Source: Octopus sinensis (lineage: Eukaryota). Taken from it: a stretch of DNA of 64,000 nucleotides. This document shows, piece by piece, positions 1 through 64,000 of the stretch. Location: positions 90,892,001 through 90,956,000 of the forward strand of contig NC_043003.1 of NCBI RefSeq assembly GCF_006345805.1, in the 5' to 3' direction. The position numbers and the translations under genes are program-made. Each line of letters opens with the position of its first letter. Within the stretch, counting starts at the first letter, position 1. Under the pieces are notes generated by a model that saw only the letters and a program-made list of their open reading frames with translations, was not told where the DNA came from and made no database searches.

Positions 1-621
1 GTATAGTGTTGTGTACTATGATGATATCTGGTAGTAAATCACCAATTAAATATATTGTTGGGCAATAATTTCCTGGTTATGGCATTATAACTGGCCAGAA
101 TATTACCACCAGTTTCATGCCACATATTGCACCCATGCAATATGACCACTTTTCCAGCAAGTATAACTGTAAAGTTGTCAATATTGCCCAGATACAATAG
201 TTGGGGTGCAAAGCCAAAGGTAACATTTTGGTCAGTTATATGCTATAACCAATAATAATATACTGCTTGACTACATGCACACACACATATATATACAACC
301 ACTATATGACTCAAATTGAATCTGCTTTTCTTATAACAGATGGACAGCTGATGATTATATACATATATGGAACCACAGGCAAGTGTCTTCCATAACATCA
401 AATTGATCAATGCCTTGGCAATGAAACTGGTAAATGGAAACAGCATAGGAGCATATGGGATAGGTGTGAGTGCATATGCATGTATGCTTATTTCCATGAG
501 TCTTCAAATGACACCATTTAGGCAACAGTGCAAAGAACACAAAAGTTGGTGGTAGGAAGGTATCATACCTTAGAATACTGCCAAGAAGTTTTGTCCAATA
601 ATAATAATAATGATGATGATA

Positions 622-674
<53 letters not shown>

Positions 675-749
675 AGCTGTATACCAGACTAAACATTTAG
701 ACATTTAATTCTACTGACTTTAAAACAATGACTACAATATTGATAAAAC

Positions 750-797
<48 letters not shown>

Positions 798-802
<5 letters not shown>

Positions 803-988
803 AACACCAGGACTTACAAACACATATAACATACAGAAAATTGCACTACTAGGCACTGCACACATCCTATGCAGAACACTTTCCATACAATAACCATCAG
901 AGCATCACAACAAATCACAGCACATACCCAAGGCACACAGAGCTGCACTCGGTAGTGAAGTGAAAGCACACTAAAAATAAAACTACTG
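798..988 (+). mobile_element. ~190-bp 3' end of the same Dong-like family
   Basis: Nearly identical (about 4 differences) to 4199-4391; flanked by (TAA)n on both sides. Confidence 0.93.
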
Positions 989-1034
989 AATAATAATAAT
1001 AATAATTATTATTATTATTATTATTATTATTATT

Positions 1035-1240
1035 TCCCATTTTGGTCAACAACTTATTTCAAGGGGAGGGGAGGGGGATGTCAATTTCAGTACCTGACTG
1101 GTATGTTATTTCATTGACTTCCAAAGGAAAAATGGTACAGTTGACCTCATAGAATTTGAACTCAGAATGTACAGAACTGGAAGACGTGCTGCTAAGCATT
1201 TAGTCTAACATGCTATTGACTCTGCCAGCTCACTTCCTTA
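1035..1240 (-). mobile_element. tRNA-derived SINE family B (Nin-like central domain)
   Basis: Decayed reverse complement of the family core GAGCTGGCAGAAT...TTCTGAGTTCAAATTC...GAGGTCRACTTTGCCTTTCATCCTTT...AAGTACCAG; many copies in the window. Confidence 0.75.
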
Positions 1241-1277
1241 ACGATAATAATAATAATAGTAATAGTAGTAGTAGTAA

Positions 1278-1492
1278 TCCTTTCTACTAGAGGCACAAGA
1301 CCTGAAATTACAGGTGAATGGGTAAGTCAATTACAGCAAATCTAGTGCTCAACAGGTACTTAGTTTATTGACCCTGAAAGAAGGAAAGGCAAAGTCAACC
1401 TCAGCAGAATTTGAACTTAAAATGTAAAGAACCAGAGAAAATATCACAAAGAATTTTGTCTGATGTGCTAATGATTCTGCTAGCTCACTGCA
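1278..1492 (-). mobile_element. SINE family B copy
   Basis: Same head and core, with tail CCTTTCTACTA.AGGCACAAG..CTGAAAT; between (TAA)n tracts. Confidence 0.8.
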
Positions 1493-1587
1493 ATAATAAT
1501 AATAATAATATAATAATAATAATAATAATAATAATAAAATAATAATAATAATAATATAATAATAACAACAACAACAACAACAATAAT

Positions 1588-1763
1588 AGTACATGGAACA
1601 AATAGGGGTTGCAATAAGGGTGGAGCACTTGCAGAAAACAGCACTGCTTGGAACCGCTTGAATACTTTTGATGGTGTTCAAAAAATAATGGGTGTTACCT
1701 AAGTTCACTGGTAGTGTGCAGCTGACACTGTAGTACATCTCCAGCATTAGAAGCTGTGCAAAG
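1588..1763 (+). mobile_element. 3' end of a second R4/Dong-like family
   Basis: Translates MEQIGVAIRVEHLQKTALLGTA*IL, the conserved C-terminal motif, followed by a different 3'UTR; flanked by (TAA)/(CAA)n. Confidence 0.75.
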
Positions 1764-1888
1764 ATAATAAAATAATATTTTTCTGGAAATATGGATAGTT
1801 TATCCTGTTCATGCTATATTAGTAGCATTATCCTGTGTTTGAGAATAAAAAATTATTTCCTTATCCGTATATTTCAATAATAATAATA

Positions 1889-2093
1889 GTTTCAAATTTT
1901 GGCACAAGGCCAGCAATTTCGGGGAAAAGACTAAGTCAATTAAATCAACCCTAGTCTGCAACTGGTACTTATTTTATTGACCCCCAAAAGGATGAATGAC
2001 AAAAGTGGAATTTGAACCTAGAACGTAAAAACAGATGAAATTCTGCTAAGCATTTTGCACAGCATGCTAACAATTCTACAAGCTCACTGCCCC
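1889..2093 (-). mobile_element. SINE family B copy
   Basis: GGTACTTATTTTATTGACCCCCAAAAGGATGAA...GAATTTGAAC...GCTAAGCATTT...GCTCAC; immediately 5' of the TAA tract carrying the Dong element. Confidence 0.8.
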
Positions 2094-2191
2094 TAATAAT
2101 AATGATATTATTATTAATAATGATATTATTATTAATAATGATATTATTATTAATAATGATAACAACAACAACAATAATAATAATAATGATG

Positions 2192-2236
<45 letters not shown>

Positions 2237-2239
<3 letters not shown>

Positions 2240-4294
2240 TTCAAGGCATTCACTGCAGTGATATCGCAAAGGCTGAACAAGCACCTGGACGAAAACAAAC
2301 TGTTCCCAGAAGAGCAGAAAGGATGCCGCAAGGGCTCATGTGGCTGTAAAGTTCAACTAATGATTAATAAAGCCGTAACTGAAGACAGCCACAGAAAGAA
2401 GAAAGGCCTCAGTATGGCCTGGATTGACTACAAAAAGGCGTTTGATAGCATCCCCCACACATGGATCCTCGAAACACTAGCCATTAACAAAGTAGCACCA
2501 ACAATCATAAAATTCATAGAGCACTCTATGAATAAATGGCAAACAGTCCTACACCTCCAAACAAAAGAGGGACTCATGAAAACCAAAGACATCCCCATTA
2601 GAAGAGGAATATTCCAGGGAGACACGCTCTCTCCACTCCTTTTCTGCTTGGCACTGTCACCTCTATCTGATATGCTAAATAGAACTGGATGCGGATATAA
2701 ATGTTACGGCAAAACGATCAGCCACCTTTTATATATGGATGACCTAAAACTATACGCTGCAAATGACAAACAGCTGGAAACACTATTAAAGACAGTTCAT
2801 GGATTTACCAAAGAAATAGATATGAAATTTGGATTAGAAAAATGCGCCAAAGTAACCATGAAAAGAGGAAAACTAGTTAAGAGTAACAACATCACACTAG
2901 ATAAAACCAATGAAATAAAAGAATTAGACCAAAGCCAAACTTACAAATACTTAGGAATCCATGAACTAGATAAGACACAACACACACAAATGAAAGAGAA
3001 AATAAAAAAAGAATATTATAGACGAGTTAGATCAATACTAAAAACAGAGCTCAATGCTAAAAACAAGATAATAGGTATCAACACTTTAGCTGTCCCAGTT
3101 ATAAGTTACAGCTACAATATCCTTAACTGGACACGAAATGAACTGTCCAAAATAGATAGGAAAACAAGAAAAATACTGACAGGATCTAGGATGCATCACC
3201 CAAAATCTGACATAGAAAGACTATATATACAACGTATAGAAGGTGGTAGAGGCCTTATACAGCTGGAAAACTACTATAAAATAACCACCATAGGACTGCA
3301 AAAATATCTACTTCAGAAGGAAGGAAAACTGATCCAGATAGCGGCAAAACACGAGCAAAACAAAAAACTGTTCTCAGTATTTAAGGAAGCTGACAAATAC
3401 AAACAAGAAATCATACCACCTAATAAACACAAAGAAGAAGAAGAAGATGATGAAGAAACAACAAAAGCTATAAAACAAATGAAATCCAAACTAAAAATAG
3501 AACAGCAACGAACCATGATAAAACGATGGCAAGAAAAGCCCCTTCATGGTAAATACTGCACTAAACTAAACGCAAAAGAAATAGACAAAGAAAAATCCCA
3601 GCAATGGTTGAGAAGCTCAGGACTCAAAGCAGAAACAGAGGGATTTTTAATTGCAGCACAAGACCAAAGCCTCCCCACCAGAAATTACCAAAAACATGTA
3701 ATGAAAAGAAATATTACAAGTAACTGCAGAATATGTGGAGATGGACAAGAAACAATAAATCATATTATCTCTAGCTGCCCAGTCCTGGCTAAGAAGGAAT
3801 ATATTCACAGACATGACAGAGTTGGAACCTACATACATTGGAAGCTATGCCAACATTATGGAATAACAACAGAAAAAAGATGGTATAGGCACACACCAGA
3901 AAAGGTCACAGAAAACGAGAAAGCAACCATACTCTGGGATATGCTGATACACACAGATAGAGAAATTAAGGCCAACAGACCAGATATAGTTGTCAGAGAT
4001 CATGAAGAAAAAAAAATGCTTTCTAATTGATGTATCAATACCGGCAGATGACAACGTGTCTCTAAAAGAAATGGAGAAACTCTCAAAATGCAAAGACCTG
4101 GAAATAGAGGTAACTAGAATGTGGAATCTGAAAACAGAAACAATTCCTATCATAGTAGGTGCATTAGGCATGATAAAAAATATTCAGACAAATACATAAC
4201 AAAAACACCAGGACTTACAAACACATATAACATACAGAAAATTGCACTACTAGGCACTGCACACATCCTACGCAGAACACTTTCCATACAATAA
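2237..4294 (+). pseudogene. RT-RLE polyprotein ORF of the Dong-like element (N-terminally truncated, two homopolymer frameshifts)
   Basis: Open from MFKAFTAV (2237) to an A9 run at 4008-4016 (+1). Continues as CFLIDVSIPADDNV... to an A6 run at 4175-4180 (-1), then YSDKYITKTPGL...RRTLSIQ* with TAA at 4292-4294. The poly-Ile N-terminus of track ORF 2102..4030 is microsatellite. Confidence 0.9.
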
Positions 4295-4388
4295 CCATCA
4301 GAGCATCACAACAAATCACAGCACATACCCAAGGCACACAGAGCTGCGCTCGGTAGTGAAGTGAAAGCACGCTATAAAAATAAAACTA

Positions 4389-4391
<3 letters not shown>
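2237..4391 (+). mobile_element. 5'-truncated R4/Dong-clade non-LTR retrotransposon (RT + CCHC + restriction-like endonuclease) inserted in a (TAA)n tract
   Basis: RT motifs EEQKGCRKG, WIDYKKAFDSIPH, RRGIFQGDTLSPLLF, HLLYMDDLKLY, FGLEKCA and YKYLG; zinc knuckle CRICGDGQETINHIISSC; RHD; RLE motif NRPDIVV...LIDV...EKLSK; C-terminal QKIALLGTAHILRR. The ~97-nt 3'UTR ends directly in (TAA)n, and (TAA)n also lies 5'. Confidence 0.95.
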
Positions 4392-4426
<35 letters not shown>

Positions 4427-4429
4427 TGA

Positions 4430-4745
4430 TGATTGCAAGAATGTGGGCAATAAGGAGAGTAACTGTTATCCCAGTAGTTGTAGGGACACTCAGAGCACTA
4501 ACAACCATGTTCAAGAAATATGTTGGAGAAATTCGAATTGACATGAGGGCAAAAAAAAAAAAAATTGCTCTATTGGGGACAGCTAGGATTTTGAGATTGG
4601 GGCTTGTCTTCCATAATAGTTAACATCTAAGTACCAAAGCTTATAGCTTGCAGAAAGAGACTCTGTGAGACCTTTGACAACAGATCGCTGTCTGCTCTCA
4701 CAGAACCAACCAGAGCAAGTAAGACTGAGAGCTTTAAGAAGTAAA
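4430..4745 (+). mobile_element. 3' end of a third R4/Dong-like family
   Basis: IARMWAIRRVTVIPVVVGTL...KIALLGTARILR is homologous to the end of the RLE domain; it has its own 3'UTR and ends in (TAA)n. Confidence 0.8.
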
Positions 4746-4848
4746 ATAATAATAATAATAATAATAATTTTCTAAGAACTCAATAAATAGAAAATGTTAT
4801 TATACATAGAGATACTGTTATACACAAAAAAGCAAAAAGGATGCAAAA

Positions 4849-4880
<32 letters not shown>

Positions 4881-5232
4881 GGTGATGAATCATTTAGTCA
4901 TTCACTCCTGCTGTTATTGACAAAAAATAAATTAATCAAAAATGTAAAAAAATAAAAAGTATGAATGTATACACTTCACTGGAAATTTTTCAGGCGAGGA
5001 ATTTTCACTGAAAAAGAAGATAGAAATGAATGAAATACTTTCTGGAATTCTTGAAAATAAAAGGAAAAAGAAATGAGATAGCATTAACCTCAGCTACTTA
5101 TTAATTCTATTGGCTGTTAGCATTTAGTGTTTGTCATAAATTTTGAATTGAAATTTAAAAGATAAATTAAATGAAACAGATAAAACACTTCTATTTTGTT
5201 ATTTCATTATTTCATTTCAGTTTCATTTAAGC

Positions 5233-5445
5233 AAATGGTTCTGAACCATTTTTTTCCTATGGATCCCTAGGTTCCTATTTTACTCAGATGGACCCTCCTA
5301 ATCATTTGATACTTAAAAAATCCTATTATACTTTTATAATTAAAAAGTTTTAGGAATTGCATGTAAAAAATTTTTTTTTTAATATTTTGTGTATCACAGA
5401 TAGATTCTAACAACATTTTATGTGGACCTCAATTGAGAACCACTG
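5233..5445. mobile_element. hAT (Charlie-type) MITE
   Basis: Termini AAATGGTTCTGAACC / TTGAGAACCACTG (CAGTGGTTCTCAA-type TIR); imperfect 8-bp TSD ATTTAAGC / ATTTAGAC. Confidence 0.65.
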
Positions 5446-6001
5446 ATTTAGACTAATATCAATTGGTGCATAAGTGAATTAAGAGATTTTCAGAGCTTGG
5501 TTTTGTTTTCTTCTTGTTTCAGTTTACACAAATATGTGTGTGTGCATGTATGATCACTATTGAACTGAACTTTCCTTTATCCTCACACCATCTTTATAGA
5601 GTTTATACAGTATAAGCATCCACTTACTAAATCTTCTTTGGGGAGACAAGGATCATAACACTTTTCTCTCTCTCTCTCTCTCTCAGTGTACACCACATAG
5701 ACACAAACATATTGTTATGCACAATAAGCTCTCTGTCTCTCTCTATGTGTGTGTGTGCATATATATATATATATGCGTGTGTGTGTGTATGTGTGTGTAC
5801 ATATTTATGTGTATATGTATATATGTGTACATGTGCATGTATATATATATGTATGTATGTATTTTTATGTAAGTATGCATGTACATATAGCCAAATTCTA
5901 TTTTACACAGATTCTAATTGAGACTTATGATACATTGGTAATAAGCTTTTCTAAAAGTCAGTAAATAGATACCAGCCCTACACTTCTTCACAAGCAACGT
6001 T

Positions 6002-7233
6002 TTGGGACATCCCATAAATAATGCAGTTTTTTATACTTCTTTTTAATCTAAAATATACTCTCCTTCATTTTCTACAATTCTCTTCCATCTATCTGGTAGA
6101 CTTGCAAGGCTCCTTTTCCGAAATTCACTTGCCCACGGTGAAAAATACTTTTCTAGTACTGTTCTGACCTCATCTACAGAATTCATATTTTTTTATCCCA
6201 ATAATTTTGAAAACCATGGAATAAATGATAATCAGATGATGGGGCAATGTCCAGTAAATATGGTGGGTGCGGTATTGTTTCCCATTCAAACTGCTCCAGC
6301 CTTTCGAATGTCATCCTCACTGTATGTAACTGAGCATTATCCTGATGGAAGAACACATTTCATCTTGAAACTAAAGATCATCGATTTTTGTCTAGTACTG
6401 ACGCTGCTCGCAGTAGATCTCCTTTGTTATCATTTGGTTTGGATTTAAAAGTTCAAAGTTCAAACCTTTCATATCCCACCAAACAGATAACAACAACTTA
6501 TGTGGGTGAAAACCTTCTTTAGCCTTGGGTGCCAGTATTTCTCCTTTCCCTACCCACTGTCTTCAGCACTTGACATTTTTATAGATAACTAATTTCTCGT
6601 CACCAGTCACTATTTGGTATAAAAAATGGTTCATTCATGAGATGTGACAGCAAAGAAGAGCACACATTCACTCTCTGAGTGTGATTAGACTTGGAAAGTT
6701 TGTGAGGAACCGAATGACCCAATTTTCTGACTTGCCTGATGGCACGCAGGTGTCGATGAATGGTTGAATGACCAAATCCAAGCTTCTCTGCTAGTTTCTC
6801 AACAGTTACAATGGGATTTTGTTCCACCAGGGTTTGCAGGATGTCCTTGTCAAGCTGTTCATATCTTCCAGGATGAGGCTTGTCTTCTAGTCTGTAGTTT
6901 CTGGCTCGGTACTTTTGGAACCACAGTTGACACTGGCTTATGTTTATTGTCCAATCCCCATTTACTGCATTAATATTCCTTGCACTTTCTGTTGCGTTGT
7001 TGCCATTATTGAACTCATAATACAAAATATGCACCTTTGTCACTTCCATTATAGCTTTAAAAAAATTACTGTTAAAATCGAACTGCATTCTTCAAAACTT
7101 GCACTAAGAATAAGCACAAGGTAAAATTACTACCTGCTTTTATAGCAAGTTGATGCAGGCAGTTTATCCGCCCCCCTCTGACTATTAGTTCATGTAATTG
7201 AAAAAAAAACACATTATTTATGGGATGACCCAA
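6002..7233 (-). mobile_element. Full-length decayed mariner (DD34D) transposon
   Basis: ~30-bp TIRs TTGGGACATCCCATAAATAATG / CATTATTTATGGGATGACCCAA with TA at the right end; ~1.23 kb long. Confidence 0.93.
6043..7049 (-). pseudogene. mariner transposase pseudogene
   Basis: MEVTKVHILYYEFNNGNNATESARNIN (HTH), LEDKPHPGR, SVPHKLS (WVPHEL-like), IVTGDEK, HQDNA, HPPY..DIAP.SDYHLF; contains frameshifts and stops. Confidence 0.9.
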
Positions 7234-7932
7234 TATTTTTATGGAAAATCATTAGCTTGTTTTGCTATGTCCTTTGTCAATATTATCCTCAGCAGTGTCA
7301 TACATTTTATCATTATTGCAATCATGTTTATCTTCACTCCTCATTTTCATTGATATTTCTGTATCTGCGTCTATGGCCGTTGCTGAGCAATAAGTACAAC
7401 AAAACTGTTCAACAACACCAGCAACTACTACTACTACTACTACTACTATTACTGTTACCGCCACAACAACAACAACTCACATATACTTATATGCATGTAT
7501 GCTTGTGTACATATATATTTATATAAATGTGTGTGCAAGAAAATTATTGAAAATACATCATCAAGTATATGTGATGTCACTGAGTCATATGAAACTAAAT
7601 TGAGTGAAAGAAGGTGTTTCCGGATACACTGTCACAACAATTTTATCTCTTAAAAATAGCTATCAGCTAAAATTTTTCAATCATTGTTTTTCCATATCTG
7701 GAGAGGCTAAATTTGTTTCAGCATGCTGTTGCTAGTGGATACCTGCTACTAATGAAGCTTAAAGAAGCAGAAATATGTACTTAGCAATGCCACCACTGCG
7801 GCTGGACAAGTTTTGTCTGCTGCTGATACATTTCTGTGCCTTTTAACACTATACGTTTATAAGAGATACTTTTTTGAAACAAATGCCACAATTTTCAGGC
7901 TTTTAACAATATATCTGCTTTAAATATTGTAT

Positions 7933-8325
7933 AGGCATAGGAGTGGCTGTGTGGTAAGAAGCTTGCTTCCCAACCACATGGTTCCTGGTTCAGTCCCACT
8001 GCGTGGCACCTTGGGCAAGTGTCTTCCACTATAGCCTCGGGTTGACCAAAGCCTTATGAGTGGATTTGGTAGACAGAAACTGAAAGAAGCTTGTCATATA
8101 TATGTATGTGTGTATGTGTTTGTGTGTCTGTGTTTGTCCCCCAACATCGCTTGACAACCGATGCTGGTGTGTTTACATCCCCATAACTTAGCAGTTCAGC
8201 AAAAGTGACTGATAGAATAAGTACTAGGTTTACAAAGAATAAGTTGTGGGGTCGATTTGCTTGACTAAAAGGTGGTGCTCCAGCATGGCCACATGCAAAT
8301 GATTGAAACAAGCGAAAGAGTAAAG
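7933..8325 (+). mobile_element. tRNA-derived CORE-like SINE family A, near full length
   Basis: A/B-box-like head GGAGTGGCTGTGTGGTAAG...GGTTCAGTCCC, CCTTGGGCAAGTGTCTT core, internal (TG)n, tail GCTCCAGCATGGCCAC...GAAACAAG. Confidence 0.88.
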
Positions 8326-8380
8326 ATTGCTGCTTTGAAATAATACTATTTCTGTTTGCTAATATGAAATATATATAAAT

Positions 8381-8767
8381 TCTTTTATTCTTTTATTTGT
8401 TTCATGTTGACTGTGGCAATGCTGGAGCACTGCCTTTTAGTCAAAGAAATCGACCTCAGGACTTATTCTTTGTAAGCCTGGTACTTATTGTATCAGTCTC
8501 TTTTGCCGAACCATTAAGTTATGGAGACGTAAACATCAGTTGTCAAGCGATGGTGGGAGGACAAACACAGATACAAAGACATACACATAAATATATATAT
8601 ATATGATGGGCTTCTTTCAGCTTCCATCCATCAAATCTACTCACAAAGCTTCGGTTGGCCTGAGGCTATAGTAGAAGACAGCTACCCAAGTTACCATGCA
8701 GTGGGACTGAACCCAGAATCATGTGGTTGGGAAGCAAGCTTCTTACCACACAGCCATGCTTATGCCT
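8381..8767 (-). mobile_element. SINE family A, inverted relative to 7933-8325
   Basis: Reverse complement of the same consensus, tail-to-tail, ~55-bp spacer. Confidence 0.88.
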
Positions 8768-8891
8768 CTACACAGCCACACCTGTACCTATAGAAGTATA
8801 TGTCTACATATACATATATACTTATACATATATACACACATTCATGTATATATTTACATGTGTGTGTTTGTAAGTATGAGTGTGTGTGTAA

Positions 8892-9077
8892 TAGGCACAA
8901 GTGTGACTGTGTGATGAAATAGCTTGCTCCCACCCATGTGGTCTTGGGCCAGTCCTGCTATATTGCACCTTGGGTAAGTGCCTTCTACTATAACTTTGAG
9001 CAGACCAATGTGTGTGAGTGAATTTGGTACATAGAAACTGTACAGAAGCCTATCATACACCCACACATACACACAGT

Positions 9078-9131
<54 letters not shown>

Positions 9132-9149
9132 CAAACACATATCTGTATG

Positions 9150-9199
<50 letters not shown>

Positions 9200-9255
9200 T
9201 ATATAAGGTGGTGCTCCACCATGGCCACAGTCAAATGACTGAAATAAGTAAGTAA
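8892..9255 (+). mobile_element. SINE family A, internally deleted with expanded (TG)/(TA)
   Basis: Head, core and tail motifs present around a microsatellite. Confidence 0.7.
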
Positions 9256-10856
9256 AAAAAAGTAAAATATAGATATATAGCTAGATAGATAGATATACAC
9301 ATACACACATGTATACATACAAATGTACATGCATATAAATATGTATACATGTGTGCATGCATGTTGTTGGAATGTTTACATTCTGTGGTTTATGCATAAA
9401 ATGTCTATGTTTAGTGTTGTTCTCTGTTAACAAATTATCCACCAGCTGAATCCTTTTGAAGAAGAGTAAAATGAAAATGATCCCTGACTTAAAAATCAGT
9501 TAACGGTTAGCAACAAGAAGGCCATCCAGTGATAGAACAATGTGAATGTCTCAATAATATGTATTCCTTTAACCATTACTAAGAAGGAAAAATAGCTGTA
9601 AAGCAAAGAAACAAACATATTTAAGAATACATTCTAATTTTAAAATATTCAAAAATACTAAATATCTGAGTGATGAGAAACAAACTTAAATTGTTACAAC
9701 TGACAACTATTGAAAGATCATTTAAAGATCCACTGATAACAAACAAAATTGTAATTACGGAATTTCTTTTTATATTATACCTTGAACACTGCATTGTTGA
9801 AATTTATTTTAAATAATATATATATATATTGTAATGCATATCATTATTTTGATTATGTCACATACTATGATGATAAATATCACTGACACCCTTAAAAGTA
9901 AATAACATATCTTAGAACTTGGAGTTTCGCTGTCCATGTGCATATCCAGTTGTATATTGTGGGTTGTGCTTGTATTGTTCTTGGGAAATTGCATATTATC
10001 TTTAATCTTTCTCTTTGACTCCAAACTAGGACTTTGGTTCTGTTTATGCCACATTCTTTTTAATAACATTAGTTTCTAGAAAACTTTGTAGAATAATTAG
10101 GGAGTTTTGTTTTCTACCAAAACTTGTAGATATCAAGGAATGTTAGAGATATCACCCACATATTTTAGTAACATTACAGAAGGATTTTTGATAAAATGAA
10201 GCAAAAGGAAAATTCAGAATAAAGCCATATGAAAAATATTTCATTCTAATGTAAAAGAACCTCAGACTAGCATAATATAACACTTTAAAAGGTAGATTAA
10301 TGAATAATTTGGGAAATTCCAGAAAAATAATTTTTTTCTTAAAAAAGCACACTTACACTACTTCAGAATTTTCTAGAAAGTCTATTAAAAATCCTTGTGC
10401 TTAAATATGAAGAAAACTTAAGTGAAGGAAGTCTTAAAGCTGATAATTTCAATGGCATATTTTTAGAAATATTTGGAAATAGAGATCAAGTTAGTAGTGC
10501 AATGTAGTTCAATGAGGAGAGGAGTGGGGGAAAAAAAGGAAGTGTATATAAGCAAAGCTGTGCAGATAATTAACAGAAAACTTACTACAAATTTGATAAA
10601 CAAAGCTTTCATTTATACAAATTTTTATTATTATATAAATTTTTATGATGTAAATCAGTATCACACAAATAATGAACAAATTAATCAAGAAAATCAATTA
10701 ATTCCATAATAATCAAATCAAAGATAAGATAGGTAACAAATTTTATCTATTATTATAGACAAAATATTTATCTATCTTATAGATTAAAAACAAACATAGA
10801 TAACAAATGTATTTCTTCGAGGTATATATGTTGTAGATAAATATATAGTATATATA

Positions 10857-10922
<66 letters not shown>

Positions 10923-10980
10923 CATATATATATATACATATATACACACACACACACACAAATATATATATATATATATA

Positions 10981-11350
10981 CTCTTTTACTTGTTTCAGTC
11001 ATGTGACTGTGGCCATGCTGGAGCACCGCCTTTAGTCGAGTGAATCGACCCCAGGACTTATTCTTTGTAAGCCTAGTATTTATTCTGTTGGTGACTTTTG
11101 CTGAACCACTAAGTTACGGGGATGTAAACACACCAGCATCAGTTGTCAAGCGATGTTGGGGTGACAAACACAGACACACAACCATATACACACACATACT
11201 TTGTTTATGTCCCCATAACTTAGCGGTTCAGCAAAAGACACTGATAGAATAAGTACTAGGCTTATAAAGAATATATCCTGTGGCCGATTTATTCGACCAA
11301 AGGTGGTGCTCCAGCATGGCCACAGTCACATGACTGAAACAAGTAAAACA
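10981..11350. mobile_element. Two inverted 3' halves of SINE family A
   Basis: 10981-11190 (minus) and ~11200-11350 (plus) share the CCATAACTTAGCGGTTCAGCAAAAG...GCTCCAGCATGGCCACAGTCACATGACTGAAACAAG tail. Confidence 0.8.
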
Positions 11351-11424
11351 ATAAAAAAACTATGCTATTTTAATCTTGAGCATGGTTGGGTATCTCGGCT
11401 AGTAACCTCTAAAAGAACCAACAA

Positions 11425-11600
11425 ACTGTCAGAGTGGAGAAGGAACAGAGAAAATAGTTTCATATCCAGGTGTTCATCAAGGTTGTCTCAAACCAGCCAT
11501 ATGCTTCACCTTCTACTTTGAAGATGATAATGAGAAAGTCAATGGAGAGAACATCAGCAAGCTACAGCTTACTGACAATATAGTCCTTATTACAAACAAA
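11425..11600 (+). pseudogene. Decayed RT fragment of an RTE-type LINE
   Basis: GVHQGCL (GVRQGC-like) and VNGENISKLQLTDNIVLI (INNLRFADDIVL-like). Confidence 0.6.
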
Positions 11601-12702
11601 TTATCATGGACTTTGTAACCATTCCACTTCATTCATTTTCAGTCTAAGTAGGTATTTCCTAGATTACTAAAAAATTTCACAATTTGAAATAATCAAGTCA
11701 CATTAAATAGAGGATAAGCAGCCTTAAATTTCACTTACATGTAAAATGAATTTATCAGATTTTATTTCAAAATACTTAAATCTTATTTATACCAAAGTAG
11801 TTTTACATTGATGTAGAACATGGAATTTTGGTGGAAAAGGAAGTGGGAAGTTGTCACATTTAAACATTCTTTGAAGAGTATTAATGATGTAAGCAAAGTT
11901 AAGTGGTTCCAGCAGGAAATAGAAGCAAGGACATTGATACAACTTTTATAAACATAGTTTTATATACATATTTTACTAAATTCTTCATTATTTACAAAAT
12001 TAATTGAAAAAATCAGTGGTATTTCAATAGAATTATGGCCAGAAAAGAGTAAATTTAAACCTTCCATTATATTATGTTCCAAACACTAGCTTAATAATGA
12101 TAGTTCACAATCATCATTGTTTAAAATTCATTTTAAGAATTAATTCAAAAGTGGTGTATTTTAACAGAAATAGGGAAATGAAAGGTTTAAAAATTATGTG
12201 CTTAAATTTTTTTACACTGATTACATTTGTTTTTTAGGGGTCAAGTACTATTCAAATTAACAAACATACTTGAAAATAGTTTGTACTACAAAAAAGTGGT
12301 AAAATGGTCTGGTTTTTGAGACATTTCTTATATTTCCTAATATTCCATTACCTTCTCCATGATAAGATTTCAGTTCACCACTTCAAGCAAAAGGAAAACC
12401 AAAGGATATAGTTTCCACCTCTTAAAATAGTAAACTGTACAGGTGCATTATACCTATATACAACCAAGTGGATTTAGCTTTGGGTACCTTTCAAGTATCT
12501 TTACACAAGACACAGTGCAACACTGGTGAAGGGAAGCCAAAAATTTAACCTGAAGCTAGTAAGTTAGTACTTTGACACCTCCATTGCCTGTCTCACTGAA
12601 AAATCTAAGGCAAAGAAAACTATCTTTATCTGGACAACAGTACTAACTCTCATTCTTTAACTTGGCATCTTGCACACTAATTATGTGGTTAGTTTGGTAT
12701 AT

Positions 12703-13216
12703 CTTTTAATTGTTTCAGTCATTTGACTGCAGCCATGCTGAGGCACCACCTTGAAGGGCAAACAAATCGAGCCCAGGACATTTTTTTGTTTAAAGCCTGG
12801 TACTTATTCTATCAGACTCTTTTGCCTGATAAGTTACAAGGACATAAAAAACATCAACACCAACTGTCAGGCAGTGGTGGGGAACAAACACAGACACAGG
12901 GACACACACACACTAATAATAATCATCATAATCATCATCATCATCATCATCATCATCATTTAATGTCTGCTTTCCATGCCAGCATGGGTTGGTTAATTTG
13001 ACTGAGGACTGGGAGACTGCACCAGGCTCCAATCTGATATATATACATAGATATATATACGATAGGGTTCTTTCAGTTTCTGTCAATCAAATCCACTCTT
13101 AAGGCTTTGGTTGGCCTGAGGCTATAGTAGAAGACACTTGCCCAAGGTGCCATGCAGTAGGACTGAACCCAAAACAATGTGGTTGGGAAGCAAGCTGTTT
13201 ACCATGCCTGTGCCTA
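12703..13216 (-). mobile_element. SINE family A with a nested RTE-type 3' tail fragment
   Basis: Family A tail and head flank (CAT)n + TTTCCATGCCAGCATGGGTTGG. Confidence 0.75.
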
Positions 13217-13967
13217 TATTTATCTTATTTCAAATTTTATAGTTGTATCTTTTTCTTAAATGTAATATTTATATCAAAACAAAGGATTGCGGTAAATGAG
13301 CCAAATAACTAAATAATTTCCAAATAAGTAAAAACTATGATGTAATTTGAATTGTTTTACTTCACATAGATTTCTGAAACTCATCAACATCACAATATCC
13401 CACTTCCACCATATCCTAAAGTATCTAATCTTTGACTCTAGCCAAAAAAAGAAATTCATATTTACTAAAACAGTAAAATGGTTAATAGTTGAGTTAAGAT
13501 ATCAAGCTAAATGCATTCTATGCCTCCTGCAGTTCCTCAACTCCAAATCGCATCCTGTTACATGAAATAACTACTAGGGTCAGTTGAAAAGATTATTCAC
13601 TATGCATATATTGATCTTAATGCCTAGTGTAAAGAAATTATTTTAACAATTTACAAATATTGCCTAAGCAACAATGCTAATGTTAACAGACCTAGTGCTC
13701 AGCAGAACATTCAACTTAATGCTAGTAAGTAATTTACTTCCATCATTCTCAGTTCTAAACTCACATCTCATCAAGGAGAACTTTGTATTTCTGCTGCTGA
13801 GGTGGATGGGTGAACATTGATAAATTCAAATACCAGCTACATACTGAACATCAATTGAAATAACTATAAGTTATCTCTACAAAAATGTTGCTTTTTCAAA
13901 ATTTTATCAGTTCAGTACTGACAATAGATTACATATTTATCATAAAATACATACATTAGATACATAC

Positions 13968-14010
<43 letters not shown>

Positions 14011-14013
14011 ACA

Positions 14014-14044
<31 letters not shown>

Positions 14045-14049
14045 CCGAA

Positions 14050-14450
14050 TGTGGGGTGTAACCGACCCACTTATGAGTACCCTTCATTCATTATACAATG
14101 AACTTTGCTTGCAAAGACCTATTAAGGCAAGTGAAAACAAATCAAAATTGCTGACGTGGCCGATGACAGTACTGCTTGATTGGCACTCTTACCAGTGGAA
14201 TGTTAAAAGCACATCCGAGCGTGATCGTTGCCAGAACCACCTGATAGGTCTCGTACAGGTGGCACGAAAAAGCACCCACTACACTCTCAGAGTGGTTGGC
14301 GTTAGGGAGCGCATCCAGCTCAAGAAACCTTGCCAGATCAGATTGAGCCTGGTGCAGCCTCTGGCTCACCAGTCCTCAGTCAAACCATCCAACCCATGCC
14401 AGCATGGAAAGCAGATGTTAAATGATGATGATGATAATGATGATGATGAT
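14050..14450 (+). mobile_element. 3' end of an RTE-type LINE or RTE-partnered SINE ending in (GAT)n
   Basis: GAGTGGTTGGCGTTAGG...CATCCAGCT...CAACCCATGCCAGCATGGAAAGCAGATGTTAAATGATGATG; related tails at ~22260, 24075, 32590, 50095 and 61245. Confidence 0.65.
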
Positions 14451-14559
14451 GATATATATATATTCATATATATATATATATATATACATACATACATACA
14501 TACATACATACATACATACATACATACATACATACATACATACATACATACATACAGTT

Positions 14560-14720
14560 TATGTCCCAAGAATTTAGAAACTTGGGAGATTTGAAATAAT
14601 TTATTTTTATCTGTGGAACCCAAATATAATATAATATAATAGCATGTAAATATTGGGTTAAAAATATCTTTGGATGGAAAAAGTTGAAAGGTGCTCATAG
14701 AACTTGAACCCACAACTTCT
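14560..14720 (-). mobile_element. Short repeat with B-box-like head (family D); homologous to both arms of 35043-35395
   Basis: Minus strand GGGTTCAAGTTC followed by TTTTTAACCCAATATTTACATGCTATTAT...; ends at a (TACA)n tract. Confidence 0.5.
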
Positions 14721-14815
14721 GTAAACTTCTGTTAAGCCAATATTTGCATGCTACTATTCATAGCTTTGACTAAGAGTTCCACCAAAATGGAACTCTAAAG
14801 AATAGAGTAGCAATG

Positions 14816-14984
14816 TATTTACTAGCTGGTAAGTATATGTCTGGTCATAGAGTGACCAATGGTTTCGCAGAAGGATATGCATCTGCCATTGTGCCTGACC
14901 AGCCGTCTATAAAGCCTAGTGCTTTGTGGATGCAAAACCATTGGTCACTCTACAACCAGACATATATTTAACTGCTTGTAAATA
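14816..14984 (+). mobile_element. Fold-back cassette with a degenerate type I hammerhead (Penelope pLTR-like)
   Basis: 54-bp arms 14816-14869 / 14931-14984. Core CTGACCA-[32-nt stem II]-AAAA-CCATTGG-TC; the inverted arm retains GCGAAACCATTGGTC. Confidence 0.65.
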
Positions 14985-15029
14985 TGTATATATATATATA
15001 TATATAATATATATATATATAAATGTGTG

Positions 15030-15089
<60 letters not shown>

Positions 15090-15155
15090 TACATATATAT
15101 ATATATATATTATATATACATATACGTATATATACATATAAATATATACATATAA

Positions 15156-15199
<44 letters not shown>

Positions 15200-15222
15200 C
15201 GTATATATACATATAATATATA

Positions 15223-15291
<69 letters not shown>

Positions 15292-15357
15292 GAATTTATG
15301 AATCAGAAAAAACAGATACTTGTACATTTATCAATACAGAGGGTATATTAATTATTT

Positions 15358-15571
15358 ACATTATACAATATTGTAGTACTATTTCAGCCAATTTACCAGT
15401 CTGTTTCATACACAAGTATTTGGGAAAGAGATCATTCTCAGCATTCATGAAAGGAGTTGTGCACCATTTTTCTCCTACCAGCCCTTCTGATGAGTGCTGA
15501 AACTCTTTCTTGTATGAAACCAAATAGTAAATCAATTGAAATAGAAGCATAATACTATATTGTATGAATGT
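15358..15571 (+). mobile_element. Fold-back cassette with a degenerate hammerhead, between (TA)n tracts
   Basis: Diverged arms 15358-15454 / 15483-15571; CTGATGA (15487), GAAA (15516), GTA (15527). Confidence 0.55.
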
Positions 15572-15620
15572 GTGCATATATACATATATATATATGTATA
15601 TATATGTGTGTGTGTATGTA

Positions 15621-15654
<34 letters not shown>

Positions 15655-15716
15655 TATATATTGATGCATATATTGGTGTATACCATATGCATATATTGGT
15701 ACACATCATATGCATA

Positions 15717-15750
<34 letters not shown>

Positions 15751-16700
15751 CATATATACATATATACATACATATATATATATATATATTATATATATCA
15801 CATGCATATCATATATATTTATCATTTTAATAATTATAAAGTTCATGTAATAGAAAAGCAAATATGTATGCTAAACTCTTACCCGTCATCAATATTAAAG
15901 TACATTTGTCACATTCCTCATTATGAGTTCAAACCCTGGCAAGCATGACTTTGTCTTTCATCTCTCCAGGTTTAATCAAATAAATCCTAGATATATTCTC
16001 TGCCAATGTTATCAATCAATATCTACAAAGTGCTTTACTAAAGAATGCTTGCATATAAACATGAGATTACATCATGATTTTTTTTTCTGTGTAAGACTTA
16101 AAATATTCACTGAAGTGCTAATTAGACATGAACACAATGGGGATTTGACTAAATCTCTCCCCATAGAAAATTCCAAGCCAACTTAGCATATGTTTAACAA
16201 GTCTTACAAGACTTGAACTCAACTAATAACCAATCTTTATAAAACAATAATTTTTACTATATTTCTTGTTAATCTTTTGTTTCTTTGTTACTTTTCTTTT
16301 TGGTTAAGAGACTATTTAGAGCAAAGTAATATTGCTTTCTTTGATGGAATTATTTCTAATCCTTTTCAAACAAACTGGACCCAACATACAAAAAAAAAAA
16401 ACTGAACAGAAAACACAAAATTTATTAGGTTAAGCTGACACTTGGAATTCAAAAAATGGACAAAAACAAAATAGAACAATTGTTTCATGTACTGCCTAAG
16501 ATTTCAGACATTAAAATAGTATTCAAGAAGAAAGTAAACAATCAAAAATAAACATGAGTGGAGGTAAGAGGTATTCAAAATAAAGAGGGGGAGAGAAAAT
16601 ATATGAAAGTAAACCAAATAAACAGAAATAGTAACCAAACCTGTTGCTGTTAGTTTTATAAATAAAAGACAACAAAAGTGGTAGTAATAATAATAATAAT

Positions 16701-16918
16701 TCTGTTTAAGTTTTGGAACAAGATCAGCAATTTTGAAGGGAGGGAGCAAGTTGAGTACTAGGGACCCCAGTACTTGACTGGTACTTTATTTTATCAACCT
16801 TGAATGGGTGAAAGGTTAAGCTGACCTTGGCAGGATTTCAATTCAAAACAGAAGTTGCAAGTAATGCTGCTAAGCTTTTTGCCTGACACACTAACAATTC
16901 TGTCAGCTTGCCACCTTA
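16701..16918 (-). mobile_element. SINE family B copy
   Basis: Family B core in reverse; another partial copy on + at 17121-17245. Confidence 0.7.
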
Positions 16919-16959
16919 ATAATAATGGTAATAATAATATTATTGTTATAAAGTTATAA

Positions 16960-17100
16960 ATGGTGCTTTAGCAGAGATTGTTGTCTTGAGGTTGAGTGAA
17001 AATAATCTGAAATCTCGAGAATCTTTCTTAGAATTCTGGCGGAATACAGGCTGACCCTTTTCAGCAAATACATGTCTCAATTCCAATATCCCTCAGTCTC
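16960..17100 (-). mobile_element. Decayed 3' end of a fourth R4/Dong-like family
   Basis: Minus strand reads LRDIGIET../LLKRVSLYSARILRKILEI, within TAA/TTA repeats. Confidence 0.55.
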
Positions 17101-17248
17101 TATTTTTATTATTATTGCACCAAGCTCAACTTTGCCTAACATCCTTTTGGGGTCAATGAAATAAGTACCAGTTGAACACTAATGTCGATATAATTGACTA
17201 GCCCCTTTCACCACAAATTTCAGGCCTTATACCTCAAGTAAAAAGTAA

Positions 17249-17309
<61 letters not shown>

Positions 17310-17465
17310 AGGGTAGTTGTTAAATTTCAGCAAGGATTAGTTTTATCTTTCATTATTCCGCAGCCAATAAAATATCAGTAATATACAAGGAACCAGTCAG
17401 CCCATTGTGATTTTCTTTTACAAATTTGGAACCTTGTGCCATCCATCATGGAAAACCATTATTAA

Positions 17466-17686
17466 CCCTTTTGATACCAGCCTGCTTGAGATGATTCTTA
17501 GATCTATGACACCAACTTCTTGTTTTAAAGTGAACTAAATTAAAATTTTCCATCAAAATTTTATATTCATTTATATTCCAAACACCAGCTTAATAATGAC
17601 AGTTATTTTCACTACATCCTTTTTTACTTTCAAAATTAATTGAAATAAGGAGAGGGTATTTCAACAGAAATACAGTAACACTAAGG
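17466..17686 (+). mobile_element. piggyBac-type MITE
   Basis: TTAA|CCCTTTTGATACC ... GTAACACTAAGG|TTAA; homologous copies at 29712-29930, ~60452-60657, ~61337-61478 and fragments at 11970-12190. Confidence 0.7.
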
Positions 17687-17921
17687 TTAATAAGATGGGA
17701 GATTAGGTCAAACTAGCATTCTAGACTGTGTTTTTTGCTAAAGCTTTTATAATATTTAGCTTCCTCTCTTTCCTTTCTAAGTTCATATCAAGATGTGGTT
17801 AATTATTCTTTCCTTCTTCTAGGATTAATAGAATAGATGATGTATTATGACCAGTTCAACGAAAATTTATATTCCAGTTGAAAGAAACACTCATAGAGTA
17901 GCAAGTCATTTGAAATGCCTT

Positions 17922-18430
17922 CTTTGACTGAAGTGAGACACAATGAGATCAAAACATCACAGTAAATTATAGTCTTCTGACCTCAATGAATCAAGTGTGT
18001 TATGAACATGCATCATCTGAAAGGAGAAGTTGTTTCCCAATGATGAGATACAACAGTGATCAGCATATTCATGTTTGAATCTACCATAATGTATTAAAAA
18101 TGACAATGTCATTGTTTTGATTATCACTTTTCACTCTGCACATTACAATTCATTTTCTGTTTAACAGACATCAGCAAATAATTTGTTCAGTAAATTCTGT
18201 AAACAAGAATCAGGATTTTGGTTAAGATTCATTGCCCCAAGGGTAGCTTTGACTGAAGAGACACAACAAGGTTGAAATGCTATGGTGCCTCAAAGTCACT
18301 TTACATCAATTGATTGAGTGTGTGGTGAACATACATCATCTGAAAGAAGCAACTCTTCAATGGCAAAATGCAAGAGTGATTAGCATACATGTTCATGTTT
18401 GAATCTGCTAGAATGCATGAAGAATGAAAG
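17922..18430 (+). repeat. Diverged direct repeat with 325-bp period, each unit starting with a hammerhead-like motif
   Basis: CTTTGACTGAAG at 17922 and 18247; shared GAACAT.CATCATCTGAAAG, AGTGAT.AGCATA and TTCATGTTTGAATCT. Confidence 0.75.
18247..18295 (+). ncRNA. Type I hammerhead ribozyme, CpG-decayed
   Basis: Stem I CTTTGA/TCAAAG, CTGAAGA, stem II GAC...GTT, GAAA, stem III TGCTATGGTG (near-palindrome); cleavage triplet now GCC. Confidence 0.7.
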
Positions 18431-19499
18431 CATGAGTTATTACATCAGGATCTCATCTATGGGTTAAACAGATTGAGGTCCTTAGCTGTGATGAAAGCAA
18501 TCAATCTAGGAGAAGGGAAACCCCTAAATTAATGTCATTTTCCAACATGCCCTAAGTCAGCATGGAAAAGTATAGCTGATAAAACTAACATGAGCTATGT
18601 CCAATAACATAGATTCAGATCAGTGGGGGCCACTTCAAGACCCTCAACAGGTAACCAGGAGGGCACATCAGCATGACAGATGTGACCAGGGATTCACCCT
18701 AGCAACCTTGGAGTGGAGCATGCTCTGAATGCTTATGCCAAGGATCAAATACTATGGAGGTATATCTCATGTTGGTGTACATTCTGCCACAGGCAAAGAT
18801 AGGAAGAAATAATGACATACGTTATTACTGTATCTATATATCTATTTGTCTATTTAATGTGTTGTTTTTTTTTATTAGAAAACCTTTTGAGAGATTTTCT
18901 CTCCGCAAAGATACTATAACATTATATAGTTTAGAGGCTATGTTTGACTTTAGTTGTTGAAATCAAAAGATTAACTTTTATTGCTGATGATGATGTTAAT
19001 AATGATGTTTTTTTTTTTTTTTATGAGTTACTGGGAAATAAACATTTTTCAAGTGATAAGCCCTTTTCATAAAAAAAATAAAAAAGACTCATTGAAAAAG
19101 CTTTCATGTATGAATTTTTTCTTTTCTTTTTATTTTAGGTATATTTTTATTTATCTTGTCTGTTTTATTGATATTTGAAAATATAATAAACTTTAAACAG
19201 GATATAAATGAACTGTGTTGAATACAACTGCTTTTGTTGTACCTCTCAGCGTATGGGTTGGGCTCATATTAAATTTCCAAAGTATGTTGAGTCACTTTAT
19301 GGACTCTGCATGGAGTAAGAAGAGAAATATTTTTTGTTGTCTGCCAGTCTATCACTGTATCTAACTATTTACCTAACAAATTATATGTGAGTGTGTGTGT
19401 GTGTGTGTGTATGTGTGTGCTTGTGTGTGTGTGTGTGTGCATCAGTGAGTGACCAAATGAAAGAAAATAACACTTAACATATCTGGTTGGAGTGTCATT

Positions 19500-19670
19500 T
19501 ATTTAATAAATAAATGTCTGTACTTCACATTACTTAAAGCTTTGTGAACACAAGACACATCCACCTCATCAGATGTTTAGAGACACTCTTTAAACAGCTG
19601 ATGAAATGACTGTGTCCCACATCCAATAAATTTTAAGTACCGTGGTGCTTATTCAAACTGTTATTAAATA
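19500..19670. mobile_element. Fold-back with outward-facing CTGATGA motifs (decayed hammerhead pair)
   Basis: GACACA..CTCATCAGATGTTTAGAGA / TCTTTAAACAGCTGATGA..TGTGTC hairpin with ATTTAATAA/TTATTAAAT ends; stem III not recoverable. Confidence 0.45.
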
Positions 19671-19713
19671 TATATACATATCTATATCTGTGTGTATTTT
19701 ATGTGTATAAAAG

Positions 19714-19748
<35 letters not shown>

Positions 19749-19768
19749 AGAGAGAGAGACAGACAGAC

Positions 19769-19855
<87 letters not shown>

Positions 19856-21087
19856 CATACATACATACATACATACATACATACATACATACATACATAC
19901 ATACATACATACATACATGCATACATACCAACAGGCAGACACACAGATAGATAGAGAGATACTCTGATACAATTCAACAGTCTGATACCATAGGTTTTGT
20001 GTAAATGTACTTGTAGTCATTGAATCTAATTTGGATAAGATGACAACTCCACCATTTTATACCATCATTCATTGTCCAAACTCTGATTGAATAACTGCAA
20101 ATATATTTGTATGAAATCTATGGAATCAGACAATTGATTTCTATTAAAAAATATCCATGGGTTTCTGAGAATTGTTCAAGGAGTTTGTCACTATAATGTA
20201 TGTGTGTGTGCATTTGATAAGAAATGATCAAGAGAAATATTTACTACAAGCAGAGACCAACAGTTTTTGACTAATCCAGTGGCCTGTTATCCTGGAGATT
20301 TGGGGATGTGAATATATAAAGAATTTAAGCTTAAGTAATTTAATTGTGGGAGTGGCTGATGTTTGAAGATATATAGTTAATTTGTAATGTACACATATAG
20401 CATGCAAGCCTTTTCATGTCATACTCATATATACATATATATGTTCACATACACATATATACACACACAAATACATGTGCATATATATACACTTGTGTAC
20501 ATAATTAACGCACATATACTTCCATCAAAAAACCATTTTTATGCAAGCATTCATATATAAACACTAAAATTCATGAGTGTATTTTCATTCATAACTCTCA
20601 AACAGGCTAACATACATCATACACTCACATATACATAAATACACAAATTTATATATGCATGTGTTTGTGTATGGCATAGTATAGTATTGTGTGTGGTGGT
20701 ATGGCAGTATGGCATAGTATACATTAATGTGGTTTGAGTGCAATACAGCATGTTACATTGTAGTATGTTGTTGTTGTCATTATTTATCTCTGGTCTTTTT
20801 TCATCAAGCAGACTCATACTCAAAGGCGTTTCATCATTAGCTTTTTATTTATTTGGGTGTTATTCCTGGCAGGTTGAGTAACCATACTGAGTATGATAAC
20901 ATGTGATTTTGTCCTGCAATGTATAGTACAATGTGAAGTAGCAAGGTATGGAATGTGGAAAATAAAAAATATTGGGCTAGTGTGAGTAACAGTGAGAGCA
21001 TCCAGCTATAGAGAAAACTGTCTCAACAAGTTTCATCTGATGCATACCTTCTTGAAAAAACAGGTACAAAACTGAATGAATAACTGA

Positions 21088-21272
21088 CTCTAATTTTGGG
21101 CACAAGGCCAGCAAGTTTGTCAATTGTATCAACCCCAGTACCCAACTGGTATTTATTCTATCAACATGAAGGCTATGTTGGCCCTGGCTGAATTTGAAGT
21201 CAGAACACAATGAACCAGAAAAAGAAATATTGCTAAATATTTTGTTCAACATGTTAACAATGTAGCCTCTGC
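21088..21272 (-). mobile_element. SINE family B copy, decayed
   Basis: GCACAAGGCCAGCAA...ACTGGTATTTATTCTATCAAC...GAATTTGAAGTCAGAAC. Confidence 0.65.
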
Positions 21273-21319
21273 CTTTGAATTAATTTGTTTAAAATGTAGT
21301 GGAGAGTGAATTTTATCTT

Positions 21320-21641
21320 TGACAGTGAGATGACAACCATAGACATGTTTCAGTCTTATCAGATCTTGTCAGTAAACTATATGTATAGTCTAACCTTTAC
21401 TGTCAGGTCTTAGATGATGAGAGAAGTATAAGAGATTCTAGTGAATGTTCATAGAATGGTGTGATGACTGAGAAGTATAACAAGGAAATACAGTTCTGCT
21501 GCTTCTTACCATTGTACAGATTGATGGCAACTGTTTGCTGTCTAGTAGACTGATAGGGTTAGAGTACTGGTGTTGGACTAAGAACTGTTAATCTCTTGAT
21601 TAGTAGTCCAGCACCTATTGTTCAACCACCAACAAGTCTCC
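21320..21641 (-). mobile_element. tRNA-headed SINE-like unit with a 3' minimal hammerhead
   Basis: Minus-strand head TGGTTGAACAA (A-box-like), CTGGA-CTACTAA-TCAAG anticodon-arm-like, AGTTCTTAGTCC (B-box-like); 3' CTGACAA-GATC tgataa GACT-GAAA-CATG-TC at 21342-21372. Confidence 0.55.
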
Positions 21642-22490
21642 AGTTATTAATAAAGCAAGGAAGCAATTATGTGTGCAATGCCAGTCGTTCCATAAAAGAA
21701 CAAAGAACAGAGGAATTTTTATTGGTTAACATTAAAACAAAATCTAAACAGTAAAGCTTTGAGGATCGGTGCAACGCTCATACATTATTTTGTCTTACTA
21801 CTGCATGATGATTTCTTTATAGCTATTTGGACTAAGCTCTCATGTATTAAGTGCTTTGTTTAGTGAGGCAATGATGTAGTACAATACTTGTTAGAGAATA
21901 TCAACCACAAAGACTGAATCTCTTCTATGTAGAGAGAATGCAAAAAACTCCCTCGAAACAGCAACATAAATTTCATTATTTTATTCATGCTCATCATCAT
22001 CCTTTTTACATTTACTTTTCTATACTTAAATGGATCAGATGAAATTCAGTGAGGTAGGTTTTCTATGGCCAAAAGCCATTTCTGTTGCCAACTCTTTCCT
22101 GTTTCCAAGCAAGGTAATATTTCCCTATACTTTCACAGAAAATTGGAAACAAATGACACTGCTTATATGACAACTACACTCATTTACAACCATCGTGTGA
22201 TGCCACAACAAGTAAACACAAAAACATCTCATGATATATATATACATATACATCATCATCATTTAATGTTCCTTTTCTATACTGTCATGGGTTGGACAGT
22301 TTAACAGGGCCCTATGAGCTGCAAGGCTACATTGAGCAACAATGTCTATTGGATATGGTTTCTATGGCTCAATGTCTTTCCTAATGCCAAACATTTTACA
22401 GAGTGTACTGGAAGCTTTTTACATACCACTGGCACTAGTGAGGTTACTAAGTAACTTTCAAAACACACTAACTGATGTATATATATATTA

Positions 22491-22521
<31 letters not shown>

Positions 22522-24014
22522 AAATGGACTTCTTTCAGTTCCTAACAACTAAATCCACTGACAAGGCTTTGGTTGGCTCAGGGATACACAGTGAGATTGA
22601 ACCAGAAACCATTGGTTATGAAGCAAACTTCATAATCACACACTCATGCCTGCACCTATATACATAGTTATAACCAGTCTGAGGATTAACAAAAGGACCA
22701 GGAGTTTAACAAATAAATGATAAACTAAAGAAATATGAGCTTCAGTTCTTACTAGTGCTCACTTTGTCTTTTTTTCTATTTATATCTCTAAGTCCATATC
22801 AAAGCATTTAAAACATTTCCAGCTTAAATGGGTTTCTGTATTTCTTTCAAAGCAAAAGGTTAAGTTTGGGACTTTAGGAAGGCAGAATGAGGGCAGAGGA
22901 ATCAGTAATATGAATTCAACAAAAAATTTTAAATTGCCTTAGGAAGGAGAATGTATCTAACAGATGTTGCATATATACACAAGCTACAAGAGAAGAGGAG
23001 AGAAGCTAAGTGGGCCAGGTGTCTTGGGACCTTCGATTCTGAGGGTACTCTACTCCCTCCATAAGAGGCAAATGAAGGGATCTTTGGAAAAGAATTACCA
23101 TTTTTATAAATTGTTTTAGTTGTTTTATTCTATTCTGTTACTTATAAGCACATCACGTACTGTAATATACAAGTAACCCATATATACATCATATGCATTT
23201 AGCATTGATTACAGAAAGTAATTAATGAAAAGTTTGAAACTGAACCTCTGATTCACATCTAGTCTGGACTTACAACCAGTTCACAAGCGTGTGTATACAT
23301 AATCATTAGTTTTGTACATGTCAAGGACTATTATGAATTGAAGATAAGTTACCTTCAGATTGTTTTATAGAAATGTATTCAAATTGACTCAAAGAAAATG
23401 ACTGATCAGAAACCCATTTAAATTATTAAGTAGTGGTTTCCTGCAAAGTGTTCATATAACAACATATTGATTTCATCCAATAACTTAAGGCAACACAAAC
23501 TAGAAAATAACAGTGGAAGAGTTTGTACCACAGCTAAAGCAGCCTTGAATTGTCAGTCAAGGATTCATGAGACATGTCTAAAAAAATCAATGAAATGAGA
23601 CCCTATATAGATTTTCAGTAAAAGAAAACTTGCCTGATATACTAGAAATAATCTTTGACTTTTGTGTCCAAAGTAGGTAAAACATTCATGGTAATCGATG
23701 GGGTCTGTAAAGTTACTTAGGTAGTCGAAGAAAGGTGCATTACATTGTACCTCACTTGTCATAGAAAAGTACATCTTACTGATATACTGTGTATTAACAT
23801 CTTTTCACATTGCTTGGATACATATTGATAGGTGTTATCAAGTATTTTTAGTATGGCCAGGCATCTGTCATTCAAATTTCTATTTGTGACAGCTCAAAAG
23901 AACAAACCACTCGACTACTACATTGATAAGGTTTTCATCATCATCATTATCAGTTATTGTTATTGCCTTCACCATCACCACCATTGTCATAATAATAATA
24001 ATAATAATAATAAT

Positions 24015-24076
<62 letters not shown>

Positions 24077-24649
24077 CTTTCAACATCCATCTTCCATGTT
24101 GACATGGGTTGGATAGTTTGACTAAACCTGAGAGGACTGAGGGCTGCATTGTGCTCTAAACTCTGTTTTGGTATGGTTTCTACAGCTTGATGTCCTTCCT
24201 AGTTCCAACCACTTTAGGGTTTGTAAGCTCAGCTTGGGCCAACTAGTTTCCTTCTTTCTTCTATAAAATTAAGAAATCTGGCAATTAAAGACTAGCTAAG
24301 AAAAAAAATTCGCCTGCTTGTCATTCCGAGTTGATGTGCTAGTGACCTTAAATATTTCTGAAAGACTTTTGGAAAAACGAAGAAGTCTGAAAGAGATTTC
24401 AACAAGTCCTTATAATAAATAGTTCTTCACTGAAATTAACCTTAACCAAAATTGGTACTTAAGTTATTTATCTGGGTCTAAAAGGTTAAAGATTGGTATA
24501 ATAACTATCAAGATATTTCTATTTGGTAAGTAGTCAAAGAAAGCCCTTTAAAAGTTTTATATATTTTATAGCACAGAAGCAATTATGCTTTGATTCTATG
24601 AAAGTCTATAACCAAAACCTGCACATTTATTTGTATACAAATTTGAATC

Positions 24650-25430
24650 ATCATCATCTTTTTATGTTCATATTCCATATTGGCACAAGTAAAACAGTTG
24701 ACAGGGTTTGACAAGTTCAAGGACTGCACTGTCTGCAACTACATAACAGAAGGTACTTGATAAGTTTATGTGATACTACCACTAGTGAAGCCATTATGCA
24801 GCCTGCAAGACTAAGATCTCTTTTGACTGAGTGGGGCTACAATTAAGAGGGAAGTGGCTTTATGCAAAGAGGTGAGGGGTTAATGTATGAGAGAAGGAAC
24901 CAGAATAAGTTTCTTTCTGCAGAGGAGCTTCATGGCTATTCATATTATGGAAGAGTGTGTGAAAGCAATTGGGGTGGAGCTGGAAGGCAATAAAACAGTG
25001 GTAATGAGACATGCAGGATGGATTCTCAAGGTATGAAGAGAATAGAAGTGAGTGAGAATGGAGAGAAGAGAGAGTGTGAGTGGGCCCAGGTTACAAAAGT
25101 GTAGAGGAGAGTGAGGGATGGTTAATGAAGAGGAGTAGGGTTAGGGTGGATATATTGATGAACAAGTATTGGGGGATGATAAATAGGGAGGATAGGGAAG
25201 ACTACATGACAACTGTAGAAATTGGATAGATATAATGGATGGTGGATAAGGGGTGGAAGGTGACCAATGATTCATATAAGTTGGAGGAGGTGGAGTGTAG
25301 GAAATGATTGACAGCATAGAAAAAGGAGTGAAGAGAAGCAAAATCATAATAGAGGTGATAGCAGATAAGGGAAAGGTGAGAGAGGACAAGAGAGAGAGCA
25401 GGGTGAGAATGAAGAATGGCTAACATGTGA
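24650..25430 (-). mobile_element. Decayed RTE-type 3'UTR with a long GA-rich segment
   Basis: Starts at a (CAT)n tail motif; similar blocks at 41330-41670 and 45750-46075. Confidence 0.45.
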
Positions 25431-25935
25431 AATGGTTCCAGGTAGTCTTTTCCTAATACTACTTTAATCTTCTTGCTTCTCAGAATCATTTCAAATAGAA
25501 CATTATGGGGTAAAAAAAAACTATAAGAAAATAGTTAACAGAGAACTTTAATAGAAGCTAGTAGTTATGCCAAATAGTTTGGTGCAGGTATGTAAGGAAA
25601 TCTTAATGAGAAATTTGAATAATCTAATTTCATTGGTAAATGAGGGAACTTGAGATGGAAAGAATGTGTAAACAGCAAAAGAAGTAGGTAGAACAGGAAA
25701 CTAATAAGTTTAACAGTAAAAATGAAGGAAGAAAATCAAGATCTTTCTTTGTGTGTGTGTGTGTGTAATTTCATTTCCATACTATTTCTTGTGGAAGGTA
25801 AACTTATTATCTTCTACTTTGCAATATATATATATATATTGTTGAGTTACATATGGCCTAGTCATTAGAGTGAAAGTTTATCTATCATAGATAGCAACTC
25901 ATATTCTGTCATTTCAACTGTGTTGCATTCTTTGG

Positions 25936-25971
<36 letters not shown>

Positions 25972-26437
25972 GGCTTCTTACAGTTTCCATCAATGAAATT
26001 TAATCACAAGGTTTTGGATGGCCTGAAGCTATAATAGGAAGCACTTGCTCAAGGTACCATGCAAAAGGACTGAACAAGAAACTGTGTGGTTAGGAAGCAA
26101 ACTTCTTAACCATGCCTGCATATGTATCTAAATATTACAAGACATTAGTCAGCAGCACCATTATACCTTCCCAACCAATTCTGTCTGTTGACCACTTTTA
26201 CCATTTGGGCACAATAATGAAGCCAGTGCAGTAAACACTATGTGTTTTCTTGACCTGCCAGAAATAACAGCTGAATCTTCCTCATTTCATATCTCACCAT
26301 CTTAAAAACAGGGAAGATCACATTGAGATAATTTAGTTTCTTAATATGCTATGTCTAAAAATGAACAAAGACAAATGGGAAGGCCATGGCTGCTAAGTCT
26401 GTTTCATCAAAGCTGGTCTGAAGCAAAATCACATCCT

Positions 26438-26648
26438 GGTGAGCTGGCAGAATCGTTACTGAACCAGGGGAAAGGCTTAGTGGCATTTTGTCCATCTTTA
26501 TATTCTGAGTTCAAATTCTGCAGAGGTCGACTTTGTCTTTCATCCTTTTGGGGGTCAATAAAAAAACGTAACAGTTAAGCACTGGGGATGATGTCATTGA
26601 CTTACCCCACCACCAAAATTGTTGGTCTTGTGCCAAAATTTGAAACCA
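26438..26648 (+). mobile_element. SINE family B copy
   Basis: GGTGAGCTGGCAGAATCGTTA...TTCTGAGTTCAAATTCTGCAGAGGTCGACTTTGTCTTTCATCCTTTTGGGG...CTTGTGCCAAAATTTGAAACC. Confidence 0.85.
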
Positions 26649-27539
26649 ACATTAAATGCGACCATTAAGTCAAATCAATATCCCAATTTTAATTATAGAT
26701 TGCACCTGGGTACAGGATAAACATCAATGCACCCATTTCTCTCTTCACTTTTCTAGAAATCTTAGGTGTCATGCATACATGGGAGGAAAAGCACCAGAGG
26801 GAATATTCTAGTGTTTTTCATAACAGATAGTGTAGCATCATAGCAAGCTAATTTAGAAAACATTAGAGAGAGAGAGGAGAGAGAGAGAGAGATAGAATGT
26901 GGAAAAGAAAGAAAGAAAGAAAGAGGGGTATTGAGAGAGAGAGAGAGAGAGAGGTAGAAAGGAAAGAGGATACGTAAACTGGTGTATGGATGGACAAACA
27001 GATTTTCTTCCTTATTCCAAAATAGATAGCTATAAAAAGACAGCTTCCTTTTCACCTCTTGGAACTTCTCAGTTTCATAAGTACATGGAGAAGAAAGCTA
27101 GGTATTTCCCCTGGAGATACAATAACACCATAACAAGCTCCATGAGAAAGCAGATGAGAGGTGATGGTGGTGGTGGCGGCGGCAGTAGGGAGAATGGGGG
27201 GAATGTGAGGTAGGGGAATATGGGGGAACTGGGGGCTAGAGAGAATGAATATTAGGTTATGACTATTTCTAAAGGTATGAAAGAATTTTTATACTGCTGA
27301 GAAAAGAATCATAATGTCAAACGAGTTAAGAAAGAAATATTTTGTTAATACCAGAGAAGAGAATCTCTAAGTTTAAAGAATTTTAATGTTAAGCATTTAG
27401 GTATTGCTAGGAAAGAGATAAAATGCTAAAAGATAATTTCCATTTAAAATGTGGAATTAATATTGGTTTATTTACTCTTTGAACATAATAGTCAGAATAG
27501 AAGAAGTCATTGTCAACACTATTCTTGTTAAAGAAATTT

Positions 27540-27591
<52 letters not shown>

Positions 27592-27755
27592 TATATACAC
27601 ACACACATATATATCTTTTAAATTTGTTCATTGGAAACGTTTTGAATATGCAAATAAAGACCCTATTCCATTATGCTGGCCAGTCTAATGATGCTGACTG
27701 GTGAACCAGATTTTTGGGGTTGCATTGAGCTGTATCAATATAATGTAGGATAAAT

Positions 27756-27801
<46 letters not shown>

Positions 27802-27802
<1 letters not shown>

Positions 27803-28164
27803 TCATGGATGGAATTTATAAACATTTAATGAATCACTATGGGTGTTTCTACAAATCACATGTCTCCTAAGATCACAGTCCGTATTCCTGGGATGATTAC
27901 AGCGTAGTCCATAGTATCCATGCATATTGGGTTGATCATCTTAATTTCTTCAGGTGATATAACATTAGATGATGTTTAACAGTGGGATGCTTATCCCTTT
28001 TGACCCCGAAGAAATGAATCCATGAAGATGATCAACCCAATGTCCACGGATACTACTGACCACACTGTAATCATCCCAGGAATACAGACCATGATCTTAA
28101 GAGACATGATTTGTGGAAATGCACAGAGTGATGCATTAAATGTTTATAAATTCCATCCAAGGAT
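27802..28164. mobile_element. Fold-back cassette, ~155-bp arms, each carrying a decayed hammerhead with ~100-nt stem II
   Basis: TGGATGGAATTTATAAACATTTAATG / CATTAAATGTTTATAAATTCCATCCA ends. Minus copy TCAC-CTGAAGA...GAAA-CACCCA-TA-GTGA (27834-27957); plus copy CCGAAGA...GAAA-TGCACA-GA-GTGA (28006-28131). Confidence 0.75.
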
Positions 28165-28180
28165 TATTATTAGTAGTACA

Positions 28181-28324
<144 letters not shown>

Positions 28325-28706
28325 TAATAAAGTTAATGTCTGGTCATAGTATATCCTCTTCCACTCTTTTTATGTGTTTCAACCACTGGATTGTGGGGTC
28401 ATACTGAGGCACTACCTTGAAGTGGCTTCTCCATCAAACTGACCCAAGTACTCATTTTAAGTCTGGTATGTATAGTAATATAAACAAATCAATACTGGTT
28501 GTCAAGCAATGAGAAACAAACACAAGCACAATAATTTACACACACACATATACACATGAAGGGTTGCTATACAGCTTCTGCCTATCAAATCCACTTACAA
28601 GATATTGTTTGGCTCAGAGTTGTTGTAAGAGGCACATAACCAAGACACAACATGGACAAAACTACACAGCCATGCCAATGCAAAATCAAGAAAACGCGTG
28701 TGTGTG

Positions 28707-28752
<46 letters not shown>

Positions 28753-28824
28753 TGTGTGTGTGTGTGTGGTGTGTGTGTGTGTGTGTGTGTGTACGTGTGT
28801 GTGTGTGTGCGTGTGTGTGTGTGT

Positions 28825-29180
28825 GTAACCGAGTGCTAGTTACACGCATGCATGTAACTGGCACTCAGTCGGTTATGACGACGAGGGTTCCAGTTGATCC
28901 AATCAACAGAACAGCCTGATCATGAAACTAAAGTGCAAGTGGCTGAGCACCCCACAGACATGCATATCCTTAAGACAGTTCTTAGGGAGATTCAGCATGA
29001 CACAGAATGTGACAAGGTTGGCCCTTTGAAATACAGATGCTTATTCATTTTTACCAGCTGATTGAACTGGAGCAACATGAAATAAAGTGTCTTGCTCAAG
29101 GACACAATGCATCATTGGGAATTGAACTCACAACCTTATGATTGTGAGCCAAATACCCAAACCAATAAGCCACATGTTTT
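28825..29180 (-). mobile_element. tRNA-derived CORE-type SINE family C
   Basis: Minus strand head then GTGTCCTTGAGCAAGACACTTTATTTCATGTTGCTCCAG; second copy at 44712-45040, relative at 48230-48560. Confidence 0.8.
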
Positions 29181-29282
29181 CATGTATGCATGCATGCATG
29201 TATGTATGTATGTATGTATGTATGTATGTATGTATTCTGGAAAATAAATCACAACATTTTATCTGACACTCTTTTTTTGCAG

Positions 29283-29323
29283 GAATTCTTTATAGTACCT
29301 ATGTAATTGAATACATAGGAAAA
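29283..29323 (+). CDS. Candidate 41-nt micro-exon of an unidentified gene
   Basis: CTGAC..TTTTTTTGCAG acceptor and AAA|GTAAGT donor; open frame ILYSTYVIEYIGK; no homology recognised. Confidence 0.3.
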
Positions 29324-29711
29324 GTAAGTATTTATGATGAGATAGCAAGATAATCTTTAATACCACAAGGATAACTGGCTCTGATTTTTAAGCAATCTAA
29401 AGAGAAAGGAGTAAATGAAAGGAACTATTGCTCAGAGATGGGATTACACAACTTTATCAGTGCAAGTATTAAAGATTAGATTAGAATTTAAGACATCTTT
29501 TGGCAGAGAATTGAAATGTAACCAACATATCTGGGAATAAATAATCAGATACAGCAGATAATATTTTGTTAAGTATAGCAGAACTTAATTGAAAAACACC
29601 TGTTGAGACTGAATAGTTTGGTGAGTAATTCCTTAGCTTTAAATTCAAATCATACTTAATTTCAAATTATATTTTGAGCACAAATCATATTTGAGTTCAA
29701 ATCACACTTAA

Positions 29712-29930
29712 CCCATTTGTTACCAAATTTCTGTAGAAATAGACTTCCTTTATTTCAATTAATTTTGAAAATAATGAAGAATTTAGTAAAATATCTTTGT
29801 AATTATTAAGCTGTTTGGAACATAAATAAATATGATATTTTGATGTGGGGTTGTAATTTAGATCACTTTAATGCAATGAGTTTACATCATAGAACCAAGG
29901 GTGAGTTCAGATGTGTTATTATTAAAACGG
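29712..29930 (-). mobile_element. piggyBac-type MITE copy
   Basis: TTAA|CCCATTTGTTACC ... AAAACGG|TTAA; reverse complement of 17466-17686. Confidence 0.7.
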
Positions 29931-30143
29931 TTAAATTGTTCAATAATAGCATCATTGTAATTCTTTTAGTTTCCATCTACAAAATCTACTCACAAGGCGT
30001 TGGTTGGTCAGCCCAAAGCTGTAGAAGACACCTCAAAGATGCTGCACAGTAGGATTGAACCTAAAAGGACACAGTTGGGGAGCAAGTTTTTCAACTATAC
30101 TGCCACACATGTACCTATTAGCCATACCTGCACTTTATATATA

Positions 30144-30306
30144 TATAGATTAAAATGAAAAAGAACATCTGGCGTCACTGAAAAAGTAAAATCATTTAAT
30201 TTAGAGAATATAAGCAGATAGATATATGTTGATATTCTCTAATTCAAATGTTTTTTTTTGAGTGACGCCGATTGCTTTGTTTTTTCATTTTTTACTTTAA
30301 TCTATA
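30144..30306. repeat. Imperfect inverted repeat, ~70-bp arms
   Basis: TATAGATTAAA..GGCGTCACT..CATTT..TTAGAGAATAT / ATATTCTCTAA..AAATG..AGTGACGCC..TTTAATCTATA. Confidence 0.7.
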
Positions 30307-30961
30307 TCTACTCACTCAAGAAGCAACCACCTGTAGCTGCCTTCGATAGGCAGTTTCAACACCATACTTTTCAGCTGCAGTATGAGCCAGAATTCTAGTG
30401 GTAAACCAAACTGAGCACTCATAGTACATACATATATACAGAGTACACCAAAAAAATGTATACACACTTCAAGAAGGAAAAGTTTACTTGGCATCCAACT
30501 TTAGCACATTTCTCCGATAGCTTGATTAACTCCCTAGCAGTTGTAAACTCGGCCTGGCCTAGGCATATATATATATACACACACACAGACACACATACAC
30601 ACACACACACAAAAAAAACATGCATAGAAATATGTGTGTGTGTATGACCACAGTAAAACTTCCCTAATGTTATTCTCATACTTACAGCAGGATTACATAA
30701 ACCAACCATATATATACATATATATATATATATGTGAATCAATGGAGGAACAGATATAGATACATGTCTACATAAATATATATGCCTACAACATACCTAC
30801 ACACACATGCACTCTAAATTCAACTATGCATCAAGGGTAATGGAACACAATTCATTGAAACATAAACAAACAATACTATACCTATGTACTAAATTTAAAT
30901 GAGTAGCAGAATTCTATTACAAGGCATTAAAATGCAGCCCAAAGTAGGGAAATATATATAC

Positions 30962-30997
<36 letters not shown>

Positions 30998-32339
30998 TGT
31001 GTGTGTGTGTGTATACATATATGTGTGTGTGTATTTATATATATATATGTAGATATATATGTATATATGTATATGTGTGTATGTATATGTGCATGTATAT
31101 GTGTGTATGTATGTGTGTGTGCAAGTGTGTGTGCGTGTATATATATATGTATACATGTTTGTGTGTGTGTGTGTGTGTGTATGTACGTATGTATAGAATC
31201 TTTAAGCGTTTAAGCAACTAAAAAAGTGAAACATTATCTGCTATAAGTCACTTTTAACATAGATGTAGAAAGAAGATTAGCAAGAGAATTCCTGTCTCTA
31301 ATCAACAAATGCTTTCCTAAAAACCACAAATTCCATCAGCTGTTCAACCAAACCATAGGCTTTAACTGCATGCCAAATTTTTCCAGTTTTATACACAAAC
31401 ATAATACTAAAATCCTAGTTTAGTTCCTAAAGAGAGGAACTTGTAACTCTAGCCTTATACAACTCTTCTGCTGGTTTACTGTATTCATATAAAAGACAGA
31501 GTAAACTTATCAGCTGTGCTACCTAGGCCTTATAGAGCATCCATTTTAAAACCCAGGCAATATAACTGCCTGTCCCAACAATATTGCACAGTCAAATAAA
31601 TAATGGAATTGATATACAATCAACCGATCTGCTAGAAAGAGCAATTAATCTTCCTCAAATTAAACCTTTAAAAGGAGAGCAACAACATTGAATAATTTGG
31701 TCCTAAATATACTTTCTGAAACAAAAGAAAACACAAAAGAAGATTGTATTGTCAATTTTCAATGTTGAGACATTGTTTGTTGATCAAAGGTCTGGATCAG
31801 GGGTCTGGAGCTAAGCAACGCAAAACAACATTACAACATAGTGACAACTAAATCTACTTATAAGACAGTATTATAATGAAAGGAACAAAAATATACATAA
31901 AAAGGTTTATCTTAGATAGTACCATTTTATTTACATATCGATTAAAGAAATAGGATCTTTGCATTGCAGAACAATTCCCTACAATCTCCTACCCACATGG
32001 CCCTAAACAATACCCACCACCCCTCACACAAACTCATTGAATTCATTTCAGCACTTTTCCATACGATCAATTGCTTCAACACCTGTTGCCTTCATTCTCA
32101 CCCCTGCCACACACACACACACACACACACTTGTATCTGGTGAACTCTGTAAGAGGTTTGTTGTCTGAAATGTGAGTAGAGATTAAAGTACAGATTAAAG
32201 TATTATACACAAGAGTCTATATTTCCAGGTCTTAAATGCTCCCTTCACAAAGTTGTTTTAAGCTCTTTTATATTTTGGTCATTAATACATACACAAACTT
32301 ATGTGTGTTTACACACACACAAACATACACGCACATACC

Positions 32340-32762
32340 TTTTACTTTTACATGTATCAGTCATTGAACTGCTGCTATGTTGAGGCACCACCTTGAGGAA
32401 TTGACCCAGTACTTATTTTCTTTTTAAGCCTGGTACTTATTCTATCCGTTCCTTTAACTGAACTGCTAAGTTATGGAGATGTAAACACTCCAACACCAGT
32501 TATCAAGCAGCAGGGTGGGGGAACAAGCACATACACAAAGACACACACACACATACACACACACACATATTTATATGTGTGTGTGTGTGTTGAGTGGTTG
32601 GTGTTAGGAAGAACGTCCAGTAATAAAAACTATGCCAAAACAGACAGCAAAGCCTGGTGCAGTCTTCTGCTTGGTCAGCTCCTGTCAAACCGTCCAGCCC
32701 ATGCCAGCATGAAAGCAGGTGTTAAATGCTGATGATGATGATGGTTATATTTGTATGTATGA

Positions 32763-32795
<33 letters not shown>

Positions 32796-32945
32796 CATAT
32801 ATACAACAGTCTTCTTTCAGTTTGCATCTACCAAATCTACACACAGGCAAGGCTTTGGTTAGCTTGAGGCTATAGTATAAGACATTTGCCTCTGGAACCA
32901 TGTGGTTGGGAGGAAGACTTCTTACCACACAGCCACACCTGTACC
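32340..32945 (-). mobile_element. SINE family A with an RTE-type tail nested in its microsatellite
   Basis: Family A tail 32340-32540 and head 32805-32945; insert 32590-32742 on the opposite strand. Confidence 0.7.
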
Positions 32946-33780
32946 TACATACACACACACACACAAACACACACACACATGCACATGCAAACATTATCAT
33001 CATAATAACATCTGTTTTCCCATGTTACCATGGGTCAGATAAGAGTATGTTGGGACAAGGTATGCTGCAGCTTAATGCTCTTCCTGTTGCCAACTCCCAC
33101 TGGAGTCTAAGCAAAGTAATGATCACAGCCTGGACATGGTTTCACAGCAGACTGCAAGCCAATGATTGTACGCATCACCTGAAAATCTAAGCAGGATCTC
33201 TGTAAATAGCAATACGAAGCCTCCAGTCCCTTCCCAGATATAGAGTGGGGCAAAACAAATCTGTGTCAGCTTGTAAAATTTTTCCTTGGTGGCCCCTGCT
33301 CTAAGTCAATCCAGATTGAGAATAATTACAAAAAGTGTTCCAACCATGACCATCCTGTCTTTATTTCAGACAGTATCGAAAACTGCCTTATCCTGTGTGT
33401 TCTTCTTGTTCTATCTTTCTTTAAGACAGTAGAGAGTGATAGCTGACTGTTGTTTCTAACAGGGTAAGGTAACCAGGTAGAAGCCCCTTTGTTGGCTCGT
33501 TTGTCTAGTTTTTATTTATTTAGGTGTTCTCTGCAATAGAGTATTCAGAATTTTTGGAATGACAGTTTAAGTGACAGTAAAATTCACTAAAACAAGATAT
33601 TTCTCTTTGCTGGCCTCTCTGGACTAGAAGATACAGTTGTTGTTGTTGTTGTTGTTTCTTAGGAACTGCTTCATCAAACATGTTGGAAATATATTAAGTA
33701 GCAAATTCACATACATGCACAACCCCCACACACATACACACACACACACAATGAAGGAATTCAATGTTGTACATTGAGTA

Positions 33781-33908
33781 TTATATAAATAAATTCATTC
33801 ATACTCTTACAATATGGTCACTGCTGCTTCAGAAAAGCATCCTGATGATGTAAACATTCATTTAGTTGATAAAACATTGGCCATGTTGTAAGAATATGAT
33901 TAATATAT
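33781..33908 (+). mobile_element. Small fold-back with a degenerate hammerhead
   Basis: TCATACTCTTACAATATGGTCACTG / CATTGGCCATGTTGTAAGAATATGA arms; CAT-C-CTGATGA...AAAA-CATTG-GCC-ATG. Confidence 0.5.
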
Positions 33909-34107
33909 AGAAATATACATACATATATATGTACATAAGCGTATACACACACTTATATATATACACATATATATATATGTACAAATATATATATATGTAC
34001 AAAAATAAATACAACATTCGTATATACTTATATATTCATATAAATATATATTAGGCATATACATGTACACAAACATATACACACACTCAGATACATATAT
34101 ATATATA

Positions 34108-35005
34108 CAAAGTGCGATGAGTAAATTGTTGCCATTTCATATTTTTAATTTTGTACATGCACATTGTTTGTTTTTGATTTTGTTGACTACACAATATAGT
34201 AGGGTCAGTTGGGCACCATCTGTGAGAAAAACAACACCATAACGCAATTCACTCTGCCAGAAATTTGGAAACGACATGCTGTATTGCATGGCATTTGTGC
34301 TGAAAGCTCCAATACGAACATTTCAGAGTATTTGGGTGTCAACCTGAGGACAGTACAAAGGATTCAGAAAGAGTTGAATGAGTTTAATGGTGAGTATGAA
34401 GGTGTAGTAGCTTGGAAAACTCACTCTGAAGAACTCCTGAATTTGTTGGTGAGATCCAGGACATGATTGACAACAATCCCTCCAAGTCAATCAAGTCTAT
34501 CACCAGGAAATGTCTGAGTTTCTTAGGCAGATAGTGCATGAAAACATTCAGTATTCCTCATACAAGATGAGAAAGGGTCTATTTTTATCCCAAGCCATCA
34601 TGGATAAAAGGAAAGACCAAACAACAAAGCTTTCAAACAAACTCAAGCATCCCCTCCAACTGAACATGCTTTGGTTTTTCTCAGATGAGAAAAATTTTTG
34701 CCAGGATCAGATGGTGAACGCATAGAACAACCATTGGCTTGCCGTGTACCCAAAACATATACCAAGAGTAATAAAATCAAACATCCAGTCAACATTCACA
34801 ACAAGGAGTCCAGAAGAATTACGGGAAATTCGGAAGTCATCTGGAGGCCATGGTTGAAACTAACGGCAATTCTTTTGAATAAATTTACTCTTTAGCATTT
34901 CAAGATATTTTTATGTATTTTTTGTAAATATATCTTTTAAAATGAGATGTCAGTGTTATTTTCATTTTTGCATAATATAGATGACAATTTATTCACCACA
35001 CTCTG
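34108..35005 (+). mobile_element. Internally deleted Tc1/mariner DD37D (maT) element
   Basis: TIRs CAAAGTGCGATGAGTAAATTGT / ACAATTTATTCACCACACTCTG in (TA)n; HTH ISEYLGVNLRTVQRI and first-Asp motif WFFSDEKNF. Confidence 0.85.
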
Positions 35006-35042
35006 TGTATATATATATATAAATATAATTCTTTTTTAGATC

Positions 35043-35395
35043 AGGCAGCCTTCTTCTATCGAACAGATTTTTTAACACAATATTTACATGCTATTATTTA
35101 TAGCTTTATATGCTTCATGATCCATTGTTCCAAAGCATAATTATTTAATGTTCTCATGAAATTTATGAATTTTTATGACATCAACTATACATACATATTC
35201 GTATGTGCATATAGATAGATAGACAGACAGACAGACAGATAGATATAAATGTCGTAGGAATCTAGAAATTTCGAGAGGGAACATAAAATAATTCTTGTTT
35301 TGGAAACTCAGAGCAGATAAAGCTATATATGTAATAATAGCATGTAAATATTAGGTTAAAAAACAGTTTGGATAAAAAAAATCAAAGACAGCCTG
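35043..35395. repeat. Two tail-to-tail copies of family D around a (GATA)/(GACA) microsatellite
   Basis: TTTTTTAACACAATATTTACATGCTATTATT / ATAATAGCATGTAAATATTAGGTTAAAAAA; inner ends TATGACAT / ATGTCGTA. Confidence 0.7.
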
Positions 35396-38244
35396 TGGAT
35401 GGACACTCCACCATTGGACAAAGCAATACATACATTATATATACATACACACATGCACACACATACATACTTATATATATTCAATTTTAAAAAATACTTT
35501 TGAAGACCTTTAGCAATTTTGTTGCCATTTTCAGCTTTTCTAAAGCAAAGTTAGTGAGCAATAGAACTTATTAATCTCATTAACATGAGGAAATTATTAT
35601 TATTATTCCTTTTTGTTTTTTGTTACTTCCTGGCCATTTTATTAAAAGATTATCAAGCAGTTTAATCAACTCATCCAAGCATTTGATAATAGGAATTCAA
35701 TTAACAGATTAACCAATAGGCTATTATTTATTTATCATTAGTTATTGAAGACTATCACTACTTTCTTTCCTTTAGTTTTCCATCCCAAATGGTTGCCTTA
35801 CTTCAAAGCAGCCTCTTTTCTCAAGAGTTAGTTACAAGAAGGAGGAAGAATTGGAAAAAAAACAAAAAAACTATGTTACTATTTTTGGTTGTAAATTAGT
35901 AGAAGACAAAGGAATCCAGACAACCTTTTTATCAAAGCACAACATATCTAAACAAGGCATTGGAACTTGGTTGATGCAGATTAAAATGATTAAAATGGAA
36001 GCTTACTAATTAGGTTAAAGAACTGCAGGACTAGAGTTTGTAGGGTTGGGTGTATCATCTTTCCCCAGTACAATTCACATTACTATCTATGTTTAGAGAC
36101 CAATTGAAGCAGGCATAGAAATACCACATGTTACATACCAGTAGTGAACAGTGGCTTCATTCTGTATCAGTGATCAAAATTCCATATTTTAACAACGTGA
36201 ACTTCAATATAATTGCGAGGTGGCTTATCCAGTTGATGGACCACATCAAATTTTTCCAACAGCTTGTTCCATTCTGGAAATATTATTTCTAATTTTCTAA
36301 AAAAAGTCATTCTAAACAAAATAAACTTCTTTTCAAACAAATGATATGATTGACGTGTGATGGATCAGGATGTGTACAGATGAATAGATAGGAATAATAC
36401 AACAAGAATATTTGGGGGAAGTATTGGGGTGAAAAAGGTTAAAAATATATAGAAAGTGAAATGAATCGAATCATGGGAAGTTAATTTTTTTTTTTTGTTT
36501 TTAAGTTATAAAATAACAATTTAAACAAAAAAGTTTAAATTGGGAGAAGTTTGAAATATAAATAACACAAAAGAATAAAAGAATTGAAAGAAAAGAGAAA
36601 AATTTGCAGAGGCAAGAAGCATTTGAGTTAGTGCAATGGGTTAGGATAATTTACTGATTTTTCATAGACTTGTTCACCATTTTTTTTTTTTCGATTTCAT
36701 ATGGTGGCATCATTGTTGAATACCTATGGAACTAGACAGAAAGATTCTCAGAAACAAATCAAGTCAGAACTGAAAGATTCATGTAAATAACCGGTGCAAA
36801 GTTAAAAAGTAAATGCATTGCTTGTATTAATTTTCCAAGTGATGAGGTTTACATACAATTTGATCTTAAAATGTAGCAGACTTTGTCAAAGAATGACACT
36901 TTGCAGAGTGCAGTGAGATAAGAAGTTAGAAAACAAAACAATTAAAATTATCTATAAACAAAACCACAGATATGCTTTTTTTAATGGTACACTTTAAATA
37001 TGATTCCTACCTACATCTATTTATACAGAATACAGTTATAAATAGAAATGTTTTAGGGTCAATTAAAATTCAAAGAATGTCTGAGTCATGAAAGAAATTT
37101 CAGCAAGTGGTATGATATAAATATTGCCTTTTAAGCATATGTGTGTGTGTGTATACATACATACACATGTATGTATATATATATATGCATTAATATGTGT
37201 GTGTGTATACATATGTAAATATATAATTATATATATGCATATATATGTAATTGCTTATGTACATACACACACATACACACACATACACACGTGTATATTT
37301 TTCTTCATGTATCAGTCTCTTCGATAAAATCTCTTCCCACCAGTTCATCTATTTTGTTTAATCCTTTCTGAACGTGTTCAGAAAACCATCAAAGAAAACA
37401 ACCCTTTGTGAAGGAATAGTTGAAAGGCCAAATATTTGTTCTTCAGTCATCCTGTTATTTTATATTTTACTTTAATATATTTAAGCAGAAACTATTTATA
37501 TAAAATGTCGTAGAGCTAAATTTAACAAGCTAGATTATGAAACCAGATTGATGGCTGTTTTGCCAAATTTTACGGCCATTGTTTGGACATTATGTAATTG
37601 AAGCTTGGTGAATCATAAAAAACTCAACTATTTACAAACTTGACAAATGCTAAAAAGAACAATAACAGATTTGTTTTGCTTTTCTAATGTAGGAGATAAA
37701 AGATAGAATTGCAGAATATAAGCAAACTACAGCTTCCTAGATACGGTAGCATGTTTTCTTCAAAGATTTCTTGAAGTATTATTAGTTTCTCTAACAGAAC
37801 ACAAAAATCTAAAATTTTATCCAATAAACTTGTTATATAACCAAAGCCTTTTATTACTGTGATTATTAGATAAAATTAGAGAGAAAATGAAACCGTACAG
37901 AAAGTTGTAATTGACCAATTAGGAAGACTAACAGATTACTGAAGAAGATAAGCTAGCTGTACATACTGTGAACAGTTACGGCTTACTGAAGGAGGAGCAG
38001 AGTATTCTAATGAATGGCAATGTCAAGCTCAAATATTCCTATATCCATGAACTATGGTGGAAATTCTCTTGCTATAGCCTTGTTCAACCAATTCAGTCAT
38101 CCCTACACTAAAGTGGACTTGATATCATTAGAGGATGGACAGATACAAACAACAACAACACACACATAGTTATGCATGTATACATATACATATATGTGTA
38201 TATATATATATAAATATATATATATGTATAGACACAAACAGTAT

Positions 38245-38291
<47 letters not shown>

Positions 38292-38374
38292 GAATGTATG
38301 TATACAAACATAGACATATACATATACATACATATAGACAGCAGACATCTCTATATATATACATGTGTGTGTGT

Positions 38375-38520
38375 TAAAAGTGACATTGGTGTATCATACT
38401 AAGACTGAAAGCCATGATACTGTGGTTGTTGTCTAAGATTTTCTCTCTTACATAACTACAGTCCCTAGTCTTTCAGTGGATGTATATACATTTAGTATGA
38501 TATACAGATGGCTATTTAAA
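38375..38520. repeat. Imperfect hairpin between microsatellites
   Basis: TGTATCATACTAA/TTAGTATGATATA, ACTGAAAG/CTTTCAGT and ACTGTGGTT/AACTACAGT nested pairs. Confidence 0.6.
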
Positions 38521-40436
38521 TTAATAATCTTTCAATTGCATTCATTGACTTATATATATATATATATATATACTGCACACACACATATAAGTACAGACAC
38601 ATACATAGATGTATATGTACATATACATATAGACACACACACACACTCACTCAGACACACATCTATATATATAGATCTTCTTAAAAGCTGAAGCTTCATA
38701 AACCAAAACTTTCACACACAAAAGTTCCACATTCAAAATAATTGAAGTAAGGAAGCAGTGTCAAAAAAATATTCAGTAAGCAAAAATAATCACAAACATA
38801 TTGATATATAATTAATCATTGCAATTTGATTGATTGCTGAAAAAAAATTATTAGCATCAGGCATTCATCTAGTCAATCATGATGCAAAAATAAATACAAA
38901 ATGTGATATGTTCATCTATTAACATGCAAAAATACATTTTCATATCTTCAGTTTCATATGCATAAACCAATGTAAGCAAGGAAGGTGATTTTCATTGTTT
39001 TAGTGTTGAAGAAGTAAATGAATGCTTTTCATTTTCTATTTTTATAATTTGATAAATTTTAAGGCAATCACAAATCATTAACCCAATTAGCCATTTGACT
39101 GGTGGAAATTCCTCAATATATTGCAATGGAAGTATCTATATTACTTCAGTAATTCCAGTCTTTGTTCAAAATTGCAAAAGGGTGTGCAATAGAATATTAT
39201 ACTTCTCTGATAAACACAGATCACACCTTCTGGAGTCATTAATGTAAAGGGGACATGTTTTATAATGAACCAATGGATTTTATAGTTATAAATACAAACC
39301 AATAAATTCTATATATATATTTGGACAGAGAAGGGCAAAGTAGATTTTCTCCTTTTTTTTAGATCTGAAAGAATACATATATTGCAAAAAAGTTTTTAAA
39401 GGGATTTTCAGAAAGCCCTAAACAGTTTTTTGTTTCAGTTTTATCTGCAAGAAAGAAATTAGCTTGAAAGGCTGATGCTTTGAAAGGACACATACCACTG
39501 AATGAGCAGATATTAGAATTGTTGCAGTCATATATAGGAAGAGATATTAGAACATTTGTACTGGAAAGATTTTGTTATACTATATTGACTTTAGAAGCAA
39601 CAAAGTTTCAGATCATGTATACCTCATCTTAATGCTACATATATTAAATATGTTATGATATCTATGTTCTATAGAGAAAAGGCTACTTATAAAGTTTAGA
39701 AAACTTTGGGAAAATTATCAATATATATCAATATATATATGTATGTATACATACCCCCAAATTTTTATTATATTTATATATAATAAAACTGACTGAAACA
39801 AGTAAAAGAGATAAAGAGATAAAGATATATATATATATATATATATATATAACTTTAATCATGTAATAACATGACCAATTATTTTGTAAAGGATAGATTG
39901 TTTCATTTGGTTGCATGATATGTATAATACATTGAAAAATAAGTGAGACATATAACAAATAATGAAACCACTATCAGTAATGGAACCAAATGTACTGATA
40001 TAAGCAGCGTGAAGACTATTTTAGCTAAGATGAAGATGATGAGTATGATATTGAAACTGATGATAAATCTGAACACTGTATACAATAAAGAAGCTCATTA
40101 TTAATACATTTCATTATTTGAGTCACGAGACCAGTATTTTCTGAAGAATCAATGATATTTTGTTAATTATATTATAGAATGGGCAGCAGAATTGTTTATG
40201 AATATGAAAATAATTCCAGCTATTGTTTTTTCAGCATTTACAACTTTTCTACTACACTGTTAATTTTTTATATTAGTTTAATTTATGTTTTACAATAATA
40301 TAAGGAATATTTTTGTTGTTTTATATAGACTGAATCTGACTTTAAAATTTTTTTATCTAAAATTAATACATTTTTAAAAAATAATTTATATGTTTAGTAT
40401 TATAATAATTTTCAAAACAATCAAGTGTAATCAATG

Positions 40437-40541
<105 letters not shown>

Positions 40542-41785
40542 GGAGGATTTGGCAACATTCTGTATGTTTTCTGTTTGCTTGTGCTTATATATATTATGTG
40601 CACTTTTTGAACATACACACACATACACATAAGAAAGATGGAATAATTTTACATGATATATTCAAACTTTTACAGTTGTTTCAATGAACCCTGCAAATAA
40701 GGAATACTGTGCATATTGTACTTTAGGCATAATTATTATAAAGCAATATTACTGAAAAGTATATTAGGAAAATAATAACAATACATATGAATCATGATAC
40801 ATAAGTGGATTCTTGAAACAAACACAGTACATCATTTTCAGAAAGGTAGGTGACAAATGTGACAAAATAATTTTCAAAACTACGTAGTGGCACTGAGAAA
40901 TTAGGGAAAACAAAAGGAGATGAAGAATAAAAGAAATATCATTGTAAAAAATATAGAGGAAAGAGAGAATGTGAGACCAGGAAATGTATGTTAACCAGAG
41001 AGAGAGAGGAAGAAGTAGATGAAAAGGTAAGAAGGAGGAAAATAAAGAAAGGCTGAACTATGATGTTGTAGTAGAAGGATAGGTAGTAATAATGTGTAAA
41101 GCGGATGTGGAAAGCAAAAAGATGAAAGCGCTAGAGAGGGTGCAAGGAAGTTTTTACTAAGGAATGAGAAAAGTGGGATAGAGGGAGTAATTGAAATCTA
41201 TCATAACAAAAATGTGAATGTTAGACTATGTATCACAGTTCATGTATATTGATATGTTTGCTTACATACTTTTGAGAATATTGCCTTTTAATGTTTACAC
41301 CTAATTGTATAATCATTATCATCTTGAAACTGTCTAAGCACATGCTGCTAAGAGCTGATGGGATTTGATGGGTTCAAGAACTGTATCATGCTCCACTGTT
41401 CATTTTGGTATGGTTTCTACAGCTGGACACTCTTCCTAATGCCAGTCATTTTACACCCTGGGTGTGTGTGTGTGTGTGTAAGTGGGTAATTTGAATGAGG
41501 TGATAAAGGGTTCAAGTATGAGAGAAGGGTGTAGAGTATGGGGTGGGGTTGTGATAGAGGAGCTACATGGCTATTCACATTTAGAGGAATGGGTGAGAAT
41601 GATTGGATGGAACTGAAAAGAGATGAAACTGTGGTGATAGCAGAATCTACTAAAGGTACCCAAGAACCAGTGACAATAATAGTAATAGTGATAATAATAA
41701 TATCTAAACAGAAAAACAGAGGCTCAGATTATTTAAAATTCTTTTTGTGCTGATTGTGAAAGAGAGAAGAAAGCACAAAGAGAGG

Positions 41786-41846
<61 letters not shown>

Positions 41847-41950
41847 GAAGATGCATGGGAATTTAGGAAAATATTCATTTAAAAAAACATTAACCAGAAG
41901 CTTATAAGATTGTCGTAAAGTTAGTGGTTGCTGTAAACATATACTAACTT

Positions 41951-42061
41951 CTACTGAGTTATCTGAACTAAGCCATTGAGGGATTCAGTTTCAGAGTTGG
42001 CTGCAGAGTTATTTCGTCTGTTGAATTGCTGAAGTAGTTGCTGGGCTGCATTTTTGGTTAA
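41951..42061 (-). CDS. Candidate terminal coding exon of an unidentified gene
   Basis: CTGAT..TATTTGTAG acceptor followed by LTKNAAQQLLQQFNRRNNSAANSETESLNGLVQITQ* in non-repetitive, GC-richer sequence. Confidence 0.3.
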   Translation of the reverse strand, partial: LTKNAAQQLLQQFNRRNNSAANSETESLNGLVQITQ

Positions 42062-42240
42062 CTACAAATATAGACATCAGTCAAACTTAATCTGCGATGA
42101 TTAAGGCTTAAAATGTTTAAAGACTCGACTGAATAGTGCATAAAAACATATGCACACCCACAGCACATATAAATATATACACATGTAAATAACTATATTC
42201 CCACACACATATGCATACATACACACAATAATAATAATAA

Positions 42241-42681
42241 TCCTTTCTACTATAGGCACAAGGCCTGAAATTTTGGGTGAGGAGATTAGTCAATTACATC
42301 AACCTCAGTGTTTCACTGGAACTTGATTTATCAACCCCAAAAGGATGTAAAGCAAAGTTGACCTCAGCAGAATTTGAACTCAGAACATAAAGACGGATGA
42401 AATATCGCTAAGCATTTCATTCAGTGTGCTCACAATTCTGCCAGCTCACTGCCCTCATAATAATAATAATCCTTTCTACTAAAGGCACAAGGCCTGAAAT
42501 TTGGAGGGAGTGGGTAATTGACTACATCAACTCCAGTGTTCAAATGGTATTTATTTCATCAAACCCAAAAGGATGAAAGCAAAAGTCAACGTCTGTGGAA
42601 TTTGAACTCAGAACATAAAGATTAATGAAATGCTGCTAAGATGTTGTCTGGCTTTCTAAGGATTCTGCCAGTCGCCACCTT
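42241..42681 (-). mobile_element. Two tandem SINE family B copies separated by (TAA)n
   Basis: 42241-42455 and 42470-42681, each beginning (on +) CCTTTCTACTA.AGGCACAAGGCCTGAAATTT. Confidence 0.85.
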
Positions 42682-42716
42682 AACATATATTTCTACTAAA
42701 ATAAGATTATTATTTT

Positions 42717-43598
42717 ATATATATATATACATACACACACAAACAACACAAATATGTACATATATGTAGTTATGTGTATATGTCTATACCTGCATGTGTG
42801 TCTGTGTTTATCTCAATATAAACAAATATAAGAAAGCATTCAAGCAAATAAAACTATGATTTCACTGTTGTTTACTCTGAGCTTCTTGTTACTGCTTTTC
42901 AAAATAACTTTTATTTTTATTTGAAACTCCATGCTAATCATATGCATATTCACATACATATGTAAAGGCATTCACACAAATACATACATGTATATGTGTG
43001 TGTGTGCATGAATGTATGTATGTTATGTATGTATGTATGTATGTGTATGTATGTATGTGTATGTATGTATGTTGTATGTATGTATGTATATGTATGTATG
43101 TATTATGTATGTATGTATGTGTATGTATGTATGTGTATGTATGTATGTATATATGTATGTATATATATATATATACATACACACACAAACAACACAAATA
43201 TGTACATATATGTAGTTATGTGTATATGTCTATACCTGCATGTGTGTCTGTGTTTATCTCAATATAAACAAATATAAGAAAGCATTCAAGCAAATAAAAC
43301 TATGATTTCACTGTTGTTTACTCTGAGCTTCTTGTTACTGCTTTTCAAAATAACTTTTATTTTTATTTGAAACTCCATGCTAATCATATGCATATTCACA
43401 TACATATGTAAAGGTATTCACACAAATACATACATGTATATGTGTGTGTGTGCATGTATGTATGTATGTATGTATGTATGTATGTATGTATGTATGTATG
43501 TATGTATGTATGTATGTATGTATGTATGTACATATGTATGTATGTATATGTATGTATGTATGTATGTATGTATGATGTATGTATGTATGTGTGTATAT

Positions 43599-43632
<34 letters not shown>

Positions 43633-44030
43633 CATACACACACAAACAACACAAATATGTACATATATGTAGTTATGTGTATATGTCTATACCTGCATGT
43701 GTGTCTGTGTTTATCTCAATATAAACAAATATAAGAAAGCATTCAAGCAAATAAAACTATGATTTCACTGTTGTTTACTCTGAGCTTCTTGTTACTGCTT
43801 TTCAAAATAACTTTTATTTTTATTTGAAACTCCATGCTAATCATATGCATATTCACATACATATGTAAAGGCATTCACACAAATACATACATGTATATGT
43901 GTGTGTGTGCATGTATGTATGTATGTATGTATGTATGTATGTATGTAGTATGTATGTATGTATGTATGTATGTATGTATGTACGTACATATGTATGTATG
44001 TATATATGTATGTATGTATGTATGTATATA
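42717..44030. repeat. Tandem triplication, unit ~446-457 bp (unique ~270 bp + variable (TATG)n)
   Basis: AAACAACACAAATATGTAC at 42741, 43187 and 43644; unique parts essentially identical. Confidence 0.95.
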
Positions 44031-44677
44031 CACACACACATTATATAGACACATATACATGTAAATGTGTTTTTACACACATGCTCATATATGTACATAT
44101 ATATGAGGGTATATGTTTCTACACATATACATGTAGGTATCAACATCTAAATATTCACATCTAGGTAAAATTCTATGTAGCAGAATGTAATCACGGTATT
44201 ACTAAGTATTACTAAATGGTAACCAGAAACCAAATTCTTAGTAACAGGCAGTTCTACTGCAACCAGAAGAATTCGAGTGGGAGCTGGATAGGTTATGATT
44301 TAACAGCTACAATATCAGTATCACAGTTAATGATATCTTCTTACAGGTGTTGCATTTTGTCATTAAATTTCTTTTATGATATATTAGTTACTTTGACTTT
44401 TGAAGAACTCTGGGTGTAACCATAGAATTCTATAAACCCTATAAATCTCATGTCTTATATAAACATTTTAAAAATAGCAGTTACATCATATAAGAGTTGT
44501 CCTAGCTATCTAAATACATACAAAGATGTTATATTCATTTCTTATTTGTTTTTGGAAATTGTCATTGCACCACTGCATGATGGTCACTAAGATAACCCCA
44601 TTGGAATCATATCAGTGACCCAGTTACAGTGATCCAATGAAATATATGTATGCACACATACATACATACATACATAC

Positions 44678-44708
<31 letters not shown>

Positions 44709-44711
44709 ATA

Positions 44712-45040
44712 TACTACTAGTACTCAGCTGGTTACAACAATGAGGATTTCAATTGATCCGATCAACAGAACAGCCAGCTTATTAACATGCAAGTGGTTGA
44801 GAACTTCACAGACACGTGTACCCTTAATGTAGTTCTCAGGGAAATTCAGTGCGACACAAAGTGTGACAAGGCTGGTTGGCCCTTTGATATACAGGAACTA
44901 CACATTTTTACACCTGAGTGGACTGGAGCAACATGAAATAAAGTGTCTTGCTCAAGGACACAGTGCATCACTGGGAATTGAACTCACAGCCTTGCAATAG
45001 TGAGTCAAATACCCTAATCACTAAGCCATGTGCCTTCACA
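44712..45040 (-). mobile_element. SINE family C copy
   Basis: Collinear with 28850-29180. Confidence 0.8.
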
Positions 45041-45201
45041 TATTATGCAGATAGGTGTATTATCCCAGCTGTATCTTCATGAAGCACACCCACATTTGCC
45101 AGTATTCCAAAGTGAATCTGTAGAAGTTATATTTTATATGAGAGTTGAAAATACTGGAGAATACTGCAAAATAGTCATTGTAATGTAATTAAATTTTTTT
45201 A

Positions 45202-45502
45202 TGCACCCTTTTCAAGCCTAGCCAGGTTCATGGGTCCGGTTTCCCAGTTTCTATGGCATATGTGTTCCCCCCAGGTGGACAGGATGCCAGTCTATTGCAG
45301 CGCTACTCAAGAAACAGGAAGAAAGAGTGAAAGTTGGGGCGAAAGAGTACAACAGGGGTCGCCACTACCCCTTGCTGGAGCCTCGTGGAGCTTTAGGTAG
45401 TTTTCCCTCAATAAATACGCACAATGCCTGGTCTGGGAATCGAAACCACACTCCTCCGACCACAAGTCCGCTACCCTAACCACTGGGCCATTGTGCCTCC
45501 AC
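45202..45502 (-). mobile_element. tRNA-derived SINE with a V-domain-like body
   Basis: Minus strand TGGCCCAGTGGTTAGGG...GGTTTCGATTCCCAG head and CTGCAATAGACTGGCATCCTGTCCACCTGGGGG...AGAAACTGGGAAACCGG. Confidence 0.7.
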
Positions 45503-46291
45503 AAAGTAATTATGTACTAAAACAAAAAACTGGAAAAATTTTCTCGTGTTATTTGTTCTGTGTTACATATGTTTCATTACCAATAGGAGTTACAATGGTA
45601 GAAAAACATGTAAGACATCTCATATTAGTAATTCTTCAAACAGATTTGACGAATTACTAATTGATGTATTGCAACGGCAGCACCCTTTCATGCAGTTCTC
45701 TAAAGAGTATGAATCAAGTGCAGTAAATGAGATGCATTGCTACCTAATTTAGAGAGAGAGGGTGGGGAGAGAGATGGTAAAGATGTGATGGAAGTGGGGG
45801 GGGTGTATTCAAGTTACAGGGTGGTGTATATAAATGAAGTGGAACCAAAGATTGAATAGGGTGAGTGGGTAAGAAGTTTGGGAGGTAGAGGAAAGGAAGG
45901 CATGTTGTGGGAAAGAGATTCAAGAGACACCCTGTGAGTATGTTGGCTTGCAAGGTTGCAAAGGGAGCATGAGAGAAAGAGGGGAAGAGAAAACAATGAG
46001 TGATGAACTTGGGGGAGGAGTTAGGAAGATGGGTTGTGGGGGAGAGGTTTGTCAGGACAGATTGTGTGCAAAGGTATGAACATAAAAAACATATATGTCT
46101 ATGTAGATGTTTGTGTATATATATACTTATATATATAACAAAACAGGAAATTGGAAATTCTTTGGTATTAGTTATTCACCATTACACATGTTTCATTTGC
46201 TAATAAGATTTACATGTTAGATAGACATGTAAGGAATTTCCTATTAGAAATTCTTCAGATAGAGAAATGAAATAATTATTATAAATAAATG

Positions 46292-46375
46292 TATAGCCTT
46301 GGGCTGACCAAAACTTGGTGAGTGGATTTGGTAGACAGAAACTGAAAGAAGCCCATCGTATATGTGAATATATAT

Positions 46376-46406
<31 letters not shown>

Positions 46407-46577
46407 GTGCGTGTGTTTCTGTCCCCGTAACTTAGTGGCTTGCCAAAAGAGAACAATAGAATAAGTACCAAGCCTTAAGAAAATAAGTACTGGCGTTGAT
46501 TCTTTCAACTAAAAATTCCAGGTGGTGCCCCAGCATGGCCATGGTCTAATGACTGAAACAAATAAAAGATAAAAGAG
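46292..46577 (+). mobile_element. SINE family A, 5'-truncated
   Basis: GTGGATTTGGTAGACAGAAACTGAAAGAAGCCC...CAGCATGGCC...GACTGAAACAA. Confidence 0.75.
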
Positions 46578-47271
46578 TTTCTTCTTTCCCTTTTCCAACA
46601 CAAACATTTCTACCCTCTCCTTACAAACAGATTTATGCCACACCCAATTTTCACATACCTAGCCCCACCTGCCAAATAAATATCTAGCTAATACCTGCTA
46701 ATACCTAGCTCCACCTGCCACCATCTCCAGCAAAAAACTACATAAGATTGGCCATTGAGAAGGTGATTATATCAGCAGTGACTGCATGGCCAAGGTGACT
46801 GCATGGCCACAGACTTGGGGCTGAAATGTATAAAAGAATAAAGGAATATGTAGTAGAAGAACTTAACCAAGCCACAGAAACCATACTGAAACAGACATTG
46901 GAGCACAATGCAGGCCTCAGACCTAGTGGACCTAGTTGTCTCTGCCTGTGTCTCTTTCTATCTCCCTCTATTTCTTTCTCTCACTTGCTCTCTCTCTCGC
47001 TCTCTTTCTCTCTTGTTCTCTCTCTCTCTTGCTCTCTTTCTCTCTTGTTCTCTCTCTCTCTCTTCATACACACACACACTCACTCACACACGTGAAAACA
47101 TATGGTAAATATTTCATATTTTCTTTATGTGGTATATTTGGTAGCTCTTTTCATTTCTTTAATTCATATAGACATAAATTTATAGCACCAACAACCAGTT
47201 ACTTCAATGTGCACCCTTAGTGATTAAGTATGCTACTTAAATTAACTAAAATTGTATTTTCTGGGTTGATA

Positions 47272-47314
<43 letters not shown>

Positions 47315-47512
47315 ATATATATATATATATATACATACATGAATGTGAAATCATGCGTTGAAACAGGTATTGTATTTCAGGATGGTCATTTTTTTTTGCC
47401 AAATAAAAATTTACTAGGCAAAAAAATGACCATCCCAAAATACAATATACATACATACATACAAACATACATACATACATACATGCATGCATACATACAT
47501 ACACATATATAT

Positions 47513-48185
47513 ATATAATGTAAATTAGAGATAAAACCACTATTATGCAACTTAAACAGTGATAGACATAAACCAAAACATAAATAACAAATAAAAAATA
47601 TTTTTATAAAACATAACTAGATCTCAAAAAGTGTAAAAATGAATAATCAATATATAATTTTTTTTTACCTTAAATATTAAATATTTAACATAATAAATAT
47701 GTTGTAGGAAATAATCCTAATGTTTTAAGTTTCTGATTTAGTTAATGGAGTTTCTTCTATAAGAAAAATTATTATTTTATTTATTTTTAAAATAAATATT
47801 GTTTAACTCTATTTGCTTATTTATTTAACTATTATTGTTAACCTGAAGATTGACTAAAATTTTAAATTGAATTCATTTCAATTAAATTTAAATTTAATTG
47901 TAATTCGAATTTAATTGTAGCCATGAAACGTATGCAGTTTTTTTTTACTTATTATATATTGATTATTCATTTTTATACTTTTTGAGATCTAGTTACATGT
48001 TTTATAAAAATATATTTTATTTGTTATTTGTGTTTTGGTTTACGTCTATCACTGTTTGAGTTGCATAATAGTGGTTTTATCTCTAATTCATATTTTATAT
48101 ATTTATATAGTGAAATTTGATTTAATACTAAATTGAATTTTTCCCTGTAAGTTTGGAGTTATACTCCCTAATATTATTAATATTA
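47513..48185 (+). mobile_element. Penelope pLTR-like cassette: inverted 3' segment + hammerhead + direct 3' segment
   Basis: ~145-bp arms 47513-47658 / 47951-48100; the 3' extension 48104-48185 matches 63772-63850 in reverse. Confidence 0.75.
47840..47939 (+). ncRNA. Type I hammerhead with a 75-nt AT-rich stem II (cleavage triplet mutated)
   Basis: AAC-CTGAAGA-TTGACTA...TAGCCAT-GAAA-CGTATG-CA-GTT; stem III is close to the palindrome ACGTACGT. Confidence 0.65.
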
Positions 48186-48968
48186 TATATATATATGTTA
48201 GTTATGATTTTATCCAACATATTCCCTTCTGAGATTCACACTCTTACTGCAGCAGTCCTTCAGTTTTACTAAGCCCTGTAAAAGAACTCAGGAGTTTGGG
48301 CCAACAACCAAACCTTTCACAATACCCTTAAAGCCAGGAACTTTTCAGCACCCCCACATACAACACTTCTTTCTGTAGAGGATTCCAATCCATTGTAAGG
48401 TTAACTTCCTAGATATGGCTGGAATACATTTACAGCTGAGTGGACTGGAACAGCATAAGAAGTGATTTAATAAAGAACATAAAGCACTACCTGGCCTAGG
48501 GATCAAAACCAAGGTCTTATGATCATGAGTGTAATACCCTAATCACTAAGCTGTGCACCTAGTGGCAGTAGGGATGAAAAAATAAAAAATAAAATTATTT
48601 AAATTGGATGAACTTTATAAGGTAATTTGAAATTGCTGTATATTTAAATGAAATTGATGATAATCGATGTTGCAGTTTTATTGGGTTATGGGACCAACCC
48701 TAAATAACTGGATCTCCTTTAGTGAGAAGCATTACACTAGAGTAGCAGAGAATTTACTTTCTCCAAAGCTTACGGGAAGACTTAACCTTAACACAGCAAA
48801 CAAATGAAATAATGTGTCAATTTTTCCAATTTTGTCTACATTCCTGGACTCTATAACCACCACTCTGCAGTATTTAGAACTAGGTGAACTAAGTTGTTAG
48901 TAGCTACATATGTTGGGCACACATGCACACGCACACACTGACACACACCCACATGCACGCACATGCAT

Positions 48969-49001
<33 letters not shown>

Positions 49002-52000
49002 AGTAGTAGTCGCAAGACACAAACCATTGATTCTTTTCTAGGTGGTTGTTAGAAATCTTTTGACTAGGCCATCTACACATTCATATAGCATTATACAAAA
49101 TACAATTACAGATAGTCCAGAGCAGTGTTCTAGATGGTCTTAAAACTTTTAAAACTTTTAAAACTTGTCCAACACCGTAGCAAAGAAAGGTTGTTAAAAA
49201 GCTTGCTTCCCAATTGTGTGATTTTAGGTTCAATCTCATTGCATGATACCTTTAGCAAGTGTTCTCTACTATAGCTTGAGGCTGACAAAAGCCTTGTGAA
49301 TGGATTTAGCAGAAGGAAACTGAAAGAAGCTCATCATCTTTCTGTGTGTGTGTGTGTGTGAACTATTGAGCCTTTCTACTGTTGATGCCATGAGAAAATG
49401 CATCTAATACTCTCTGTAGACTGGTTAGTGACAGAAAGGGAACTGAGTGATAGAAACCAAACCAAATGACACGTACAAGCTCTAGTTTAAAGGGGCAGTG
49501 GCTCTCAATCAGAAATAACCTGGATTGTGAGAACCTGTTCAACCTATGTCAGCATGAAAATTGAACATAAAATGATGATAATACATCTATATTTTCCACA
49601 GTAGTACCTATCATAAACATTGTGAGTAGCTGAGCACATAAAATAGTTGTTTTGGAAACAAATATTTAGTCATTTAACCATAAATTGAGAAATTTGGAAA
49701 TCTGTATTCTTGTTTCAGTTGATGAAAGAATGTAATACTATGTTACTCTTGGAATTTTTCCAAGTAATTCTTGGATACATCAAAGCAATTCTTTTTTCAA
49801 ATTTGCTGCTTATTTACTTTTCTTTATCTTTTATACCCAGATAGATATAGTGGGGAGGATTATAACAAAGATTATTTCCCTAAGTATAAAACTGATATAT
49901 TCTACAGTTAAATATATTTAAACCAATAGGGTTAAATGTCTTTCACATATATATCGGCCAGTGCCAATGTATAAAGTTGCACATACATTCTTACCAAACT
50001 ATATATGTATGTGTATCTTTATGGATATGTATCCACACATATAATATCTGTGCAAATGTATGCATGTATTTATGCGTGCACTAGTACACATTGAAAAGTG
50101 GTTGGCATTTGAAAGGGCATCCAGCTGTAGCAATCGTGCCAAAGTTGACATGGGAACTCAACACAGTCCTGCTACTTGTCAAATCCAGTCAAGTGTCCAA
50201 TATGGAAAATGGATGTTAAATGATGGTGATGATATATATATCCAGCATTTAAGATGATCTTCACAGATTTAAAATATTTTCTCAAAGAGTATATAATGCC
50301 TGAAACTAAATTATGATTTATACTAGTAAATCAAAGTTCAAACTTTTATATTCTGAATATGAGCAAACAAAAAGTTTGAGGTCAATTTTGTAAAGCTTCC
50401 CAGATTGTGATTTTGTTTCAGGATGTATATTACATGATAATAACATTAACTAGTTGTTAATCTCACCATTTAAATTTAGTAACAACCATGAACAGTGTGT
50501 TTAAAAAGTTCAAACATATATGGCTGAGATCACTGTTACTGGAAGCTTTGATACTCATAAAATAACAATTAAGCAATAAAGATGTGTGTGTGTGTGTGCG
50601 TGTGCACTTTATAATGATCAAAGATGACTTTACCCAAATACAGTAAATCCTGGTTATGAAAACAGCTTGAAATATATATTGTTGGAATACAAATAATTTC
50701 AACAGTACTTGTTAAATATAGTTAATTAACAATGATTTGAATAAATAGCCAATTGATAAGAAGCCAGTTAATTGAAAAATTTACAACTTCCTCCTTCCTT
50801 TAGCTTTTTTTAGTTTGTTTTAGCTATTGCAGTAAAGGATATGCTAAAGAACAATGTGTAGTGGTGACCTAACAGAGTTGGTTATGTCAGGTTATATTGG
50901 ACAGGGAGTGAAGGGCATTTTTAAATAAATATTATTTTCAGTTTATATAAGCTAAGTACTTGCATTTACAGTGACGTTTTTTAAGGTTTTTCTTTGTAAC
51001 TCAAGTTTTAAATTAGTTTGTAATCAAAGTCATTAATTTCAGAATCATTATATTAAAGAAAAGAAGTAAGTTATTGTTTTTTTGAAGTATTGCAGAATAT
51101 GCAAAAAAATCAGTGCATTAAATATCAAAAATAACAAAAATATTAAAATTATATCTTAGAAATATTTAATTGTTCTTGATATTTTGGCTAAAGAACTCCT
51201 TTTCAAAAGTACTAAAGGAACAAGACAGAAATGCCAAACTCACAGATATATTTCTCTCTTGCAATTTTAACAATTGAAAAGATGTATTTTCTCCAAAATA
51301 TCAGGAGTTAATAAAATACTTCTAAGAAAATATTTCAATATTTTATTCATATTTAATATTTGATCTGTGCTGATCTGGCCCTCCATAATACAAGTATTTT
51401 CTATGTAAAAGAATGTGAAAAAAAAAAAAAAATAGGAAGTGAATATTATCATAAACTGGTATATATAGAGTCAGAAGTCTAAGGATAATTGCTTTTAAAT
51501 CAGTGTAGAGATTTCTTATGTTTTTTTTTTTTTTGAAGAAGCTAAAGATTTCAAATTATGTAAAAGGAAAATGATATGAAATTAGAACATAGGTATCAGA
51601 GTAAGATAAATGTTTTCAAAATAAAGGATTGATGTCAAAATGAAAGTAATGGTTGAAACTGAAGAGAGTAAAAATAACAAAAGGTGATAATTTGAAAATT
51701 ACAGTGTAAGGATTATAACGTAAGAACATTGATGTTGATAACATTTCACATGAAGAACTTGCAATGTAAGGAATAAATATAATGAGATCAATGGTAATAG
51801 TATATCACATTAGGCAACCTCTAAAGTAAAATTTGTTTTTAAAAACAATTTTTAAAGTACAAACATCAGTCTTTATCACAGAAAATATATTACACTGGCA
51901 AATTCTGCCTGGTTAAGATTATATGAACATCTGTTGTGCAATAGCATTTTAATTTAATTATATTTAATTACTTTTAAGAACATTGGAAATACAACTCATA

Positions 52001-53418
52001 CACATACAGATGCATATAACTATTAAGAATATATACTCGCATACACATACACACAGATATCACTATTGACTTAAGAAGACATACATGTGCACAATAATGG
52101 ATATGAATAAATTCACATATACACATATGCACAATCATACATGCACACATGTATGCACACACACGCACATACATGTATATGTAACATGTATGCATATAAA
52201 TATACATATATTAATCACAAAAGAATGGTACTGAAACATCCACTTTAGCCAGATGCAATGCTGAAAATATAAATCTTTCTTGAAACAGATAAACAAACAA
52301 TAACCAAAAGCATCATCAAGTTTATCACAATACAGTTATAAAACCAGCACTATAATAGATAAATAATTTTAAAAAACAATAAATTAATACTTGATTAAAA
52401 TAAGCAACCAAGAAATTGAAACAACAAATTCAAAATTTAAATTCATAAAAAATATATCTCAACCATTTTCTTGTGTTGGGATTTTTGGTAAAAGTCTAAG
52501 CTGTGATGGAAGAAAGCGAAACTAAACAGAAACCCAACAACCACACAGCATTCATTGATTAGAACTCAATATAATTATTTTGGTTGTTAATGATGATGCA
52601 AAAAAAATTATGATTGTAATTAATGTGTCATTGTTTATGCTGAGAGTAAATATAATTGTTATTAGTAAAACTGTTTTAACAATAATAACAATGTTTTATT
52701 GCTGGTTTTAAGGTCAAATATCAGTGTGGATTATTTTGATTGTTAATAGCAAAAATATTTAACAATCAATATAATGTTTTATTGCTGTCTTAAGATTAAA
52801 TACCAACATAATTATTCTGGTTGTTAACAGAACACATACAAACAAATAAAATTGCAGTCAATATGGCTTTTTAAAGATTACTGGCTTTGAGATTAGCTAA
52901 TCAGCAGAATAATTTTGTTGCTTTTTATTCACAAAATAATGTCAATACAACCATATTGATATACTCTGATATTTTAATGATATGTTGATACACTAATAGC
53001 TTGATGGAACCAGCACTGAATTTTTAAATATAAAACAAAAAAATATGAACAAAGAAAAAATACAAACAAAAAAAATCAAAGATTGGCAATCCATATAGCT
53101 ACCATATACCAATTGCCAAATTCTTGATCTTTTTTTTTGTTAACTGAACATAAATAATAATCAAAATAAAGAATATAAACAATATTATTTTTTAAACAAT
53201 TAGAAGAAAGAAAGAAAAAAAAACAAAATATTGAAATATATCAACAGTGTTAAGAAAGCAACTCAGTTTCATTTCTTCATAACAAGGAAGTAAAGCAACA
53301 TGTTGAAAATAATCAAACAGTGAAATTCCAAGTAAGAAAGTACAATGAGGTCATATCAAATTGGTTTCGAATCTACCTTCTTACCCAAATGTCTCTTTCA
53401 TTATGATCACACTGTCCC

Positions 53419-54172
53419 ATAGCATGGCATGACTTTACAGTGTGCAACTTTTCATCAAACAACTTTGTATTGAAATTAATTTTTATAGAACAAATTTGTA
53501 TATCATTGTATTTTCAAGTGATTGTTTTTACTGAAACAACTTTTCATTGAATTATGTTTAACACAGGAGATAATGATACTAAAAACTATATAAGAAAAAA
53601 CAAATGTTAAGATTTGGGTTTGAGTTTACAATTAGAGATTTTTGTTAGCATTAAGGTTTAAGTTTAGAGTTTAGGTTACAAATTAAGGTTATGGTTTAGA
53701 AATTAATATTAATGTTAAGATTTGAGGCCTAAGGGTTAGAAATAGGGTTCAGGTTTAGCATTTATGACATAAGTTTGGGGTTTAGAGTTTAAGGGTTTAG
53801 GTTTAGAACTTAGAGTTAAAGTTTAGGACCAGGGTTTAGGATTGGGTTTAAAGTTTAAGATTAAGGTTAAAATTTGATTTTGCTAATAGCTTAGGGTTAA
53901 TTAGAGAGGGATACATTTATAAAATTTTCTAAAAAAAATTTAATAAGTTCTGGGGGTATTTTGAAATGACAGGTCAGAGTTATGGGTGAAAGTCAGAGTT
54001 AACAAATGACGATGACGACGACAACGACAACAACAATAATAATACAAAATAGTTTATTTACAAATTCTACAAAAAGTCATTTCAGAAACAAGTAATTTTG
54101 TTGTAAATTAATTTCAAGAACAAGTCCTTTTAATTAAAAGTCAATCAAAGCAAAGTCATGTGACCATCCTAT
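53419..54172. mobile_element. Old TIR-bounded element with an internal degenerate (TTAGGG)-like array
   Basis: Diverged ~80-bp inverted ends ATAGCATGGCATGACTTT..TTGAAATTAATTT / AAATTAATTTCAA..AAAGTCATGTGACCATCCTAT; GTTAGG/GTTTAG hexamer variants at 53606-53905. Confidence 0.55.
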
Positions 54173-54822
54173 ACAACTGAAAAAGATAGTGGGTGACAGT
54201 GGCATGTAAGACAATTTTTTTTTTTTGTTTAAAAGTGACATGAAATGAAGGTAATCTTGGAGGTGGCAAAGAAAAACAATCCTCATTGTTAATCATATTC
54301 ATTTCACTTTCTTTCATATTTACTACTACCACTACCACCACCACCACCACCACCAGCATCATCATATCATCACTGCCACAGCTACCATAACCATAACCAT
54401 CATCAATAAGATAATTACTGACATCTACAGTGCCACCATTGTCACCACTAACACTAACAATTAAATGGCTGCTTGATCAGCTAGAAATAGCTAACACCTA
54501 ACCTAGAGCTGAACAACAATACTACTGCTACCACCATCAGCAACGCAACCACCACAACTATTAAATTTATCACCACCACTGTTTGATGACTGGTTGTGGT
54601 TATGGAGGTGATGACAATGATGATGATGGTAGTGATGATGACAACAATAACAATTAGTATTTGTCTTTACATTACCCTTGTTCTGAAACAAATAATGGAT
54701 TGATTAAAGTTATGATATGACCTCACAGAAGTTATGCAATTAAATAGAACAACATTTTAAGCAAGGTTCTTGCACTGCCATAGATAGGTTTCTCTTTGTC
54801 GCATTAGGTTCTTCATATATAT

Positions 54823-54855
<33 letters not shown>

Positions 54856-55021
54856 CTTATATCTGTGTGTGTGTGTGTGGTGTGAAGAGAAACAAAACAT
54901 ACAATATATAATATATTATTCATAAATTCATTTATATACATAAACATACATATACATATATAGTTATAGACAAATACATATATAAACACATGTACAAACA
55001 CATATTTATGCATATATATAT

Positions 55022-55058
<37 letters not shown>

Positions 55059-55202
55059 TGAGGTTATAAGAGGTAATGGTGTCACTAAGACCCAAAGGTG
55101 TCAGGTAATGCTGAATAAGTACTATAGACAGACCATAGTTAAGTTCCAAGTTTGGTGATTTTGCGAATAAGGGGTTCAATGTTGGTCATATGTCAGCGTG
55201 TG

Positions 55203-55456
55203 TATATAAGAATTTTTTACGCAATGAGATAAAAAAACCAAGGCTGTGTAGATATTAGAACATCTATTTTCTTTCCTCCACCTCACTCTCTATTTTGTAT
55301 CCTATCTAAATTAATTATTACTTAACCATCCTCTCACACTGTCTCCAATGAAGGGATATAATTAATAAATATCCTGGAAACAGCTGTAAGACCTTCTATC
55401 TATAAATGTTCTAATATCTACACAGCCTTGTTTTTTTATCTCATTATGCAAAAATT

Positions 55457-55464
<8 letters not shown>
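55203..55464 (+). mobile_element. Fold-back cassette (~62-bp arms) containing a hammerhead
   Basis: TATAAGAATTTTT..TGAGATAAAAAAACCAAGGCTGTGTAGATATTAGAACAT and its reverse complement at 55402-55464, ending in (TA)n. Confidence 0.8.
55341..55392 (+). ncRNA. Type I hammerhead, core variant CCAAUGA
   Basis: GTCT-CCAATGA-AGGGATAT aattaataa ATATCCTG-GAAA-CAGCTG-TA-AGAC; stem I GTCT/AGAC and palindromic stem III ACAGCTGT. Confidence 0.75.
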
Positions 55465-55512
<48 letters not shown>

Positions 55513-56851
55513 TATATACATACATATAGATACTCACATTCATGCAGAAAAAAGTTTTTTAATATTTCTTCTCCATGAAGTCTTACTAACATGAAAGGAA
55601 GACCTGGGGAAAAACTTTTATCTTTTCTAGTGAAAGTGGTGACTCTCTATTAAACCTTGATCACACATAATTTATTTTTAATTCTCTAAATCTATGTGTT
55701 TGCTTCCGTTGTTTTTGTTTCTTGCATGAGTTAGAGAGTTCTTGAAAGATATAATTATGAACTAGCAGAAGATGGACTTCACAAATGAACAGATATCTTA
55801 ATGCTAATCATTGCTTATTAAATCACTAATTTGTGAAACCAGTAAGTAGACTTCTAAGCATTTATTTAACCAGATAAATTAATGGGTCCTGCACAGTATC
55901 CCTTAGTAAACTTTATGCTATCTTTGAAATGTAGGCTATTCTCTAAAAGGCTCTAGTGAGGCCCACAATGGTGTAGTGCTACTGCTATATATACAGATAT
56001 CCTGGAAAACATTCTGAGAAGGGTTACTAGACAGAGATTGGTATTCTGTCACTATTGGCATTCTGTCACATGCTTCTGTCTCTGTCTCACAGGTGTACTA
56101 TATCTTCTCACTGTCTTTTCTATTACAACAACAGTTTCTCAAAAATATAAATGCAAACTAATGGAAGAAGGAATTCACACATAAATAGGTTCCTTAATGT
56201 TAACCATTGCTTATTACATTACAATAAAGTGTGAAGCTGGTGAGTGGACTTCCAAGTATCTATTTAATTTCATAAATTTATGACCCTTCAGCAATTTCCC
56301 TGAAGGGTTATTATTAACTGACATTATTATTGCCTAAAACCCAACAAACAACTCTTTGACAATGCAGCACTAAAAAGAAAGTGAAGAGGTGCATAAAAGT
56401 AATTCCTACAACTAGCAAATCATAAATATAATTAGATCATCCCCCTAAAAACACAGATCATACCACTCCTGGAATTATGTGTGTGGATTTGGTGTATAGT
56501 TAAAAACAAAGAAGTACCAATATATTTATTATTATCCCAATGAAAGTGTCTGAGAATAAAACAAATTAGGAACATGACAAGAATTGACCAATGAACAAAC
56601 ATCACAACAAATAAACTTCATGAACAAGATTATGAGTGTGTGTATGTGTGTGAGGGGAAAAGGGGGTTACATACCATAAAATATTTACATATATAATGAA
56701 CAAGAGACAGGTAATTCTGAACAATGGGATCATATATATGTGTGTGCGCTTGTGTACACATATACATATATATATATACACATACATACAAACACGCACA
56801 CACATATAGTGTGTATGTGTGTGTATCTCTCTCTCTCTATATATATATATA

Positions 56852-56902
<51 letters not shown>

Positions 56903-57042
56903 CAATTAAGATTCAAGTCAATTCTAATGAATTCACTTGAATACGGTACTTAACTTAGATGCACCAGAAAACTATATGGTGTTAACCATACAGTAATGTG
57001 GGGTGATTATAAACGAGAAAGAAGCAACAAGAATGGATTAGT

Positions 57043-57133
57043 TTTTAGTACAATTGTTTCATACAAAGACAGGCTTTATTAACAGTTGCAAATATTGCAG
57101 CAGATAAAAGTGTCCCGTACTCATCAGCTAAAA
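57043..57133 (-). ncRNA. Type I hammerhead ribozyme, intact core
   Basis: Minus strand TTTTAG-CTGATGA-GTAC[60-nt stem II]GTAT-GAAA-CAATTG-TA-CTAAAA. Confidence 0.85.
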
Positions 57134-58208
57134 CACATATGAGTTCTCCAACCATCTTAGTGGGTGAGGCTACACTCATGAAGTATTGGAGATAATTTCA
57201 TAATTAAGGCTTCATAATTCTATTACAAAATTAAATAAGTAATGCTGCTCCCTTGAAAGTAGTATAAGAAATTTCAATATAATAAGCAATTCCCTCACAC
57301 CTTGTAAACTGACTTCTAAGTATTGACCTGTAGTCTGTCAATGTATAGATAGTAACGACAACAATTTAAGACAGTAACAGTAATAAATAAATAAATTTAA
57401 ATGACCTCTTGCTAGTATTGCACTTATTTTCTCTTAATGTATTTCCATTTGATGATAACCTTTGACCCCTCTATCCCTGACCTTGTTATCTCTTTAGATT
57501 CTCGTATCTGCTTTCAGCTACGTCAGGTTGGCAATAAATAGCTGTTTACTGGTCAAAAATAATATTCTCCTTATAGTTCTTAGATTCCTGCAAATTCGAA
57601 GCCAGCCAGGCTGTCTACAAACTTTTCTGTGTAGTGGGTTACCTGCGACCCTTTTCCCTCTCAGTTGTCACAGCATACTCTATGTAGGCGTTTTTTCTTT
57701 TTTCCCTTTTTTCTTTTTTCTTTTTCTTTTTTCTTTTCTTCTCCCCTTTTTTCTTTTTCTTTTTTCTTTTTTTCTTTTTTCTTTTTTCCTTTTTCCTTGT
57801 TTCTTTTCTTCTCTTTCCTTTCTTTTCTTTTCTTTGCTCCACAAAAATTCCTTCAGCCTTTAGAAGTCATAACATAGCAGTCTTGTGAAGAGAACAGTAA
57901 TGTGGCAAATACCTTATCATATAGCATGAAATTATACCCACCTCATTGTGGATTAACCATGGATAAATTCATCATCTGTGAGTATGAAACACCTCCTCAT
58001 ATCTCTGGAAATTTACACCTATACTACGGATTAATTCACCTTCTCTGTGAAGCTAATAAGCTTTTTAAAACCTGTGATCAGACTGTGCATCATCATTAAA
58101 GAACTTCGGAAGTCTGTTTACAACCTGAATCTGCTTTTAATGAAATTATCTCCAATACTTCATGAGTGTAGGCCTCACCCACTAAGATGTTTGGAGAACT
58201 CATATGTA

Positions 58209-58299
58209 TTTTAGCTGATGAGTACGGGACACTTTTATCTGCTGCAATATTTGCAACTTTTAATAAAGCCTGTCTTTGTATGAAACAATTGTACTAAAA
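58209..58299 (+). ncRNA. Type I hammerhead ribozyme, intact core
   Basis: TTTTAG-CTGATGA-GTACGGGACA...TGTCTTTGTAT-GAAA-CAATTG-TA-CTAAAA; 6-bp stem I, palindromic stem III ACAATTGT, predicted cut after GUA at 58293. Confidence 0.88.
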
Positions 58300-58385
58300 A
58301 CTAATCCATTCTTGTTGCTTCTTTCTCGTATATATATATGTGTGGTGTGTGTGTGTGTGCGTGTGTGTGTGTGTGTGTGTATATG

Positions 58386-58482
<97 letters not shown>

Positions 58483-58503
58483 CATACATACATATACATA
58501 TAC

Positions 58504-58558
<55 letters not shown>

Positions 58559-58570
58559 TAAATATATGCA

Positions 58571-59285
58571 CAGAGTGCGGTGAATAAATTGTCGCCTAAA
58601 TTACGCAAAAAGGAAAATAACACTGACATCTCATTTTAACAGATATATTTACCAAAATTGCCTTTAGTTCATATTTGATGTTACAAGGAGTTTTGTAGGT
58701 CTCTCGCTCAACTGTGCCCCATACATAATAATCAAGGGGATTGCAGTCTGGGGAGTTAGGTGGCTAGATGTTAGGGGTGATGTGGATACAAAAATTGTCT
58801 GACAGCCACAACTGGGTTTTCCTTCTGGTGTGGCATGGCACAGAGTCCTGTTGCCAGCAGCCACCCTCTTGACCCAGGGCAGCAATACTTCCTCCAGGCA
58901 CCTGATGAAGGCCTCCATGTTGAGTCTGAGGCCATGTGGGAAGATGAATGGAGGCATAATGTCATCATAACTAGTGATCAGTCCCAACATCATGATGTTA
59001 GCTGGATGTTTGATTTTTATCACTCAGTACATATCCTCAGATTGCACTGTCCTCAGATCGACACCCAAATACTCTGAAATGTTCATATTGTACTTTCCAG
59101 CCCAAATGCCAAGCAGTACAGCATGTTGTTTCCAAATTTTTGGCAGAGTGAATTGCGTGAGTGTGCTGTCTTTCTCACAGACAGTGCCCAAGTGACCCTA
59201 CAATACTGTGTAGTCAACAACATCAAAAACAAACAACGTGCATGCATGAAAAAAAAAAGCGACAATTTATCCATCATACCCTCTA
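58571..59285 (-). mobile_element. Second deleted DD37D (maT) copy, same family as 34108-35005
   Basis: TIR CAGAGTGCGGTGAATAAATTGTCGC; WQQDSVPCH...PPNSPDCNPLDYYVW with 37 residues between the two Asp. Confidence 0.88.
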
Positions 59286-59570
59286 TACATACACACACAC
59301 AAGCTTATTCTTTTTGTTCTCTTTTGTGATGAAACAAGTTGCAACATGTGTGTCTGAGGACATAAAAACAACTTAGTTAATGAATACATCAAAAGCAGTA
59401 TTGTAATTAAACTTAAATGTCTTGACAAACTGAAGTTATTCAACGTCAAAGACCTACTGTGAAGGTGTTACACACACCCCGACACACACACACACTCACA
59501 CACAAATATATATAAATATACATGCATGTATATATGGACATATACATGCACATATATATACACATGCATG

Positions 59571-59617
<47 letters not shown>

Positions 59618-61689
59618 CATACATATGTATGCATATATACATACATGTATGTGTGTGTGTGTGAGTGTGTGTGTGAGTGTGTGTCCTTGCCTTTAGTTTG
59701 CATGTTGGCTGCTGATGAGTGTCACCATCATGCAAGCAATGTCCCTAGTTTTCTTTTATACTACTTTGAACAGGATATGAACTGCTAGCCTTACAGTTGC
59801 AAGTCAAACACCTAAGCCATTCAGCTATGTCACTATGTCTCCTTAAGATTTGAAGAGTTATTTCCAAAACTTATGGGAAAGCAATCAGTTGGTAGCTCTA
59901 CATTGAAATTCTATATTCACCAAAGCATCAGGTCCTATAAAGGACATGCTGATGGCAATGTAGAAAGATGTTACAAAGGTTTAATGGTATCTGTGCCAGT
60001 AATAATAGCAGCAGTATTATTATTAGTAGTAATATCATTTGTTGAGTTATATTTCTCTACTACCTGATATATAGTTCTCTGCTGACATTTTTTTTTTTTG
60101 CTTGTTTTCTATTCTTTTGACTTGTTTTTGTTTATTTTTCTGTCTTATATGAAATGCACAAACGACAGCTGTTTGCAAAATGGTATATTCTAGTAGCAGT
60201 GAATTAGCAGAAACTGCGGGATAGTGGATTAAGTAAATGTAGTATAATAGTATTTTATTTTGGTTCTGAATTTTAGGCTGAAATCCTGCCAGGAAATCAG
60301 TGATGCATTTCATGTCTGTAAGACAGGTAAAAATAAACAACCAGATATCTATGTATATACTGTAGTCAATGCCTTCAACTATGTCTATCATTTCTTAGAT
60401 AAACTGATTGAATTACCTGGTCAAAAGAAATAAAAATGATATGCCATTTTGTTAACCATATTTCTATTGAAATACACCTTCTGTGTTTCAATTCATTTTG
60501 GAAATAATGAAGAATATAATGAAATAATTTTGTCAAAATTAAGCTGATGTTTGGAACATAAATCAGCAAGAAATTTTAATTTAGATTACTTTGAAACAGG
60601 AACTTTGTTTTATAGAGCCAAGGGCAGTCTTGGGTGGGCTGGTATCAATAGAGTTAAAGGCACAAAAATCTTATAGCTTCTTATAATGAAGTCTTGAAAC
60701 ATATAAACAGAGAAGAGAATATTTCGCTGTTACAAGTTTATTGAGAGTCTATTAGTATTCATTTTGAATTTCTGCAAATAATATCATTTAATAAAAGAAC
60801 CTAGACAATGTTTCACTCAGTCAAAATCATATAATTTAGAAGGAAATCCAAAACAACAGCATCAAGTCAACTGTAAGAATCAAAGACAGCTGAGAATCTT
60901 CCTGCAAACTACGTAATTCAATATGCATCTGAAAAATGCAATCTGTTGCACATTTCTTTTCTGCCAACGTTTTTGGCATAGTAGAGGAATAGTAAGATGC
61001 TTAGAGGCATCTATCCCAGTACATAATTTTTTTGTTGGGTGGGGAGGGGTTTATCCCCAGATCAGCTCTGATCAAATACACCTGTGATTAAAGATGTTCC
61101 AAGTATGACTTTCCCATCTTATATTTAAACAATGTATCCAAGACTATGCTGTTCAACATGTCCTCCCTCTTCCTCAATGTGGTAAAATGTACTCTGCTAA
61201 CCAATTGCTTTTTCATAAGTTCTAAGAACTATTAAAATCACAGAAGTTTGGTGCAGTCTCCTGCCTGGCCAGTTCCTGTCAAACCATCCAGCCCACGCCA
61301 GCATGGAAGGCATTAAATGATGATGATGATGATAATTCCATGAAAATTTCATATTAATTTATGTTCCAAATACTATCTTAATAATGAAAAAATTATTTTA
61401 TTAATTTTTCATTGCTTTAAAAATTAACTGAAATAGAGACAGTTTATTTGGTCAGAAATATGGTAATGAAAAGTTTAAGGAGACAGTGACTGACAGGTCT
61501 CAGCTAAATGGCCAACAGCAGCTCCATCAGCAGCTCACAACCTATCATGTGAAAGAAGAGCTATTGCTGTTGTTTTTATAATTGTTGTAACATTTCCAAA
61601 TACAATCCGTATCTGAGAATTTTCCGGTTCATTTTCTTGTCTCTCCATCTTCAACTTAATAAAGAATATATATATACTTTTATTCTTGT

Positions 61690-61899
61690 ACTCTTTTACT
61701 TGTTTCAGTCATTTGACTGAGGCCCTGTTGGAGCACTGCCTTTAGTCGAACAACTTGACCCCAGGACTTATTCTTTGTAAGCCTAGTACTTATTCTATCA
61801 GTCTTTATTGGGGACATAACCACACCAACATCGATGGTGGGGGGGGGGGCAAAGACACAAATATATACATATATATATATATGTATGTATGTATGTATG

Positions 61900-61931
<32 letters not shown>

Positions 61932-63103
61932 TGCATGTATGTATGTATGTATGTATATATATATATATATATATATGACAGGTTTCTTTCAGTTTCCATC
62001 TACCAAATCCACTCACAAGGCTTTGGTTGGCCCGAGGCTATAGTAGAAGACACTTACTCAAGGTGCTACACAGTGGGATTGAACCCAGAATCATGTGGTT
62101 GGGAAGCAAGCTTCTTACCACACAGTTACTCCTGCACGTATGGCTGTGTGGTAAGAAGTTTGCTTCCTGACCACATAGGGGTACAGTCCCACTGCATGGC
62201 ACTATGCACAAAGCTTTATGAGCAGGTTTGGTAGATCCCTCATAAGAAACCTTGCACGCATGCATATGTATGTGAGTGTGTGTGTGTGTGTGTGTGAGTG
62301 TGTGTGTGTTTGTCCCCAACTACCACTTTTCAACTAGAGTTAGTTTGTTCATATCCCCATAACGTAACAATTCAACAAAAGACACGAATAGAATAAGTAT
62401 GAGGCATAAAAGTACAGGGGCCAATTTGTTTAGCTAAGCCCTTCAATGTAATGCTCCAACATGGCTACAGTCCAATGACTGAAACAAGCAAAAGATGAAA
62501 TATATAGTAGGTCTGGTAATACAAACATGAAAAATAGAACTCAAAACATGAGTATATTCTTCTTTTATTCTTCTTTTATTTGTTTCAGTCATTTGACTGC
62601 AGCCATGCTGGAGCACCACCTTTAGTCAAACGAATCAACCCCAGGACTTATTCTTTGTAAGCCTAGTTCTTTTTCTATCAGTGTCTTTTGTCAAACTGCT
62701 AACTTACAGTGACGTAAACACACCAACATCAGTTGTCAAGCGATAGTGGGGAGACAGAGACACACACACAAATATATGCAAGCATATATATATATACAAT
62801 GGGCTTCTTTCAGTTTCCGTCTACCAAATCCACTCACAAGGTTTTGGTTGACCCAAAGCTATAGAAGAAGACACTTGCCCAGGGTGCCACGCAGTGGGTC
62901 TGAACCTGGAACCATGTAGTTGGGAAGCAAGCTTCTTATCACACAGCCACACCTATGCCTATATATGTATATATATATTACAAATGTTTTCCTTTGTCTA
63001 AAGAATTTCTAACAGGAAATTCCTTACATGCCTATCTAACATTACAAATTTTTGTAATTCCTATTGGCACAAATGAAACATATGTAATGGAGAATAAATA
63101 ATA

Positions 63104-63143
<40 letters not shown>

Positions 63144-63273
63144 TAGGAATGGCTATGTGGTAAGAAGCTTGCTTCCCAGTCACATGGTCCCAGGTTCAGT
63201 CCCACTGAATAGCACCTTGGGCAACTGTCTTCTACTACAGTCTTTGTAGACAGAAACAAAAAGAAGTCCATCG

Positions 63274-63305
<32 letters not shown>

Positions 63306-63408
63306 TGTATGTATGTATGTATGTATGTATGTATGTATGTATGTATGTATGTATGTATGTATGTATGTATGTTGTATGTATGTATGTATGTATGTATGTA
63401 TGTATGTA

Positions 63409-63497
<89 letters not shown>

Positions 63498-63705
63498 TTG
63501 TGTGTTTGTGTTTGTTCCTCCACCATTGCTTGACAACCGATTTTGGAATGTTTACATCCTGTAACTTAATGGTTCAGCAAAAGAGACTGATAGAATAAGT
63601 ACTAGGCTTACATAGAATAAGTCCTGGAGTCGATTTGTTTGGCTAAAGGCGGTGCTCCAGCATGACACAGTCAAATGACTGAAACAAGTAAAAGAATAAA
63701 AGAAT
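61690..63705. mobile_element. Cluster of four SINE family A copies in alternating orientation
   Basis: ~61690-62135 (-), ~62140-62495 (+), ~62560-62960 (-), ~63144-63705 (+). Confidence 0.8.
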
Positions 63706-63771
63706 ATATATATGTATGTGTGTGTGTGTCTGTGTGTGCATATATGTGTGTATATATATATATATATATGA

Positions 63772-64000
63772 TTATTATTTGAGGGAATAAAATCCAAACT
63801 TACAAGGAAAAAAAATTCAATTTAGAAATACTAAATCAAATTTCACACAATATAATATATATATAAAATATTAGAAAAAAAAACACCTTTTATCAATTCA
63901 AAATGAACAATTAAATTATACCATCTAGAAAATTACATATAATAGAAAAGTTAAAATTAAAATAACAATAAAATGTCAATGATTAAGTAAATTGCAATAA
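63772..64000 (-). mobile_element. 3' end of a relative of the 47513-48185 cassette, cut by the window edge
   Basis: GAGGGAATAAAATCCAAACTTACAAGGAAAAA..TTCAATTTAG..TAAATCAAATTTCAC is the reverse complement of 48110-48175. Confidence 0.65.

Follow-up and report, generated by a model that had tools for sequence, protein, structure and literature searches.

A probable Penelope-type insertion of the Hydra clade accounts for two outward-facing hammerhead motifs in the Octopus sinensis genome

The window analysed here, a stretch of 64,000 nucleotides from Octopus sinensis, contains two inverted arms, each bearing the motifs of a type I hammerhead, which flank an interior of 935 bp and are enclosed by microsatellites (Table 1). 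A first-pass annotation had taken the whole to be a self-contained element of 1.3 kb with inverted arms of about 190 bp and about 98% identity, and the arms are indeed as described, extending over 57007-57201 and 58140-58334 and matching at 190 of 194 aligned positions, with a single gap of 1 nt. The bounds that it gave, 57013 and 58329, hold on the right, but on the left the copy goes about 113 nt past 57013, to about 56898, through sequence that corresponds to the "tail" of its family. The central junction, at which 57201 and 57205 are linked by a filler of 3 nt, has a single match in the 2.7 Gb searched, with up to two mismatches allowed, and because it is found only once in the genome the locus is a one-off, 5'-truncated insertion. 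This removes the self-contained element and leaves the layout of a standard tail-to-tail insertion of a Penelope-type element, or PLE (PMC8557442; PMC4209133). A target-site duplication was looked for, and both ends of the locus merge into TA repeats. In the flanks, a degenerate direct repeat lies to the left of the element (55737-55884 and 56133-56282, 73% identical over 150 nt, at a spacing of 396 nt), and a likely Tc1/mariner-type remnant (58568-59330) starts just to the right of the microsatellite; a minus-strand frame at 58667-59023 appears transposase-like by eye and is without a Pfam match.

Table 1. Coordinates of the features at the locus, in positions of the window
Feature	Position	Strand	Remark
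(TA)14 target microsatellite, tailed (left) end	56871..56898		TA repeats also at tailed and short ends of fetched loci
PLE "tail" of the inverted copy, about 113 nt	56898..57012	-	
Inverted copy, more heavily 5'-truncated	57013..57201	-	left arm, pLTR with hammerhead
Left type I hammerhead	57043..57133	-	all motifs intact; predicted cut between 57049 and 57048
AATAAA in domain II of the left hammerhead	57080-57075	-	
Filler at the tail-to-tail junction, 3 nt	57202..57204		junction genome-unique
3' non-coding region of a Hydra-clade PLE	57205..58139	+	pyrimidine-rich tract within
Right arm (pLTR)	58140..58329	+	stops at the short end of the family, 36 nt past the predicted cut
Right type I hammerhead	58209..58299	+	predicted cut 58293/58294
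Right hammerhead, stem I (TTTTAG/CTAAAA)	58209-58214/58294-58299	+	
Right hammerhead, core CTGATGA	58215-58221	+	
Right hammerhead, domain II, 60 nt	58222-58281	+	
AATAAA within right domain II	58262..58267	+	candidate poly(A) signal, 26 nt before the predicted cut
Right hammerhead, GAAA	58282-58285	+	
Right hammerhead, GAAACAATTGTA	58282-58293	+	GAAA, palindrome and GUA triplet
Right hammerhead, stem III palindrome ACAATTGT	58285-58292	+	
(TA)n/(TG)n microsatellite, short (right) end	58330..58538		

The interior had been annotated as lacking a recognisable open reading frame, which is correct; the sequence is PLE 3' UTR, collinear with that of the parent, and this explains the lack. Copies that extend 5' of 57205 continue for about 270 nt, then reach the stop codon of a GIY-YIG ORF and, further up, a reverse transcriptase (RT), so that the 5' truncation of the locus falls about 270 nt after that stop. 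A first look at the genome gave 1751, 688 and 1528 candidates for the arm and the two halves of the interior, and among the 40 scored for each the best copies were 95-99% identical. The arm and interior are thus high-copy and have sisters with RT and GIY-YIG, in agreement with the anticipated link to full-length Penelope-type elements; among the loci fetched, the youngest subfamily had no full-length copy. The sister subfamilies form partial tandems of 4.2-4.7 kb, in the order 3' UTR (1.2-1.7 kb in this family), hammerhead, tail and then an ATG 208-210 nt past the cut, with the start of the ORF about 60 nt beyond the tail.

The parent element has a single ORF, combining an RT with a C-terminal GIY-YIG, for which Pfam support is weak (no family for the ORF of L068, and for L069 only a sub-cutoff match to RVT_1, E 2.9e-4). 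Open frames of 947 aa (L103) and 699 aa (L068) carry the motifs QFDI, MGS and YRDD as well as C-terminal IY..YIG motifs. The Hydra clade is described in section 11 of PMC8557442 by RWK, DKT, a CxCX5C linker, the lack of a CCHH motif and a CxxC/CxH arrangement around E and N, and it is from motifs read against that section that we assign the octopus family to the clade. Specifically, the N-terminal RWK is found as IRWK in L103, as IRWR in L100 and as IRWA in the more distant family (L153); DKG is replaced by DKT, with PADKT in all seven rows that cover the region; and the linker reads CKCRIKSKC, CNCRIKSKC and CNCRCASEC in L103, L100 and L153, with its third Cys mutated in L068. There is no CCHH; by eye, the GIY-YIG core holds one Cys and not two, and E and N are flanked as CQLC..E..N..CVH. 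The preference for (TA)n targets is also evident among the fetched loci, where TA repeats adjoin 59 of 62 ends of the short type and 47 of 49 of the tailed type, in a count that leaves out a third class of ends in which internal pLTRs and misclassified ends are mixed. These likenesses, together with the type I hammerhead and its palindromic stem III, place the family beside Hydra-1_Obim and Penelope-13_HM (Craig et al. 2021, PMC8557442), although the sequence of its hammerhead is unlike that of Hydra-1_oBim. It is further set apart by its length, the units of 4.2-4.8 kb exceeding the generally less than 3 kb of the clade, which is a descriptive and not a strict trait; by an ORF of 842 to more than 1000 aa with two Asn-rich inserts, and by its 3' UTR; by a domain II of 51-60 nt, where the 26 published rows, judged by eye, have about 24 nt at most; and by a tail of about 113 nt instead of 30-40 bp (PMC8557442).

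Both arms match the pattern of a type I hammerhead (core CUGANGA, GAAA, UH and stems I-III), and the gapped motif has 2,298 exact matches in the genome against none for a reversed control, far more than chance would give; the two intact, outward-facing motifs of the first-pass reading are real. That reading left unmentioned the 60 nt between CUGAUGA and GAAA, and it is likely this enlarged domain II that explains why Rfam called no hammerhead, either at the gathering score over the window or at E<=10 over the locus. For the isolated motif the constrained hammerhead fold has an energy of -10.1 kcal/mol and the minimum-energy fold one of -12.8 kcal/mol, which are 2.7 apart, and since the motif folds no better than its shuffles (z about 0) folding energies alone lend no support. 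In an alignment of 12 representatives, drawn from the subfamilies and one distant family, 91% of cells pair compared with 34-47% in slid controls, and two-sided changes are seen at 4 of 6 pairs in stem I, 2 of 7 in the apical hairpin and 2 of 4 in the palindrome; as the representatives are related and were chosen with pairing filters, this count leans toward structure. The outer part of stem II shows one-sided changes only and no two-sided change in the same alignment.

The palindrome noted at stem III is real (ACAATTGT), and its variants ACAAUUGU, ACGAUUGU, ACGAUCGU and ACAUAUGU stay self-complementary in cases in which a stem formed within one molecule would leave a loop of just 2 or 0 nt. 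This fits a dimer between molecules, and the variants provide natural evidence for dimeric hammerheads. The covariation of stems I and III, with a palindrome kept throughout the representatives, therefore predicts a ribozyme of the dimer type, in line with the earlier proposal of Penelope-type hammerheads that need a dimer. At the locus itself the two hammerheads lie on opposite strands and face outward, so any transcript would have one sense copy and could form no dimer in cis. Moreover, pairing of the arms with one another, at -323 kcal/mol against about -10 for the constrained hammerhead, would far outcompete folding of the ribozyme, as had been supposed. The likely role of the hammerhead is in processing the RNA of the parent element, as a weak ribozyme assisted by dimerization or by protein. 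Metazoan PLE hammerheads, which cut poorly in vitro (PMC11167929; PMC4209133), similarly are of type I, lie in the pLTR, occur as pairs on opposite strands 100-700 bp apart and have a palindromic helix III with a predicted dimer and low, dimer-dependent cleavage (Cervera and de la Pena 2014, PMC4209133); for the octopus copies cleavage is predicted from sequence. They differ from the octopus hammerheads in helix II, which in the latter belongs to a much larger domain with an internal loop, an apical hairpin and an AWTAAA hexamer.

How common such inverted pairs are was estimated from the first 100 of the 2,298 motif matches, all on one contig and falling into 69 clusters. Among the matches listed, 27 clusters are outward-facing pairs, 4 are same-strand pairs and 38 are single, none of the 69 being an inward-facing pair; the spacing of the 27 outward pairs ranges from 257 to 7786 nt, with a median of 947. 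By extrapolation there would be some 600-620 outward pairs in the genome, and hundreds of loci resembling this one can be expected in Octopus sinensis. In the fetched loci, the one inward adjacency lies between two duplicated pairs (L054/L058).

The family has two types of end, a short one about 36 nt past the predicted cut and a tailed one about 113 nt further, and the length of the tail makes both easy to score. The fetched loci, which are best hits and not a random sample, gave 40 distinct outward pairs, of which 6 were dropped as one of their hammerheads belongs to an internal pLTR followed by an ORF. One tailed and one short end were found in 33 of the 34 remaining, terminal pairs, with one pair having two tailed ends and none two short ones; this is an excess of mixed ends at p of about 4e-9 relative to a 50:50 expectation, and the count becomes 32 of 33 if both pairs of L054 are one event. 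The tailed arm is the longer in 21 pairs and the shorter in 12, and the inverted repeat measures 18-1549 nt in the 37 of 40 pairs for which its length was obtained. The traits of PLE insertions are present, namely partial tandems (pLTR), an inverted 5'-truncated copy and a tail at one end. In the account of PMC8557442, typical PLE insertions likewise are inverted 5'-truncated copies with a tail of 30-40 bp, often at one end only, and its supplement includes Penelope-13_HM, in which the inverted copy is 5'-truncated and each of the two strands bears a hammerhead. The same paper names the mechanism of inverted insertion an open task, for which the mixed ends of 33 in 34 pairs are a quantitative constraint.

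One possibility is that the inverted arm is a copy of the first cDNA made through fold-back or template switching, or that the DNA was rearranged afterwards, with no second priming event. It would explain why no pair mixes subfamilies among the 23 compared base for base, and why the arms agree at shared polymorphisms in 18 of these, the other 5, this locus included, differing at one site; the same agreement also speaks for the reading preferred below. However, the site at which the present arms differ, 57134, is polymorphic within the young subfamily (41 C, 26 T), and the 113-nt tail is on the left arm and missing from the right, so that neither arm was copied whole from the other; the same asymmetry of tailed and short ends recurs in 33 of 34 pairs. 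We therefore regard such copying or rearrangement as quite unlikely.

The reading we prefer, with a probability of about 0.92, is that the locus stems from one non-coding insertion of a Hydra-clade PLE, in which a 5'-truncated copy and a shorter inverted one were placed tail to tail in (TA)n, likely through two-sided priming of cDNA. The identity of the family, the truncation, the tail, the unique junction, the target and the conservation of the motif are shown by the data, while the course of the insertion is inferred. By analogy with the PLE of the anole, whose protein cuts and extends both strands and is a predicted dimer (PMC11167929), a dimeric PLE protein would cut both strands of the target, and the RT-endonuclease would prime one cDNA from each side. 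One cDNA would start at the site of the short end (36 nt beyond the hammerhead cut), the other at that of the long end (about 150 nt beyond); both would end early and then be joined through the 3-nt filler. As each cDNA starts just past the hammerhead of the pLTR, two outward-facing hammerheads would result automatically. RNA that reads through the locus is predicted to fold back into a duplex of about 195 bp, in which the ribozyme would be silenced and which would be a likely ADAR substrate. The locus is ordinary transposon debris and its layout a known by-product of PLE integration.

The closest parallel for the two ends is Poseidon PAc of Anolis, in which RT starts at two sites that bracket the tail downstream of the hammerhead and the targets are AT-rich (Frangieh et al. 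2024, PMC11167929). No strand difference in the site at which RT starts was observed there, and the hammerhead is described as protein-assisted and dispensable for insertion in vitro. Insertions of both PAc and the octopus family reach past the cut site, which indicates that the template is uncleaved RNA. PAc belongs to a different clade, its ORF starts within the hammerhead whereas the octopus ATG comes 208-210 nt after the cut, and its tail is about three times shorter.

None of the sequencing runs is recorded as RNA; contigs from 4 of the 24 listed, these 4 being guessed to be RNA, were compared with the left part of the locus, over 56905-57650. One from run X1 (record 6; 57172-57596, depth 41.6, 0 differences) carries the junction, its 30 letters of arm sequence being one fewer than the 31-letter rule asks for. 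Another, from run X5 of organism B (record 19; 57097-57380, depth 4.7), bridges the junction with 13 differences and appears to retain the C at 57152 peculiar to this left arm (1 of 64 young copies). Of its differences, four are listed in the arm, each a T>C (57129, 57138, 57157 and 57171), and one in the 176 nt of interior; the remaining eight are unlisted and, given the 10% listing limit, presumably lie in the arm. The four changes occur in 0 of 67, 0 of 67, 0 of 64 and 1 of 64 young genomic copies, two of them being present in older subfamilies, and their enrichment in the arm has a Fisher p of 4e-5 if 12 lie there and 0.019 for the four visible. As a single contig of depth below 5 that has no matched DNA, it gives a hint of A-to-I editing, in a fold-back transcript of the minus strand. 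The double-stranded RNA for ADAR or Dicer envisaged by the first-pass annotation accordingly has this weak hint on the side of ADAR. A further and frequent T>C, at 57055, was rejected as editing and is a genomic variant of a sister subfamily (57 of 76 older copies). Contig depth in X1 and X2, and not in X5 and X7, drops close to the predicted cut; as contigs cannot show ends, this is given no weight. In run X2, a contig of depth 9.8 has four T>C clustered at 57038-57044, within the 3' strand of stem I and next to it, and at two of the sites this change is missing from 150 and 148 fetched genomic copies; this cluster may reflect editing of some copy of the family and is not locus-specific.

Whether the locus has been co-opted, with the hammerhead or the duplex controlling a host transcript through cleavage or through ADAR/Dicer processing, has to be considered given that the junction-bearing contigs of X1 and X5 come from runs guessed to be RNA, a status that is itself a guess. 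A Pfam scan of the window and 100 kb on each side found no host exon in 150 of the 225 long frames of the window or in 58 of 1172 candidates ranked by composition over window and flanks, and returned only RT, mariner HTH, DDE and hAT families, although short exons of a very long gene could escape such a scan. Together with the poor cutting of metazoan PLE hammerheads in vitro, this leaves the suggestion that an intronic copy cleaves host pre-mRNA without support. The copy is also young, its pair being among about 600 of the kind, and editing of inverted repeats, already reported for cases that include a lizard Penelope and with a high signal in octopus (PMC5625713), is a default fate in animals that implies no function. 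Co-option is for these reasons very unlikely. Elsewhere in the window there is a LINE RT remnant at 2039-4027 (plus strand), and transposase-type HTH remnants lie at 6603-7091 (minus) and 34203-34463 (plus).

That the 1.3-kb unit is itself mobile, as a MITE-like or retrozyme-like non-autonomous element with hammerhead-bearing TIRs, is barely tenable, for while the near-identical arms of about 190 bp and the interior without an ORF would suit it, the junction is unique in 2.7 Gb, the left end extends 113 nt past the repeat, arm length and spacing vary at every locus and the interior is collinear with the 3' UTR of the parent. A DNA transposon with TIRs, the alternative against which the first-pass annotation had set its own, was rejected, since the repeat is not terminal on the left, there is no fixed unit and the junction is unique. 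Non-LTR retrozymes share with the locus that they are non-coding, PLE-related and of hammerhead type I (bioRxiv 10.64898/2026.07.22.740005), but they form head-to-tail tandems whereas the locus is a one-off tail-to-tail truncation product with no head-to-tail array, and this candidate was likewise rejected.

The enlarged domain II measures 51-60 nt across representatives of the family. In all 10 that were folded it contains an AATAAA or ATTAAA whose last base lies 17-26 nt ahead of the predicted cut, and a tract of 42-57% U follows the hexamer. Shuffles of domain II from four sequences, which share ancestry, place such a hexamer equally far from the cut in 0.9-2.8% of trials. A tentative and on balance doubtful proposal is that in octopus Hydra-clade PLEs a poly(A) signal is built into domain II, where cleavage/polyadenylation would compete with dimer-dependent cutting by the ribozyme for what is almost one bond. 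Against it, six further such hexamers lie upstream in the 3' UTR of the window; a TATA-like role in the promoter of the pLTR was considered as an alternative. No poly(A) tail was seen among 24 of 35 loose contig ends, and contigs cannot show its absence. Five of the 26 published Hydra rows (PMC8557442, supplement), judged by eye, instead place a hexamer of this kind immediately 5' of the hammerhead. If the proposal were true, the family would possess a switch between a capped, polyadenylated mRNA and an uncut read-through RNA serving as the template for RT, and the roughly 600 outward-facing pairs would constitute a large, young supply of ADAR substrates in which editing may disable the ribozyme. 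In either case, the conserved AWTAAA in domain II offers a testable idea of how PLE hammerheads function. The literature outside subscription journals and Repbase yielded no paper on a retrotransposon hammerhead with AAUAAA in stem II and none linking a Penelope hammerhead to a polyadenylation signal, the one review returned dealing with CLEC2; for octopus hammerheads or the Hydra clade, PMC8557442 was the sole relevant paper found within the same scope, and the accessible text of an octopus repeat paper (PMC13282606) makes no mention of Hydra or hammerheads.

Further PLE sequences were noted among the fetched loci. A second, more distant octopus family of Hydra type is represented by L151-L159 (for example L153:2283-4808 and L158:6448-6574) and has open frames of 842 aa about 50% identical to L103. 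Its domain II measures 51 nt and presents AATAAA, 17 nt ahead of the predicted cut, in a bulge predicted to be unpaired; its palindrome is ACATATGT, and its ends follow the short and tailed pattern of the first family. A different PLE at L065:5310-9016, which looks Neptune-like, has the RT motifs PKVHK and LRPII, a CxxC pair in its GIY-YIG core and an ORF of 479 aa upstream. Finally, an octopus protein annotated as ankyrin-repeat (P0001) is 68% identical to the RT region of the family over half of the query, and is either a gene model or a gene that has absorbed a piece of the PLE.
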